From: Longimicrobiales bacterium
Lineage (GTDB): Bacteria > Gemmatimonadota > Gemmatimonadetes > Longimicrobiales > Gaopeijiaceae
DNA length: 64,000 bases
Assembly (NCBI GenBank): GCA_965226375.1
Contig: CBDDCX010000008.1
Coordinates: 992,001-1,056,000, forward strand
Reading direction: 5' to 3'
Part shown: in pieces, positions 1 through 64,000 of the stretch
Layout of the letters: every line of letters begins with the position of its first letter
Numbering within the stretch: the stretch's first letter is position 1
Translations under genes and position numbers: made by a program
The notes under the pieces: model-generated
The model's database searches: none
What the model was told of the DNA's origin: nothing
Seen by the model: the letters and a program-made list of their open reading frames with translations, nothing else

Positions 1-923
1 ACCGCCGAGTTGAACGCCTCCGTGCCATCGATGTTGACCATGTGGCCGGCATCCTCGATAATCTCGAAGGCGGCCCCGGGAACCAGTCCGGAGAACTCCC
101 GCACGGTCTCGACCGGAATCTCGTCGTAGCGGCCGACGACGAAGAGCACCGGCAAATCGAGCTCCGGCAGCCGGCCCACCCGATCGAAGTCCAGCAGTGT
201 TCCGGTCGCCGTGAACTCAGTCGGTCCCCACATGTACTCGTACACCTGCGCATTGGGGCCGGGGTCGTCCTCACAACCCGGAAGGACCGGCCACGGCCAC
301 TCGCTGCGCACCAGGAATCGGGCGTAAAAGGAATCCGTCGCGGCCAGGTATTCCGGCGATGTGTAGTCACCGGTCGCCTCACCCTGCCTCAACGCCTCTG
401 CCTGGCTCGGAGGGAGTTGCCCGATCAAGTCGGCGGCTTCCTCGACCCAACGAGGCGTGCTGAGCATCGGCCCGACGAACACGACCGAGCGCACTCCCTC
501 GGGTCGCGTAAGCATGTACTCGATCGACAGCGTGCCTCCCCAGGAGTGCCCCATTATGTGGACCTCGTCCAGCCGGAGAGCCGCACGCAGCACATCGATT
601 TCTTCAAGGAAGCGGGGAATCTCCCAGAGGGAGGTGTCGTCCGCGGGATCCGATCGGCCAGCCGCGAGCTGATCGTAGAGGATAACCGGTCTGTCCTGAG
701 CGATCCCCGTGAGGGTCGAGATATAGCTGCAGCTGCCGAAGCCAGGCCCGCCGTGAATGACGAGGAGTGGCGTACCGGTCGACTCCGCTCCGAGGGTCTG
801 ATACCAGATCCTGCCGCTCGGGACTTCTACGTAGCCCTCTGGCGGTGCGGGGGTCGGAGAGTCGGCGCAACCGACGAGTGCTACGGTCAGCACCAAGCCG
901 AATGGAAGGGCCCTTGGTCGCAT
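1..923 (-). CDS. Proline iminopeptidase-family alpha/beta hydrolase, lipoprotein (3' end runs off the window)
   Basis: Manual translation from ATG 923 (GGAGG upstream): MRPRALPFGLVLTVALVGC lipobox, GRIWY, VIHGGPG, LYDQL, GHSWGG nucleophile elbow. Absent from the ORF track because it has no stop within the window. Confidence 0.88.
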   Translation of the reverse strand, partial: MRPRALPFGLVLTVALVGCADSPTPAPPEGYVEVPSGRIWYQTLGAESTGTPLLVIHGGPGFGSCSYISTLTGIAQDRPVILYDQLAAGRSDPADDTSLWEIPRFLEEIDVLRAALRLDEVHIMGHSWGGTLSIEYMLTRPEGVRSVVFVGPMLSTPRWVEEAADLIGQLPPSQAEALRQGEATGDYTSPEYLAATDSFYARFLVRSEWPWPVLPGCEDDPGPNAQVYEYMWGPTEFTATGTLLDFDRVGRLPELDLPVLFVVGRYDEIPVETVREFSGLVPGAAFEIIEDAGHMVNIDGTEAFNSA

Positions 924-1122
924 GTGTTCCTCCGACGCTTCGAAGATCGGGCCGTGCCGGCCGTGTGAATGACATCACGGACGGAGGGCGAATCGCGAAT
1001 ACTATTGTTCCACCACTGCCTCAACGGCCGCAAGGTGGAGCGCGCCGGTGCCCACACGACCTCGGCTTGCGCCTCCCGGCCTGCGCATAGGATGTTGAGC
1101 ACCGCCTAGTCTCGGAGTGCCG

Positions 1123-3761
1123 ATGTCCGATCCCATCGAACGACTCAATACCTCCCTCGAGGGCCGCTACGCCATCGAGCGCGAGTTGGGTGAAGGCGGC
1201 ATGGCTACGGTCTATCTGGCCGACGACCTGAAGCACGAGCGAAAGGTCGCCCTCAAGGTCCTTAAGCCCGAGCTGGCGGCCGTAGTCGGTGCCGAGCGCT
1301 TCCTCGCCGAGATCAAGACCACCGCCAATCTCCAGCACCCGCACATCCTCCCGCTCTTCGATTCCGGAGAGGCGGACACCTACCTCTTCTACGTGATGCC
1401 CTATATCGAGGGCGAGACGCTCCGGCAACGCATCGATCGGGAGCGGCAACTCCCGGTGGACGAGGCCGTAGGGATCGCCAAGGCGGTAGCCGAGGCCCTC
1501 GATTATGCGCATCGCCAAAATGTGATCCACCGGGACATCAAGCCGGAGAACATTCTCCTGCACGAGGGCAATCCCCTGGTCGCTGACTTCGGCATCGCCC
1601 TTGCGGTTCAGCAAGCGGGTGGTGGCCGGCTCACTGAGACCGGGTTGAGTCTCGGCACGCCGTATTACATGAGCCCGGAACAGGCCACGGCGGACCGTGA
1701 TCCCGGTCCCCAGAGTGACGTCTACTCCCTGGCCAGTGTGCTCTATGAGATGCTCACTGGTGAGCCGCCACACTCGGGCACGTCGGCCCAGGCCATTCTC
1801 GGCAAGATTCTCACATCCGACCCGGTGCGGCCCACCGAGTTGCGCCGCTCGGTCCCCCCGCATGTGGAAGCTGTGGTCTTGCGCTGCCTGGAGAAGCTTC
1901 CCGCCGATAGACTCTCGTCGGCGGCTGACTTTGCGGAAGGGCTGGACAAACCGGGCAAGGTGGAGTTCGGAAGGGGTATGGGGACGGAGCCCACGAGGGC
2001 ACGCCGCGGAGGTTGGCTTTCCTGGACGATCGCCGCTGGCGCGGTCGTGGGGCTGGCCGTGACCCTGCTCGGACGCATCGGCTCTTCGACGGAATTCGCG
2101 TCCGCCACCCTCCGTGCGGTCCTCGAGCTGCCGTCCGACGCCTACCTCGTGACTCCGAACCTCTCCATCACCCCCGACGGCCGACGCCTCGTCGTGCACG
2201 GCTTCATCGATGGGCGTCAGAGCCTGCTCGTGCGCGACCTCGACGACATTTTGTTCCGACCGTTGGCCGATACCGAGGGGGTCAGCGACCCTGCGATTTC
2301 CCCCGACGGCAGGTGGGTCAGCCATAGATCCGGCGACGGTCTGATGAAGACACCCGTGGCAGGTGGGCCGTCGGTTGTGCTGGACGCCGATTCCCGTTGG
2401 GGGTTGGGTCACTGGACCGCGTCAGACACGCTGTACTACTCCCGTAGCTACCGGAGCGGGATCTGGAGAGTCGGCGCAGAAGGCGGGAACCCGGAGATGC
2501 TTACTAGCCCCGACGAAGAGAGGGGGGAGCTCTCCCACTGGTGGCCCCAGCTCCTTCCGGATGGTGAGCACGTGCTCTTCACCGCGTTTCGAACCCCGAT
2601 CGATCGGGCGGAGATCGTCGCCTTGTCTCTCACCACCGGTGAGCAGCGGGTCATCCTCTCGGGAGGGGTGCATGGTCGGTACGTGTCGACCGGCCACCTC
2701 CTCTATGCCAGAGAGGAGGCCCTACTGGCGGTCCCCTTCGATCTGGACCGAATGGAGGTGACCGGCGACCCGGTGACGGTCGTGAGCGACCTGGCGATGG
2801 AGCACCCGGACGGTCTCGGCGGCTACACCGTGTCCGCAACCGGGACCCTGGTGTACCTACCGGCCTCGGACTTCAGTGCGCCGGCGGATCTCGTGTTCGT
2901 CGCTCGTAACGGTTCAGAGACCCTAGTCCTCCCCGAGCCCGGCCTCTATTCGGATCCCGCCCTGTCTCCGGATGGCCGCCGGATAGCACTCTCGATCAGG
3001 GAATCGGCAGAACCAGGTGACATCTTTGTGCTCGATCTCGTGAGGGGTACCCGCTCGCGACTCACCGAGGGGGGCGGTAAGGACTTCGGACCGCGTTGGA
3101 CACCGGACGGTAGCCGGGTGATCTACATTGTCGAGTCCCCGGTGTTCGACCTACACATACGCCCCGCCGATGCCAGCAGCCCGGCTTCCGTTCTAGTGAC
3201 CGGAGCGTACGACAATTACCCGGTTCGTTTTCTCCCGACGGGCACAGTCTGATCTTCACGCGTTGGACCCTGCCCAATGCTCGGGCGATGTCGGTTCCGC
3301 TGGGCGGAGGCGTGGCCGACACGGTGTTCGCGCCGGCCTTTCCTGTGAACGACGCGACGTTGTCTCCCGACGGACGATGGTTGGCGTATACAGCGACGGA
3401 GTCTGGCAGGCCGGAGGTCTTTGTTTCGAGCTACCCCGATCCGTCGCTGAGCAGGCAACAGGTGTCCTCGGAGGGTGGCCTCAACCCGCTGTGGACCCGC
3501 GACGGGAGGGAGATCGTGTTCCGGAGCGGGGACCAGGTAATCGCGGTGACGGTGGATCCGGCCTCCGGGGATCTCGGTCGGCCAGAGGTGCTGTTCGAGG
3601 GGCCCTACCTGTCCCCAGCGGGGAACCATGCATTGGGATACGATGTCTCCGCCGACGGTGAGAGGTTCTTATTCGTGAAGCGCCCCCCTGAACGAGCACC
3701 GCGCCGCTTGATCGTGGTGACGAACTTCTTCGAGGCACTGAAGCGGATCGTGCCCAACTGA
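1123..3761 (+). pseudogene. Ser/Thr protein kinase + TM helix + TolB-like beta-propeller, frameshifted near 3220
   Basis: GEGGMATVY, VALK, HRDIKPEN, DFG and YMSPE motifs, then SPDG repeats. ORFs 1117-3252 and 3288-3761 join as YPGSFSPDGHSLIF if one C is restored in the ccc at 3219-3221. Confidence 0.85.
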
Positions 3762-3810
3762 TGTCCGACCCCGTCATGCCGGAGCACGGACGAAGACTCC
3801 GGAGGGACCC

Positions 3811-5628
3811 ATGTCCATAGATCGACGACGCTTCCTGCTGAAGTCCACCGCGGCCGCGGTCGGGCTCGGTGCCCTTCCGGCGGGCTTCCCTCCGGCGGCG
3901 GCCGCTGACCTGGCCTGGGCCGGTGAGGCCGAAGCCGACCGTTCCGGCGCCATGCCCGTCCAAGATTGGCTGGACGGCTTCTTCAGGGCCTACTACGCCC
4001 GGCGGCCGGTCAACGCCACATTCATCGGCATCCACGACCACGATCATGTCCTGCCGGACTTCTCGGAGCAGGGTGCCGGGGATACGCTGGCCGAGATGGA
4101 GGAGTTGTTGAGAGGGGCGGCGGGTCTCGATCCTTCGCCATCACGCGAGAGCGTGCCCACCGAAGCCATCGACAAGCGCCTCGCCGAGGGCTTCCTGCGC
4201 ATCCAGATCTGGGAGCATGGCTCGCAGCATTTTCGGCTCGGCAACCCGACCCTTTATACGGGCGAGGCGGTCTTCGGCTCCATCTCGCTCTTCCTCACCG
4301 ACTTCGCTCCCATGTCGGAACGTGTCGAAGCGGCCACCGCGCGAATGGAAGGCGTGGCGGCGCTCCTGGAGCAGGCACGGGAGAATGTGCGGCGTGCGCC
4401 CGCCGAGTGGACGGCACGGGCCATCCGCGAGTGCGAGGGGGCCCGCCTCTTCCTTACCGAGGGGATCGACATCCTCTCCGCCGAGAATCAGATCACGACG
4501 CCCGGCTTCCGGAGAGCGGCGGAGCGTGCTGCAACGGTGTTCGCGGATTTCGAGACCCACCTGGAGACCGAGCTGCTCACGCGGACCGCGGACGAGCTTG
4601 CCTGCGGTGAAGAGGCGTTCCGCCTCTATCTGACGGACGGCCACTTTGTCGAGACGGAGCCTGAAGAGATCGTGCGCTACGCCGAGGAGCGGGCTGCCGA
4701 GGTACAGGCGGAGCTGGAATCGGCCGCGCGGGCGCTCGGTGCTGTCGACTCCACCGAGGCCTTGGCCGGTCTCAGGTCCGCCCACCCGACCACCGACGCC
4801 TACTACGATCGTTATGGGCAGGTGTGGGATGAGATGCGTGATGTCGTCGAAGAAGGGGAGCTTCTCACCTGGCCCGACCCCGAGCTCCCGATCCGTTACG
4901 TAGCGCGGCCCGCTTGGGCACCACCCTACCTGTACTTCCTCTCCTACAGGGCGCCCGCGGCTTTCGGTCGGCCCTCGATGCACGATTATCTGGTAAGGGC
5001 CATCGATACTAGCCTGCCGGCGGAGCGGCAGGAGGAGTTACTCCGGGGTACGAACGACAGCGTCATCAAGCTCAACCACGTCATCCATCACGGGCACGTC
5101 GGCCACCACGTTCAAAACTCGTACGCCTACCGATCCGCCTCCCGAATCGGTCAGGTCGCCGCGGTGGATTGCGCTTCCCGCATCGCCATGTTCTGTGGGG
5201 GCACCATGGCCGAGGGCTGGGCGTCCTATTCCACCGCCCTCATGCGCGAGGCCGGTGCCCTCACTCCCCTGGAGGCGCTGTCCGAGCTGAAGGGGCAGCT
5301 ACGCATGTATGCCCGGGCGGTGGTGGACGTGCGTCTACACCTCGGCCACTACACCCTCGAAGAGGCCGCCGAGCACTACGAGCGGGAGGCGGACATGACG
5401 CCCGGGTCGGCCCGCGGCGAGGCCGTCAGAAACAGCATGTTCCCTGGGACGGCCGTCATGTACATGCTGGGTAGGGAAGAGATCCGTCGATTGAGGCGGG
5501 AGATGGAGGAGCGACAGGGAGACCGCTTCAGTCTTCGACGCTTCCATGACGACCTCTTGTCGTACGGATCCATCCCCGTCTCTCTGATCGGAGCCTCCAT
5601 GAGGGACAGGGAGTCAGATACGGGTTGA
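3811..5628 (+). CDS. DUF885-family protein with Tat signal
   Basis: DRRRFL Tat motif; HHGHVGHHVQ, AEGWASY, YMLG...I..LR and FHDDLLSYGSIP motifs typical of DUF885; GGAGGG RBS. Confidence 0.85.
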   Translation: MSIDRRRFLLKSTAAAVGLGALPAGFPPAAAADLAWAGEAEADRSGAMPVQDWLDGFFRAYYARRPVNATFIGIHDHDHVLPDFSEQGAGDTLAEMEELLRGAAGLDPSPSRESVPTEAIDKRLAEGFLRIQIWEHGSQHFRLGNPTLYTGEAVFGSISLFLTDFAPMSERVEAATARMEGVAALLEQARENVRRAPAEWTARAIRECEGARLFLTEGIDILSAENQITTPGFRRAAERAATVFADFETHLETELLTRTADELACGEEAFRLYLTDGHFVETEPEEIVRYAEERAAEVQAELESAARALGAVDSTEALAGLRSAHPTTDAYYDRYGQVWDEMRDVVEEGELLTWPDPELPIRYVARPAWAPPYLYFLSYRAPAAFGRPSMHDYLVRAIDTSLPAERQEELLRGTNDSVIKLNHVIHHGHVGHHVQNSYAYRSASRIGQVAAVDCASRIAMFCGGTMAEGWASYSTALMREAGALTPLEALSELKGQLRMYARAVVDVRLHLGHYTLEEAAEHYEREADMTPGSARGEAVRNSMFPGTAVMYMLGREEIRRLRREMEERQGDRFSLRRFHDDLLSYGSIPVSLIGASMRDRESDTG

Positions 5629-5751
5629 GCGGATGCTTAGACGTGACCGGAAGTGTCTCTGGAGCTTCCGCTTGCGACTCCTGGGACGCTGGTGCAGTGT
5701 CCCTGACCTGACCAGGGCGATGTGCAGCCGTTGAGAAAGGACCTCGTGCCG

Positions 5752-6267
5752 ATGAAGAATCTCAAACTCGCAGGGCACGTTCTTTCTCTCGTCATCATGT
5801 TCGCTCCGGACCTCAGTGCCCAGTCCCCGGCCCTTGGTGATGGTCCGTGGGAGTTCGACACCGTCAACCCACCGACGCGTATTCGCGTGTCGGTCGTCAC
5901 GAATGCGTTGACCCGCCCTTGGGGTCTAGCTTTCCTCCCGAATGGCGACATGCTCGTGACCGAAAGGGCCGGTACGCTCCGGATCATCCGTAACGGCGTG
6001 CTCGACACGGAACCAGTCTCCGGCGTGCCCGAGGTAGCCGCCAGGTGCCTGGGCGGTCTCCTGGATATCGCTCTTCATCCGAATTCTCACACCAACAATC
6101 TGGTCTATTTCGTCTACTCGAAACCAGGCGAGATCCCGGCCGGTGCCGGCTACTACGCAACGACCGCTCTGGGACGGGGGCGGTTCGACGGCGCTGCGTT
6201 ACAGGACGTTGAGGACGTGTTCGTGGCCGATGCCTGGAGTACGAATCCCTGTGGGCAGGCGGCACGG
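5752..6267 (+). pseudogene. PQQ-dependent aldose sugar dehydrogenase (YliI/GSDH-like), N-terminal fragment only
   Basis: Signal peptide, LTRPWGLAFLPNGDMLVTERAG and GGLLDIALHP motifs; family resemblance ends near 6260, about 170 codons in. Confidence 0.75.
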
Positions 6268-6479
6268 TATATCCGATGTTGCGTCGCTTCGAGCAATCCG
6301 GCCTGGTGGAGTCGACTTGGGAGACGCCCAAGCAGGCCTTCGGTCATCGACGCCCGCAGCGACGGAACTATAGCCTGACCGAAGAGGGTCAGCGTGCCCG
6401 TGCGGCGGCGGGAAAGCGATATCGCCAGCACCTGAAGGTGTTCGGCGAGGCCGCCCCTGGCGAACAGCCGGCGTACTGA
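6255..6479 (+). pseudogene. PadR-family regulator, 5'-truncated
   Basis: AGGTVYPMLRRFEQSGLVESTWE...RRNYSLTEEG is the PadR wHTH core. The N-terminal helices and start codon are missing, and it directly precedes a duplicated orphan permease. Confidence 0.8.
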
Positions 6480-6489
6480 GCCACTCGTC

Positions 6490-9212
6490 GTGAAGCCTCC
6501 GCCCAACAACGAGGACCGCCCCCCTGTTGCGTACCACCTGCTCGACCGGTGGATGCGTATCATGGCGTTGCTAGTCCCCCCGAATGAACGCGCGACGTGG
6601 ATCACGGAGTGGGATGGAGAGTTGTGGTACGGCATCGCAGCAAAGCAGCGGCCTCGACTTCATGCGGCTGTCGGATTGGCCGTGGGCATGTCGCGTGACG
6701 CGGTCCACGTACGACGACTCCAAACCAACAAGCCCGGCCGGCACCGCCGGTTGAGAGATGAACGGATGCACTCTGTGATCACCGATGTACGGCTCGGCCT
6801 GCGTAGACTGCGCAAGGCGCCCGGATTCACCGTGGTCGTGGCGGTTACGCTGGCGCTCGGAATCGGCGCGGCGACCACCGTCTTCAGCGTGGTCAACTCG
6901 CTGCTGCTCAATCCTTTGCCGTACCCGGACGCCGACCGCCTCGTAATCATGTGGCAGGGACGCCCCGCCGCGCAGGTCGACCGGGACTGGTTCTCCGGAG
7001 GTCACTACTCGGACATCCGAGAGCAGACCAACGCCTTCGAGGAATTGGCTCTCGTCACGGGGGGGGCATATACCATGACCGGCCGCGGCAACGCGGCCCG
7101 CGTGGGTTGGGTATAGGCGCAGTCCTCATACCTGCGCATGTTGGGCGCGACCGCGGCGCTCGGAAGGGTCCTTGACACAGGGGACGATCGAGCCGATGCC
7201 GGCGAGGTAGCCATGCTCACACATGGTCTGTGGCAGCGCTCCTTCGGTGAGGACCCGGACATCGTCGGCCAGACCATCACTCTGGACGGCAGCGACTTCG
7301 AGATCATAGGTGTGCTCACACCAGACCTACTGCTCGACAACGAAGTCATGCCGACTCCAGAAGCCGTCGGGCAGGTGGACATCGTGCTGTCCTTTCCGGT
7401 CTCCGGAACGCTGCTCGCCGACCGACTCACCGAGTGGTACAACATCGTCGGCAAGCTAGAGCAGGGCGTAACGCTGGCCCAGGCTCAGGCCGCTCTCGAT
7501 CTGGTGGCCGCGACGATCCAAGAGTTGCACGAAAGCGATCCCAACTCGGGGTTCTTCATCCGCGCTGTCCCGCTGATCGATGAAGTAGTCGGGAGTATCC
7601 GGCCGGCGTTGTTGGTGCTTCTGGCGTCCGTGGGCGGTGTGCTTCTCATCGCGTGTCTGAACGTTGCGAACCTCCTGCTTGCGCGCGCCACGTCACGCCG
7701 GCGAGAACTCGGTGTACGCGCCGCATTGGGGGCGAAACGCGGGCGCCTGGTGCAGAGTTGCTTACGGAGAGCGCTTTGCTCGCAGCGATCGGAGGCGTTC
7801 TCGGTGTTGGGTTCGCCGCCGCCGCCCTGGCGGCGATCCATCAATTGGGCGCCGCGAGTCTTCCGCGTGTAGAGGAGATCGCGATCGACGGGCGGGTGCT
7901 CCTCTTCTCGGTCACGGTTACAGCGGTGACCTGCCTCGTATTCGGCTTGTTGCCGGCCTGGCGCACATCCCGGATCAATCTTGCGGGTATCATGAACTTC
8001 TCAGGACGAGGGACTTCTTCACGCGGCAGCTTGTGGTCTCGCTCCAACCTCTCTAGTGCGCTGGTGGTCGCGGAGATCGGGTTATCCCTGGTGTTACTGA
8101 TCGGTGGAGGGCTGCTCGCGAGAAGTTTCATCGAACTGCAGCGGGTCGATCCAGGTTTCGAAACCAATGGGCGGCTCACGTTCGGGGTTGCGGTGAGCGG
8201 TGTCGAATACTCCGAAGCGCCTGCGCGGCTCGAATTCTACGACCAACTCGCGGAGCGCATCCGAGCGTTGCCGGGCGTGGCCGCGGTGGGGGCGACCACG
8301 GACCTTCCGTTAACCGGTAGCGTGAATTGGGCACCCATCGGAGTCGTGGACTACGTGCCACCGCAAGGCCAGGGGCATCAGGTCATCTCAGAGTACCGGG
8401 TCGTCTTGCCTGGCTACTTCGACGCGATGAGCATCCCGCTGATTCGTGGACGCCGGTTCGACGACAGGGACGTCTCGGACGGGACTCGGGTCGCGATCAT
8501 CGACGAACACTTCGCTGATACGTACTTCCCGGAGCGGGACCCGATCGGAATGCAGGTCGCCGCCTGGGGGGGACCGATGACCATCGTGGGCGTCGTCGGA
8601 ACGATCAAATACGACGCTTTGGACACCGATTCACGCGTAACCACCTATCAGCCGGTGAGCCAACTGACAAGATGGGCGCTCTCCGTCGTCGTCGAGACTG
8701 CGGGCGACCCGAACACCTTGGTGCAACCCGTGAGGCGTATCGTGCGGGAGTTGGATGAAGGCGTGGCGGTCGTCGACGTGATCTCAATGGACGGAATTCT
8801 TGCCAACTCCCTCAACCAACGTCGATTCTCGATGGTGCTCATCCACGTGCTCAGTATCGTTGCCCTGATTCTGGCCGGTATCGGCATCTACGGGCTCGTG
8901 TCGTACCGGGTAAAGCAGGGCACCCGCGAGCTCGGTATACGCGTGGCCCTCGGTGCGTCGACGAGAGGGATCCTGTCCTTGGTGCTGCGCCACGGCTTGG
9001 CTCTGTCCCTGGTCGGTATCGTGACTGGACTCGCTGCCGCTCTCAGCCTGGCTGGGTTCATGCGCTCGATGCTCTTCGGCGTGAGCGCGATCGATGGACT
9101 GACCTTCACGGCCGTGTCGGCCGGCCTCGTGGCTACGACATTGCTGGCCTGCTACATCCCGGCCCGGCGGGCCACCTTGATCGATCCCCTGGAGGCGATC
9201 AGGAGCGACTAG
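6490..9212 (+). pseudogene. ADOP-type (MacB/FtsX duplicated) ABC permease with in-frame TAG and a frameshift
   Basis: [38 protein letters not shown] and R..ELGIRVALGA motifs. In-frame TAG at 7114-7116; 1-nt frameshift near 7756 (RLVQ/ELLTES). Confidence 0.88.
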
Positions 9213-9997
9213 TTGACGTAGCCCTTTGTCCAAATAACGACCGCGCCACACTCGGCCCTGTGCCCACCCATCCACTCGGGCACGCCCGTCCGGTTAGGAT
9301 ACACCTCGAGGGCAGCAATTTCGGGCATACGAATCATGTTGGACCAGTACATGCTCGCCCTCCCGCGGCCGCCAATCTGCACAATGATGCGATCGATGGC
9401 GACGCTCATACGACCCCCCCCCCCCCCCCCCGGTCCCCGTGTCGAGAATACGTCGAAAGAAGTTCCGAAATCCTCGAACCGCACTGCCACCCCAGGTGCA
9501 CGGTTGAACAAGTCATCGAGAGTTATGAGTCCCGGTTTGGTGTCCATGTCCTCCGGCGTCAGGAAGTAGCCGAGCCCGACCTGTTCTCTTGTGTAGAACC
9601 CACCACGGGCCAACACCGCGAACTGCCCATCAACGACCGCTTCGATCGGGTCTAACACGACAGGGTCGATTCCCAGACGCAGGTCCGTGAAGGCAGTCTG
9701 TCCTGGTGCAACCGAGAAGACGGTCGATGTGGACGTGGCATATCCGATGCGCGCGACACGAAGGTGGTACGGGGCCTCATCAGGCAAGCGGACCTCGAAC
9801 TGGCCGTCCTCGTCGCTGACTGATTGGGCGACGACGGTCTCATCCGCGTCGAGCACTGCGACCTCGGCGCTCGCGATAGGGTCGTCCGTGATCTCGTCGG
9901 TGACCGTGCCCTGCACTGTCTGGGCCCATCCGGGGGTAGCGGACACGAGTAGCAGCGCCAGTGGCAGCCAGGTAGACCAACTCATCAAGACCCGCAT
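9209..9997 (-). CDS. Secreted carboxypeptidase-regulatory-like domain protein with C-terminal TonB-plug-like domain
   Basis: Signal peptide, VQGTVTD...SDEDGQF...RIGY, GFY.R, IAALEVY...CGAVVIWTK. Confidence 0.75.
   Translation of the reverse strand: MRVLMSWSTWLPLALLLVSATPGWAQTVQGTVTDEITDDPIASAEVAVLDADETVVAQSVSDEDGQFEVRLPDEAPYHLRVARIGYATSTSTVFSVAPGQTAFTDLRLGIDPVVLDPIEAVVDGQFAVLARGGFYTREQVGLGYFLTPEDMDTKPGLITLDDLFNRAPGVAVRFEDFGTSFDVFSTRGPGGGGGGRMSVAIDRIIVQIGGRGRASMYWSNMIRMPEIAALEVYPNRTGVPEWMGGHRAECGAVVIWTKGYVN
9414..9431. repeat. C18 (coding-strand G18) homopolymer inside the CDS
   Basis: Counted directly; encodes PGGGGGG in frame. Confidence 0.9.
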
Positions 9998-10382
9998 TCC
10001 GCACCCTCCCCACGTGTCGAAGAACAGTAGCCCTCGGTCACCGGCTCATCACTCATCATAGTAGTGATCCGCCACATCTGCTTCGGTGGCCCTCATCCGG
10101 ACCGCCGCGTGCACCCGCCTGAACGCGGCTCTCCAAGGTCGCCACGCCCGATGGTCTCAGCCACGGCCGGCCGTCGAGGGGGCTCACACTCGTAAGCGGC
10201 GCCCGTTTCCAGCTCAGCAATGCGGCCCCGCCACCTGTTATTCGAAGGGTCAACTCAGCACGGGCATTGACCCCACGGCGGCGAGAGGATAGCCATGAAA
10301 GGCTCTGCTCCGCTCCCCGCTGGGTTCCTGCCTTAGTGGGCACGCGCCGACGGTTGAATCTTTCTTTTTTTTGGGGGACTTC

Positions 10383-13364
10383 GTGAGAACATTCCTCTCT
10401 ATGCTGGGCCTCTCTCTCCTACTCACGAGCGGAGTCGGAGCCCAACAGGCGACCCGGACCGAACCTGTGACGGGCATGCGGGACAACGGCACCGGCTTTC
10501 ACGCACTGGTGGGCGCGCGGGTGGTGACGGCCCCGGGTCAGGTCCTGGACAACGCCACGGTCGTGATCCGCAACGGTCTTATTCAGGAGGTGGGACGGAA
10601 CGTGCAAACCCCGGCGGGGGCCCGAGTCTGGGACCTGGTGGACCACACGGTCTATCCGGGCTTTATCGATGCCCACGCCGACCTCGAAACGGATGAGGTT
10701 CCGGGGGGAGGCGATGTGGGGGCTACCCACTGGAATCCTCAGGTCCGTGCCTGGTTCAGCACCACCATGAACTTTCAGGACGATGCCGATCGCCGGGCTG
10801 CGCTGCGCTCCCAGGGGTTCGGTACGGCCCTGTTCGTGCCCCAACACGGAATCTTCCGGGGGACCGCTTCGGTAGTGAACCTCGGCGACGTAGGGGTCCG
10901 GGAGCGTGTGCTCCGCCCCGATCTGGCTCAATCCGTGGGCTTCCAGCGCTCCTTACAGCTGGGCGGGTCGTACCCCAACTCATCCATGGGGACCATCGCG
11001 CTCATGAAACAGACGTTCATGGACGCGGACTGGTATATCCGGGCGTGGGGTGCCTATGAGTCGAGCGGCCGCGCCTTCCTTCCACCTGAGACCAGCCAGG
11101 CGCTGGCGGCTCTGGAGAACGTGGTCCAGGGGAATCAGCCGGTCCTGTTCGAGACGACTAGCGAGGAGGAGTACCTGCGGGCCTACAAGCTCGCTGCAGA
11201 CTTCGGTGTGGACCCCTGGTTCCGGGGGAGCGGGCAGGAGTACCGCATCATCGACGTACTCCGGGGACGCACCGAGCCGCTCATCATTCCCCTGGACTTT
11301 CCTGACGCCCCGGATGTCGACGATCCCGAGGCGGCGCTGAACGCTACACTGGCCGACCTTCGCCATTGGTATCTAGCTCCTACTAGCCCGGGTCAGCTGG
11401 CCGGGGCAGGGGTGCCCTTCGCGATCACCTCCGACGGGCTCGCGTCGTTGAACGAGTTTCTGCCCAACCTGCGTATGGCCGTGGCCCGGGGACTCTCCTC
11501 GGCCGACGCTTTGGCGGCGCTCACTACCACGCCGGCCGGGTGGTTGGGAATTGAACGCACTCACGGGACCATCGAGTCGGGTAAGATCGCGAACCTGGTC
11601 GTGAGCGAGGGCGACCTCTTTACAGAGGAAGCCACTGTGCGCGACGTCTGGGTGCACGGGCAGGTCTACGCCGTGACGCGCCCAGCCCAGATCGACCCCC
11701 GGGGCACCTGGCGCATCGCATCCGACGACGATTGGGGCTTCGAGGCCATACTGCGTCTCGAGGGCCCACTGAATAGTCTACGTGGCTCCATCGATGTTGC
11801 CGGTCCCGATGGCGCCAGCATCGACCTCACCTCAGCGGACGCCGTGGCCGAGACCGGACGCATCGAGGTGCGCTTTCCGGGTGAAGACCTGGGATACGAA
11901 GGGATAGCCCTGCTGACGGGATCGGTGCAGGGTGATGAGTTCTACGGCTGGACGTCGCTCCCCAACGGGGCGGACCCCGCGTTCCGAGGCACTCGCACAG
12001 GGGCCTATGAGGGAGAAGCTCGGGGTACGGTCGCCATGGAGGTCCCCGAGATCGACCTCCCCTTCATTCGCCCGATGATGGAGTACGGGCGGAGTGCCAT
12101 CCCGGAGCAGCCTGCCGCCGTGGTTGTCCGGAACGCCATCGTGTGGACCCAAGGTTCCCAGGGGCGCATGGAGAACGCCGACCTGTTGGTTCAGGCCGGC
12201 AAGGTAGTCGAGGTCGGTCTTGACCTCGACGCCCCCCGCGGAGCGGTGGAGATCGACGCCACGGGCAAACATGTGACGCCAGGCCTCATCGATCCGCACA
12301 TCCACTCCGGGGTCAGTTCGGTGAATGAAAGCGGGTTCGCGATCGTCCCCGAGGTCCAAGTGGGCGACGTGGTGACCCACAACAACATCTGGATGTACCG
12401 CCAGCTCGCCGGGGGGCTCACGACTGCTCACATCAAGCACGGGTCCGCCAACCCCATCGGCGGCGAGAATGTCTTTGTGAAATTGCGCTGGGGATCGCTG
12501 CCCGAGGACCTCAAGCTGGAGAACGCGCCTCGGACGGTGAAGTTCGCCCTGGGTGAGAACCCGAAGCGACGGCAGCAGCGTTACCCCGACACCCGCATGG
12601 GAACGCAGGAGATCATTCGCGATCACTTCCTGGCGGCTCGGGACTACGAGCGGGAGTGGCAGCGGTGGGAGGCGTCGGGGGAGGGGATCCCTCCCCGCCA
12701 CGACCTGCGAATGGAGGCGATCCTCGACATCCTGAACCAGGAGCTGCTCATCTCGTCGCACGGTTACCGGGCCGACGAGTTCCTGGCCCTTGTGCGCTTG
12801 GCCGAGGAGTTCGGGTTCCGGGTACAGACGCTGCAGCACGGGATCGAGGCGTACAAGATCGCTCCCGAGTTGGCCGCTTCGGGCGTCGCAGCGGTGGTGT
12901 GGAGCGACTGGGGCGGGTTCAAGATGGAGGCGTACGACGCCACCGTATACAATGCCCGTATTCTGATCGAGGCGGGCGTTGTGACGTCCCTGCACTCCGA
13001 CAACGCCGAGATCGCCAGCCGCATGAATTGGGAGGCAGGCAAGCTGCTACGCACCGGACTCACCGAGGAACAGGCCCTGTCGACCGTGACCGACCAGGCT
13101 GCGAAGGCCGTGGCCATCGATGCCCGGGTGGGCTCTCTCGAGGCGGGCAAGGACGGCGACTTCGTCATCTGGAGTGGTAACCCCCTGTCTCAGTTCACCC
13201 GAGCCGAGCAGACCTGGGTAGATGGCCGACGCTACTTCTCCATCGAAGAAGATGCGGTCATGCGGGAGCAGATCGATCGGGAGCGTACGCAGCTCATCCA
13301 GGCCATCCTCTTGCTGCAACGGAGCGCGGAACTGGCTGAAGAGGAAGAGAGGAACCGAGGATGA
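10383..13364 (+). CDS. Secreted double-domain amidohydrolase
   Basis: Signal peptide; two amidohydrolase modules (PGFIDAH; PGLIDPHIH...SLHSD...GSLEAGKDGD). GTG start after a GGGGGA RBS. Confidence 0.85.
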   Translation: MRTFLSMLGLSLLLTSGVGAQQATRTEPVTGMRDNGTGFHALVGARVVTAPGQVLDNATVVIRNGLIQEVGRNVQTPAGARVWDLVDHTVYPGFIDAHADLETDEVPGGGDVGATHWNPQVRAWFSTTMNFQDDADRRAALRSQGFGTALFVPQHGIFRGTASVVNLGDVGVRERVLRPDLAQSVGFQRSLQLGGSYPNSSMGTIALMKQTFMDADWYIRAWGAYESSGRAFLPPETSQALAALENVVQGNQPVLFETTSEEEYLRAYKLAADFGVDPWFRGSGQEYRIIDVLRGRTEPLIIPLDFPDAPDVDDPEAALNATLADLRHWYLAPTSPGQLAGAGVPFAITSDGLASLNEFLPNLRMAVARGLSSADALAALTTTPAGWLGIERTHGTIESGKIANLVVSEGDLFTEEATVRDVWVHGQVYAVTRPAQIDPRGTWRIASDDDWGFEAILRLEGPLNSLRGSIDVAGPDGASIDLTSADAVAETGRIEVRFPGEDLGYEGIALLTGSVQGDEFYGWTSLPNGADPAFRGTRTGAYEGEARGTVAMEVPEIDLPFIRPMMEYGRSAIPEQPAAVVVRNAIVWTQGSQGRMENADLLVQAGKVVEVGLDLDAPRGAVEIDATGKHVTPGLIDPHIHSGVSSVNESGFAIVPEVQVGDVVTHNNIWMYRQLAGGLTTAHIKHGSANPIGGENVFVKLRWGSLPEDLKLENAPRTVKFALGENPKRRQQRYPDTRMGTQEIIRDHFLAARDYEREWQRWEASGEGIPPRHDLRMEAILDILNQELLISSHGYRADEFLALVRLAEEFGFRVQTLQHGIEAYKIAPELAASGVAAVVWSDWGGFKMEAYDATVYNARILIEAGVVTSLHSDNAEIASRMNWEAGKLLRTGLTEEQALSTVTDQAAKAVAIDARVGSLEAGKDGDFVIWSGNPLSQFTRAEQTWVDGRRYFSIEEDAVMREQIDRERTQLIQAILLLQRSAELAEEEERNRG

Positions 13365-14704
13365 CCACGACGAAGCGAGGAGCCGTGACGAGAGTCCTGA
13401 CCCTGGCCGCCGCCGTGGCCGCAACCGCCGCCCTGTCGCCGTCCCCGGCGAGCGCACAGGTGCGGATGACCGTGCCACCCCAGTCCGAACCGGTGGCGCT
13501 CCAGGGGGCCACGATTCACACCGTGACCAGCGGCGTGATCGAGAACGGGACGATCCTCTTCGAGAATGGGCTTATCGTCGCCATCGGCACCGACGTGCGG
13601 ATCCCCGAAGGGACCCGGGTCGTGGATGTCTCCGGGAAACACATCTACCCCGGCCTCATCGACGCATATAGCACTGTGGGGATCAGTGAGATCGGCGCCG
13701 TGGGTGTCTCGAACGACATCAACGAACTGGGTGACTTCAATCCCAACGTCAGAGCCGACGTGGCGGTCAACGCCGAGAGTCGCCATATCGGCACGACCCG
13801 CTCCGCCGGTGTGCTCGTGACCATGACGACTCCAGGTGGTGGGCTCATCTCAGGCATGTCGTCGGCTCTCAGCCTGGAGGGTTGGACCTGGGAAGAGATG
13901 TCCATGGAGTCCGCGGCGGCCCTCAACGTGAACTGGCCGAACCCCAACCCCGGCCAGGGTCGCCGTTTCGGCACGCCGCAGGCGGAGCCGCTCCCCTACA
14001 CGGAGCAGGTCCAGCAACTCATGGATTTCTTTGCCGAGGCCCGGGCGTACCGAGATGCGGTCGCCGCAGGTGAAGAGGTCCGGACCGACTCACGCTACGC
14101 CGCGATGATCCGCGCGCTCGATCGGGCGATTCCCGTGGTAGTGAGCGCGGACGGTGCGGCCCAGATCAACGACGCCATCACATGGGCCAAGGAGGAAGAC
14201 CTCCGCCTCGTGATCAGGGGAGGAAGGGATGCGATTCACGTTGCGGATCGATTGGTGGCAAACGACATCCCGGTGATTCTCACGTCCACGATGGCTGCAC
14301 CTGGTCGGGACTACGAGGGGTACGACGGCAAGTACTCCATGCCGGCCCGTCTGTACGAAGCGGGGGTGCGGTTCGCCATTTCCGGTGGCGCCGGAGCCCT
14401 CTACAGCAATCGGTTGCCCTGGGAAGCCGGGGTTGCAGTGGCCTTTGGGCTCCCCGAGGAGGAGGCCCTCAAGGCGGTGACCATCAACGCGGCTGAGTTC
14501 ATGGGAATCGCCGACCGGGTCGGTTCACTAGAGCCCGGCAAGCAGGCCACGCTGCTCATTACTACCGGGACCCCCCTGGACATGACCTCAGATATCGAGC
14601 AGTCCTACATCCAGGGCCGCGAGATCGACATGATGGACATCCATAGGTGGTTCTTCGACAAGTACATGAAGAAGGTGCTGCAGTACCGGCGGTTGGTGAT
14701 GTAG
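13361..14704 (+). CDS. Secreted amidohydrolase-family protein
   Basis: YPGLIDAYS and GSLEPGKQATL; overlaps the upstream stop (ATGA). Confidence 0.85.
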   Translation: MTTTKRGAVTRVLTLAAAVAATAALSPSPASAQVRMTVPPQSEPVALQGATIHTVTSGVIENGTILFENGLIVAIGTDVRIPEGTRVVDVSGKHIYPGLIDAYSTVGISEIGAVGVSNDINELGDFNPNVRADVAVNAESRHIGTTRSAGVLVTMTTPGGGLISGMSSALSLEGWTWEEMSMESAAALNVNWPNPNPGQGRRFGTPQAEPLPYTEQVQQLMDFFAEARAYRDAVAAGEEVRTDSRYAAMIRALDRAIPVVVSADGAAQINDAITWAKEEDLRLVIRGGRDAIHVADRLVANDIPVILTSTMAAPGRDYEGYDGKYSMPARLYEAGVRFAISGGAGALYSNRLPWEAGVAVAFGLPEEEALKAVTINAAEFMGIADRVGSLEPGKQATLLITTGTPLDMTSDIEQSYIQGREIDMMDIHRWFFDKYMKKVLQYRRLVM

Positions 14705-14848
14705 AGGGCTGCGGTGGGGGGGGCCGGGGGTGTCTGCGGAAGCTCCATACTACAATCGGTCTTTGGTCAGTGCGATCGGTGTAAAACACTGCCATAATTG
14801 CAGTTACGGCGTTTCGCTCAACGAAAACGTCAAGGAGACATCGCCCCC

Positions 14849-16189
14849 TCAATACCGCCAGCTCGCCAGATCGGCCCCCGCAGGCGCCGTTGCGAGGATC
14901 CTCGCTTGGAGCTGGTCGAACCAGTAGCGCCGATCGTGGCCGCTGTAGCAATGCGGCTGACGGTCGCCGTACTCGACCACGCCGCCGTAGTACGGGTTCG
15001 TGGTACTCTCGAGGAACTCCTCCAGAATGTAGACAGCGTTGTTCAGGTAGCCGTTGTCCATGTCTCCCATGTAGACGTGTAGCTTACCCTCGAGCTTGGG
15101 CCCCAGCGTCGCCCAGTCCCGTTGCAGGATATGCGTCAGGTCGTAGTTCTCGCGCCAGTACTCCACGACGTCGGGTCGGATCTCGCCGGTCCACTTGTCG
15201 TAGGGGTAGGCCGGATAACCGTCTTCACCCACGGGACCGAAGACGGCGGGCCAGATGTCGTGCTGGCCACCGGAGCGGCTGTTCGTTCCGATGACGAGCT
15301 CGATGTGGTTCCGCTCCTCGAACGTGTTCCGGAGCTCCCCGAGCGTGTTCCGGTATCCCGGCCGGTAGATCCGCCGCCACTCGGTCTCCTCGTAGTACGC
15401 GTTCTCCCCGTCATAGAGGGGGACGATGCGGTAGAAATGGAAATAGACGACGTCCGGGCAGGCCGCCCAGACTCCGTTGTACTCCTCCGGATAGAAGGTC
15501 TGGGCGCCGCGCACCTCCCAGCCGCCAGTCGAACCGCCGTGCATTCCGCGGGCCCACCCTTCCCCAATCCCTCGGAAGCGCCGCTCGATCGCGGGAATGA
15601 GCTCATAGGTGATCGCGTCGCCATAAGGACCAACGTTTGCCGAGTTCACGGCGTAGGAGTCGTCGTAGTAGGGATTTGCGTGCTGGATTTTGGCGTACAG
15701 CATCCGCGGGTACCCGGAGCCCGTCCACTCCTCGTAGAACGCGTAGTCGCGCTCCGCCCGCTCCCGCTCCGGACCCTCCAGGCCCGGCGCCGGAGGCGTC
15801 TCGCTGAACCCCCGGAACTCCCGGGCGAAGTGTCCGTGGTTGATCATCAGGGGATAACGGGCGTCAGGGTGATCCTGGTAGCCGCCCGGGAGAAGAACGA
15901 TCGCCCCGAGATGCATGGGCCGCCCCCAGAACTCCGTGAGCAGCTTGCTCTCGATCTGCACGTAGCGGATGTATTCGGTGTCCTCGTACGGGGGCAGAGG
16001 CGGGATCTCTCGGTCCAGACTGACGCGGATCACTTCGTCGTGGCCGGGATCGACGCGGATCCGCTGCGGCGTGCTGATCAGGTTGCCGGGTGCGATCTGC
16101 CATTGCTGCCCCTCTCCGCGGTCCATGGGGAGCCTGACGGTGTGCCCGTCGGCCCTCGTGAACGTCTCGTAGCGGTGAAGGAGCGCCTG
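14849..16189 (-). pseudogene. Esterase-like alpha/beta hydrolase, 5'-truncated
   Basis: GGSTGG elbow, DDSYAVNSANVGPYGDA and HRYETFTRADGHTV motifs. No credible start or signal peptide; upstream sequence is the antisense of another gene. Confidence 0.65.
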
Positions 16190-16190
16190 C

Positions 16191-16759
16191 CCGGCACGTC
16201 GCGTCGGAAGCACGATGATGGCCCCGGGAGCCACGCGCGGTATCTCCAATCACGGCACGGTCCTGGTGAGCTTTGACGGCATCGACTACGTGAGCGACGC
16301 CCAGGCCGCCGGCTTCGAGGCTCTCCCTCTTCTACAGGGACAGGAAAGCCGCACCACAACAGGTATCCACTCCATGCGCGCGGCGCCGATCGAGAACGGC
16401 CATGAGATACACTTCTGGACCGGCCACATGCGCGAGAAGGAATTCCGATTCCAGACGGAGCCGGAGAACGATCCCGTCGACCACGCGCGCTTTCTCTCGC
16501 TATACGACCGGTCGGCGAACGCGGAGGGGTACAGCCCCTTCAACAGTGCCCTCTATATCTGCCGGCACTTCGAGGACTCGGTGCTGTCGATCCACGGCGG
16601 AAGCAAGGTCGCCGTCGCGGCGGACGGGTCGATTGCTTCCGAGGAGGTCGACGACGCGCAGACTCGGAAGCGCTAGTCGAGGAATTCGGGATTTCTGAGG
16701 AGGCGGTCGACGCGCTGCCCAAAGATGAGCCGCGCGGGCCGGACGTGGCGATCGCATGA
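16191..16759 (+). pseudogene. Arylamine N-acetyltransferase-like fragment (5'-truncated, frameshift near 16672)
   Basis: NHGTVLV..DG..YVSD (His/Asp of the triad) and SPFN. The Cys-bearing N-terminus is absent, and the tail LVEEFGISEEAVDALP lies in another frame ending at TGA 16759. Confidence 0.6.
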
Positions 16760-16910
16760 TTTGGGCGACTCGCACTCCCCAAACCACGAGATGAAGGAAG
16801 GCTTCGGCGGCGGGCTTCAAGACTCGATCGCAAGCCGATCATGCACTGCTCTGAGCACGGTCTGGAGCTGGATCCGCTGTCCACCTGAAGGGCAGAATGA
16901 GGATTCAGGG

Positions 16911-18077
16911 TTAGCGAAAGCTTCCCAGCTCGCGCACGGTCTCGCTATCTAGGCGCCGAAGCGCTTCGATGAGTAGTTGGACCGCCTGATCGAAGTCCGA
17001 CCGCTGTATCACGCCCGTATGAGAATGGAGATAGCGCGTGGGTACCGTGATGTTCACCGACGGCCGACCCGAGTCGAAGCGTTGGATTTCGGCGCCGTCC
17101 TCGCCGTACCCGGTCAGGACGTCAGCTTGAAGGGGGATGTCCGCTTCGTCGGCGACCCGAAACATGAAGTCTCGGAGCTTCTTGTTGGGGATCATCGAGC
17201 TGTCCAATAGGAAGATCCCGGGACCGGACCCGAGCCGCTCCTGAGCTTGAGTCGGTCGCATGCCTGGGTAGTCGGCCGCGACCCCGGCCTCGATCGAAAT
17301 GCCCAGCTCAGGTTCAGCCAGGGCGACAGCGGTTCGAGCACCTCGCAGCCCGATTTCCTCCTGTGTCGTGGCCACCCAAACGACGTCAGCCGGCACCCGG
17401 ATTCCTTCGTCCCGGATACGTCTGGCGGCCACCAACATCACGGCAAGGCCTACTCGGTCGTCCCAGGCCTTCGCCGCGTATCGTTCGTTCGCCAAAACGG
17501 CAAAATCGCTGAGTGGAGCGATGCCATCGCCCGGTCTTACCCCCATCTCTTCGACTTCGGCTCTCGAGGTGGCTCCCACGTCCAGGAAGATCTCCTCGAG
17601 CGACCACACGCGATCTCGCTGTGCACCTGGTGTAACGTGCAATGTCCGGATGCCGCTGATGGCCATCACCGGACCGTCGCTCCCGAGGATCGTCCACCGC
17701 TGGTCTGGCAGAGCTTGTCTGAGCCAGCCACCGAGAGTTTTCACGCGGATGAAGCCATCGGGTGTGATGTGCTGAACCATGAGCCCGACTTCGTCGAGAT
17801 GCGCTGTGACCATGACCCTCGGACCATTCGATGCGCCCGGAGCCGTGGCGAGTACTGAACCCAGGCCGTCGAACCGCACCTCGGCGCCGAGGTCCTCGAA
17901 CTCCCGCACCACAATCTCTCTTACCGACTCTTCAAACGCCGACGGACCTGGTGCCTCAGTGAGCGCCCGCATCAGGTCGGCGGTCGCGTCGAGGGTCTGG
18001 CCGAAGGCGGGGGGTGTCACGAGGAATGCTGCCAAGACCAGCGTCCACGATCGATTCATCTGATTGGTTTTCGCCAC
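16911..18077 (-). CDS. M42-family metallo-aminopeptidase with signal peptide
   Basis: AHLDEVG, KAWDDRVG, TQEEIGLRGA and PTRYLHS motifs. Confidence 0.9.
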   Translation of the reverse strand: MAKTNQMNRSWTLVLAAFLVTPPAFGQTLDATADLMRALTEAPGPSAFEESVREIVVREFEDLGAEVRFDGLGSVLATAPGASNGPRVMVTAHLDEVGLMVQHITPDGFIRVKTLGGWLRQALPDQRWTILGSDGPVMAISGIRTLHVTPGAQRDRVWSLEEIFLDVGATSRAEVEEMGVRPGDGIAPLSDFAVLANERYAAKAWDDRVGLAVMLVAARRIRDEGIRVPADVVWVATTQEEIGLRGARTAVALAEPELGISIEAGVAADYPGMRPTQAQERLGSGPGIFLLDSSMIPNKKLRDFMFRVADEADIPLQADVLTGYGEDGAEIQRFDSGRPSVNITVPTRYLHSHTGVIQRSDFDQAVQLLIEALRRLDSETVRELGSFR

Positions 18078-18165
18078 GAATCCCCCTATGTAGGTTTCAT
18101 ATTCACTTATGGGTGTACTGGACCAGACACAATTTGCACCTATTCACTCTAGGCCCAGGACCCGC

Positions 18166-18714
18166 ATGCCGTCCAACCTGCCGGCCGAGATCGCGCGATC
18201 CTTGCTGCGTGAGCTCGATACCCTGCGACGTGAAGTTGAAGCGTACCCGGACGATGAGTCCGTCTGGGGCCTCCCGCCGGGCGCTCCCAACTCCGCCGGG
18301 ACGCTGACCCTGCACTTGGCCGGAAACCTTCAGCACTACGTGGGTGCGCTCCTTGGTGGCACGGGTTACGTGCGGGATCGCGACGCGGAGTTCGCGACAC
18401 GTGGTCTCACCCGTCAAACCCTGATCGACCACGTGGCTTCGGCCGAACGAGCCATCGCCTCCGTCCTCCCGACGCTACCTGAGTCGAGACTGACAGATCC
18501 CTTCCCGGAAGCGATGCGCGGTGAGACCCTCTCTACGAGAGAGGCTCTACACCATGTGGCAACCCATCTGGCCTATCACGTCGGCCAGATCGACTACCAC
18601 CGCCGGATTGTTACGGGAGATCCCCAAGGAGTCGACGCGGTTTCACCTGCCGCGCTCAAAGCGCGGGGCCCAGGTGAGCCGGGTGCGGGTGCCGAGGCTC
18701 AGGGGTCGCCGTAG
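18166..18714 (+). CDS. DinB/DUF1572-family protein
   Basis: NSAGTLTLHLAGNL, RDRDAEF, HLAYHVGQIDY. Confidence 0.85.
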   Translation: MPSNLPAEIARSLLRELDTLRREVEAYPDDESVWGLPPGAPNSAGTLTLHLAGNLQHYVGALLGGTGYVRDRDAEFATRGLTRQTLIDHVASAERAIASVLPTLPESRLTDPFPEAMRGETLSTREALHHVATHLAYHVGQIDYHRRIVTGDPQGVDAVSPAALKARGPGEPGAGAEAQGSP

Positions 18715-19799
18715 ATCCCCGTCTGTGGGAACGTCAGCGAGAAGCCGTACCAACGCGTAAAGACCTGAAGAGGACGCTCGATCCGGGCGCGTTCGCCCGA
18801 TGCATCGTGGAAGATGGCGTTTTCGATGTACGATCCGTCCGAAAATCGGAGCGTCCTGTCGTCCCAACTGAAGTCGTCCGCGTCCGTGTACGCCGCGGCG
18901 AGGGCATACGCCGAGGGGTCCAGGTAGATCACCACCTGACGCCCTCCGAAGTTGTCGAACACGGCGTTGCCGCTCTCGACGACTTCGTCGTACGGGTAGT
19001 AGCGTGCCAGTTCACCGTCCCAGATGCCCATGCCGATATCCATCGTCGGCCTGCGCGCGTCTTCCTCGTTCACCGTCGCTCGAAACATGCGGTTCAGACG
19101 GCCGCCGACGCGACGGATCAGGCTCCCTGTCGTCATCTGCTCGTCCGTGCGGATCGCCCGATCCGAGATCGTCACCAATGCGTCTCGGTCCAGATCAAGC
19201 ACCTGCGCCACGGTCGTTTGCATCAGGTTTGACACCTCGAGCCGGGCGCCGGTCAGCGGGCCATATACCGCTTCACCGGTCATATGGTCCCAGTAGGTTT
19301 CGCTCTCTTCGTCCCTCATGAGGAACAGCCCATCGTACAGACCGTGCTCGGCGAACCAGTGAACCCTGCCGTCCACGCTTGGAGTCATCCTGACCCCTGT
19401 GTTACAGATCACTCAGAAGGTGACCATCCACGGTTCGCCCTCGATCTCACCCTGCGCGACGTGGTGGTACGACATCTGGCTGGAGACCAGCGCGAGGGTC
19501 TTTCCCGCCATTTGGAACGAGACCACAGTGGTCTCGTCGGTGACGTCCCCTGCACGGCGGGCAGCCCGTAGCGACTTCCATTCGGGATCTCGGAGGGGGA
19601 TGAAGTTCGGTCGGGCCCAGAAGATCGCCCTGTCGGTGTCGAATCCCTCCTTGCGCGGCGTATCAGGATCCGCCTCGAGCCGCTGATCGAACTGTGCAGC
19701 GAGCGGGGCGGCGGCGAACGACGCGATCGCCAGAGTGACCACCATGAGCATACCAAGCCGCTTGCGGTCGACGTCGGGTAGCTGCTTGCTCATGGACAC
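18699..19799 (-). CDS. DUF3179-family probable selenoprotein (in-frame TGA at 19415-19413)
   Basis: ORFs 19413-19799 and 18699-19412 are contiguous and in frame: YHHVAQGEIEGEPWMVTF-TGA-VICNTG...GLYDGLFLMRDEESETYWDHMTGEAVYGPL...WYGF. Confidence 0.85.
19381..19397 (-). promoter_or_regulatory. Candidate bacterial SECIS hairpin
   Basis: mRNA GGGGUCA-GGA-UGACUCC begins 15 nt after the UGA; 7-bp stem including one G-U pair, with G at the start of the apical loop. Confidence 0.6.
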
Positions 19800-19944
19800 T
19801 CCGTGGCGGAAAAGTCGATATGCTCGGGACGAAGATGTGGGCGGATCAGGCGCTTGTATAGTGAATCGCTGAGGATGTACGCCCGTTCCCGTAGAATTGT
19901 TGCTGGCCCGGGCACAGGCGCGTCCGGCTCAGGCGCTGGAATCC

Positions 19945-21198
19945 TCAGGGTTCCCCGATCGACGCCATGCCGATGTCGGCGAGAGTGGGAGTCCCCATCA
20001 ACCCCATCGTGGTCTTCAACTCGTCGGTCAGGATCTGCAGCGTCCGTTCGACACCTTCCTGCCCGAAGGCACCGAGGCCCCACAAGTAAGGACGTCCGAC
20101 GGCGACCGCAGTGGCGCCCAGCGCCAGGGCCTTGAAGATATCCGTGCCGCGCCGAAATCCACTGTCCACGATAACGGGCAAGCGACCCCGTACGGCTTCC
20201 ACGACTTCCGGTAGAGAATCGATCGTAGCGCGCCCGCTATCAGATGCCCGCCCTCCGTGGTTCGATACCCACACGCCGTCGCATCCGTAGCGGACACATA
20301 GTTCAGCATCCTCTCGAGTGACGATCCCTTTTACCAGGAGCTTGAGGTCGGTGGTTTCGCGGAGACGGGCGAGGAAGTCCCACGTCAGGTTCGATGACCC
20401 CCAGTCCTCTTCAGTCATGTTCGTGCCTTCGTACATCGGCTTTACGGGAGGCGCCATGCCTCCCTCCACATGACAGCTGGCGCAGTCCCTGGGGTCGATG
20501 CGAGACCAGCGCTCGACCGTCTCGCGGTTCGTAGTGACGGGCAGGTCGACGGTGAATACCAAGGCTGGACATCCAGCTCTTTCCACCCGACGCACGATTC
20601 GCTCCGCCACATCCCAATTGTTGGTTGCATATAGCTGGTACCAAACCGGTTCTCCACGTGCCTCGTTGACCGCCTCGACAGCGGTTGAGGAGACGGAAGA
20701 CAGGACTTGAAGGTGGCCCTGTGATCGGGCCGCGCGAGCGGTCGCCAATTCCCCCTCAGCGTGAAACCCCCTCTGGCTTCCCGCGGGTGCGACCACGATC
20801 GGAGTCGGCCATTCGACGCCGAAGAGCTCCGTGGAGGTATCGATGTGGGCAACGTCCACCAGGCGACGAGGCCTCAAGTAGATGCCTTCGAAGGCCGTGC
20901 GGTTCGCCTTCAGCGTTCGCTCCCCATCCACGCCCGTCTGGAGATAGCCCCAATGGGCCGGGGGGATGTTCTGACTGGCCACAGCCTCCATGTCGAAGAC
21001 GTCCAGGGCGTCCTCAGCCGACGTTACCAGGGCGTCCAGGGCGGCTCGGACACCGTCAGCATCCTGCGTCGCACCGCTCCCGTCCGAAGAGGCATTCTCG
21101 CACGCCGTCAGGTATGCAAAGAGTGGGCTGGCGGCGAGCCAGTGAAGAAAAGCGCGACGGTCGGGGCCACTAGATATACCAGAAATTCTCACGGACAT
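19945..21198 (-). CDS. FMN-dependent alpha-hydroxy acid oxidase with Tat/lipoprotein-like leader
   Basis: LRPRRLVDV, LVKGI, VSNHGGR, DSGFRRGTDIFKALALGA, GRPYLWGL; leader DRRAFL...LTAC. Start position uncertain. Confidence 0.88.
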   Translation of the reverse strand: MSVRISGISSGPDRRAFLHWLAASPLFAYLTACENASSDGSGATQDADGVRAALDALVTSAEDALDVFDMEAVASQNIPPAHWGYLQTGVDGERTLKANRTAFEGIYLRPRRLVDVAHIDTSTELFGVEWPTPIVVAPAGSQRGFHAEGELATARAARSQGHLQVLSSVSSTAVEAVNEARGEPVWYQLYATNNWDVAERIVRRVERAGCPALVFTVDLPVTTNRETVERWSRIDPRDCASCHVEGGMAPPVKPMYEGTNMTEEDWGSSNLTWDFLARLRETTDLKLLVKGIVTREDAELCVRYGCDGVWVSNHGGRASDSGRATIDSLPEVVEAVRGRLPVIVDSGFRRGTDIFKALALGATAVAVGRPYLWGLGAFGQEGVERTLQILTDELKTTMGLMGTPTLADIGMASIGEP

Positions 21199-21241
21199 CC
21201 TCGGGCTTTGGTCTATTGGGATACCACGCCGGCGAATAGTC

Positions 21242-22177
21242 TTACGGCTCAATCTTTTGCGTAACCACGAACCGCGTCCCCCCCGCGTTGACGTCGTACT
21301 CGGGATTGTAGGACGTCATCGTGTTGTCGGCTCCCATACCAACCTGCTCGCCGGAGAAGAGCATTCGAGGCGCTCCGGAAGAGAATCCCCCGTCGGCCGT
21401 GTACTCGACGGCCATCAGCGAATTTCCTTCCCAGTAGAACAGCTCGTCATCACTCCACTTGGGCCAGGTACCACCGTTGGTCGACACCTTCCATCGGGCG
21501 TCGGACCTCGGGAATGTTGTCACGTAGATCTCGGTCTCGCCGGTCTGGTTGGACTGGTATGCGACGAAGTGGCCGTCACGAGACAAGCGGGCCAGCGCCT
21601 GAATCCCATCATCGTCGACCAGCACTCCCGTTTCCCCACTCGAGACGCTGACGTACCAGAGATCCCGGGCCTGCGTATCCGGATCGTTCGTATGGAAGAC
21701 CACGGTCGACGCGTCCGGCGTCCACGAAGGATACCACTTGTGCATGCCCTCGCTCTCGATGAGCGGGACATCACCGCCGGAGCCGTTCGCTGCACGGACA
21801 TACAAGTTCGAAACGCCGCCCGGCTTCTGGATCGAGTAGGCGATACGTGCACCGTCGGGAGACCAGATCATGTGCCGCTCGAACCCTTCATTGGTGGTGA
21901 GCCGGTCCGCGCCTCTGCCCTCGAGGAGGTACAGATGGTCCGTTTCTCCCGGTATCGCCCGGCCTCGGATCAGTACCTGCGCCCCGTCCGGGGAGATGGA
22001 GGGATCGAGGATCGAATTCATTCGTGGACCGATGGCCTCCTGAACGTTACCGGCCCGGTCGACCCAAACGAGCTGCCGAACGGGTGGGGCTTGGTCCTGT
22101 CCCCGTGCCTCGAGCGGTTTCTGATGCACGACGAGCGCGGCGAGCGCGATGAGGGGAATCGCAACGTGGGGCTTCAT
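21242..22177 (-). CDS. Secreted TolB-like beta-propeller protein
   Basis: ATG 22177 after GAGGAG; signal peptide; SPDG/WSPDG repeats. Confidence 0.8.
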   Translation of the reverse strand: MKPHVAIPLIALAALVVHQKPLEARGQDQAPPVRQLVWVDRAGNVQEAIGPRMNSILDPSISPDGAQVLIRGRAIPGETDHLYLLEGRGADRLTTNEGFERHMIWSPDGARIAYSIQKPGGVSNLYVRAANGSGGDVPLIESEGMHKWYPSWTPDASTVVFHTNDPDTQARDLWYVSVSSGETGVLVDDDGIQALARLSRDGHFVAYQSNQTGETEIYVTTFPRSDARWKVSTNGGTWPKWSDDELFYWEGNSLMAVEYTADGGFSSGAPRMLFSGEQVGMGADNTMTSYNPEYDVNAGGTRFVVTQKIEP

Positions 22178-22250
22178 GGTGTCTCCTCGTAGGGAATAGG
22201 CGGTACGACCTACGTGTATCATGAGGGCCCCGTAAAGGCCAGCACTGGTT

Positions 22251-22643
22251 TCAGTGCGAGACCGCGGTAGTGACAGGCGCTCCCACGGTCTTGATGATGT
22301 GCACCAAGAACTTGGCAGGCTCGGTATCGCTGGCATTCGCTGACACCGCGTGGATGTCGTCGGGGGTCTCATAGAATACTTCGCCGGGAGACAACGTCAT
22401 TAGCTCGCCTCCGGCGACCTGCATGTTCACCTGGCCTTCCAGTACGTATACGACCACATGGGCGTTGTGGCGATGGGGATTCGACGTCTGTCCCGGCGCG
22501 AGGTCCACTTCGACGACCAGGAGTTCTTGGTTGTCGGGCAGGTCGGGCAGCGGCACGTTGAGCAACTGGGCTTCGGCCGGGCTGATCAGGGAGCTGATGC
22601 CGATCGAAATCAGCAGAACGCCTGCCTTGAGAATATGCTGCAT
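22251..22643 (-). CDS. Secreted cupin-domain protein
   Basis: HRHNAHVVVYVLEG...FYETPDDIH cupin motifs and a signal peptide. Confidence 0.85.
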   Translation of the reverse strand: MQHILKAGVLLISIGISSLISPAEAQLLNVPLPDLPDNQELLVVEVDLAPGQTSNPHRHNAHVVVYVLEGQVNMQVAGGELMTLSPGEVFYETPDDIHAVSANASDTEPAKFLVHIIKTVGAPVTTAVSH

Positions 22644-22665
22644 CGGGCTGCTTCTCCTTTCGTGG

Positions 22666-23412
22666 TTAGCGGCGGAACCTCGGCCACCAAAGCTGGTAAA
22701 GCGCGGTCGAGATCATGAAGCCCGAAGCAGCCGCATAGCCGAATCCTCCGAGCAGGGTCAGGTACGCCGCGGACGGAACCCACTTCGTTGCCCACCATGA
22801 GAATACGTCGATGCACAGAAATAAATACGGGGACGCTACGGCGGCGATGCGAAGCCAACCTGGAATACCCGTTGCCTGAACGAAAATGAGACAGACAAAG
22901 AAGAAGATGAATGCGATGCCGAAGAGGTGGATGTGGGAAACGCGCGCCAGCGTCGGCACGGTGGCACCTTCATCGATCTGCGAGACCGACTTGATCCCTT
23001 CGTAGCTTCGGTACTCCACCAGTCCGGGTAACGTACCGTGGCACCGCGTGCAGTTAGCGGCGACGACCTCGCGAATTTCTGATTCCCACCCGTCACGTGG
23101 GGACCTCGCCCGGACCCACTTGATGATCGCCGCCCGATCTTGCTCAGAAGCCATGAGCTTCATCGAGCCTTGGAGCTTGGCCTCGATTCGGCTACCCTCA
23201 CGATTGCCGTAGTAGCTGTACACAATGTCGTCCACCGAGAGCCCTAACTTCCCGTCCGCCATTCCGTGCGTGAGAAGTATCTGGGCGAACGACATGAGAA
23301 GACCGACTCCAATGACCAACAGGTAGCCCGTGAAGAGAGCCCGCAGCGCGGGATCAGCTCTCGCCAGCGGCGCTCCCCACTGAACGCGATCGGAATCGCG
23401 ACCGTCAGCCAT
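22666..23412 (-). CDS. Membrane protein with a CxxCH haem-c motif
   Basis: N-terminal TM helix, ANCTRCHG, then SHIHLFG and three further hydrophobic segments; AGGAG RBS. Confidence 0.7.
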   Translation of the reverse strand: MADGRDSDRVQWGAPLARADPALRALFTGYLLVIGVGLLMSFAQILLTHGMADGKLGLSVDDIVYSYYGNREGSRIEAKLQGSMKLMASEQDRAAIIKWVRARSPRDGWESEIREVVAANCTRCHGTLPGLVEYRSYEGIKSVSQIDEGATVPTLARVSHIHLFGIAFIFFFVCLIFVQATGIPGWLRIAAVASPYLFLCIDVFSWWATKWVPSAAYLTLLGGFGYAAASGFMISTALYQLWWPRFRR

Positions 23413-24669
23413 GCGTTGCAGCTCCTACCTATTGCAGTATGTGAGTGGGCATTCATTCACCACGCACCCACCGCCGATCGATGGGCATACGTAGCCCTTG
23501 TTGACACTCCCCGAATGGTGGTGCCGAAGTGGCTGAAAATCCAGATACGCCTTGTGGCTTCGCACACCATAGACGCATTTTGCGGCCATGTCCGACCTCA
23601 CCGCCCGTCTGAACTCCACCCCCGACGACCGCTACGTCGTCGTGCGCTCCGGGGACACGACCTAACACCAAGCGAGGCTAGTGATGAAGCGCCGCACCTT
23701 CGTTCGTTCCGCGATCGCCGCAGCAGCAGCCACGGCCATCCCTACCAAGTCCTTGTGGGGCACCGGATTTCGACTTGCCCAACAGACGCCACCCGATGTG
23801 GACGCGATCTCCCTCGATGGGGGGGAGCTCACCCTGAGGGGGAGGGCGGTGGCCGAACTTCGCGCCCGTATGGCAGGACGGCTTCTCCTGGCCGATCAGG
23901 ACGGCTACGACGAGGCACGGCGTGTTCTCAATCCGTCCTTCGACAAACATCCCGCCCTCATCGCTCAAGCCACTGGCACGGCGGATGTCCGCGCGGCGGT
24001 CGAGTTTGCTCACGAGCACAGTCTATTGCTGGCGGTGAAGTGTGGAGGACACAGTGCCTCGGGTAAGTCGACGTGCGATGGCGGGCTGTTGCTCGACCTG
24101 TCTCCGTTCAGGAACGTCAATGTGGATCCGGTGGCGCAGGAGGCGTGGGTGACTGGAGGCAGCCTACTGGCACAGCTCGACCATGAAGCCATGGCCTATG
24201 ACCTGGTCACTCCGATGGGGACCGTATCTCATACCGGCATTGGAGGCCTCGTCACCGGGGGTGGATTCGGCCGCCTCGCCCGCCGGTTCGGTCTTGCGAT
24301 CGACAACCTCAAGGGTGTCCACGTCGTGACCGCCGACGGTGCTTTCCGTCGGGCCAACGCAGAGGAAAATCCGGATCTGTTCTGGGGCGTACGGGGAGGC
24401 AGCGGCAACTTCGGGGTGGTCACCTCATTCCAATTCCGCCTCCACTCGATGCAGCGGCAAATCGTTCTATGAAAGAGAGTGTCAAGGCCGGGCTCCGCCC
24501 CGGCTGTCTGCGAAGCCGTGTTGGGCTTGGCACTCAGCCTCCGCTTGGCTGGAATGACCGGATCGTCAGGGAGTGGTGTGCTGGATGAGTCAGTCTTCGT
24601 GTCGGCCACGATGATCCTCACTTGGATGGTCGATCCGTCTGGACTTGATTGAGTGGACCTAGGTCGTAC

Positions 24670-24820
24670 GACGCGAACCATGGTTCTATCTGAGACTCAG
24701 CCTCGGGGCCGGCCTGACACTTCTTCGGGTTCTGCGGAAGGGCCTGGAGTTAGGATCGTGCCTCGGCATGACTGCGAGCCGGGCGTACGGATTTGCTTGA
24801 GACTGCCTCCCGCACCGTCG
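24670..24820 (-). ncRNA. Candidate bridge/seek RNA of the IS1111-type element (boundaries approximate)
   Basis: Stem-enclosed segments match the target flanks (24790-24796, 24749-24755) and the circle junction (24717-24725, 24683-24689). Confidence 0.6.
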
Positions 24821-24867
24821 TCCAGGGATTCGACGTTCCAAGGGATCGAAGGTCATGCGCTGCACCC

Positions 24868-25959
24868 CTACACCCTAGGACGATGAACCCCCCTCAATGT
24901 TTGGGGTCGACTCAGCTGCGTCGGATCAAAGACTTCTCCGGTTTTGAGTAGACGAAGGGTGAGCGCTGCGAGCTTGCGAGCCAGCGTCACACGGGCGAGC
25001 TCCTCGCGCATCCCGCGCTCGAGCATTCGGTTATAGAAGTCCAGGAATGGGCCCGGACGTCCAATGGCTACGTTGGCGGCGCCCTTGAAGACATTCTTGA
25101 GGACTCGATTGTGGTTGCGGTTCAACCCTCGAGTGAGCGGAGGGCGCCGCCGCCGGCGAGGACGCCCATCGAACAACTCGTAGTCGGAGCTCGAGCGCGT
25201 GACCACGGCGAGTCCGGCATAGGCCCACAGGTTGCGCTTCGTGCGGAAGCGCCACGGCGTACCCATGGTTGCTAGCAACAGTGCGATACGCACGGGCCCA
25301 AAGTAGGGGATCGTCTCGAGCACCCCGAAGGCCGGATCACGCTTCGCCTCGGCGACCATGGCCGCCTTGGTCTTCTTGCGCTGAGCCCGAAGCACATCGA
25401 GCTGAGCGTACAGGGTCTCGGCTCGTAGACGAGCTCCTCCCTCCGGTAGCTGCGCGAGCCAGGCGCCGCGCTGCTTCGGCTGGTAGACTCCGCCGCCCGT
25501 GGTTCGGATCGCCCGCGCACGGAAGAGTGCCTTGAGCCGCAGCATCACGCGCGTGCCGTCTTCGACGAGGTTGCGATAGGCTCGAGTCAGCTCCTTGAGA
25601 TCAGATCGGCCGTGTGCGCCGTGGTATACCGCGCGCAGCCCGCCACACCGCAACCGCTCCGACAGCTCGTCGGCATCGACCTGGTCCCCCTTGTTGCCCG
25701 AACGCTTTTCGCCTCTGCGATCGCATACGATCACCCGATCCACACGAGGACTCAGTAGGTCGTAGAGCCACTGCGCCTGGGTTCCCTCTTCGAACACTAC
25801 GTGCACCGACCCGCGCATCGCGCTGAAGAACTCCGTGATCGATGCGTCCCCCGTCTCGATCACGCTGCGCGCGATCACTCGTCCCCCTTGGCCCCGAACC
25901 GTCGCCACCGTCATTGCCTGGTGCACGTCGAGTCCCACATACTTGGTGTTCCGCTTCAT
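24868..25959 (-). CDS. IS110-family DEDD transposase/recombinase
   Basis: YVGLDVH, VFEEGT, KGDQVDA (DEDD); LETIPYFG; YAGLAVVTRSS (Transposase_20 serine region). Confidence 0.92.
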   Translation of the reverse strand: MKRNTKYVGLDVHQAMTVATVRGQGGRVIARSVIETGDASITEFFSAMRGSVHVVFEEGTQAQWLYDLLSPRVDRVIVCDRRGEKRSGNKGDQVDADELSERLRCGGLRAVYHGAHGRSDLKELTRAYRNLVEDGTRVMLRLKALFRARAIRTTGGGVYQPKQRGAWLAQLPEGGARLRAETLYAQLDVLRAQRKKTKAAMVAEAKRDPAFGVLETIPYFGPVRIALLLATMGTPWRFRTKRNLWAYAGLAVVTRSSSDYELFDGRPRRRRRPPLTRGLNRNHNRVLKNVFKGAANVAIGRPGPFLDFYNRMLERGMREELARVTLARKLAALTLRLLKTGEVFDPTQLSRPQTLRGVHRPRV

Positions 25960-26845
25960 GAGAGCCGCCCTCTGCTGTGGTCCATGGTCGTTTCGCAACT
26001 CCACGGTACCCACAGGGGGCGTGCTTTCAAGTTGTGTTGGGGGAAACATCTTCTTTCCCATCGAGCGGGCGGGTGACGTCCTGAGCTTGTATGGGGAGTA
26101 CGGGGTACAAGCCCCCGATGAGTTGCAGTTGGACTTCGTGATGGTCCAGCCTCCCGGAGACGCACCGGGCGTGGTGGGATTCGGCGTGTGTTATTCGGGT
26201 CCGGAAGGAGATGCGGAACGCGCGCTCGCTCCCGTCTACGGGTTGGGAACACCCATCGTCGACACGATGCAAGCGATGGACTACGTCGCACTCCAGAAGT
26301 CGGGAGACATCGACGACCCGAGAGCGCGTGCATCCTATCTGAAGAGCGGGTTCTTCTCGGAGATCCCACCGGGGCTGATCGCAGCCATCGTGGACGGCAT
26401 GGAGGGCCATCCGTCTCGAGCTACCCTGGTGATTGTCCAGCAGAGCGGGGGGGCGATCGGCCGTGTTTCGAATACGGCCACCGCGTTCGCCCAGCGAGCT
26501 GCCATCGGAAACCTGCTGCTCGCGGTCGACTGGGCCCACGACGATGATGGCAGTGAGCACACGGCTTGGATCAAGCAGTTCTGGACGACCCTGGAGCCGT
26601 TCACCCATGGGTTTTACGTGAACGACGGCGACCCCGAGGCGTACGAGAGTGCCGAATTCGTCCACGCCAGCTACCGGGAGAATTACCCCCGGTTAGTGGA
26701 GATCAAGAACAGGTACGACCCCGACAACCTATTCAGGATGAATGCCAACGTTGCCCCGACGGTTTGAATTCTGAGTGGCGCCGTCCCTGTGCGCTCCGGC
26801 GCTACCGGCGCATTCTTACGTTGATCGGTTGGGTCGGGCTGCGAA

Positions 26846-27832
26846 CTAACGTATCGCGATCGGACTCCCCGGTGATCCAGTCGCTCCCTTTATCGGCATG
26901 GGCGTGAACACGAACGCGAACTCGTAGACGCCGTCGGCTGCGAGCGTGGACAGGTCGAGATTCTCGATGTTATAGACGCCGTTACGGTTCATGAGCCACT
27001 GGTGCGCTTCGAACGGACGGTCGGGGTTTTCTCCCGGAACCGCCTCCATGCTGAAGTTGTCCGCGCCCGTCATCACGATTTTCTTCTCGATGAGCCACTT
27101 GCTGGCCGTTACGCCCGGTCCCGGGGTGTCACCCGAGTAGGCAGCGTTGTCCGTCATCCAGAGTTCGCCATGTCCGGTGTTGAATAGGACAACGTCGCCC
27201 TCGCGTATGTCCGTATTCTGCCGTGCGAGTGTGCCCTCGATGTCGACGATGGTGATTACGTAGCCGGGAGCGAGCCGTCGAACATCCTTGTATGCTGCAA
27301 CGTCTAGCAATACGCCGCGCGTGAAGATGGAGCCGACGTTTTCGACCCCCAGTTTCGTCAGACCGTACGTGTCGCCGAACTCCGAAAGCTTGAAGCCGTT
27401 ATAGAATATCGCTTCGCCGTCGACCATCGTGCCGATGTGGCCGAGTCCGTCGAATTGGGTGCCGATCTGCCCCAGTTCACCACTGATCAATTCGTCGTTG
27501 TATACGACTTGTCCTACACCCATGGGGCCACCGGTGGGGAGTCCGGGGATGGTCAGGCTATAGTGCCGGTTCCCGAAGAGCGGCATGCCGAGCTCGTAGG
27601 TCCTCCCCAGCTCGTAAATCGTTCCTTCCCTTATGAGTCCCACCGCTTCGAGAACCTTGGCAGGCGTGATGCGATTCGCCGCACCACGTTGGTCGTCGGG
27701 GCCCCACTCCGAGGGCCACCACCGAGTGCCGGTTGGCGTTTGCGCGTCTGCGGGAACAGGTGCTAAGGGGAGGATTGCGAGTACCAGGAGGGCAAGTCGA
27801 CCCCTTGGCGGACATGCAGCTCGAGTTGGCAA
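26846..27832 (-). CDS. Cyclase-family (kynurenine formamidase-like) secreted metallohydrolase; start uncertain or lost
   Basis: WGPDDQRGAAN, QIGTQFDGLGH, RGVLLDV, GDVVLFNTG, IENLDL, GATGSP. Confidence 0.85.
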   Translation of the reverse strand: MPTRAACPPRGRLALLVLAILPLAPVPADAQTPTGTRWWPSEWGPDDQRGAANRITPAKVLEAVGLIREGTIYELGRTYELGMPLFGNRHYSLTIPGLPTGGPMGVGQVVYNDELISGELGQIGTQFDGLGHIGTMVDGEAIFYNGFKLSEFGDTYGLTKLGVENVGSIFTRGVLLDVAAYKDVRRLAPGYVITIVDIEGTLARQNTDIREGDVVLFNTGHGELWMTDNAAYSGDTPGPGVTASKWLIEKKIVMTGADNFSMEAVPGENPDRPFEAHQWLMNRNGVYNIENLDLSTLAADGVYEFAFVFTPMPIKGATGSPGSPIAIR

Positions 27833-28185
27833 TGATGGGCGAGAATCCCGCCACTTCGTGGACCAAGGCGGTATACACGCCGGGCGAGTTGACCCACCAG
27901 GATGCGGCTGTGCTCGACCGATACTTCAACTACGGTCTGGTCCAACTTCAGCGGCTGCAGCAGATGAATGAGATGGGCATGGCCCACGATAGATGGAAGG
28001 ACCGGATCAGTTACCTAAGATGGCATCTGGGCAATGACGTAGGGCAGCGCTGGTGGGCTCACTTCAAAGACGGTTTCCCTCCGGACTTTGCGGCGACCGT
28101 GGACGAAATCCTCGAGCAGAGTGATTTCCGGGACAACCAACAGCTCCTCGATGCACTGGTCGGCCAACGACCACCGGCAGTCTAA
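27805..28185 (+). pseudogene. Hypothetical protein, probably 5'-truncated
   Basis: Protein-like helical ORF (…GNDVGQRWWAHFK…) whose 5' part overlaps the 5' end of the divergent cyclase gene; no clean RBS or start. Confidence 0.45.
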
Positions 28186-28278
28186 CGAGTCTGCCCAGGA
28201 GGACCGAAATGGCTACGATGTCTTAACTCGATAGATCGTGTTCTCGACTCTGCCGCGCTCGATGTAACCTGAGGACCT

Positions 28279-29499
28279 GTGCCACTCGTGATCCAACCCT
28301 ACCACGTCATGCTCAAACCTCGGGGCGCGATCTGCGACCTGGACTGTGAGTACTGCTATTACTTGAAGAAGGAAGAGCTGTACGCTGGGTCGAGCTTCCG
28401 CATGACCGACGACGTGCTGGAGGCGTTCACCAAACAGTACATCGAGAGCCAGCTCAGTTCGGAGATCGTTTTCGGATGGCAGGGCGGCGAACCCACGCTC
28501 ATGGGCCTCGAGTTTTACCGGCGAGCGGTCGAGTACCAGCGGAAGTACACGAAGCCCGGTGTCCGTATCCTGAACACGCTCCAGACGAACGGCGTCAGCC
28601 TCGACGATGCGTGGTGCACGTTTTTCCGGGAGAACGGCTTCTTGATCGGGATCAGCGTGGATGGTCCGGCCCCGCTGCACGACGCGTCTCGGGTGGACAA
28701 GGGCGGAAGACCGACGCACATCAGGGTGATGGCAGGCCTGGACCTGATGAAGAAGCACGGGGTCGAGTACAACGTGCTCACAACGGTGCATGCCGCCAAC
28801 GTCGATCATCCGTTGGAGGTCTACCGATACCTCCGTGACGAGGTCGGTTCGACGTTCATGCAGTTTATCCCGATCGTCGAGCGCGAGGGCGAGAGCGGCG
28901 CAACGAGTCGCTCCGTCACGGGACTGGGCTACGGTGAATTCCTGGTCTCGATCTTCGACGATTGGGTCCATAGGGACGTCGGAAAGGTCTTCGTACAGAT
29001 CTTCGACGTGGCACTCTCTGCTTGGGCCGGGCAGGGAGCGGGACTGTGCATTTTCGAGGAGACCTGTGGACGGGCGCTCGCGATTGAGCACACGGGCGAT
29101 CTGTATTCGTGCGACCACTTCGTCGAGCCCGAGCATCTCCTGGGGAACGTGCTTCGAACGGAACTCCCCGTGCTCGTCGACGGTGCGCGGCAACGTGACT
29201 TCGGCACCGCCAAGAGGGACACGCTGCCGCAGTACTGTCTGGACTGCGAGGTCCGGTTCGTGTGCAACGGCGGCTGTCCGAAGAACCGGTTCATCCGGAC
29301 GCCCAGTGGCGAAGGCGGTCTGAACCACCTGTGCGAGGGCTACCGTCCGTTCTTTAATCATATCGACCCGGCGATGAAGTACATGGTAGAGGCCCTGCAG
29401 AACCGTGCGCCGCCTGCCGGAATCATGCAGGTTCTCTCAGACGGGGTGGACGCCGAGTTGATAGCGGCGTACGGAGCCGGGACGGAGAGCGCCCAATGA
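28279..29499 (+). CDS. Anaerobic sulfatase maturase (radical SAM/SPASM, anSME)
   Basis: CDLDCEYC, WQGGEPTL, LQTNG, GISVDG, YSCDHFV, C..C.....C.GGCPKNR. Confidence 0.95.
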   Translation: MPLVIQPYHVMLKPRGAICDLDCEYCYYLKKEELYAGSSFRMTDDVLEAFTKQYIESQLSSEIVFGWQGGEPTLMGLEFYRRAVEYQRKYTKPGVRILNTLQTNGVSLDDAWCTFFRENGFLIGISVDGPAPLHDASRVDKGGRPTHIRVMAGLDLMKKHGVEYNVLTTVHAANVDHPLEVYRYLRDEVGSTFMQFIPIVEREGESGATSRSVTGLGYGEFLVSIFDDWVHRDVGKVFVQIFDVALSAWAGQGAGLCIFEETCGRALAIEHTGDLYSCDHFVEPEHLLGNVLRTELPVLVDGARQRDFGTAKRDTLPQYCLDCEVRFVCNGGCPKNRFIRTPSGEGGLNHLCEGYRPFFNHIDPAMKYMVEALQNRAPPAGIMQVLSDGVDAELIAAYGAGTESAQ

Positions 29500-30986
29500 C
29501 ACAGCCTTATAGGTCCAGACGCGAATTCATCCGGAATACGGGCGCGCTCGGCCTTGCGCTCGGCCTCGGGGAGTGGGCGAGCGGCTGCGCCTCGCCCGGC
29601 CAAAGCCTTCCTAACGTCGTGCTGATCTTCGCGGACGATCAGGGCTACGGAGATGTAGGCGTGTACGGGGCGCAGGGCTTCACGACGCCCCACCTCGACA
29701 GGCTCGCAGCCGAGGGCAGGCGCTTCACGGACTTCTATGCGTCACAGGCTGTTTGCTCCGCATCGCGTGCGGCGCTCCTTACCGGCTGCTATTCGAATCG
29801 CGTTGGCATCTTGGGTGCGCTGGGCCCCGGTGCCGAACACGGGTTGAACGAGTCAGAGACCACGATCGCCGAGATGCTGAGGGCGCGCGGATATGCGACG
29901 GGCATGGTCGGCAAGTGGCACCTCGGGAACTGGGAGCCGTACCTGCCGCTCCAGCACGGCCGCGACGAGTGTCTCGGGCTGCCATACTCGAACGACATGT
30001 GGCCGGTCGACTACGACGGAAATCCAATCCTGGAAGGCCGTAAGTCGGACAACCCCGCCCTCCCACTGATCGACGGGAACGAACGGATCGAGACGATCGA
30101 TACGCTGGAGGATCAGGCAACATTAACGACGCGCTACGCAGAGCGCGCGGTCGATTTCATCGACCGGAACGCAGCAGGGCCGTTCTTCCTGTACTTCGCC
30201 CACACCATGCCGCACGTGCCGCTCGGCGTGTCGGACAAATTCCGTGGCCACAGCGAGCAGGGTATGTACGGTGACGTGATCGAGGAGATCGACTGGTCGG
30301 TCGGGCAGGTCCTGGAAGCGCTCGAGCGGCACGGTGTCGCGGACAACACGCTCGTGATCTACACGAGCGACAATGGTCCGTGGCTCAACTACGGCAACCA
30401 TGCGGGAACGGTCGGGCCGCTCCGTGAGGGCAAGGGCACAGCACTCGAGGGGGGTCCACGTGTGCCGGCGATCATGCGTTGGCCCGGACGCATCGCTCCG
30501 GGCTCGGTGTGTACCCGGATGGCGTCGACCATCGACATCTTGCCCACGCTCGCCGCCGTGACGCAGGCGACACTGCCGGATCTGGAGATCGACGGCGTGA
30601 ACATCGCTCCGCTCCTCGAGGGCGACGAGAGCGCCAACCCCCGAGACGTCTTCTACTTCTATTACGGGCGCGAGCTCAGGGCCGTGCGCGAAGGCAAGTG
30701 GAAGCGGGTGTTCGAGCATCGGACGCGATCGTATGTAGGGGTCGAGCCCGGAATGGACGGCCATCCGGGTCCCTACGCGTTCCCCACCATCCCCGACGCG
30801 CTCTACGACCTCGAAAACGACATCGGCGAAACGACTGATGTGGCCGCAGAAAATTCGGAGGTGGTCGCGCGGTTGGGCGCACTCGCCGAGGAGGCGCGAC
30901 GCGCACTCGGGGACGGACTCACCGACCGCGAGGGAGAGGAAGTGCGCGAGCCGGGCCGGAGGCCGTTGAACCGTCGGGGCGCCTGA
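29496..30986 (+). CDS. Cys-type sulfatase (arylsulfatase A-like) with Tat signal
   Basis: SRREF; ADDQG, CSASRAALLTG, GKWHLG, SDNG. Confidence 0.92.
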   Translation: MTQPYRSRREFIRNTGALGLALGLGEWASGCASPGQSLPNVVLIFADDQGYGDVGVYGAQGFTTPHLDRLAAEGRRFTDFYASQAVCSASRAALLTGCYSNRVGILGALGPGAEHGLNESETTIAEMLRARGYATGMVGKWHLGNWEPYLPLQHGRDECLGLPYSNDMWPVDYDGNPILEGRKSDNPALPLIDGNERIETIDTLEDQATLTTRYAERAVDFIDRNAAGPFFLYFAHTMPHVPLGVSDKFRGHSEQGMYGDVIEEIDWSVGQVLEALERHGVADNTLVIYTSDNGPWLNYGNHAGTVGPLREGKGTALEGGPRVPAIMRWPGRIAPGSVCTRMASTIDILPTLAAVTQATLPDLEIDGVNIAPLLEGDESANPRDVFYFYYGRELRAVREGKWKRVFEHRTRSYVGVEPGMDGHPGPYAFPTIPDALYDLENDIGETTDVAAENSEVVARLGALAEEARRALGDGLTDREGEEVREPGRRPLNRRGA

Positions 30987-31051
30987 TCGAGGTGTCGGTC
31001 GACGGGAGCCGTGGATCTTTGCACCGAAGTCGAATCGAGGAGACCTGACGC

Positions 31052-32662
31052 ATGAGTGAGAGAAACGGCCGCCCCATCTCCCGCCGAGACGCTCTCGGCC
31101 GGGCCGCCCGGGCCGGCGCAGGTGCGTATGCATTAGGCAGCCTGCCGCTGCTCGCCCGCTGTGCCCCGGCGATGGGCCGGGAGAAGCCGAACATCGTCTT
31201 CATCTTCTCCGACGATCACGCGCCGCAGGCCATCTCCGCGTACGGATCGAAAATCAACCAAACCCCGAACATCGACTGGATCGCATCAGAGGGCGCAATC
31301 TTCCTCAACAGCTTTTGCACGAACTCCATCTGTGCCCCGAGCCGTGCGGTTGTGCTGACCGGCAAGCACAGCCACATCAACGGAAAGATCGACAACTCTC
31401 TGAGTGATCCATTCGACGCCACTCAGCCGACGTTCAACAAGAACCTGCAGGCGGCCGGTTATCAGACCGCAATGATCGGGAAGTGGCACCTGCGCTCCGA
31501 TCCTGTCGGCTTCGACTTCTGGCAGGTGTTGCCGGGCCAGGGGCACTACTACAACCCGGACCTGCGCACGCCTGAGGGAGAGATCCAGATCGAAGGATAC
31601 GTGACCGACATCGTCACGGACCTCTCCATCGACTGGCTCCAGACGGGGCGGAACCCCGATCAGCCCTTCCTGCTGATGTGCCAGCACAAGGCGCCGCACA
31701 GAAACTGGATGCCCGGACCCGATCACCTGATGACGTTCGAAGGCGAGGAGATCCCCGAGCCTGAGACGCTGCTCGACGATTACCAGAACCGAGCCTTTCC
31801 GGCGAGCGATCAGGAGATGTCGATCCGCGATCACATGCGGCCCGCGGCCGATCTGAAGATCACGCCGGACAACCCGGACGATCCCACGGACAAGGCCGAC
31901 TTTACCAATCTTTACAATCGGATGAACGACGAGCAGAAAGCCGCATGGGACGCCGCCTACGAGCCACGTAACGCCGCCTTCCGGGCCGCGAATCCGCAAG
32001 GAGACGACCTCGTCCGCTGGTACTACCAGCGCTACATCAAGGACTACCTACGCTGCATCGCGGGGGTCGACGACAGCGTAGGACGCATCCTCGACCACCT
32101 GGACGAATCCGGACTCGCCGAGGCCACCCTTGTGATCTACTGCTCGGATCAGGGCTTCTACCTGGGCGAGCACGGGTGGTACGACAAACGATGGATGTAT
32201 GAGGAATCGCTGCGCATGCCCTTTGTCGCCCGCTGGCCCGGCCGGATCGAGCCGGGGACGCGCGTGCCACATATGATCCAGAACATCGACTACGCGCCCA
32301 CCTTCATCGAGATGGCAGGTGAAGCTGTGCCCGAGGACATTCAGGGTGAGTCGCTGCTCGGGCTCATGAGCGGAGAGCACTCCGGCCAATGGCGCGAGTC
32401 GATCTATTACCACTACTACGAGTTCCCGCAGCCTCACCGGGTCGCTCGCCACTACGGTGTGCGCACGGATCGACACAAGCTGATCTACTACTACGAGACC
32501 GACGAATGGGAGCTCTTCGATCTGGTCGACGATCCAATGGAGATGACCAGCCTGTACGACGACCCTGATCGAGCCGAGCTCGTGAGCACGCTCAAGGCGG
32601 AGCTGCTGCGGTTGAGAGAGTACTACGGAGATGACACGGGCCAAGCGTTCGGGGATTCATGA
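31052..32662 (+). CDS. Cys-type sulfatase (N-acetylglucosamine-6-sulfatase-like family) with Tat signal
   Basis: SRRDAL; SDDH, CAPSRAVVLTG, GKWHL, HKAPHRNW, SDQGFYLGEHG. Confidence 0.92.
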   Translation: MSERNGRPISRRDALGRAARAGAGAYALGSLPLLARCAPAMGREKPNIVFIFSDDHAPQAISAYGSKINQTPNIDWIASEGAIFLNSFCTNSICAPSRAVVLTGKHSHINGKIDNSLSDPFDATQPTFNKNLQAAGYQTAMIGKWHLRSDPVGFDFWQVLPGQGHYYNPDLRTPEGEIQIEGYVTDIVTDLSIDWLQTGRNPDQPFLLMCQHKAPHRNWMPGPDHLMTFEGEEIPEPETLLDDYQNRAFPASDQEMSIRDHMRPAADLKITPDNPDDPTDKADFTNLYNRMNDEQKAAWDAAYEPRNAAFRAANPQGDDLVRWYYQRYIKDYLRCIAGVDDSVGRILDHLDESGLAEATLVIYCSDQGFYLGEHGWYDKRWMYEESLRMPFVARWPGRIEPGTRVPHMIQNIDYAPTFIEMAGEAVPEDIQGESLLGLMSGEHSGQWRESIYYHYYEFPQPHRVARHYGVRTDRHKLIYYYETDEWELFDLVDDPMEMTSLYDDPDRAELVSTLKAELLRLREYYGDDTGQAFGDS

Positions 32663-32674
32663 GCAGAGGCAGCT

Positions 32675-34249
32675 TCAATTCCCCGGACCCGGGTACACCC
32701 TCTCCGGCTCCTGACAGGTGGGCCACGTCATGACGTCTCCCGTGCTCGCGTCTGTCGGGAATGTGTCTCTCCGGTCCCGCGAGACACGCTCCGGGTCCTC
32801 CGCAGCCAGGTACGTCATCGCCGCGATCAGGGTCGCGTTGTGCCTCACTTCCTCGAAGACGAGCTTGTCTAGTGTGTCCCGGTTGGTATGCCACGTGTAG
32901 GTGCGGTAGTCCCACCCTCGTCCACCGAATCGGAAAGCGGGCACGCCGTAGCAGAGGAACGAGGCGTGATCGGTGCCGCCGCTCGCGGGTGTTCCGGGGA
33001 GCGTGAGCTTGAGCGGGTCCGCCAGCTCGCTCGGCATTTGTGCGAACCAGCGAGAGAAGTGCGCGCCGGCTCCCGTCATTCCCTGCATCGAGATGTCGTT
33101 TACGAGACCCGTGCCGATGTCGAAGTTGAGCAGGACGTGGAGACCCTGGACCACGCGCTGATTGTCCTGCGCGAAGGCCCGTGACCCGTTCAGTCCCTGT
33201 TCCTCGCCACCCCAATGACCGACCAGAATGGTCCTCTTGGGCTCCGGATAGACTTCCTTGAGGATCCGCATCGCCTCGAGGATTGCGATGGTCCCGGCTC
33301 CCGTGTCCGTAGCCCCCGAGCCCCCGTCCCACGAGTCGAGATGGGCCGATAACACGACGTACTCGTCGGGGAGCGATGTACCGCGGAACTCCGCAATCGT
33401 GTTATACGCCGGGACCTCGCCGAGCATCTCCGCCTGCGCGTCCACGCGAAGGACAGGTCCCTGAGCGTTCTGGGTGAGCCGGAACAGCAGGCTGTAGTCC
33501 TCGCAGCTCAGGTCGAGCGAGGGCACCTCATCGGTTCGGGCGCCGAAAATCCGGGTGACGCCCCACCCGCCCGACCAGGTGGAGGTCAGGACACCGGCGA
33601 CTCCCCCTCGCTCGAGTGCTTGCGGGAGCGTTCTCGCGGTGTGGTCGGTTCGCTCGATGCCGGTGCGCCAGTCACTCGCCCGCTGATCCCGGGTCTCACG
33701 CATGTTCCCGTAGACACTCGAATCCGCGAACTCCTCCCAGCTTTGGTCCGGCCGGCAGGTGGTTTGAGGTGGAGAGATCAGCACGAACTTGCCCCGCGCC
33801 GTAGAGAGCCAGGTCGCGAATTCGTTCGGGTCTTGGACCGTCGGGAGCGCGACCACTTCGCCCTCTACCGGGCCTCGCGTTCCCGGGCTCCATCCGAGCA
33901 TCGTGGCTTCGAGGGTCCGTACACGAGGGCTGATGAGATCGACGTGCGTCGGGCCTCGACGCCACCCCCTCCAGGTTCCGTACTGCTCGGTCCGGGCAGG
34001 TATGCCCCATGAGGTGTAATGCGAGACCAGCCAGTCACCCGCGGCCTCGAGTTCCGGTGTTCCGGTCAGGCGGGGACCGATCGAGTCCATGAGGACCTGC
34101 GCGAACTCGTAGGCCCTCGAGCTGTCCATCCCCATGGCCCAGATGCGGCGGAGAACAGGGTCGTCCGTCGTGAAGGTCTGGGCGTTTGCGGGAGAGGTGC
34201 CCAGGGTCACGGCCAGGGCGAGGGCTGTGGCGACTCGTGGGGCGTTCAA
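32675..34249 (-). CDS. Secreted M28-family peptidase
   Basis: TTG 34249 after GGAGG; DSIGPRLTG, SAHLDSW..GATD, GGEEQGL, GTDH, TWHT..D. Confidence 0.88.
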   Translation of the reverse strand: MNAPRVATALALAVTLGTSPANAQTFTTDDPVLRRIWAMGMDSSRAYEFAQVLMDSIGPRLTGTPELEAAGDWLVSHYTSWGIPARTEQYGTWRGWRRGPTHVDLISPRVRTLEATMLGWSPGTRGPVEGEVVALPTVQDPNEFATWLSTARGKFVLISPPQTTCRPDQSWEEFADSSVYGNMRETRDQRASDWRTGIERTDHTARTLPQALERGGVAGVLTSTWSGGWGVTRIFGARTDEVPSLDLSCEDYSLLFRLTQNAQGPVLRVDAQAEMLGEVPAYNTIAEFRGTSLPDEYVVLSAHLDSWDGGSGATDTGAGTIAILEAMRILKEVYPEPKRTILVGHWGGEEQGLNGSRAFAQDNQRVVQGLHVLLNFDIGTGLVNDISMQGMTGAGAHFSRWFAQMPSELADPLKLTLPGTPASGGTDHASFLCYGVPAFRFGGRGWDYRTYTWHTNRDTLDKLVFEEVRHNATLIAAMTYLAAEDPERVSRDRRDTFPTDASTGDVMTWPTCQEPERVYPGPGN

Positions 34250-34493
34250 TGCAGTCCTCCCGGTCGGGTGACAGTGGTCGTCGAGTGTGCCAGGGAAGGT
34301 GTGGCGCCGCCGATATCGCGGCAAACGGCGGGCGACGGGGCCGTGACGGGCGGAAGGTCCCACCCCCGGTAGGTGTGTTTTCCCGGTCACTGCATCCTGC
34401 AAGCGTATGGCGATACCGCGGGCCTCGTGTATGCTGCTCGGTGACGGCGGACCAGAATCGCGGCGGCAAGCCGCTGACACCCTCAGGAGAGTC

Positions 34494-35435
34494 ATGATGA
34501 AACGCCTCGTTTGCGTCACGTTGGTTGCGCTGGGCTGGTCGGGCCTTCTGTCCGCTCAGGACGCCGCCCTTCCTCCCGTCCAGAAGGTCCCCAACTACCT
34601 ACCGCACATGACGGTGCCGGAGGTGCGAGACCTCCTGACCCGCACCGACATGGTGATTATCCCGGTCGTGTCCCTCGAACAACACGGGCTCCACCTGCCG
34701 ATTGGAACGGATTACCTGAACGGTGTCGAACGTGCGAAGCTCATCGCCCAGCGTGTCGACATCCTGGTCGCTCCCATCCTGCTTCCGGGCCAGTCGCCGT
34801 ACCACATGGGGTTCGCGGGTACGATCACTCTCCCATCCACACTCGGGCAAGAGGTGTATATCGAAGCGGCCAAGAGTCTTATGCACCATGGCTTCAAGCG
34901 CTTCCTGATACTGAATTCACACGGAGGAAATACCGCGATCACCCGGTTCATCGTCGACCGTATCAACCAAGAAACCGAAGGGATCGCGGTCGACCTGGGT
35001 GCGGTATTGGCTCCCTTTAGACCTCGCCTTCCCCCAACTGCGAGGACGGACACCGGCCCGCCGGTCCTCGACCGGCACGGTGGGACGTCCGAGACATCGA
35101 ACTCTATGCACCTCATCCCCGAGCTCGTCGACCTGGCGGCCGCGCTTCCAGCCGAGCTCACATTGCCGCCTCAGCTGGAGCGCATGCTGCCCGACGTGTT
35201 GGCCGGAGATCCCACCGCACTGGCCGTCTTTCTGGCAGAGGGCCTGAAGGATGAGGAGACAGGAAAAGGTACCTCGGCAGCGGAGATGTCGAGCACCGGC
35301 GTTTGGGGCGAGCGTGACCCGGCGGAATCAACGGCGCAGAGAGGCCGGGACGCCACCGAGTCGCTGGTCAACGCTGCCGTCGGATTCATCGAACGCTGGA
35401 ACGAGCTGCGTCCGCCCGGCACCGGAAGCCCCTAG
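34494..35435 (+). CDS. Creatininase-family amidohydrolase with signal peptide
   Basis: LEQHGLHLPIGTD, NSHGGN, HGGTSETS, TGVWG. Confidence 0.9.
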   Translation: MMKRLVCVTLVALGWSGLLSAQDAALPPVQKVPNYLPHMTVPEVRDLLTRTDMVIIPVVSLEQHGLHLPIGTDYLNGVERAKLIAQRVDILVAPILLPGQSPYHMGFAGTITLPSTLGQEVYIEAAKSLMHHGFKRFLILNSHGGNTAITRFIVDRINQETEGIAVDLGAVLAPFRPRLPPTARTDTGPPVLDRHGGTSETSNSMHLIPELVDLAAALPAELTLPPQLERMLPDVLAGDPTALAVFLAEGLKDEETGKGTSAAEMSSTGVWGERDPAESTAQRGRDATESLVNAAVGFIERWNELRPPGTGSP

Positions 35436-35511
35436 CTTGCACGCCTCCTCCCGACAGACCAAGCTGGAGCCCTCAATATTCAGCCGCGGAGTCACACAAA
35501 GGTTTTAGATT

Positions 35512-36066
35512 ATGAAGAGGTCATCGCTACTGACGTTATGCGGTTTCGCCGTCGTTCCCTTCCTCACGATCCCACAGGGGGCATTAGCCCAACAAGGGGA
35601 TGATTACGATCCGGAAGCGCGTCTCGTGGAGCTCGACATCACGCTTCCTGAACCCCCCAGCCCGGTTGCCAACTACGTAAACGGTGTGCGCACCGGGAAC
35701 TTGATATTCCTGGCGGGGAAGGGGCCCAAGCGGGCGGATGGCAGTGAAATCACCGGTAAGCTGGGTGCCGGTGTGACCATCGAGCTGGGCTACGAAGGCG
35801 CACGCCTAACGGCGATCAATCAGCTCGCCGTGCTCAAGGCGATGCTGGGGAATCTGGACCGGGTTGTGCGCGTCGTGAAAGTCTTAGGCATGGTCAACTC
35901 AGACCCGTCCTTTGTGGAGCAGCCCGCGGTGATCAACGGGTTCTCGGACTTGATCGTAGAGGTCTTCGGCGAGCGAGGGCGACACGCACGCGCCGCCGTC
36001 GGTATGGCATCGTTGCCTCGCGGCCAATCCGTGGAGATCGAGATGATCGTCGAGGTGCGCGACTAG
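35512..36066 (+). CDS. RidA/YjgF-family protein with signal peptide
   Basis: ANYV...GNLIFLAG, VINGFSDL..EVFGERGRHARAAVG, VEIEMIVE. Confidence 0.9.
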   Translation: MKRSSLLTLCGFAVVPFLTIPQGALAQQGDDYDPEARLVELDITLPEPPSPVANYVNGVRTGNLIFLAGKGPKRADGSEITGKLGAGVTIELGYEGARLTAINQLAVLKAMLGNLDRVVRVVKVLGMVNSDPSFVEQPAVINGFSDLIVEVFGERGRHARAAVGMASLPRGQSVEIEMIVEVRD

Positions 36067-36140
36067 GTCAGCATGATGCCCCCCGATTGAGTGTACACGG
36101 TCAGGGGCAGGACCAACGCTATAGCACACTGGAGGTTGGG

Positions 36141-36896
36141 ATGGCAGGAGTCGAGGGCCGGATCGCGCTCGTCGCGGGCGCAGGTCGAGGCATCGGGCGT
36201 GCAGTCGCCGAGCTGCTGGCGGAGCGGGGCGCCCGGGTCATGGGCATCAGCCGTAGCGAACAGGAGTTGGCCACGCTCGGTTTCGAGTACACGGTCGCGG
36301 ATCTCGGTACGCCCGAGGGCTGCGCCCTCTCCGTCGCGGAAACGGAGCGGCGCTTGGGACCGATCGAGATCCTCGTCTGCAATCACGGCATCGGCTCGGC
36401 GCACGAGCGGGTGATCTGGGAGCAGGATCCGCAGGTCTGGAGCGAGACGATAAGGATCAACCTCGACGGACCCTTCCACCTCTCGCGGTTGGTGGTGCGC
36501 GGGATGGTCGAGCGCGGCTACGGACGCCTTGTCTACACCAGTTCGACCGCCGGCCTGGTCGCCGAATACGCAGGAAGCGCCTACACGGCGGCCAAGCACG
36601 GACTGATCGGATTGATGCGAGCGGTCGCGCAGGACGCGGGCGCCCACGGTGTTACCTCGAATGCCGTGCTGCCCGGTTGGGTGCGGACCGAGATGGCCGA
36701 GCGCTCGGCCCGCGCCGATGCCGAAGAACGTGGCGTCACGACCGAGCAGGTGTGGGAGGACCGAGCGGCCCTGTATCCACCGGGCCGCGTCGCCACACCT
36801 CGAGAGGTCGCCGAGATGATCGCCTTCTTCGCGTCTGAAGAGTCGAGCGGCGTCAGCGGTGAAGCCGTTCGCGTCGCGCTCGGGAACGTTTTTTAG
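36141..36896 (+). CDS. SDR oxidoreductase
   Basis: GAGRGIG, YTAAKHG, PGWVRT. Confidence 0.9.
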   Translation: MAGVEGRIALVAGAGRGIGRAVAELLAERGARVMGISRSEQELATLGFEYTVADLGTPEGCALSVAETERRLGPIEILVCNHGIGSAHERVIWEQDPQVWSETIRINLDGPFHLSRLVVRGMVERGYGRLVYTSSTAGLVAEYAGSAYTAAKHGLIGLMRAVAQDAGAHGVTSNAVLPGWVRTEMAERSARADAEERGVTTEQVWEDRAALYPPGRVATPREVAEMIAFFASEESSGVSGEAVRVALGNVF

Positions 36897-36942
36897 GAGC
36901 GCTCGTGTCGTTGGATCTCTGTTAGACGTTGGCGCCGTAGTC

Positions 36943-37914
36943 CTAAACCGTCGTAGTGTGGGCCTCATACGCGAGATTGGCGATCGCAGTGTCCTGCACG
37001 CCCGTTCCGGTCAGGTCACAGACGGTGATTTCGTCATCCGTCTCACGTCCCTTCCGCGTACCGATGGCCAGTTCTCCCAACTCGATGATGTCGAGATCGG
37101 GGGGGAGTTCGCCATCCTGCAGGAGGTGCTGGATTTCCCCGTTGGCACGACATTGTGACAGGGTGTCGCAGGCCAGTTTGTCCGCCTTAAGCAACAACCC
37201 CGGATCCAGCTCCTGCTTGCCGGGAAAGTCGGCACCGACCGCAGTGATATGTAGGCCCGCATGCAGAGCGTCTGATGTGATCAGCGGCCGGTCACTGGCG
37301 GTAGTCGTAATCACGATCTGACTGGCCTCGACGACGTCATTCGGTGCATCACTGACCCGAACGTCCAGACCATGCTTCGCGGTCATCTCCGCGGCGTACG
37401 CATAAGCCTTTTCCCGCGACCGGCCCCACACCAAAACGTTCTTGAACGTTCGTAGTAACGCCAGGCATTCGACTTGGTAGCGCGCTTGCACGCCGGTGCC
37501 GACAACGCCGACGGTATCGACCACAGATGGCGCCAAGTACTTGGCGGCTACGGCTCCGGCAAGGCCGGTCCGCAAGTCGGTGAGGTAGCTGTTATCCAGC
37601 AGGATCGCTTCGCAGAAACCGGTCTCCGCCTTCAGCAACACCATCATGGCGCTGCCCGCCGGCAAACCCTTGGCCGGATTGTCGTAAAAGCCGGAAGCGA
37701 TCTTGATGGCGATATAGGGCATGCCCTTTACGTAAGCACTCTTCACATCGATGTCGCCGTTCTTGTCCTTTGCAGAGATGTGCATGATCGGCGGCATGCT
37801 GACTCGATCCTGTTGCAGCCAACTGAATGCCGCCTCTACAGCCTCGAGTGCTTCTTCATTGATGCCGACCGCCTGCCGCAATTCACTCTCATTCAGGATT
37901 CGAGCGCTCATCAT
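36943..37914 (-). CDS. Ornithine cyclodeaminase/mu-crystallin family (EutC-like)
   Basis: KIASGFYDNP, YLTDLRTGLAGAVAA, GTGVQA, CDLTGTGVQD. Confidence 0.88.
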   Translation of the reverse strand: MMSARILNESELRQAVGINEEALEAVEAAFSWLQQDRVSMPPIMHISAKDKNGDIDVKSAYVKGMPYIAIKIASGFYDNPAKGLPAGSAMMVLLKAETGFCEAILLDNSYLTDLRTGLAGAVAAKYLAPSVVDTVGVVGTGVQARYQVECLALLRTFKNVLVWGRSREKAYAYAAEMTAKHGLDVRVSDAPNDVVEASQIVITTTASDRPLITSDALHAGLHITAVGADFPGKQELDPGLLLKADKLACDTLSQCRANGEIQHLLQDGELPPDLDIIELGELAIGTRKGRETDDEITVCDLTGTGVQDTAIANLAYEAHTTTV

Positions 37915-38162
37915 GCCCCTCCTCGGCTAATCCAGCAGCGCAGCGCATGCGATATAATGCCGCATCGTCAATCGCGATTATCCACTAGGACCTGACCACC
38001 TTCACACCAGCGGTCTCAGGCAACTCGGGGTGGAAAATGGATTCCCCGCACGCGCTCTGGCAAGAACGGCAGATCGTCTATCCTGCACCACCTCTAGCTT
38101 TGCAGGCTTCAGAGCCACCGGATAGCTTATCTGCGGCCTTTCCATCAGCGGGGTGTTCAAGC

Positions 38163-39581
38163 ATGAGAAGCGATTTCTCGAACAGAATATGGTTCCCTTG
38201 CTTCACTCTGATCTCCTTGATCGCTGTGATCGGGGTGGTGGTATGTCCACACCCACTGCGGGCAGCCGCCACCCAAAATCCCCCACCCGAACAAGAGCTC
38301 TTCGAAACCATCGATCGAAACCGTGAGTCGCACCTCGCGTTCTTGCAGAGCCTGATACGGGCTCAGCCCGACGGAGAAGCGGCCGTTCAGGTCTTGGTCG
38401 CGGCGCGGTTCGAAGAGCTCGGTCTCGAGGTCGAGACGCAGAGCCTGATGCCCATCGGGCTGAGTCCCGCTCACGAGTTCGCTGCGGAAGAGATGATCCA
38501 GATGACCGAACGGGTCAGCGTGATGGGGCGACTGCGCGGAACGGGAGGCGGCAGGAGCATGCTGTTCTTCGGTCACCCTGACCCTGAACCCATGACCGAG
38601 GAGTCGATGGAGGGATGGGAACACGACCCGTTCGCGGCCGAGGTGGATGGTGGTCGACTCTACGGATGGGGTGTAGCGGACGATCTGGCGGGTGTGGCGA
38701 TCATGGCCGAGGCGCTCGCGGCGGTGCTCGAGACGATCGGGACCCCTCGCGGTGACATACTCCTTGCCAGCACTCCCGCAAAGCGTAACGCCCGCGGCAT
38801 CGTTGGTCTGCTGAACGAAGGATATCACGCCGACGCTTCCGTGTACTTGCATCCGGCCGAGTCGGAGAAGGGTCTGGAGGACATCAAGGCGATCACGTCG
38901 GGCATGGTAAGATTTCGAATCATCGTGAAGGGCGAGTCCCCCGACACTCCGGAGCCAGGACAGACCGCATTCAGCCACATGGCGGTCAACGCGGTCGACA
39001 AGGCCGGGGTGGTGTTAAACGCGCTCCGCGAGCTCGACGAGGACAGAGCAGGACGAGTCTTTCATCCGGCCTTGGATGCCGCGGTGGGTCGTTCGACCAA
39101 CTTGTTGGCGAGCCACGTGTCGTGCGGCGCGGCCGGTAGCACGACCAGGGTGCCGACCGAGTGCGTGATCGAAGGATCGATCACGTTTCCACCCACCGAG
39201 CTCATGCCTGATGTCCAACAGGAAATCCTGGACGCCATCGATCGGGCGGCACGGAACGACCAGTGGCTAACGCAGCATCCGCCGGCGCTCGAGTGGTTGG
39301 CCGGCACCCAAGGCGTCGAGGTGTCGGATGACCATCCTCTGTACCGGACGGTGCACGAGGCGGTTGTCGAGGTCACGGGTGTCGCGCCCGAGGTGAACCC
39401 ACTGCACTCGGGGAGTGATATCAGGAATCCGAAGCTCTTCAGCGATATTCCCTCGGTCGGCATCGGCCCCCTGGCTGGAGATCTCACTCAGGCCGGCGGA
39501 CACGACGAGTGGGTGGACGTCGAGGACTACATCCGCGCGATCAAGATCTGCGCAAAGATCATTGTCGACTGGAGCAACTGA
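38163..39581 (+). CDS. M20/ArgE-DapE-family deacylase with N-terminal signal or TM segment
   Basis: FGHPD, W.HDPF, LYGWGVADD, GSDIR, HDEWV. Confidence 0.8.
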   Translation: MRSDFSNRIWFPCFTLISLIAVIGVVVCPHPLRAAATQNPPPEQELFETIDRNRESHLAFLQSLIRAQPDGEAAVQVLVAARFEELGLEVETQSLMPIGLSPAHEFAAEEMIQMTERVSVMGRLRGTGGGRSMLFFGHPDPEPMTEESMEGWEHDPFAAEVDGGRLYGWGVADDLAGVAIMAEALAAVLETIGTPRGDILLASTPAKRNARGIVGLLNEGYHADASVYLHPAESEKGLEDIKAITSGMVRFRIIVKGESPDTPEPGQTAFSHMAVNAVDKAGVVLNALRELDEDRAGRVFHPALDAAVGRSTNLLASHVSCGAAGSTTRVPTECVIEGSITFPPTELMPDVQQEILDAIDRAARNDQWLTQHPPALEWLAGTQGVEVSDDHPLYRTVHEAVVEVTGVAPEVNPLHSGSDIRNPKLFSDIPSVGIGPLAGDLTQAGGHDEWVDVEDYIRAIKICAKIIVDWSN

Positions 39582-40050
39582 CCGGTTCCTCCGGCCGATC
39601 CGCCGATCGGTCGAAATCACGATCGTAACCCTCTTTGCCGTGCTGACGATCGCCGTTTTCGCACAGGTCGTCGCACGGTACGTGTTCAACAAGCCCCCCA
39701 CCTGGACCGAAGAGCTCGCCCGCTTCTGCCAGGTATGGATCATCCTTCTTGGCTCCTCCATCTGTGTGCGTAAGGGCAGCCATCTGGCTGTCGACTATCT
39801 GGGGCCGTCGCTGGCACCCGGAGTGCGCAGAGCGGTTGCGGTGTTCACAGGCGGTCTGATCGCGATCTACTCGGCGGTCGTGGTGATCTGGGGTGTGCGA
39901 CTCATGATGATCGCGTGGCTGCAGACGTCTCCCGCCATGCAGCTGAACATGGGGTTGGTATACCTGGTGTTTCCCATCGCCGGCGGGCTGATGTTGCTGG
40001 AAGCGATCCTGGCAACGGAGCAACGCGCTCGAGGCGTAGAGGGCTCGTGA
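39562..40050 (+). CDS. dctQ: TRAP transporter small permease
   Basis: QVVARYVFN...WTEELAR, HLAVD; four TM segments. Confidence 0.88.
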   Translation: MSTGATDRFLRPIRRSVEITIVTLFAVLTIAVFAQVVARYVFNKPPTWTEELARFCQVWIILLGSSICVRKGSHLAVDYLGPSLAPGVRRAVAVFTGGLIAIYSAVVVIWGVRLMMIAWLQTSPAMQLNMGLVYLVFPIAGGLMLLEAILATEQRARGVEGS

Positions 40051-40081
40051 TTCTGCTGATGTCGATCAACTGGGAGGCCTC

Positions 40082-41362
40082 GTGATCCTCCTGGTACTGA
40101 CCATGTTCGCACTGATCATCATCGGCATGCCTGTAGCGTTCGCCCTCGGTGTGGGTGCACTGGGAGCGCTGCTGGCCGACCCGACCCTTCCGATCACCTT
40201 GGTTCCGCAGCGCATGTTCACCGCACTCGACTCGTGGCCGATCATGGCGGTGCCGTTGTTCATGTTGGCCGGGGGACTCATGGACAAGGGAGGTATGTCA
40301 CGGCGCATCGTGGAGTTCGCGTCCGCCTGCCTTTGCTTCGTGCGGGGCAGCCTGGGGATGGTGACGGTGATGGCCAGCATGGTGTTCGCGGGCATTTCGG
40401 GATCGTCGACAGCAGACACGGCGGCCGTGGGCTCGATCATGCTGCCGGCGATGCGGAGCAGAGGATACGACATGCGCTTTGCCGCCGCCCTTCAGGCGGC
40501 CGGGGGAGCGATCGGCCCGATCATTCCCCCGAGTATCCTGATGATCGTGATCGGATACGTAACAGGAACGTCCGTTGCCCAGTTGTTCTTGGCGGGTGTC
40601 GTGCCCGGGGTGCTGATCGGCGTCGGCCTCATGGTGGTGGCCTATCGGCAGGCGCTCAGGGAGGGGCCGGACTTCGATGCGCCCGTGCCGTTCGATATGC
40701 GTAGGGCGATGGACGCGGGTGTGCAGGCGCTCCCGGCGTTGGGGCTACCGGTGCTTATCGTGTTCGGGATACTGGGCGGGATATTCACGGCGACCGAGGC
40801 AGCTGCCGCAGCGGTCGTTTACGGTCTCGTGGTAGGGCTCTTTCTCTACCGTGAGATCAGGTTGCGAGACCTTCCGTCGATCGCCTTGGAGGCCGCCGAG
40901 ACATCGAGCATGGTGCTGTTCATTGCGGCCACCGCGATGCTGTTCGCATGGCTGGTGGCGTCGCATCAGGTGCCTCAGGCGCTGGGGGCGTTTCTGCAGG
41001 CCCACATCAGCGACCGCGTCGTCTTCTTGGTCTTCCTGAATCTGGTATTGCTCCTGTTGGGGATGTTTCTCGAGAGCTTCTCCGCGGTGATCGTGTTCGT
41101 GCCGATCTTGTTTCCCTTGGCCCTCGATTTCGGTATCGACCCGCTCCACTTCGGGATTCTCACCACTGTGAACCTGGCCATCGGGTACATCACGCCGCCT
41201 TATGGAGCCACCTTGTTCGTCGCCTGCGGCATCTCAGGGGAGAGCGTGCGAGCCGTGAGCGCGAGGGTCGTGCCGATCTTGATCGCCATGCTCTTGGTGC
41301 TGGTCCTCGTCACCTACTGGCCCAACACGGTGCTGTGGCTGCCACGGCTGGCTGCTCAGTGA
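40082..41362 (+). CDS. dctM: TRAP transporter large permease
   Basis: AVPLFMLAG, GISGSSTAD, IIPPS, FTATEA, ITPPYG. Confidence 0.93.
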   Translation: MILLVLTMFALIIIGMPVAFALGVGALGALLADPTLPITLVPQRMFTALDSWPIMAVPLFMLAGGLMDKGGMSRRIVEFASACLCFVRGSLGMVTVMASMVFAGISGSSTADTAAVGSIMLPAMRSRGYDMRFAAALQAAGGAIGPIIPPSILMIVIGYVTGTSVAQLFLAGVVPGVLIGVGLMVVAYRQALREGPDFDAPVPFDMRRAMDAGVQALPALGLPVLIVFGILGGIFTATEAAAAAVVYGLVVGLFLYREIRLRDLPSIALEAAETSSMVLFIAATAMLFAWLVASHQVPQALGAFLQAHISDRVVFLVFLNLVLLLLGMFLESFSAVIVFVPILFPLALDFGIDPLHFGILTTVNLAIGYITPPYGATLFVACGISGESVRAVSARVVPILIAMLLVLVLVTYWPNTVLWLPRLAAQ

Positions 41363-42405
41363 ACCGCCGGATTGGTCGGTTTGGTCGCCGGGGCGTGGCG
41401 CCTCACCGCACGGTTTGCGGTCGAGCCCTCGTCGCGGGGCTTTCGCTGCTGTTGGCAGCGTGTGGCTCGGGCGAGCGCGTCACCATCCTGAAAGCCGCAC
41501 TCTCCCAGAACCCCTCCGAGCCGCAGGTTCGCGCGGTCGAGCTCTTCGCGGAGCTGGTCTCCGAAGGCACGGAAGGCCGCATTCGCGTCCAGATCTACCC
41601 CAACAACCAGTTGGGTAATCAGCGCGACGTGGTCGAAGGATTGCAGATGGGCAGTGTCGAGTTGGCCAACATTGCGAGTGTGATGGCCAGCTTCGTGCCT
41701 GAGACAAACCTCTTCGAGTTACCGTTCCTGTTTGAAGGTCCGGAGCACTTCGATGCGGTGATGGACTCAGAGATAGGGCAGGGACTCGCGCCCGCGTTCG
41801 AACGCCGCGGGCTGCACCTGCTGGGGTACTTCGACGTGGGTGAGCGCCACATCATGACCACCGAGCGCCCGGTCGAGCGCCTCGAAGACTTGAGCGGGCT
41901 CAAGATTCGCACGATGGAGAACCGGTTGCACCTGGCCACCTTCAAGGCGTTCGGGGCGAATCCGCTGCCGATGGCGTACGGAGAGCTGTACACGGCGTTG
42001 GAGCAGGGTGTCATCGATGGCGCGGAGGCGGCGGACCCAAACTACTATGCCAAACGATTCTACGAGCCGGCCCCGTACTGGGTGCGAGTCGGTTGGATCC
42101 GGTTGATCGAGTATGTGGTGATGAGTGGCTCGTTCTACGAGGACCTTTCCGTGGATGACCGTGCGGTGATCGACCGGGCGGCCGGGATCATGATCGTGGA
42201 GCAGAGGGCCTGGTACCGGGCGGAGGCCGATGCCGCCCTCGAGCGGCTGCGGGAGGCGGGTGTGAGGATCAGCAGTCCTGACAGGGAGCCCTTCCGAGCG
42301 GCGGCGCGCCGTGTATATGAAGAGTGGGCCGATCGAGTGGGTGGAATGGAGAGGATCGAAGCGATCCTTGACGCGGGTTCGACAGATTTCCAGAGGATTC
42401 GTTAA
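41359..42405 (+). CDS. dctP: TRAP substrate-binding lipoprotein
   Basis: LLAAC lipobox, [29 protein letters not shown]. Confidence 0.9.
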
Positions 42406-43427
42406 TGCAATACAGAGTACTCGGCCGAACCGGCATACGTGTGTCCGCATTGGCGCTGGGTACGGCGAATTTCGCCGACCCGACCCCCGAGGACGAAGCT
42501 AAGCAGATCCTGGAGGGCGCCATCGACGCCGGCATCAACCTGATCGACACCGGCGACAGTTACGGAAAGGGAGAGGCCGAACGGATCATCGGTCGGGCTC
42601 TGAAGGCCAGCGGGCTGCGCAAGGAAGTCCTGCTCACGACCAAGGTATTTCCACCGACCGGCCCCGGACCCAACGACCGAGGCAACTCGCGGCTGCACAT
42701 CATGCAGGCCTGCGAGGACTCGCTGGATCGGCTACAGACGGACTATATCGACCTCTATTTCATCCACCGATTCGATCCTGACACCCATCAGGAGGAAACG
42801 CTGGCCGCCTTGGACGATCTGGTCCGTTCCGGCAAGGTCCGGTATGTGGCCTGCTCCACGCACCCCGCCTGGCGCGTGATGGAGGCTCTGGCCATTAGCG
42901 ATCGTCGGGGCTACGCGCGTTATTGTTGCGAACAGCCTCCCTACAACCTGCTGGACAGGCGCATCGAGAACGAGCTGGTGCCGCTCTGCGTCGAGCACGG
43001 TCTGGGCGTCATGTCGTGGTCTCCCGTCGCCCAAGGCGTCCTCACCGGCCGCTACGCAAACGCCACGGACTTTCCCGAGGGTTCGAGGGCATCCTACCGA
43101 GGCGGGATCTACGCGGAACGGATTAACGAAGCCGGGATCGATGTGGGCAACCGGTTTATGGCTCTCGCGGAGGAGGCCGGGATCCCGCCGATCCAGCTCG
43201 CTGTTCTCTGGGTGAAGGATCAGCCGGGCATCACGGCACCGATCATCGGTCCCCGTACACTCAGCCATCTCAACGGTCTCCTGCCCGTGGGCGACATGCG
43301 CTTGAGCGACGACGTACGCCGGGCATGTGACGAGTTGGTCCCGCCGGGCGGCATGGTGGCGAATTTCCACAACTCGGCTGGATGGGGGGCGACGACTCGG
43401 ACGCTCGGGGTGGCGGACCGGGGGTAA
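42405..43427 (+). CDS. Aldo/keto reductase
   Basis: [41 protein letters not shown]. Confidence 0.92.
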
Positions 43428-43538
43428 CGCCCCACATGTGCCCCGTCCGCGAGCGTGTTGGAGCCCTATCCCGATGCTTGACACACTCCGGGGCCAACGC
43501 GAAGGTGCGGTCTCCACAACCCCTTTCGGAGTGATTCT

Positions 43539-44903
43539 GTGAATCGATCTACTGCGCTATTCGCTGTTTTCTTCACCACGGCCATCGGTCTTCCCATGTC
43601 GGCTTCCGCTCAGGAGCTGGCGAGCTCCTATCGTGATGATGCGAATCGACTCATCGATGCCGCGCTCGCGAACCACGACGCGTTCGAACGCCTCACCGAG
43701 CTGGTCGACAAGTTCGGCCACAGGGTCTCCGGATCAGTGGCGCTCGAGCAGGCCATCGATTGGATCATGGAGGAAATGACGGCCGACGGTCTCGACCGGG
43801 TAGCCGGCGACATGGTCATGGTTCCGCACTGGGTCCGAGGTGAGGAATCGCTGGAGATGATACTCCCGCGCCCGCTCGAGCTCCCGATGCTCGGACTCGG
43901 TGGTAGCATCGCCACGCCCCCGGGCGGGATCCGGGCCGAAGTGCTGGTGGTGAGCACCTTCGAAGAGTTGGAGGAGCGCGCCGGCGAAGCCCAAGGCAAG
44001 ATCGTGCTCTTCGACGCGCCCTTCACGGGGTACGGACAGACGGTCCAGTACCGGAGCCAGGGGGCCATCGTGGCTGCCCGAGCCGGGGCCGTCGCGAGCA
44101 TCATCCGCTCGATAACGCCTTATTCGCAGCAGACGCCGCATACCGGGAACATGGCCTACGCGGAGGACGTGCGACGCATCCCACAGGCGGCGATCACCGT
44201 GGAACACGCCGAGTTGCTGCACCGCTTGCAGGATCGCGGAGAGCGTATCGAGCTGCTCTTAAGGATGAACGCGCAAACGCTACCGGACGCCCCCTCGCGA
44301 AACGTCATGGCGGAGATCACGGGCTCGGAGTTCCCGAATGAGGTCGTCGTGCTCGGTGGCCACATCGATTCCTGGGACGTGGGGCAGGGCGCCATGGACG
44401 ACGCCGGCGGCGTGGTCGCCGCCTGGGAAGCCGTCCGGCTCATGAAGGAGTTGGGCCTGCGGCCTCGACGTACCGTTCGGGTGGTCGGGTGGACAAGCGA
44501 AGAGAATGGTGGCCCTGGTGGCCCGGAGTACGCCCGGATGCACGCGGACGAGGACCACGTGCTCGCTATGGAGTCCGACGGCGGGGTCTTCAAGCCGTCC
44601 GGCTTCGGCTTCACGGGCTCGGACACGGCGTTCGACATCATCACCGAAATCGGCACGTTGCTAGAGCGGACGGAGTCGGGACGCATATCGCGTGGCGGCG
44701 GCGGCGCGGACATCAGTCCGTTGATGCGTACCGGTGTGCCCGGCATGGGCTTGAGCGTGGACGGTACCCGTTACTTCTGGTATCACCATACCGACGCCGA
44801 CACGATCGACAAGCTCGACCCCGACGAGGTCGCGCTGGTGGTGGCGACGATGGCGGTCATGGCCTACGTAGTTGCGGATATGCCGGAGCGGCTGCCCCGT
44901 TAG
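43539..44903 (+). CDS. Secreted M28 peptidase (carboxypeptidase Q-like)
   Basis: PHWVRG, PHTG, GGHIDSWDVGQGAMDD, SEENG, YHHTDADT. Confidence 0.9.
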   Translation: MNRSTALFAVFFTTAIGLPMSASAQELASSYRDDANRLIDAALANHDAFERLTELVDKFGHRVSGSVALEQAIDWIMEEMTADGLDRVAGDMVMVPHWVRGEESLEMILPRPLELPMLGLGGSIATPPGGIRAEVLVVSTFEELEERAGEAQGKIVLFDAPFTGYGQTVQYRSQGAIVAARAGAVASIIRSITPYSQQTPHTGNMAYAEDVRRIPQAAITVEHAELLHRLQDRGERIELLLRMNAQTLPDAPSRNVMAEITGSEFPNEVVVLGGHIDSWDVGQGAMDDAGGVVAAWEAVRLMKELGLRPRRTVRVVGWTSEENGGPGGPEYARMHADEDHVLAMESDGGVFKPSGFGFTGSDTAFDIITEIGTLLERTESGRISRGGGGADISPLMRTGVPGMGLSVDGTRYFWYHHTDADTIDKLDPDEVALVVATMAVMAYVVADMPERLPR

Positions 44904-44946
44904 CTCTGCGCGCTTTGATTCAATTTGACTTGGTTCGAGGTAGAAG

Positions 44947-45369
44947 ATGGCATCGATAAGACTCGAGTTCGAAAAGGGGGGCACGTTCACCGCGAGGCTT
45001 CTGGAGGATGAGGCGCCCAAGACGTGTGCCACCATCAAGAGCCGCTTACCCTTCGAGTACCTGTTTCAGCAGAGCATCGTCTCCGGTCAGGTCATGGTGG
45101 CCATACCACCCGATTTGACGGTTGAGAGAGAAAACCAGCGGGTTGCCGGCATACCGCCGGGCGCCCTCAGCTTCCTGGTGGCGGACGAGCCCGTGTTGGT
45201 GCCCGACGAGATCTACATCGCCTACGGCATCTTCATCTCCCGGGGTCTCACGGTCGACGCGAAACAACCGGTCAATGTGTTCGCCCAGATCGACGATGGC
45301 CTCGAAGAGTTGAAGGAAATCGGGGCACGGATCATCCGGCACGGAGCGGAGATCGTCCGTTTCACATGA
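44947..45369 (+). CDS. DUF3830-like (cyclophilin-fold) protein
   Basis: FTARLLEDEAPKTC, EN, EIYIAYG, VNVFAQI. Confidence 0.65.
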   Translation: MASIRLEFEKGGTFTARLLEDEAPKTCATIKSRLPFEYLFQQSIVSGQVMVAIPPDLTVERENQRVAGIPPGALSFLVADEPVLVPDEIYIAYGIFISRGLTVDAKQPVNVFAQIDDGLEELKEIGARIIRHGAEIVRFT

Positions 45370-45380
45370 ATCTGGCGCCG

Positions 45381-46608
45381 TCAGTTCCTCTTGGTCGAGT
45401 CCGGTAAGAGCTCGCGTAGGCTGTCTTCCAGCTTCATGTGCCAGGGGTCGGTGACGCTGTCCCGCTCGAAGTAGAGTATGAGCTCCTGCTCCTGGATCAG
45501 CGTATTCAGGAGGAGCTTCACCTTCACACGTGCCTTCACGCGTGCCCGCAGCTGGCTCGAGTCGATCTCGGCGAAGACGACCTCGTAGTCCATGATATCG
45601 AGGGCCTGGTCACTGTCGAGCTCCAGGGACCGTTCTGCGGCTGCCTTCGCCTTCGGGAGCACCTCGCCTGGCGAGGCACCGTGCCAATACATGGAAAGAA
45701 CGTACACGCTGGCCAGGGCACTGAACGCAGCCGCGAAAGACGGATCCATGAGTATCGCCTTCTCCAACTCCGCTATGGCGGGCTCGGCGTCGGCCCGCCG
45801 AAACGCCTCGCGGCCGCGCAGGTAGTGGTCGTAGGCAGCGACATTGTCCGTCGGATGTTGGCGGATCCGCTTGGCCACTTCGGACGTGAGTTCGGCCTTG
45901 AGCGCCGCCGCGATCATCTCGGCGATGTCACTTTGCACGGCGAAGATGTCTTCCAAGGTCCGGTCGTAGGTCTCGGCCCAGAGGTGGTTGTCGTTGCCCG
46001 CGTCGATCAGCTGGGCTGTGACACGTACCCGGCCCCTCGCCCGCCGAACGCTACCCTCCAACACGGTCCCCACCTCGAGCTCCCGAGCGATCTCGGGGAC
46101 CTGCTTGTTCGTGCCTTTGTAGCCCATCACGGATGTTCGCGAGGTGACCTGGAGATCCTTGATACGCGACAGATGGGTCAGGATGTCTTCGGTGATTCCA
46201 TCGCTGAAATACTCGTTCTCCGGATCACCGGAGAGGTTAGCGAACGGGAGAACGGCGATGGCCAGGGGAGAGAAGGTGCCAGAAGACGCGGCGCCGGAGG
46301 TATCCGGTGAACTTCCCTCGACCGAAGGGTCCTGGTGGGGTTCCTCACGAGGCGGTTCCTCGCGGGGCGGAGACGCGGTATCGACGGCGGCTGTTCGGAC
46401 CACGCCGGCCGAGGTCATATCGAATGTCCACGCCAAGACGACACCGATGACGAGGCCGACCCCCAACAACGCCAGGACCAGGCGGTCAGCCCAGTCCGGC
46501 ATCCCCATCATCGGGAAGGTCACGTCTACTACCTGGAGCACGACCCAGGCTGCCACGGCGTAGATCACCAGCAGGCGTATCACACGGCGTCGGCGGAGTT
46601 CCGCCCAA
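45381..46608 (-). pseudogene. Membrane TolB-N/TPR protein (adenylate-cyclase-associated type), 5' end cut by IS1595 and 3' end chimeric
   Basis: FWAELRRRRVIR, two TM helices, IAVLPFANLS..ENEYFSDG, EGSVRR, HLWAETYDR. The TPR stops near 45603 and runs into unrelated sequence. The first codons lie beyond the IS (47675 to about 47713). Confidence 0.8.
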
Positions 46609-47674
46609 AGGGGGTATTCCCTTAAGTCCACCGACCCCAAGATATAGTGGTTACCGGGGCTCTGCGGGCCGTTTCCCACGTCCGGTGCCGAGGTAAAGGG
46701 CCGAAGCTGGCGTGGGAGCACACTGAACAGCCTGCTCAAGCAAGCGGTAGAACAACAGGCCGCGAGCCCGGGATGTGCGTCGGTTGAAGCGAAAGGTGAA
46801 CTCGTCCAGATAGTAGGGGAGGTGTTCGCGGGCGATCCCTCCTTGGAGGGTTCCGAGGACCCAGCGCTTGAGGAGAGACGCCACCCGATGTACGGCCGAC
46901 ATGAGCACGTGAGCGGGATCGCCGGAGGTCGAGAGGTTCGTGACCGTGTGGCGAAAGCCCAGTTTGGCGAGTCCCTGATAGCTTGGCCATCCGTCGGTAT
47001 GCACCGTGCTTGCCGGTGCGATGCTATCCTTGACGAAGCCTCGCAGAACCGGAGCGGAGAGGTCGGGCACCCAACGCAGCCGTATTCTCCCGATCTTGCG
47101 TCCGTCGACCTCGGCGGCGATCGCGACGATGGCCTTCTTGATCGTCTCGCGGCCCCGCACTCCAGCCTCCACGCCCCCGACATAGCTCTCGTCCACTTGC
47201 ACAACGCCGCTCAGCTGGTCGCGATCCGGTCGGACCATGGCCCGGCGGAGCTTGTGGAGCCAGACCCACGCTGTCTTGTAGCTTCCCAGTCCGAGCACGC
47301 GCTGGAGCCCGAGAGCATTGGCTCCGTATTTCTGACTCGTGAGCTCCCAGGCAGCGAGAAACCACAGACGCAGGGGCGAGCGCGTGCGGTGGAACACGGT
47401 TCCCGCCAGCACCGAGGTCTGCCTTCGACAGTGTGGGCAGACGAGACGCCCCCGCGATGCTCGCCAGACCTCTCCCAACCCGCCACAGCCCACGCACACA
47501 AACCCTTCCGGCCAGCGCAGACCCTCCACGTACTCCAGGCATGCCGCATCGTCGGGGAAGAACTCGTCCAACTCCAGCCGCGTACGGGGATAGTCACGCC
47601 GCCACGGAGCTGAGAAGCCGGAACCGCCATGACCACAACATGTAGTGGGCGGTGGACTTAAGGCAATACCCCAT
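46609..47674 (-). mobile_element. IS1595-family insertion sequence, 1066 bp
   Basis: 25-bp terminal IRs (AGGGGGTATTCCCTTAAGTCCACCG vs ATGGGGTATTGCCTTAAGTCCACCG, 2 mismatches) and 8-bp duplication CCGCCCAA at 46601-46608 and 47675-47682. Confidence 0.92.
46651..47630 (-). CDS. IS1595-family DDE transposase (5' end apparently frameshifted)
   Basis: LRWPEGFVC..C...C..C zinc ribbon, VQVDESYVG, VHTDGW, YLDEFTFRFNRR. ATG 47630 is out of frame with DYPRT. Confidence 0.88.
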
Positions 47675-47749
47675 CCGCCCAAAACCGGATTGGACCGGCT
47701 CGACCGTCGGCCAGGGACTTCTCGTTGACGGTGATGGTATGCTCCTTGA

Positions 47750-48769
47750 CTAGTCTCTCCCCGCAGCGTAGTCGGCTGGGTAGTAGGCCAGGTTCTCCGC
47801 CTGCATGGTACGTCGGTAATTGATCGCCACCGCATCGAACTTCAGGTGCAACTCGTCGGTCAGGTCGAAGGGCACCATCTCGGGGCGTTGTGACAAAATT
47901 ACCCGTTTGTCCTGGGAAAAAATCGTGTCTTCAAATTCCTTCACGAGGGTGTCCGGCTCGTCGAGGTCGTAATTGCGGGCCACGATGCAGTATCCTCGAC
48001 AGGCGTCGCGGGCGAGCGGTTGAGAAACGAACAGGTAGACCATACCCCTCTCGCCTCCCCAATCCAGCCGAAGATAGATGGTGTAAGGGCAGTGCAGCTC
48101 GTAGGTGCTCCGCCGCTCGGGGACGGCCTCCTCCTCGTTGGCAAAGATGGGGAAGTCCTCGCTGTTGGCCGCCTCGGGACGGACCACGCTGTAGTGCAGT
48201 ATGTGATCCTTCACTTCAACCGTGTGATCCGGCACCAAGGGTCGCTCGACGTCACCGAGCAATCCGGGATGAACCCAGGGGAAGTGGCCGAAGTCGGTGA
48301 AGTTCTCCACCTGGCGCGAGGCGTCGCATTCCCAGTCGTAGGGTCCGGTCTGGATGACCTGCCAGGCGTCGTCTTCCAAGGCCGGCACCTCGGGAAGCGT
48401 ATAGGTCGGTTCGGCCATGGCCACCCAGATCAGGCCGTACCGTTCCTGGCATTGATAGCTGTTCACCCGGGCCTTAGCCGGGATGTTGGTATTGTCGGTC
48501 TGCGGAATGAGGGTGCATGCACCGCCGGCGTCATAGCGCCAGCCGTGGTAGGGGCAGACGATGCAGTCGTCGGCTACGTGGCCCAGAGAAAGGGCAGTGC
48601 CGCGGTGAATGCAGAGATCCTTCATGGCGTGAGGGATGCCGTCTGATGTGCGCCAGATGACCAGAAGCTCTTCCAGGAGCCTGGTGGCGAAGGGGGACTT
48701 GGCGTCTACTTCCTCGCTGTACGCCACCGGGTGCCAGCAGTGAGACAGTCTAGCTGGAAGTCCCGTCAT
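47750..48769 (-). CDS. Rieske non-haem iron oxygenase alpha subunit (VanA-like)
   Basis: CIHRG...CPYHG Rieske motif, ENFTDFGHFPWVH, SQD. Confidence 0.92.
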   Translation of the reverse strand: MTGLPARLSHCWHPVAYSEEVDAKSPFATRLLEELLVIWRTSDGIPHAMKDLCIHRGTALSLGHVADDCIVCPYHGWRYDAGGACTLIPQTDNTNIPAKARVNSYQCQERYGLIWVAMAEPTYTLPEVPALEDDAWQVIQTGPYDWECDASRQVENFTDFGHFPWVHPGLLGDVERPLVPDHTVEVKDHILHYSVVRPEAANSEDFPIFANEEEAVPERRSTYELHCPYTIYLRLDWGGERGMVYLFVSQPLARDACRGYCIVARNYDLDEPDTLVKEFEDTIFSQDKRVILSQRPEMVPFDLTDELHLKFDAVAINYRRTMQAENLAYYPADYAAGRD

Positions 48770-50031
48770 ATCGCCTTCAGCCCCTCCACCAACGCGTCCA
48801 GATCCGACAGTCGGGAGAACACATTGGGTGCGATCCGCGCGCCTTGTTCCACCGCCACCGTGAAAATCCGGTGTCGATCCCACAGGGCGTCGACCAGCTC
48901 GGCCGGCGTCATGCCGTCCACCAGCACGTTGGCGATGGCGACCGATTGATCGTTGCCCAACGGCGTATTGATGTGCACACCGGGTAGGTCGATCACACGC
49001 TCCACCCAATAGTTCTTGAGGTACCGGAGTCGCTCCTCCTTCCGCTCACCGCCGATGGCTTCGTGAAAGCGGATTGCGTCGACAATGGCCTGGTCGGTCC
49101 CCTGGGGATGTGTCCCGATATGGTGGAATTTCTCGATGTCGCCCTCCTGGGCACCTCGGTCACCGAACAGGGGCCATACCTTGGCGATGTGCTCCTTCCT
49201 CATCCACAGAAGGCCCGTGCCGAGCGGTGCGCCGAGCCACTTGTGGAGGCTGGTCCCGTAGTAGTCGCATCCGAGCTCGGGAATCGTGCGATTCACGTGG
49301 GCGAACGAGTGCGCACCATCGACGATGACCTCCACGCCCCTTATATGCGCCATGTCGCAGATCTCACGGATCGGCAGCACCTGGCCGGTCAGGAAGATCA
49401 TGTGCGAGGCAAGGATATAGCGTGTTCGGGGCGTGATGGCTGCAGAGTAGGCCTCCACGATCTCGTGCTGGGACTCCGGCAACCAGGGAAGTGCGATGAC
49501 TCGATTCACCGTTCCGAACCGCACGGCCCGCTGCTCGAGAGCCACCTGCATGCTGGGGTATTCCCGGTTGCTGTACAGAACCTCGTCACCGGCTTCGAGG
49601 GGGACGCCATGGATGACTGCGTTCAAGGCTTCGGTAGTGTTGCGGACCACGGTGAACTCTTCCGGATCGACATCGGCGAAGCGCCCGATGATACGCTTCA
49701 GCTCGGCACGCTCCTCGGCCATCCGGCGCCGCATGTAGAACGACGGGATGCGGTTGATCATCCTCAGGTTGTCCACCTGGGCGTCCACCACCGGGTCGGC
49801 CGCGGGGCTGAAATAGCCGCTTTCCAGGTTGATGAAGCTCGGATCCTGCGTGTAGGCCCGCTGGATGATTTCCCAGTATTCCTCGTCCCGAGCGGCAACT
49901 CGAGCAGGCCGGCTGTCGCCTTCGCCCGCTCGTAGGACGTCGCCCACCGCCCCGAGGCTGAGCCGTGGCGTGGCGAGTCCGCCCAGTGCCGCTCCCGCGG
50001 CCAACTGCACGAAGGAACGTCTGCTGGACAT
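48766..50031 (-). CDS. Class V PLP aminotransferase-like (isopenicillin-N-epimerase-like) with Tat signal
   Basis: SRRSF; RNTTEALN, VDGAHSF, SLHKWLGAP. Confidence 0.88.
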   Translation of the reverse strand: MSSRRSFVQLAAGAALGGLATPRLSLGAVGDVLRAGEGDSRPARVAARDEEYWEIIQRAYTQDPSFINLESGYFSPAADPVVDAQVDNLRMINRIPSFYMRRRMAEERAELKRIIGRFADVDPEEFTVVRNTTEALNAVIHGVPLEAGDEVLYSNREYPSMQVALEQRAVRFGTVNRVIALPWLPESQHEIVEAYSAAITPRTRYILASHMIFLTGQVLPIREICDMAHIRGVEVIVDGAHSFAHVNRTIPELGCDYYGTSLHKWLGAPLGTGLLWMRKEHIAKVWPLFGDRGAQEGDIEKFHHIGTHPQGTDQAIVDAIRFHEAIGGERKEERLRYLKNYWVERVIDLPGVHINTPLGNDQSVAIANVLVDGMTPAELVDALWDRHRIFTVAVEQGARIAPNVFSRLSDLDALVEGLKAI

Positions 50032-50301
50032 GAACTGCTCCCGGTTCGGTCTGGGCGGATGCGTCGGGCCCTGGCGGCTCCGGATCCAATCTGCCCTGGT
50101 CGGATGCCCGGGGACAGTGGGGCACTGCTTGACGATTCTGGGTGCCGCCCGACGGGTTACTCGGCGTCCGCCCCGGGTGTCGTCCGGTAACTCCACGCCA
50201 GCGGCATTCGGGTCGCTAGGCAGGCAGGCGCGGCGATCTCGGTGTACCCGCCGAGTGCGTGCACGCTGGTGCCCAGGCGAGGCTCCGCAGACACGCCGGT
50301 C

Positions 50302-51027
50302 TCAACCGCGGCCAAGGTCCGATCCCTCTAGGAGGGGTTGTTTCCTCCCGACCACGACGACCATCGGCCCCTGTCGCCACACACATCCGGTCACAAAGCC
50401 CGCGTCCGTCATCGCCGCGATTTCGTCGTCCAGCGGGAAGTATGTGTCCTCTTCGGCCCACTCCTCGAAGTGCCGCCAAGCATCTTGCTCCTCGATGCCG
50501 CTAACGACCATGTGATCGGCCCACTCGCGGTAGAGCGCGCGGCTCGCCGCGGACGCGGCAGGCATCATCGCATCCGCGTTGACGAAGGTCCCGCCGCTCC
50601 CGAGCGCTGCATAGACTCTGCCATAGAGCGCGCGCTTGCTCTCCAGCGTCGAAATGTGATGGAGCGCCAAAGACGCCACCACTGCGTCGCATTCTGGGAG
50701 TGGCTCCAAGAAAGACTGCTCACGGAATCGAGCCCGGCCGATGAAGGGCGCCAGGCGGGCGCGCGCTTTCTCCAGCATCTCCGGGTCCACGTCCAGCGAC
50801 TCCACGTGCCCGACACCGGTTCGCCGCAACAGAGCCTCCGAAAGTGCGCCCGTGCCGGCGCCGAGGTCCAAAACGAGTCCTGGCTGCATGGACGCAACCG
50901 CGTCTGCCGCCGCATCGAGCATCGCCTCGTAGCCGGGAATGAAGCGGCGGATCGCGTTGTCGTACGTGTCGATATCGACACGCAGATGATGGCGTACGCT
51001 ATGCGCCACGTCGAGCACCCGCTTCAC
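50302..51027 (-). CDS. Class I SAM-dependent methyltransferase
   Basis: VLDLGAGTG, LDVDPEML, SLALHH, GGTFVNAD. Confidence 0.88.
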   Translation of the reverse strand: MKRVLDVAHSVRHHLRVDIDTYDNAIRRFIPGYEAMLDAAADAVASMQPGLVLDLGAGTGALSEALLRRTGVGHVESLDVDPEMLEKARARLAPFIGRARFREQSFLEPLPECDAVVASLALHHISTLESKRALYGRVYAALGSGGTFVNADAMMPAASAASRALYREWADHMVVSGIEEQDAWRHFEEWAEEDTYFPLDDEIAAMTDAGFVTGCVWRQGPMVVVVGRKQPLLEGSDLGRG

Positions 51028-51293
51028 GGGATGTAGGAAAACTCACGCTACAAGGGATATGTAAGAGATAGCGGTCACTTTCCGGTCGCGATCTTGTTGC
51101 ACAGTCAGATGTTGTTCGGCCTCCAGCGTTCGATGACTTTACAGCGAGCGACGCTGGGCGTTCCCGAAGAGGCGTTGCGAATAACGGTGAAGGGAACGGA
51201 GAAGACTCTGCACGGCTTTTGATCGGGCGGCCTCTCAGCAGGGCCGAGGCGTCGGCAGGGCCAAATCGGAGATAGCAGGGGAGGGGGCGTCAC

Positions 51294-52433
51294 GTGAGCC
51301 TAAAAAAGTCGAGACTGACCCCCCGCGTTTGCGCCCTTCTCCTATCCGCGGTCGCCCTGACCGCATGTGACGGCGGTAGTGACGGCACCTCGCCACCTCT
51401 TCAAACGGGCGATGACCCGCCGACGGTGGACGTGCCGAAAGAAGAGTTCTGCAGCATTCCCGAAGAGTTCATTTTTTCGGGCGGAGTGAGCAGAGATGGC
51501 ATCCTCTCTCTGGTCAATCCACCGCTCGGCACCGTCGACGCTCCCGAGATCGCTTACTTGAGGGACTCCGACCGCGTGATCGGGATGGAGGCAGGGGGCG
51601 AGTTCATCGCTGTGCCGCACAACATCGGGTGGGCGCACGAGATCGTGAATTTCGATGATTTCGGGATTCCGCTCGCCGTGTCGTACTGCCCTCTCACGGG
51701 GTCGAGCATGGTCTTCGACCGTAGGACCGTGCAAGGGTCCGATTTTGGCGTTTCGGGCCTGCTCTATGGCAACAACCTGATCATGTTCAACCGCCGCACC
51801 GATGGAGGGGAGGAGTCGCTCTTTCCGCAGATGTCGCGCGGAGCTCGGTGCGGCCCCCTGGACGGTGCGCCCCTGCCCATGTTTCCCTCGACCGAGATGC
51901 GCTGGGACGCCTGGAGGGAGCTACACCCCGAGACCCTGGTCGTCTCCGGCGAGCTCGGCTTCGGACGTGATTACCGGTTGTATCCGTATGGCGACTACGA
52001 GGATATCAACAACCCCGAGACTCTGTTTCTGAACGAGGAAATAGACCCCCGGCGCCCCCCGAAGGAGCGTCTCCTCGGCATTCCACGTGACGACGGCTTC
52101 GGAATGGCCTTCCCGTTCACGCTTCTGGAAGCCATGGGCAACAAGGCCGTGGTTCACGACGACGTTCAGGGCACTCGATCGGTCGTCGTGTTCTGGTCTA
52201 CCGAGGGTCAATCCGCCGTGGCGTTCAAGCCCACGGTAAATGGTCAGGCCCTCACGTTCGAGGTCCGTGACGACAAGTTCTCAGACGTGGAGACCGGGAC
52301 CGAGTGGACGATGGCGGGAAGGGCAGTCTCGGGGCCACTCGCTGGCTCGGTGCTTGAGCCCATTCACGACGCATACGTAGCGTTCTGGTTCGCCTGGGCG
52401 ACGTTCCATCCCAATACGGGGCTCCTGGAGTAG
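51294..52433 (+). CDS. DUF3179-family lipoprotein (Cys form)
   Basis: LTAC lipobox; DGI, HEIVN, VSYCPLTGS, FGVSGLLY.NNLIM, FWFAWATFHP. Confidence 0.88.
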   Translation: MSLKKSRLTPRVCALLLSAVALTACDGGSDGTSPPLQTGDDPPTVDVPKEEFCSIPEEFIFSGGVSRDGILSLVNPPLGTVDAPEIAYLRDSDRVIGMEAGGEFIAVPHNIGWAHEIVNFDDFGIPLAVSYCPLTGSSMVFDRRTVQGSDFGVSGLLYGNNLIMFNRRTDGGEESLFPQMSRGARCGPLDGAPLPMFPSTEMRWDAWRELHPETLVVSGELGFGRDYRLYPYGDYEDINNPETLFLNEEIDPRRPPKERLLGIPRDDGFGMAFPFTLLEAMGNKAVVHDDVQGTRSVVVFWSTEGQSAVAFKPTVNGQALTFEVRDDKFSDVETGTEWTMAGRAVSGPLAGSVLEPIHDAYVAFWFAWATFHPNTGLLE

Positions 52434-52524
52434 GCGATTCCAGGAATCGCCGTTCGCGGGCGACCGAAGACTACGAGCTGATCAAGGGATTCTAGGCATC
52501 TAAATGGTCTTCGCATCGGGCATG

Positions 52525-52544
52525 ATACTTGACATGCACAATAT
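52525..52544. promoter_or_regulatory. Putative MarR operator overlapping a TTGACA -35 element
   Basis: ATACTTGACATGCACAATAT, 16/20 identical to the site at 53040. Confidence 0.6.
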
Positions 52545-52591
52545 AAGCTAGCAGACTATATTCGTGCGAAGACTCATTCCAATCACGACAC

Positions 52592-53017
52592 ATGCCTCTT
52601 TCAGCCCATCAACAAGCGATCGTCTCGGTGATGCAGGCCGCAGGCCGCATGCGTAGGCAGTTCGGGGGTGTCCTGAGTGAGGAGAGGATTGGGTCCTCAC
52701 AGTACAACATTCTCCGCATTTTGCGCGGAGCAGGGGAGCCGCTCCCCGTCATGACGATTCGGGAACGCATGTTGGATCCCGAGCCCTCGATCACACGGCT
52801 CATCGATCGACTTGTCGTTCGTGGTCTGGTGGAGCGCGAGCCATGTGCGGATGACCGTCGGCGTATCGACTGCACGATCACCGCTACGGGCCTCGCACTC
52901 ATCAGTAGGCTGGATGAACCTGTCGATGTCCGTGATCGGCAGCTTACGGCGCGCCTCACGAAAAAGGAGCTGAACACGCTCTCGGCTTTGTTGGATCGAC
53001 TCGGAGACCCGGAGTAG
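52592..53017 (+). CDS. MarR-family regulator
   Basis: QYNILRILRGA, ITRLIDRL..RGLVER...DRR...IT..G. Confidence 0.92.
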   Translation: MPLSAHQQAIVSVMQAAGRMRRQFGGVLSEERIGSSQYNILRILRGAGEPLPVMTIRERMLDPEPSITRLIDRLVVRGLVEREPCADDRRRIDCTITATGLALISRLDEPVDVRDRQLTARLTKKELNTLSALLDRLGDPE

Positions 53018-53039
53018 GCCGGTCCTTCTATTTCATCAC

Positions 53040-53059
53040 ATACTTCGCATGCAAACTAT
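53040..53059. promoter_or_regulatory. Putative MarR operator upstream of the nmrA-like gene
   Basis: Near-palindrome ATACTTCGCATGCAAACTAT. Confidence 0.6.
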
Positions 53060-53087
53060 GGGCAAGCACAGCAAAAGGTGAAACATC

Positions 53088-53966
53088 ATGGGAGACAACA
53101 AGCTGCTGGTTCTGGTGACGGGCGCGACGGGGCAGCAGGGCGGCGCGGTCACTCAAGCCCTGCTCCAGAGGGGGCACAGTGTGCGCGCCATGGTGCGCGA
53201 CACGAACAGCGAGAAGGCGGTCACCCTTGGACAGATGAGTGTCGAGCTCATCGTGGGTGATATGGAGGACACGGAGAGCATCGCCGCCGCGGCCCGGGGA
53301 GTAGACGCGATGTTCGCGGTGACGTCTCCGTTCGTGCTTGGCACAGACCACGAGACGGTCCACGGAAAGAACCTCGTGGACGGTGCCGTGCAGGCCGGCG
53401 TGAGTCATTTCGTATACTCATCCGTTGCCTCCGCCGACAAAGAAACGGGCGTCCCCCACTTCGAGAGCAAGTGGGAGGTCGAGAAACACCTGAGCGAGTC
53501 CGGGCTGAACTGGACCGTTTCAGCGCCGGTGTTCTTCTTTGAGAACATCTCTTCGCCTTGGCTCGCGGCCGACCTGGAGAACGGGCAATACCGCCAGGCC
53601 ATGCCCGCGGACCGGGCGCTACAGATGATCGGTGTGGCGACCATCGGTTCGTTCAACGCGGCCGTCATCGACGGGCGCGAGGAGTTCTATGGCCAGCGTA
53701 TAGACATCGCTTCTGATGAGCTCACCGGGGCCCAGACAGCCGCCGCGCTCTCAAAGGCGGTGGGGCGCACCATCACGTTCGGTGAGCAGCCGATCGAAGA
53801 AGTGCGTGCCAGTTTCGGTGAGGACATGGCCCTCATGTATGAGTGGTTCAACGAGGTCGGTTATGACGTCGATATCGAAGACCTCGAGGCCCGCTTCCCA
53901 CGCGTCGGTTGGAAGTCCTTCGCGGAATGGTCCGTCGGAGCGTTCACGAATGCGGGGGCAGCATGA
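53088..53966 (+). CDS. NmrA/HSCARG-family NAD(P)-binding protein
   Basis: VTGATGQQGG, FVYSSV, PHFESK. Confidence 0.92.
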   Translation: MGDNKLLVLVTGATGQQGGAVTQALLQRGHSVRAMVRDTNSEKAVTLGQMSVELIVGDMEDTESIAAAARGVDAMFAVTSPFVLGTDHETVHGKNLVDGAVQAGVSHFVYSSVASADKETGVPHFESKWEVEKHLSESGLNWTVSAPVFFFENISSPWLAADLENGQYRQAMPADRALQMIGVATIGSFNAAVIDGREEFYGQRIDIASDELTGAQTAAALSKAVGRTITFGEQPIEEVRASFGEDMALMYEWFNEVGYDVDIEDLEARFPRVGWKSFAEWSVGAFTNAGAA

Positions 53967-54397
53967 GCAAGCCTCGCGTCGTGTACCCGAAGGACCCGGC
54001 TTATGTGATCCACGGTGCCGGTGACGAATACCGATACCTGGCCACCGGAGCGCAGACGGACGGATCCTACTTCATGCTGGAGGCGGTGGTGCCGCCGGGT
54101 GCGGGGCCACCGCCCCACGTGCAGACCCGTGAAGAAGAGGGCTTCTACATGTTGGAGGGCACGCTGACGTTCTATCCTGAAGGCGAAGAAGTCGTCGCGG
54201 GGCCCGGGACCTTCGTTCACATACCGCGCGGTGTCGTGCACAACTTCAGGAATCTCACGGATGAGTCGGCGCGTGTGCTCATCTGGTTCGCACCGGCCGG
54301 AATCGAGGACATGTTCAGTAAAATGGCCCGGGATCCGGAACGGTACATGGAAATTGGTGCCGAGTATGGTGTCTCCTTCCCGAAAGCGAGCGACTGA
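53963..54397 (+). CDS. Cupin-domain protein
   Basis: GPPPHVQTREEEGFY, IPRGVVHNF; ATGA overlap with the upstream gene. Confidence 0.88.
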   Translation: MSKPRVVYPKDPAYVIHGAGDEYRYLATGAQTDGSYFMLEAVVPPGAGPPPHVQTREEEGFYMLEGTLTFYPEGEEVVAGPGTFVHIPRGVVHNFRNLTDESARVLIWFAPAGIEDMFSKMARDPERYMEIGAEYGVSFPKASD

Positions 54398-54511
54398 ACC
54401 GCTTGCCGACGGCGCGCGGAGGTCGATCAGGGGTTCGCTAATGAACGATTGTTCCCGTCGGGGTAGGCCGACTCGATCGGACGCAACCAGAGGGTACGAA
54501 ACGTGGAAGCC

Positions 54512-54670
54512 ATGGTCGCTTACTCCATCTACCTGGCCGGTGCAGTGGCATCTAGTGCTTGGGTCTACCTGGACGCGAAGAAGCATGATCATGCCCACCC
54601 ACGCTGGGTCGCCTTTGGTACGGCCGTGCTCTTCCCGTTCGGACTCCTCTTTTACATAATGTCGCGTTGA
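54512..54670 (+). CDS. Small two-TM membrane protein (52 aa; not in the ORF track)
   Basis: MVAYSIYLAGAVASSAWVYLDAKKHDHAHPRWVAFGTAVLFPFGLLFYIMSR. Confidence 0.65.
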   Translation: MVAYSIYLAGAVASSAWVYLDAKKHDHAHPRWVAFGTAVLFPFGLLFYIMSR

Positions 54671-54737
54671 TCCGAAGGAGCGTTCAACGCTCCGGTATCG
54701 GTTCTGAACTCCGAATAACTCGGCCTAGTGTGCTACC

Positions 54738-55847
54738 TCAAACCCCCGCCCCGCGTCGAGAGACGACCTCGATCACCACTGCATGCTCGCGGTAGACCCC
54801 CGGGGCCCTCACCAATCGACGAATCTCCTCGACCTCGGCCCCTCGACGGTCTTTGATCATTTCGGACGAGCCAGCCCAGAGTTGTCCATCGAGGAAGAGT
54901 GTTCCTCTGACCGTCTCCGAGTCCCCGTCCAGCCACGCTGGCCGTTCGAGGCGGATGAGGTCGTAAACGGAGCTGTCGTCAGGGCGAGCGGAGATGTCCT
55001 CCCGGGTGATCCGTTCTATGAGAACGATGGTATTCACAGGCGGAAGCCTCGGGGCTACGGCTGCTCGTCGCCGACGGACACGGCCGCCCCTCCATGCGTT
55101 GGGCGTGAGACTCATGCCGATCTGGAACGACAGCGAGTTATGCTTACGGGAGAATGAATCGCTGTAGGTGCCGAACGCAGTCGCAATAGCTTCCGCCAGG
55201 TCGGAAGTCTCGTCGAACGTGGTCATCATTCTCGTGTAGCGCGCGTCCAAGTAAACCTTGGTGGGACCGATATTGAACGAGAGGTCTACGCCGGCGGTCC
55301 CACCAAAATCATTTCCCTTGGTGTTGTAGTTCAGAGGACTGACGTATGGAAACGCTCCCTCATAAGGCGGGACCTGGGCTTTGGACTTGGTACCGGTCGC
55401 TTTGGCTCCGACAAGGAATGATACGATCGGCCCAGCGAAGACGCTCAAGGTGGGCGACCATCCTCCCGGCGTCACACGGAGCTTGAGGACGGGCACGAAA
55501 TCGAGATAATTGTAGTTCCACAACCAATTGGTCACATCACCCAGTGTCTCGGTGTGGATGTCGCCCCCCGTCGCCCCCCTCCTCGAGTAATACGCTTCGG
55601 GCTGCACTGAAAACGGTCCCCACAAACCGGTGTTGAGAAAGGCACCGAAAATATGCCCTTGCCGAGTCGTAGATTCGCCAATGTTCTCGCCGTAGAAGCT
55701 CGAGAGGTTCAGGCCGCCTTTCAGGCCCACATCGGTCTGTGCGAGTGTGGGGGTGGCGACAAGAAGACCACTGACGCCCAGCATGAGGAAGGGGGTGGAG
55801 AACTGCCGACCCATGAATCGCATCGGTCGGATCGTATTCGTCATCAT
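54738..55847 (-). CDS. Outer-membrane beta-barrel (OmpA/PorT-like) protein with C-terminal extension
   Basis: AGGAG RBS, signal peptide, GLKGGLNLS, SVQPEAYYS.RG, LDARY. Confidence 0.75.
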   Translation of the reverse strand: MMTNTIRPMRFMGRQFSTPFLMLGVSGLLVATPTLAQTDVGLKGGLNLSSFYGENIGESTTRQGHIFGAFLNTGLWGPFSVQPEAYYSRRGATGGDIHTETLGDVTNWLWNYNYLDFVPVLKLRVTPGGWSPTLSVFAGPIVSFLVGAKATGTKSKAQVPPYEGAFPYVSPLNYNTKGNDFGGTAGVDLSFNIGPTKVYLDARYTRMMTTFDETSDLAEAIATAFGTYSDSFSRKHNSLSFQIGMSLTPNAWRGGRVRRRRAAVAPRLPPVNTIVLIERITREDISARPDDSSVYDLIRLERPAWLDGDSETVRGTLFLDGQLWAGSSEMIKDRRGAEVEEIRRLVRAPGVYREHAVVIEVVSRRGAGV

Positions 55848-56063
55848 CGTTCTCCTAGGACCTTCACAGCCGCTTCGAACCCAACGCGAACGCAAGAACC
55901 GGGGTTCCCGCACAGGGCAGGGAGCAATATCGTCGTGCACGGGGTTGTCAGCCAGTCAGTTCCCAATATAGCCCTTCGTTCGTAGATAGGACGACGCAGG
56001 CCCCAGTTCTAGACGACAAACTGGGTGATTGGGCGGAATTCGGATGGGAGGCTTGGCACCGGG

Positions 56064-56549
56064 TCAGAAAACGATGTCGGATCCGCGTGCTTGTCCTCCC
56101 CAAGTGATCCAAATCGCTTCACCGGGCTCGTTCTGGGCCTCTTCGGCAATCGAAAAACTCCGCACACCGAAACACCCGAAGCAGCCGACCTGCGGATCGT
56201 CGGCTCTTCGAAAGAGGTCCAAACCCCACTGGAAGTTGTCGGCCATCGGCAGGGAGAAGGAGCCCTGAGCCACGACCGCGCCATCTTGTGTCAGTTCTAT
56301 CGCGATCAGAAGATCTCCGGAATTCGGAACCTCGGCGAAGATCTCGAGGAGCCCGTCCGAATCGTCGACAAAATCTTCGGACGTGTATTCCGAAGAGTCG
56401 AGCCACAGTCGAATCCCTTCGATTCCTTCCGGCTCACTAATTGATGCGCGAGCTCGGATCTCGATCGTGGAACGACTGGATGAACATCCCACGGCAAGAC
56501 CGAATACCGGAAAGAGGCTCATCAGAAGGAGGAGCTGGCGTGTACGCAC
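56064..56549 (-). CDS. Hypothetical lipoprotein
   Basis: LAVGC lipobox; acidic, beta-rich body containing CFGC. Confidence 0.6.
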   Translation of the reverse strand: MRTRQLLLLMSLFPVFGLAVGCSSSRSTIEIRARASISEPEGIEGIRLWLDSSEYTSEDFVDDSDGLLEIFAEVPNSGDLLIAIELTQDGAVVAQGSFSLPMADNFQWGLDLFRRADDPQVGCFGCFGVRSFSIAEEAQNEPGEAIWITWGGQARGSDIVF

Positions 56550-56747
56550 TTTTGTTGGGCCCTCAAGGGACTTGGCCGCGGTCGAAGCGTTTCAGGAAGA
56601 ACGAGCGAGCCTCCCGATCTGTGACAATCGCCTTGCGACTTCACGGATTCTACACACATGTTATCCGCCCGTTGCTCAGGACCCGTACCGTGGGATGTCT
56701 CGGCGTGTGGCTGCCAGTCACGAGCGAGCCCGTCGTCGTCTGCCTCG

Positions 56748-57515
56748 CTATCTGCCTCCGTTGATGGACAGAACCTGGCCGGTAATCCAGCCGGCGTACT
56801 CGGACGCGAAGAAGAGCACTCCGGACGCGATGTCGTCCGGTGTCCCCAGCCGTCTGAGCGAGATGCTCTCGACGAGGCGGCGCTGGCCGTCTTCACCGTA
56901 GGACTGCCACTGGTGCTCCGTACTTGGATTCGACCGAACGAATCCGGGGGCGATGTTGTTCACGGTGATTCCCCAGGGACCGAGCTCGTGGGCGAGCTGA
57001 CGCGTGAGACCGATCTGGGCGGCCTTGGCGGAGGCATAACCTTGAATACCGGTCAAACTGACGCCTAGCCCGGCACCGCTCGAGATGTTGATGATGCGGC
57101 CGCTCCCGGCAGCCTTCATGGTCGGGGCGACCGCCTGTGCGAAGGTGAACGCGCCGGTCGCGTTGACGTCGAAGAGCCCCTGCCACTCTGAAGGGGTCAC
57201 GTCCTCGAGCGGTTTCCCCACCTGGCCGAGCACGCCCCCGGCGTTGTTGACCAGAACATCGAGGGCGCCGGCTGTGGAGGACACTTCTTCAACAAAGGCG
57301 AATACGGCGTCTCGATCAGTCACGTCTACCCGTCGTACTTCGCACGATCCGGTCGCCCCTTCGCAGAGCTTGCGTGTCTCTGCCAGTGCGTCCTCGAGAA
57401 GGTCACACGCCCAAACCGCGCCACCGCGTTGTGCGAATCGGACCGCGATCTGGCGGCCGAAGCCGTGGGCCGCGCCCGTTACGATGATCGTCTTGCCAGC
57501 AAACTGAATGTCCAT
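56748..57515 (-). CDS. SDR oxidoreductase
   Basis: TGAAHGFG, NNAGG, YASAK, APGF. Confidence 0.92.
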   Translation of the reverse strand: MDIQFAGKTIIVTGAAHGFGRQIAVRFAQRGGAVWACDLLEDALAETRKLCEGATGSCEVRRVDVTDRDAVFAFVEEVSSTAGALDVLVNNAGGVLGQVGKPLEDVTPSEWQGLFDVNATGAFTFAQAVAPTMKAAGSGRIINISSGAGLGVSLTGIQGYASAKAAQIGLTRQLAHELGPWGITVNNIAPGFVRSNPSTEHQWQSYGEDGQRRLVESISLRRLGTPDDIASGVLFFASEYAGWITGQVLSINGGR

Positions 57516-57573
57516 CAATAGATGCCTCGGCATCGCCATTCTCGGTGCATCAGCCTAGTGATGTCCGGGCGCA

Positions 57574-58275
57574 CTAGTCCCATCCGCCGTCCATCATCGC
57601 CCGCGTTTCCTCCACGCCCACGTTCCAGATGGCCATCATCTCCTCGTCAGGGCGCCGATACACGCCCCCCAGGTTGCCGTCTCCGATCACCGCACGAAGT
57701 TCCTGACCCATGAGGCGTGCCTTCCCGGCACGGTCCACAGGATCCTTTTGACCTTCGGGTAGATCGACACCGTCCAGGCGAGTCCAGGCAAAATTCTCGA
57801 ACCAGGATGCGTGGCTCTCGACCGGATCGAGCTCGCGGGCAGCGGAAAGAAACGCGGGTCCCTGCCACCACTGGAAGAACTTGACGCGACAGCCGGGGTG
57901 GTCCGCCATCCATTCCGTGGCCATGGCTCCAGCCGGTGCGTTGCCCCCATGACCGCTCACGATGAGGATTCGGCGAAAGCCGGTCTGAGAAAGGCTGTCG
58001 AGGATGTCCCGCACGACCTGGACAAAGGTTGCCGTTCGGAGAGTGATCGTGCCGGGATACGCCATGAAGTAGGGAGCCAGCCCGTACGGCATGACAGGAA
58101 AAACAGGCACCCCAAGAGGCTCCGCAGCCTCGACAGACACCCTCTCGGCGAGGATGCTATCCACCGACAGACTCAAGTAGGCATGCTGTTCGGTGCTGCC
58201 CAGAGGTAGAACCGCCCGATCATCGTGCTTCAGGTATTCTTCTACCTGCATCCAGTTCATGTCGGTGATTCTCAT
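57574..58275 (-). CDS. Creatininase-family protein (cytoplasmic)
   Basis: LGSTEQHAYLSLSVD, GHGGN, HASWFE. Confidence 0.9.
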   Translation of the reverse strand: MRITDMNWMQVEEYLKHDDRAVLPLGSTEQHAYLSLSVDSILAERVSVEAAEPLGVPVFPVMPYGLAPYFMAYPGTITLRTATFVQVVRDILDSLSQTGFRRILIVSGHGGNAPAGAMATEWMADHPGCRVKFFQWWQGPAFLSAARELDPVESHASWFENFAWTRLDGVDLPEGQKDPVDRAGKARLMGQELRAVIGDGNLGGVYRRPDEEMMAIWNVGVEETRAMMDGGWD

Positions 58276-59471
58276 CGGGTTTCCCAGCTTAGCCACAATT
58301 CGGGCGGCTTGCGAAATTCGTATCCGGAAAAGACGGTCGGGCGCCCGGCGTCGAGCGCCAGGTTCGGGAAGCGGTTCAGCAGTGCGGTGATCGCGGTATG
58401 AATCTCGAGCCGTGCGAGTGGAGCACCCAGGCAGAAGTGACGCCCCGATCCGCACCCGACGTGGTCGCGAGCGTTGGAGCGGTGGATGTCGAAGTGATCG
58501 GGATTTTCGAACCGCTCCGGGTCGCGGTTGGCCGCTCCCAGCATGCACTGCACCACTTCACCCTTCGCGATGGCCACCCCCCGCAACGACGTATCGCTCG
58601 TGGCGTGTCGCGTACAGGACTGTACGGACGGTTGCCAGCGAAGGGACTCCTCGATGGCGTTGTCGAGCAGCGCTGGATTCGCCCGGAGTTCGACGAGTTG
58701 GTCCGGGTGTGACAGCAGGCTCCACACGGTATTGCAGAGTTGTGCCTCGGTCGTCTCGATACCTCCAAACATGATGATCAACGCGTTCGATACGATCTCG
58801 GTGTCGGTCAGCCGGTCGGGCGACTCCGCGAGACGCCTCAACAGCGAGTCGGGCGAGATGTCCTGAATCGACTCCACGATCGACCGGACGAGTGTGGCGA
58901 ACTCCTTCGAGGCCTCCTGGCCCAGGGCGCGAACGTCATGATCATGGGCAAAGTTGGCGAGGGCGTCGGCAAACCGGTCGTACCAGGCGGCGATCTCCGG
59001 CACCCGGTCCAACGGTAATCCGAGGATCTCCGTAACGGTCTCGACAGCCAGGGGCCGAGCGACCTGTGAGCGCAATTCTCCTCGCTCGCCGCCGGCAAAC
59101 GCGGAGATGAGGCGAGCCACACGATCGTGCACGCTCGAACCCACCGAATCCGCCAGGTCCCTAGGACGGAACATCCCCATACACTGTCTCTTGTGCCTGA
59201 TCTGGTCAGGACCGTCGAGCGTCATCATGTGGCGGCCGAACATGTCCCGGATGATCGACTCCTCGGTGTCGACTGTGTAGGTCTGAACGTCGGACAGCAA
59301 AGCCCGCACGTCGTCGTAGCGGGTCACGAACCACATGCCGGTCTCGGGTACCCACGTGACCGGTTCGTGCTCGCGCAGCTCGGCCAGGATGGGGTACGGG
59401 TCGCCGCTCAGCCGTGCCATGGTGACCTGGCTGCCCAAGGGAAATCGGGACGTCCGATCGCCAACGCTCAT
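58272..59471 (-). CDS. Cytochrome P450
   Basis: GGIETT I-helix, EESLR, AANRDP, GSGRHFCLG. Confidence 0.93.
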   Translation of the reverse strand: MSVGDRTSRFPLGSQVTMARLSGDPYPILAELREHEPVTWVPETGMWFVTRYDDVRALLSDVQTYTVDTEESIIRDMFGRHMMTLDGPDQIRHKRQCMGMFRPRDLADSVGSSVHDRVARLISAFAGGERGELRSQVARPLAVETVTEILGLPLDRVPEIAAWYDRFADALANFAHDHDVRALGQEASKEFATLVRSIVESIQDISPDSLLRRLAESPDRLTDTEIVSNALIIMFGGIETTEAQLCNTVWSLLSHPDQLVELRANPALLDNAIEESLRWQPSVQSCTRHATSDTSLRGVAIAKGEVVQCMLGAANRDPERFENPDHFDIHRSNARDHVGCGSGRHFCLGAPLARLEIHTAITALLNRFPNLALDAGRPTVFSGYEFRKPPELWLSWETR

Positions 59472-59813
59472 CGGGAGCGTCTCAATCCGTCAGAGTCCAT
59501 GCCACGAGGGTGACGGTAATGCTACGAATGACAATTCTCATGGTGTCCTCATGGACTGTGAGAGTCCAACCGATGCCTGTTTGGCAGGCCTGGACAACGT
59601 GAGCGGCAGGCCAGAACGGGGCAATACGACCTCATATGCCGAGTGTTTGATAAGCCCGTGTCTACACCGGTCTTTGCGCCCTGGAGGAAACAGAGGCGCG
59701 GGCGTCGCCGGCCACCTATATTGTCTCGCCCGATTATCCTTGCCGTGCTCGCTTCAACGAGTGGGCGTCAGGAGGATGTTCTGTTGCGGACGTACCCGTT
59801 GGAGGAAACTGAG

Positions 59814-60509
59814 ATGAAGAGAATCGCGATTGCCCTCATTGCTCTCGCCGTTGCGGCACCCCTGAGCGCGCAGGCCGGCGCCATGGAAGACGATCCGACG
59901 ACTGAGGTCACCGGCACGGGAGACCTTCCGGACGGCTGGATGGTGCGCTTCGACCCGGTCCGGGTCCGCCCCAACCGCCCCACTCGACCGACGCCGACCG
60001 TGGCGGACGTCAACTTCCGGGTGATGGGCAGTGGACTGCACGCCACGTCCGGTCCGGCGGGCGTCTACTACAAAGCCGGTGACGAGGCCAGCGGCGAGTA
60101 CACGGTGACTGTTCGCTTCTCGCAGTCCAAGAGTATGGGCCACGAGGCATACGGCATCGTCATTGGTGGATCGAACCTACAGGAATCCACGCAGAACTAC
60201 CTGTACTTCCTGGTCCGGCCCAACGATGGCGGCATCCTGATCAATCATCGATCGAGCGATGCCGCACCGACCAAGCTCGTGGGCTGGGAAGTGCATGCGT
60301 CCGTCGGCGCGGAAGACGCTGATGGTAAGGCCGCCAATACGCTGTCGGTGCGTGTCACCAATGACGCCGTGCATTTCCTGGCCAACGGCGAAGAAGTGAG
60401 CACGTTGTCGAGGGAGCAGTTGGGCGGCGCCAGCACCGATGGACAGATCGGGCTGCGCATCAACCACAATCTCGACCTGCATATCGCCGAGTTCTCGATC
60501 ACGCATTAG
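59814..60509 (+). CDS. Secreted hypothetical protein (concanavalin-like beta-sandwich possible)
   Basis: GGAGG RBS, classical signal peptide, HEAYG, GQIGLRINH. Confidence 0.7.
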   Translation: MKRIAIALIALAVAAPLSAQAGAMEDDPTTEVTGTGDLPDGWMVRFDPVRVRPNRPTRPTPTVADVNFRVMGSGLHATSGPAGVYYKAGDEASGEYTVTVRFSQSKSMGHEAYGIVIGGSNLQESTQNYLYFLVRPNDGGILINHRSSDAAPTKLVGWEVHASVGAEDADGKAANTLSVRVTNDAVHFLANGEEVSTLSREQLGGASTDGQIGLRINHNLDLHIAEFSITH

Positions 60510-60546
60510 GCAGTCCCAGGTCCCAAGGATGTAACAGGAGGTGGTC

Positions 60547-61824
60547 ATGAGCACGTCTCTCGACCGGCGGGAGTTCGCACGTCTATTTGCGCTGGGCGGC
60601 TCCGCTGCCCTATTGGGGCACCCGGCCTTGGCCGGGGCACGTCCGGCGCCTTTGTCTGCCGCCGAACTTGGCCGAGAAGCACCCGATTGGGCTCGGGTCC
60701 GCGAGCAGTTCCTCATGCCGCGGGAGCTGTCGGTGTTGAACGCGGCGAACCTGTGTCCGTCGCCGCGGGCGGTCCTCGATGCGGTCTACAGGGACACAGA
60801 ACGCTTGAATCGGGATCCGGTGCCGAGCTACCGGGCCGAGATGCACGGCGTCAAGGAAGGGACGCGTGAGCAGCTGGCTCGTCATCTCGGGGTGTCACCC
60901 GATGAAATCTTGATCACGCGGAACACGAGCGAGGCGAACAACTGGGTCTCGAACGGCCTCGATCTGGAATCGGGCGACGAAGTGCTCATCTTCGCCGACA
61001 ATCACCCGAGCAACAACCGGGCTTGGAAGGGGAAAGCCGAGCGCTTCGGGTACACGGTGCGCGAGGTCGAGCAGGTGAATCCGCATCCGGGCATGGAGTA
61101 CTACGTAGAAGCGTTCGAGAAGGCGATCAACCCGCGCACCAGGGTAATCGCGTTCACGCATCTCACGAGTTCGGTCGGCGATCTGTTTCCGGCGCGTGAA
61201 CTGTGCCGGTTGGCCAGCGAACGCGGCATCATCTCAGTAGTGGACGGAGCACAATCCTTCGGCCTCGTCGACGTCGATCTTTCGGACATGCAGCCCGACT
61301 TCTACAGCGGGAGTGCACACAAGTGGCCGTGCGGCCCTAAGGAAACGGGCGTGCTGTTCGTCAACGCACGGGTGCAGGGCCGCTTCTGGCCATCGATCTA
61401 CAGTGCCTACTCGGGCCGGGTGGGTCTGTCACGGACCCACGAGGGCATGGGTCAGCGAGACGAGCCTGCGATTCAGGCTTTCGGCACCGAGATGGAGTTC
61501 CTCCAGGATATCGGCCAGGCCGCGATCGAAGCTCGCAGCCACGAGCTCACGGACGCAGTGATCGAGGGGCTGGGAGCCATCGACGGAGTGACCATCTGGA
61601 CGTCACCCGACCCCGCGCTCCGTCTGGCGGTTTGCTCGTTCCGGCCCGGTAATCTCGAGTCGAGAAAGGTCATCGCCGCTCTCGAGGCTGACGGAATCGT
61701 AGCCGCCGGCCGTGGGGACGGAGATCGCGGAGGCATAAGGTTCTCTCCACACTTCTACAACACGTTCGAGGACATCGATCGTGCCGTGGCGAGTATTGGG
61801 CGTTACATGACGACAGGGCTTTAA
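60547..61824 (+). CDS. Class V PLP aminotransferase-like protein with Tat signal
   Basis: DRREF; LNAANLCP, TRNTSEAN, VDGAQSF, SAHKWPCGP, IRFSPHFYN. Confidence 0.88.
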   Translation: MSTSLDRREFARLFALGGSAALLGHPALAGARPAPLSAAELGREAPDWARVREQFLMPRELSVLNAANLCPSPRAVLDAVYRDTERLNRDPVPSYRAEMHGVKEGTREQLARHLGVSPDEILITRNTSEANNWVSNGLDLESGDEVLIFADNHPSNNRAWKGKAERFGYTVREVEQVNPHPGMEYYVEAFEKAINPRTRVIAFTHLTSSVGDLFPARELCRLASERGIISVVDGAQSFGLVDVDLSDMQPDFYSGSAHKWPCGPKETGVLFVNARVQGRFWPSIYSAYSGRVGLSRTHEGMGQRDEPAIQAFGTEMEFLQDIGQAAIEARSHELTDAVIEGLGAIDGVTIWTSPDPALRLAVCSFRPGNLESRKVIAALEADGIVAAGRGDGDRGGIRFSPHFYNTFEDIDRAVASIGRYMTTGL

Positions 61825-61857
61825 GGGGGGTCTACAACTCCGTATACCTGAGAGCTC

Positions 61858-63516
61858 CTAGTCCGGGAGCGCGAACGTGAACAGCGCGTGGTTCGCCGAA
61901 ACGGTAACGTACTGACGGCCCTCTACGCTGAACGTCATCGGCGCCGCGTGCACGGGGCCTCCCACGCTGATGTGCCACAGCTCGTCACCGGTTCTGTCAT
62001 CGAGGGCGAAGAAGTAGCCGTCGCTGCTGCCTGAGAAGAGGACCCGTCCGGCTGTGGTCAGGATGCCCGCCTTCCACCAGTCACTGGTATCGAGTCCATA
62101 TTCCCACTGAAGCTCGCCCGTGAGAGGGTCCAGTGCGCGGATGGCGGCGGTGAAATTTTCCGGGTGATCGGCCTCTTTGCCGAAGCCGCCCAGGTAGGTG
62201 TCTCCCTCCACGTACACGTCGTCGCGTTTGTAGAAGATGTCGGCGGCGTCCAGGGCGAAGGTGTAGAACAGTCCGGTGGCAGGACTGAAGCTCGGCGAAT
62301 TCCAGTTGGTGGCACCCCCGACCGACGGGTAGACCTCGATGCCTTCCTCAGTGGGGTCCATGTTCGGAATCAAGATTGGACGACCGTTCTCGTCCATGCC
62401 CTCCGCCCAAGTCTGTTTCGCGTATTCGGTGGCTCGCAGAAACTGACCGTCCTCGCGATCGAGCACGTAGTAGAACGCGTTGCGATTCGCCCACAGCATG
62501 AGCTTCCGTACCTCGTTTCCTAATTCGAGGTCGACCAGTACCGGAATCTGGGTCGCATCCCAGTCATGCGTGTCATGCGGCGTGAACTGGAAGTGCCATT
62601 TCAACTCTCCGGTATCCGCGTCGAGTCCCACCACCGCATCTGAATACAGGTTGTCGCCCGGACGCAGGTCCCCGTTCCAGTCGGGTCCCGGGTTTCCGGT
62701 GCCCCAATAGATCAGGTTGGTGTCGGGATCGTAGGATCCGGTCAGCCATGTCGGAGCGCCGCCGTATTTCCACGAGTCGCCTCCCCACGTCTCGTTTCCC
62801 GGCTCGCCCTCTCCCGGAATGGTGTAGAAGCGCCAGCGGAGCTCCCCCGTCTCGGCGTCGTAGGCGTCGATGAGGCCGCGGACACCGTACTCTCCGCCAC
62901 CGACGCCGGTGATGACCATGTCCTTGACAACGAGCGGCGCGCCCGTGATGCTGAATCCCGAGGCGGCTTGTCCCACCTCCACGTTCCAAAGCACGCTGCC
63001 GGTCTTGATGTCGAGCGCCAGGAGTCGAGCGTCCACGGTCCCGAGAAAGACCTTCTCCCCGAGGACTGCCACACCACGATTGTTCTCGCCGCAGCAGAGC
63101 GTGAGTTTCTCGGGTACGGGGTGCTCGTAAGTCCAGAACGGGCGTCCGGTCACAGCGTCGAGGGCAATGAGCGTGCTGGGCGACTCTGTGATGAACATGA
63201 GCCCGTCCACGACGACCGGCGACGTCTCGACGACGGAGAGTGTGTGGAACTGATGGACCCACTCGACCTTGAGGTCGCCGACGTTCCCCCGATTCACCTG
63301 GTCGAGCCGACTGAACCGTTGACTGTTGTACTGGCCTGAGTACATGAGCCAATTTTCAGGCTCTTGATCCGCGTTGAGGAGGCGTTCCGAGGTCACCACA
63401 CGGTCTTCCCCACCCGTCTCCGAGGCCTCGGCCTCATCTCGAGCAGAATCCGTATTGGGTTCACCCGCCTGACACCCGACCAATGCGATCAGCAGTCCCA
63501 CGGCGACATGTTTCAT
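61858..63516 (-). CDS. PQQ-dependent alcohol dehydrogenase-family lipoprotein
   Basis: LVGC lipobox; CCG.NNRG vicinal cysteines, GGEYG, GTGNPGP, HDWD, Trp-docking repeats. Confidence 0.92.
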   Translation of the reverse strand: MKHVAVGLLIALVGCQAGEPNTDSARDEAEASETGGEDRVVTSERLLNADQEPENWLMYSGQYNSQRFSRLDQVNRGNVGDLKVEWVHQFHTLSVVETSPVVVDGLMFITESPSTLIALDAVTGRPFWTYEHPVPEKLTLCCGENNRGVAVLGEKVFLGTVDARLLALDIKTGSVLWNVEVGQAASGFSITGAPLVVKDMVITGVGGGEYGVRGLIDAYDAETGELRWRFYTIPGEGEPGNETWGGDSWKYGGAPTWLTGSYDPDTNLIYWGTGNPGPDWNGDLRPGDNLYSDAVVGLDADTGELKWHFQFTPHDTHDWDATQIPVLVDLELGNEVRKLMLWANRNAFYYVLDREDGQFLRATEYAKQTWAEGMDENGRPILIPNMDPTEEGIEVYPSVGGATNWNSPSFSPATGLFYTFALDAADIFYKRDDVYVEGDTYLGGFGKEADHPENFTAAIRALDPLTGELQWEYGLDTSDWWKAGILTTAGRVLFSGSSDGYFFALDDRTGDELWHISVGGPVHAAPMTFSVEGRQYVTVSANHALFTFALPD

Positions 63517-64000
63517 CAGTTGGTCACTCCTCCGCGCAGTCCGGCGAGGTATGCAACGACGTCGCTGAGATCTTCTTCGCTGAGGACCCCGCGGAACGAG
63601 GGCATCCTAGAGTTCTTGCCCCGCTCGAACGCCTCCAACTCACTCTTGGCGAAGGCATGAAGGCCGTCGTTGACGTCGAGCAGGCGCACCGTAAACTGAT
63701 CCTCATCGACCAGGATACCGCCAATTTGCTCGCCGCCTAAGGTTGTCACCTTGGCTGTCCACCACCGGGGGTCGACGTCGGCGTTCGGGTCGAGCACGGC
63801 GGTCCTTAGGTAGTCCGGCGCTCGATGCCAGCCGACCCAGCTGAGGTCCGGTCCCTGTCGACTCCCCTCACCGTTCACAGTGTGGCACGTGCTGCACGTC
63901 GCAGAGCCAAAAAACAGCGCACGGCCCTTCTGGGCGTCGCCCTGGACGGGACCATGACTGCCGCTCAAGGACCGGATGAACGCCACCAACTGCCCTGCCT
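63516..64000 (-). CDS. c-type cytochrome (putative haem-binding domain), 5' end outside the window
   Basis: GDAQKG..LF, CSTCH, GPDLS, SRMP, DVVAYL; stop overlaps the PQQ gene start. Confidence 0.85.
   Translation of the reverse strand, partial: AGQLVAFIRSLSGSHGPVQGDAQKGRALFFGSATCSTCHTVNGEGSRQGPDLSWVGWHRAPDYLRTAVLDPNADVDPRWWTAKVTTLGGEQIGGILVDEDQFTVRLLDVNDGLHAFAKSELEAFERGKNSRMPSFRGVLSEEDLSDVVAYLAGLRGGVTN

Follow-up and report, generated by a model that had tools for sequence, protein, structure and literature searches.

Bridge and seek RNAs underlie a new class of programmable recombinases, and few natural systems of this kind have been dissected. The closest described systems are the seekRNAs of the IS1111 elements ISEc11, ISPa11, ISKpn4, and ISPst6 (Siddiquee et al. 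2024, PMC11187229) and the bridge RNA of IS621, a member of the IS110 group (Durrant et al. 2024, PMC11208160). As described by Siddiquee et al., IS1111 elements have a long noncoding region downstream of the transposase gene, subterminal inverted repeats, a junction promoter, and seekRNAs with 82-nt and 154-nt forms, and they are naturally redirected through changes in their guide blocks. As described by Durrant et al., IS621 joins a recombinase of DEDD plus Ser design to an RNA in which a target loop and a donor loop each read both DNA strands.

The locus analyzed here is a known kind of RNA-guided DNA recombinase from a little-studied lineage. It resembles the IS1111 elements in its downstream noncoding region, subterminal repeats, proposed junction promoter, and redirection by guide-block changes; its RNA, with a target stem-loop of ~80 nt inside a unit of ~146 nt, is comparable to the 82-nt and 154-nt forms described there. 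With IS621 it shares the two loops, each reading both strands, and the DEDD plus Ser design. In contrast to IS621 as reported, the RNA lies 3' rather than 5' of the gene, the strand order within each loop is reversed, and the guide lengths are 5+2 and 2+7 rather than 8 to 9 and 4 to 7 (PMC11208160). The resulting architecture, in which a two-loop RNA of simple form has its strands in the IS1111 order, is unusual.

An insertion sequence within an oxidase gene

The window, by which we mean the whole 64,000-nt stretch of DNA that was analyzed, carries at 24464 to 26038 what is very probably an active-looking IS110-family insertion sequence with an IS1111 layout, a judgment made jointly with the full bridge/seekRNA explanation set out below. 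The features of the element, its ends, and the host gene are as follows.

24464 to 26038, minus strand: IS110-family insertion sequence, 1.57 kb, with an AC core (GT on the plus strand) at both junctions
24868 to 25962, minus strand: transposase (bridge recombinase) gene, 364 aa, start MKRNTKYVGLDVH
23681 to 24463, plus strand: 5' part of the interrupted FAD-linked oxidase gene (Pfam FAD_binding_4)
26039 to 26764, plus strand: 3' part of the FAD-linked oxidase gene (Pfam BBE)
24470 to 24475, minus strand: subterminal inverted repeat, right arm CTTTCA, with the left arm, TGAAAG, at 26029 to 26024
24480 to 24485, minus strand: TTGACA, a candidate -35 box in the right end, followed once the ends are joined by a 17-nt spacer and CAACTT (26034 to 26029) in the left end

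Read on the minus strand, the sequence runs from the flank ...TTTCCCCC-AAC-ACAACTTGAAAGC... through the 364-aa frame (25962 to 24868) and ~400 nt of noncoding sequence to ...CTCTTTCATAG-AAC-GATTTGCC... and the opposite flank. The noncoding sequence downstream of the transposase gene (24464 to 24867) is thus ~400 nt long, compared with ~75 nt upstream (25963 to 26038). Both plus-strand junctions had been reconstructed in the earlier note, and each could be read directly as claimed, aatc-GTT-CTATGA at 24460 to 24472 and CAAGTTGT-GTT-ggggg at 26028 to 26043. The size gain over the empty site is 1572 nt, and there is no duplication beyond the shared triplet because in related genomes all six homologues that are uninterrupted have a spacing of exactly 3 nt between the two oxidase halves. 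When the same assembly was searched with the element's DNA, 11 matches were obtained. The genome holds five full-length copies, four of which (the one in the window included) are identical across 1575 nt, while the fifth carries nine differences, none of them inside the RNA at 24672 to 24817. Other copies are partial (four, lying inside contigs), and one decayed, split remnant of the noncoding region, at 92% identity, has indels in both target segments.

The transposase scores above the cut-offs for both Pfam domains of the family, at 33.5 bits for the N-terminal DEDD domain (PF01548, cut-off 29) and 41.2 bits for the C-terminal domain (PF02371, cut-off 21.3). Its score of 118 bits against the NCBIfam IS110 equivalog NF033542 is under the curated cut-off of 140 and therefore points to a divergent branch. 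The motifs GLDVH, FEEGT, NKxDxxDA, and GL-x----[ST][AS] are kept in 14 full-length aligned relatives; a 15th alignment row, L083, is truncated at 89 aa and falls outside that set. At its C terminus the window protein reads GLAVVTRSSSD, in which the Ser/Thr is retained and the Pro and Gly are replaced, the IS110-family Ser motif being described as G..P....SG with an occasional TA variant (PMC11187229). Compared by description rather than by sequence, the 364-aa protein is longer than the IS1111 transposases of 330 to 350 aa, and its lineage has GL-x----S[S/A] in place of GL-P----S/T-G (PMC11187229); most of its own relatives measure 350 to 361 aa. A search of 72,556 plasmids gave identities of at most 29% among the 12 matches listed, and solved chains matched marginally (ISCro4, E = 0.016; IS621, E = 0.03). 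Judged from these comparisons, the transposase appears to represent a deep branch, far from IS621 and ISCro4.

The subterminal repeat spans 6 bp in the window copy and 7 to 10 bp in relatives, as against 7 to 17 bp in IS1111 elements, and its arms show a compensatory change, with TGAAAGC/GCTTTCA in some elements and TGAGAGC/GCTCTCA in others. A scan of the integrated element found neither a sigma-70-type promoter nor an intrinsic terminator. The pattern TTGAC(A/T/G), 17 nt, and xAxxxT is kept in 23 of 25 distinct end combinations, and a promoter consisting of TTGACA, a 17-nt spacer, and CAACTT would form only at the circle junction.

A conserved two-loop RNA on the transposase strand

We are highly confident that the region downstream of the transposase gene encodes a genuine bridge/seekRNA of an IS110/IS1111-type element, with guides for both target and donor. 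The basis for this reading, as observed here, is the conservation of structure, the covariation of guides with flanks, of a guide with the right end, and of the core, and the identity of the copies. The parts of the RNA are listed below.

24672 to 24817, minus strand: bridge/seekRNA, 146 nt as modelled by the covariance model; these are modelled ends, and the true ends may differ
24734 to 24813, minus strand: target-binding stem-loop (RNAalifold consensus, 28 sequences)
24813 to 24807 with 24740 to 24734, minus strand: outer stem of the target loop (RNAalifold consensus)
24803 to 24800 with 24745 to 24742, minus strand: second stem of the target loop (RNAalifold consensus)
24784 to 24760, minus strand: inner hairpin of the target loop, with an internal loop between it and the second stem
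24675 to 24732, minus strand: donor-binding stem-loop (RNAalifold consensus and compensatory changes)
24732 to 24728 with 24679 to 24675, minus strand: outer stem of the donor loop (RNAalifold consensus)
24715 to 24693, minus strand: inner stem and hairpin of the donor loop, with an internal loop between it and the outer stem

Relatives were collected by a scan of one genome per species, which yielded 93 stretches encoding a relative, of which 80 were kept, representing 75 loci. Their proteins range from 93% down to 38% identity to the window transposase, and their records belong to Longimicrobiales/Gemmatimonadota, Acidobacteriota, Thermoanaerobaculia, Myxococcota, and Sorangium. The counterpart of 24826 to 24673 retains 75 to 86% nucleotide identity even where the proteins share 52 to 57%. 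An alignment of 28 distinct sequences made with MAFFT and analyzed with RNAalifold gave two stem-loops, each with an internal loop, and a consensus of 27 pairs, of which 15 show compensatory changes. The inner hairpin and outer stem that the earlier note had drawn from the window agree with this consensus.

A covariance model (R1) built from the same alignment was used to search 82 sources, 482,614 bases, on both strands, and it found 75 matches, all downstream of the transposase gene; its sole match in the window is 24672 to 24817 on the minus strand, at 146 bits. In a set of 48 distinct sequences, standard pairs fill 95.5% of cells and both sides change in 16 of the 27 pairs, figures that come from an alignment fitted to the covariance model and so favouring structure, with an independent MAFFT alignment giving a like picture. 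Helices 1, 2, and 4 of the target stem-loop are 92 to 98% paired, and helices 5 and 6 of the donor stem-loop are 94 to 97% paired with compensatory changes. In control comparisons, sliding the partners by one to three columns reduced pairing to 25 to 49%, and none of 500 shuffles reached the observed value in any of five measures. The structure of the RNA is conserved by compensatory changes in ~70 relatives. Furthermore, G-U pairs are frequent (at two of the pairs, UG occurs in 38 sequences and GU in 41), which fixes the strand, and the transcript would therefore be that of the transposase strand.

Folding of the region had been suggested in the earlier note as a check on its structure. The covariance model and the relatives support that structure, but the single-sequence fold of the window RNA, correct in shape, is no better in energy than shuffled sequence (z = -0.70; 51 of 200 shuffles equal to it) and was not used as evidence. 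The more-than-chance signal thus comes from the relatives and not from the window alone. An Rfam scan of 24300 to 26300 at E values up to 1 gave no match.

Guide segments, element ends, and the core dinucleotide

Four segments of the RNA face the target and the donor.

24787 to 24796, minus strand: 5' target guide (T), GCAAAUCC (24796 to 24789) followed by GU (24788 to 24787)
24749 to 24755, minus strand: 3' target guide (B), UCCUA (24755 to 24751) followed by the core AC (24750 to 24749)
24717 to 24726, minus strand: 5' donor segment, GAAGAAGUGU, in discontiguous pairing with AC-AC..CTT of the left end AC|ACAACTTG
24683 to 24689, minus strand: 3' donor guide, AUAGA followed by the core AC, with the same sequence as the right end ...CATAGA|AC

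From the window alone, the earlier note had placed four such segments on the minus strand, and all were found where it had put them, with the matches it had given. GCAAAUC (24796 to 24790) is identical to the plus-strand flank GGCAAATC (24456 to 24463); UCCUAAC (24755 to 24749) pairs with GTTGGGG (26036 to 26042) by way of two G-U wobbles; AAGAAGUGU (24725 to 24717) matches the donor at seven of nine positions; and AUAGAAC (24689 to 24683) equals the right end, ...CATAGAAC, exactly. The top-strand match lies 5' of the bottom-strand match, which is the IS1111 order as set out in PMC11187229. The broader reading in that note, of an intact IS110/IS1111-type element with a 3' bridge/seekRNA, is upheld by the Pfam domains, the genomic copies, the compensatory changes, and the covariation of three of the four segments.

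In the register of the family, the T guide is (G)CAAAUCC plus GU, in which GU pairs with the core AC and the guide itself pairs, on the right of the core, with the top strand, so that the predicted flank is AC-GGATTTG(C). The B guide has the sequence of the left flank and core on the top strand and hence pairs with the bottom strand. The stems are otherwise conserved, and the hypervariable blocks within them number exactly two, the two target segments. The earlier note had proposed comparing all four segments with targets and donors across homologous elements; three of them covary, the 5' donor segment only partly. For this comparison the ends of relatives were located by conserved end motifs, rows with no recognizable end were left out, and the mis-detected ends of L028 and L083 stayed in the guide and flank counts.

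The T guide was scored as the 8 nt before the conserved GU against the 8 nt after the right junction. Cognate pairs matched at a mean of 5.44/8 positions and non-cognate pairs at 2.41 (50 distinct pairs, 34 distinct guides), and none of 10,000 permutations of guides among flanks reached the observed mean. Individual pairs were spread widely, with four at 8/8, 16 at 7/8, and 11 at 3 or fewer, and some of the poor pairs arise because the alignment is offset by one column in the Sorangium group. For the B guide, scored as the 7 nt before the conserved AC against the left flank, the cognate mean was 4.25/7 and the non-cognate mean 2.51 (44 pairs, 19 distinct guides), again with none of 10,000 permutations reaching the observed mean. 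These permutation figures overstate independence because the relatives share ancestry; the distinct guide states are still numerous despite this kinship. Position by position, the signal on the right runs from +1 to +7, with matches of 0.66 to 0.85 against 0.23 to 0.47, is weak at +8, and is absent beyond; on the left it runs from -5 to -1, at 0.57 to 0.96 of cognate pairs. Since the signal is confined to -5 to -1 and +1 to +7, the target code is N5-AC-N7, here TCCTA-AC-GGATTTG. Both target guides covary with the flanks, on opposite strands.

These results bear on a reading that we regard as extremely unlikely, namely, that the conserved block acts at the level of DNA or mRNA, for example as a site bound by the transposase or as a stabilizer in the 3' UTR, and that the flank matches stem from a preference set by the protein. 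Consistent with it, no internal promoter was found, and the metatranscriptome data give no direct view of the RNA or of an RNA-protein complex; contigs from four runs, at depths of ~2 to 6, cover scattered parts of the gene and the noncoding region and carry no strand, end, or RNA-origin information, and parts left uncovered are uninformative. However, the hypervariable blocks sit within conserved stems, and they vary together with the flanks, on opposite strands, which a protein code would not give. In addition, the G-U pairs make the structure strand-specific, and the layout equals that of experimentally proven systems as they are described in PMC11187229 and PMC11208160. A guide-bearing RNA is the reading that we prefer.

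The core shared by the junctions is 2 nt long and reads AC (GT on the plus strand). At left junctions the base before AC can be A, T, G, or C and equals the corresponding base of the RNA (GCCC-T-AC in L036, GGCC-G-AC in L039, AGTT-C-AC in L046, and GACGC-T-AC in L050), whereas right junctions always read AAC, the first A of which belongs to the right end, ...CATAGA. Thus, the RNA-guided recombinase proposed in the earlier note stands as to its guide RNA, but its 3-nt GTT core is ruled out by the variable base; GTT appears as the core because the left target base of the window element happens to be A. In the five relatives of the Sorangium/Polyangiaceae group, AG takes the place of AC at the end of the B guide, of the 3' donor segment, and of the right end alike. 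After the T guide, three of these five (L077, L079, and L078) have CU in place of GU, and the aligned columns read CC in L084 and UC in L082. The core of IS621 is CT, and that of the element here is AC.

Of the two donor segments, the one at the 3' side behaves as a clear guide. In each of 14 distinct combinations of RNA and right end, it agrees with the final 7 nt of that end, and because this agreement extends across four 7-mers (ATAGAAC, ATAGAAG, ATAGGAC, and CTAGGAG), it reflects covariation beyond mere shared conservation. The 5' donor segment is partly supported as a guide. Its pattern of matches, ||||..|||, recurs in relatives, and in 21 combinations it is paired at the core, +1, +2, +6, and +7, with an invariant A-A mismatch at +3. 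Left-end position +1 is tracked by the RNA base adjoining GU (U for A in the window, C for G in other elements), and left-end position +5 pairs in three ways, as G-C in the window, C-G in L048, and U-A in L039. The segment also carries two to three fixed mismatches, and in an acidobacterial group UA or CA replaces the expected GU, with loss of the core complement. A clean, contiguous left-donor guide was therefore rejected in view of the discontiguous pairing and partial covariation, and what remains of the segment noted earlier is a partly covarying, interrupted match. In IS621 the right-donor pairing is likewise described as discontiguous (Durrant et al., PMC11208160).

The weakness of this one segment leaves some room for an RNA that seeks the target only, through its first stem-loop, while the transposase recognizes the element's ends via the subterminal repeats and the second-loop matches are scaffold. 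The discontiguous 5' donor segment and the loss of its core complement in one clade would fit such a division of labor, as would subterminal repeats that covary between the two ends like a protein-binding site and the report that the short, 82-nt seekRNA of ISEc11 alone supports transposition (PMC11187229). We nevertheless consider it improbable, given that the 3' donor segment tracks the right end without exception, including the change of core from AC to AG, that the second loop has the same 5+2 and 2+7 layout as the first, and that its stems are preserved by compensatory changes.

The preferred reading, in which the RNA guides both target and donor, suggests the following model. On the transposase strand, the left end of the element is short and is followed by the gene for the DEDD/Ser recombinase and then by the long 3' noncoding region, which would be transcribed on that strand into a two-loop bridge (seek) RNA of ~146 nt. 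In the first loop, the 5' strand, (G)CAAAUCC-GU, would pair immediately right of the crossover with the top strand, and the 3' strand, UCCUA-AC, immediately left of it with the bottom strand, so that both guides jointly would specify ~14 bp. The second loop would read the element's circle junction, with AUAGA-AC corresponding to the right end and GAAGAAGU-GU, discontiguously, to the left end. Recombination would then take place at the common AC dinucleotide without target duplication. By extension from IS621 and ISEc11 biology, the element may be excised to a circle, the RNA and protein may form a complex, and the junction promoter may drive both the transposase and the RNA.

Natural targets and distribution of the lineage

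The insertion site inside the FAD-oxidase gene is a weaker pseudo-site, slipped by 1 nt. Against the T guide, the window right flank GATTTGCC matches at 4/8 positions in register and at 7/7 only after a 1-nt slip with one RNA base bulged, and it is because the family-register guide predicts GGATTTG(C) that we read the site as slipped. The segment GCAAAUC of the earlier note is accordingly part of a guide, but the match seen there is the slipped one. Right flanks of the genome's copies are GATTTGCC, CGGACTTGCA, CAATTTGC (twice), GCCTAGTTGC, and GCTGTTATGC; in these, which belong to the five full-length copies and one partial copy (L007), TTGC or ATGC lies at offsets of -1 to +2 relative to the family register. 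On the left, the flanks before AAC read ccccc, cccca, ttcct, ctct, gcct, gcct, accc, and ttct, with the consensus YCCT-AAC, which fits UCCUAAC better than does the window's own site. A contig from a public run has the same right end joined to GGATTTGC-GATTCTGATC..., which matches the guide at 8/8 in register (its loose end lies at 24463), and a second contig from the same public study covers the guide and has a single change elsewhere, at 24751. The ideal target, TCCTAACGGATTTGC, is absent from the genome at zero or one mismatch; there are five sites at two mismatches and 54 at up to three.

The natural target recognized in the earlier note holds for this one site, but close relatives usually insert elsewhere, and the closest lineage as a rule targets attC-like palindromes, at one of their R boxes. 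In OZ252253.1, the complete genome of a relative, 8 of 12 right flanks compared share a repeat of ~90 nt, which together with the left flank forms a palindrome of ~100 nt bounded by RYYYAAC and GTTRRRY. An integron integrase was found above the curated cut-off of 265 bits in OZ252253.1 (278), in a second complete genome (327), and in the genome of the window (309), compared with none of 14 control genomes. Within a 20-kb stretch of OZ252253.1 (L102, whose first base lies ~1.7 kb before intI), all four element copies interrupt the palindrome at the same position, and in the second relative genome one copy lies 3 kb from intI. Insertions of close relatives have one orientation and a fixed position at one end of the palindrome. 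Both orientations of the palindrome read RYYYAAC...GTTRRRY, so that either R box may be the one used. In the fold of an unoccupied site, the R and L boxes pair with each other, at a z of only -1.56.

Shared right flanks were at first read as REP-like repeats, a reading that was replaced by attC-like sites once intI was found adjoining the arrays. A first attC detector, which relied on a regular expression and ungapped complementarity, found none of these sites because the palindrome arms differ by indels, and a looser search for the boxes found them. An Rfam scan of L102 at the gathering score gave no match. As a separate observation, the orientation of intI relative to the arrays differs from the textbook arrangement.

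Guide variants and array sites correspond to one another. In the L102 array, unoccupied spacers reading GGATCT or GGATAT match the guides of variants L031 and L030 and do not match the resident guide, which is specific for GTCTCT. In the genome of the window, two of the five full-length copies lie in attC-like repeats, the window's own copy lies outside any attC, and empty repeats read CTAAC-GGATT-GCGATT, one base short of the guide ideal.

Elements that home to attC sites have reportedly been treated as an IS1111-attC group by Tetu and Holmes in 2008 and by Post and Hall in 2009. Like that group, close relatives of the window element insert at a fixed position in attC-like palindromes of arrays adjoining an integron integrase. 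Such homing is described in PMC11187229, with the targets given in Table 1 of PMC13604230. By the latter account, the crossovers of ISKpn4 and ISPst6 lie ~6 nt further in, whereas the crossover here is in the R box (RYYYA|AC, or GT|TRRRY on the other strand). The hosts also differ, being Gemmatimonadota-type metagenome-assembled genomes here and Proteobacteria there, and the window's copy is not in an attC. There is a likeness as well to the REP-targeting elements ISPa11 and ISPpu9, which are described as homing to short palindromic genomic repeats, but the repeats here carry the integron R-box consensus and adjoin intI.

The RNA model matches at seven places in the genome of the window and, in a phylum-wide sample of 151 genomes, in 7 (counting that of the window), a patchy distribution as expected of a mobile element. 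We tentatively propose, at somewhat short of even chances for the whole combination, that these elements constitute a deep-branching lineage of bridge-RNA recombinases, patchy in Gemmatimonadota, Acidobacteriota, and Myxococcota and apart from the proteobacterial IS1111-attC group, that homes to the attC R box through a code of 5 nt, AC, and 7 nt. Under this proposal, the 5' target guide would diversify in step with attC spacers so that variants partition the sites of an array, and the 7-nt side would tolerate slips of 1 to 2 nt.

In sum, the window itself is ordinary, holding a further copy of the element in a pseudo-site where it breaks an oxidase gene. The ~70 relatives, in contrast, amount to a natural reprogramming series (34 T guides and 19 B guides) from which the N5-AC-N7 code is directly readable. 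They also indicate that RNA-guided elements colonize the integron arrays of chromosomes in phyla of soil and sediment, where variants of the guide match variants of attC. The value of the locus lies in a well-resolved natural series from an unstudied branch of the family, together with its link to integron attC sites.

Start of the transposase, partial copies and a decayed remnant

An in-frame ATG at position 26061, which lies in the host flank of the element (window 26039-26061), gives rise to a 397-aa open frame in the ORF listing. Because the transposases of relatives begin MKR(N/T/S)TKY, this longer frame was rejected, and the real start is placed at 25962 on the minus strand.

In the window's own genome (G000), four partial copies of the element were also observed, all within contigs and with identities of 97-100%.

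Partial copies of the element in G000 (L006-L009)
C2:12849-14020, partial copy
C7:674309-675376, partial copy
C7:611377-611929, partial copy
C8:1081204-1081402, partial copy

Separately, locus L012 (4381-4517 and 6085-6191; G000:C8:1779380-1781190) preserves a related non-coding region in decayed form: its identity is 92%, it contains indels, it has no transposase gene, and approximately 1.5 kb of other DNA divides it into two parts. Both of its target segments have changed, to GC-AAUCC and AGCCUAAC, and the covariance model of the bridge/seekRNA still scores it at 97.8 bits.

Guide and core variants

In the Sorangium and Polyangiaceae relatives (L077-L079, L082, and L084), the core AC is replaced by AG, a change seen in the 3' target guide, the 3' donor segment, and the right end (CCATAGAAG, CTCTAGGAG). 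Three of these five AG-core relatives also carry CU in place of GU after the 5' target guide. At window position 24751, a metatranscriptome contig of depth 3.1 (run X2) has G instead of T on the plus strand, so that the 3' target guide would read UCCUC rather than UCCUA, with the altered base immediately preceding the core; this may be a natural guide variant, with error also possible in a lone contig of such low depth.

Right flanks and unoccupied sites

Every right flank of the element in G000 (L001-L005 and L007) contains either TTGC or ATGC, complementary to the 5' end of the 5' target guide, at offsets of -1 to +2 from the family register. Tolerance of bulges might account for this variability. 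The right-flank register of the copies in the complete relative genome OZ252253.1 (G186) is constant. The latter genome also holds empty attC-like sites with the spacers GGATCT and GGATAT.

Unoccupied attC-like sites in G186 (L102, L103)
2210787-2210872, attC-like site
2227600, attC-like site
2235198, attC-like site

These spacers do not exactly complement the 5' target guide of the resident element in G186; they pair without mismatch with the guides of element variants L031 and L030, from other genomes.

Integron integrase surroundings

In both complete genomes, intI (2204724-2205398 in G186 and 3441723-3442649 in the second genome, G187) is directed at the array with element copies, a layout that differs from the textbook divergent arrangement. 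The G186 match spans profile positions 90-314 only. An open frame of approximately 297 aa occurs in seven places on C1 of G186 (including 2205768-2206568), with one copy directly adjoining intI, and scores 116.7 bits against the integron-integrase model, under the cut-off. This multicopy frame probably represents a further mobile element, one that encodes a tyrosine recombinase.
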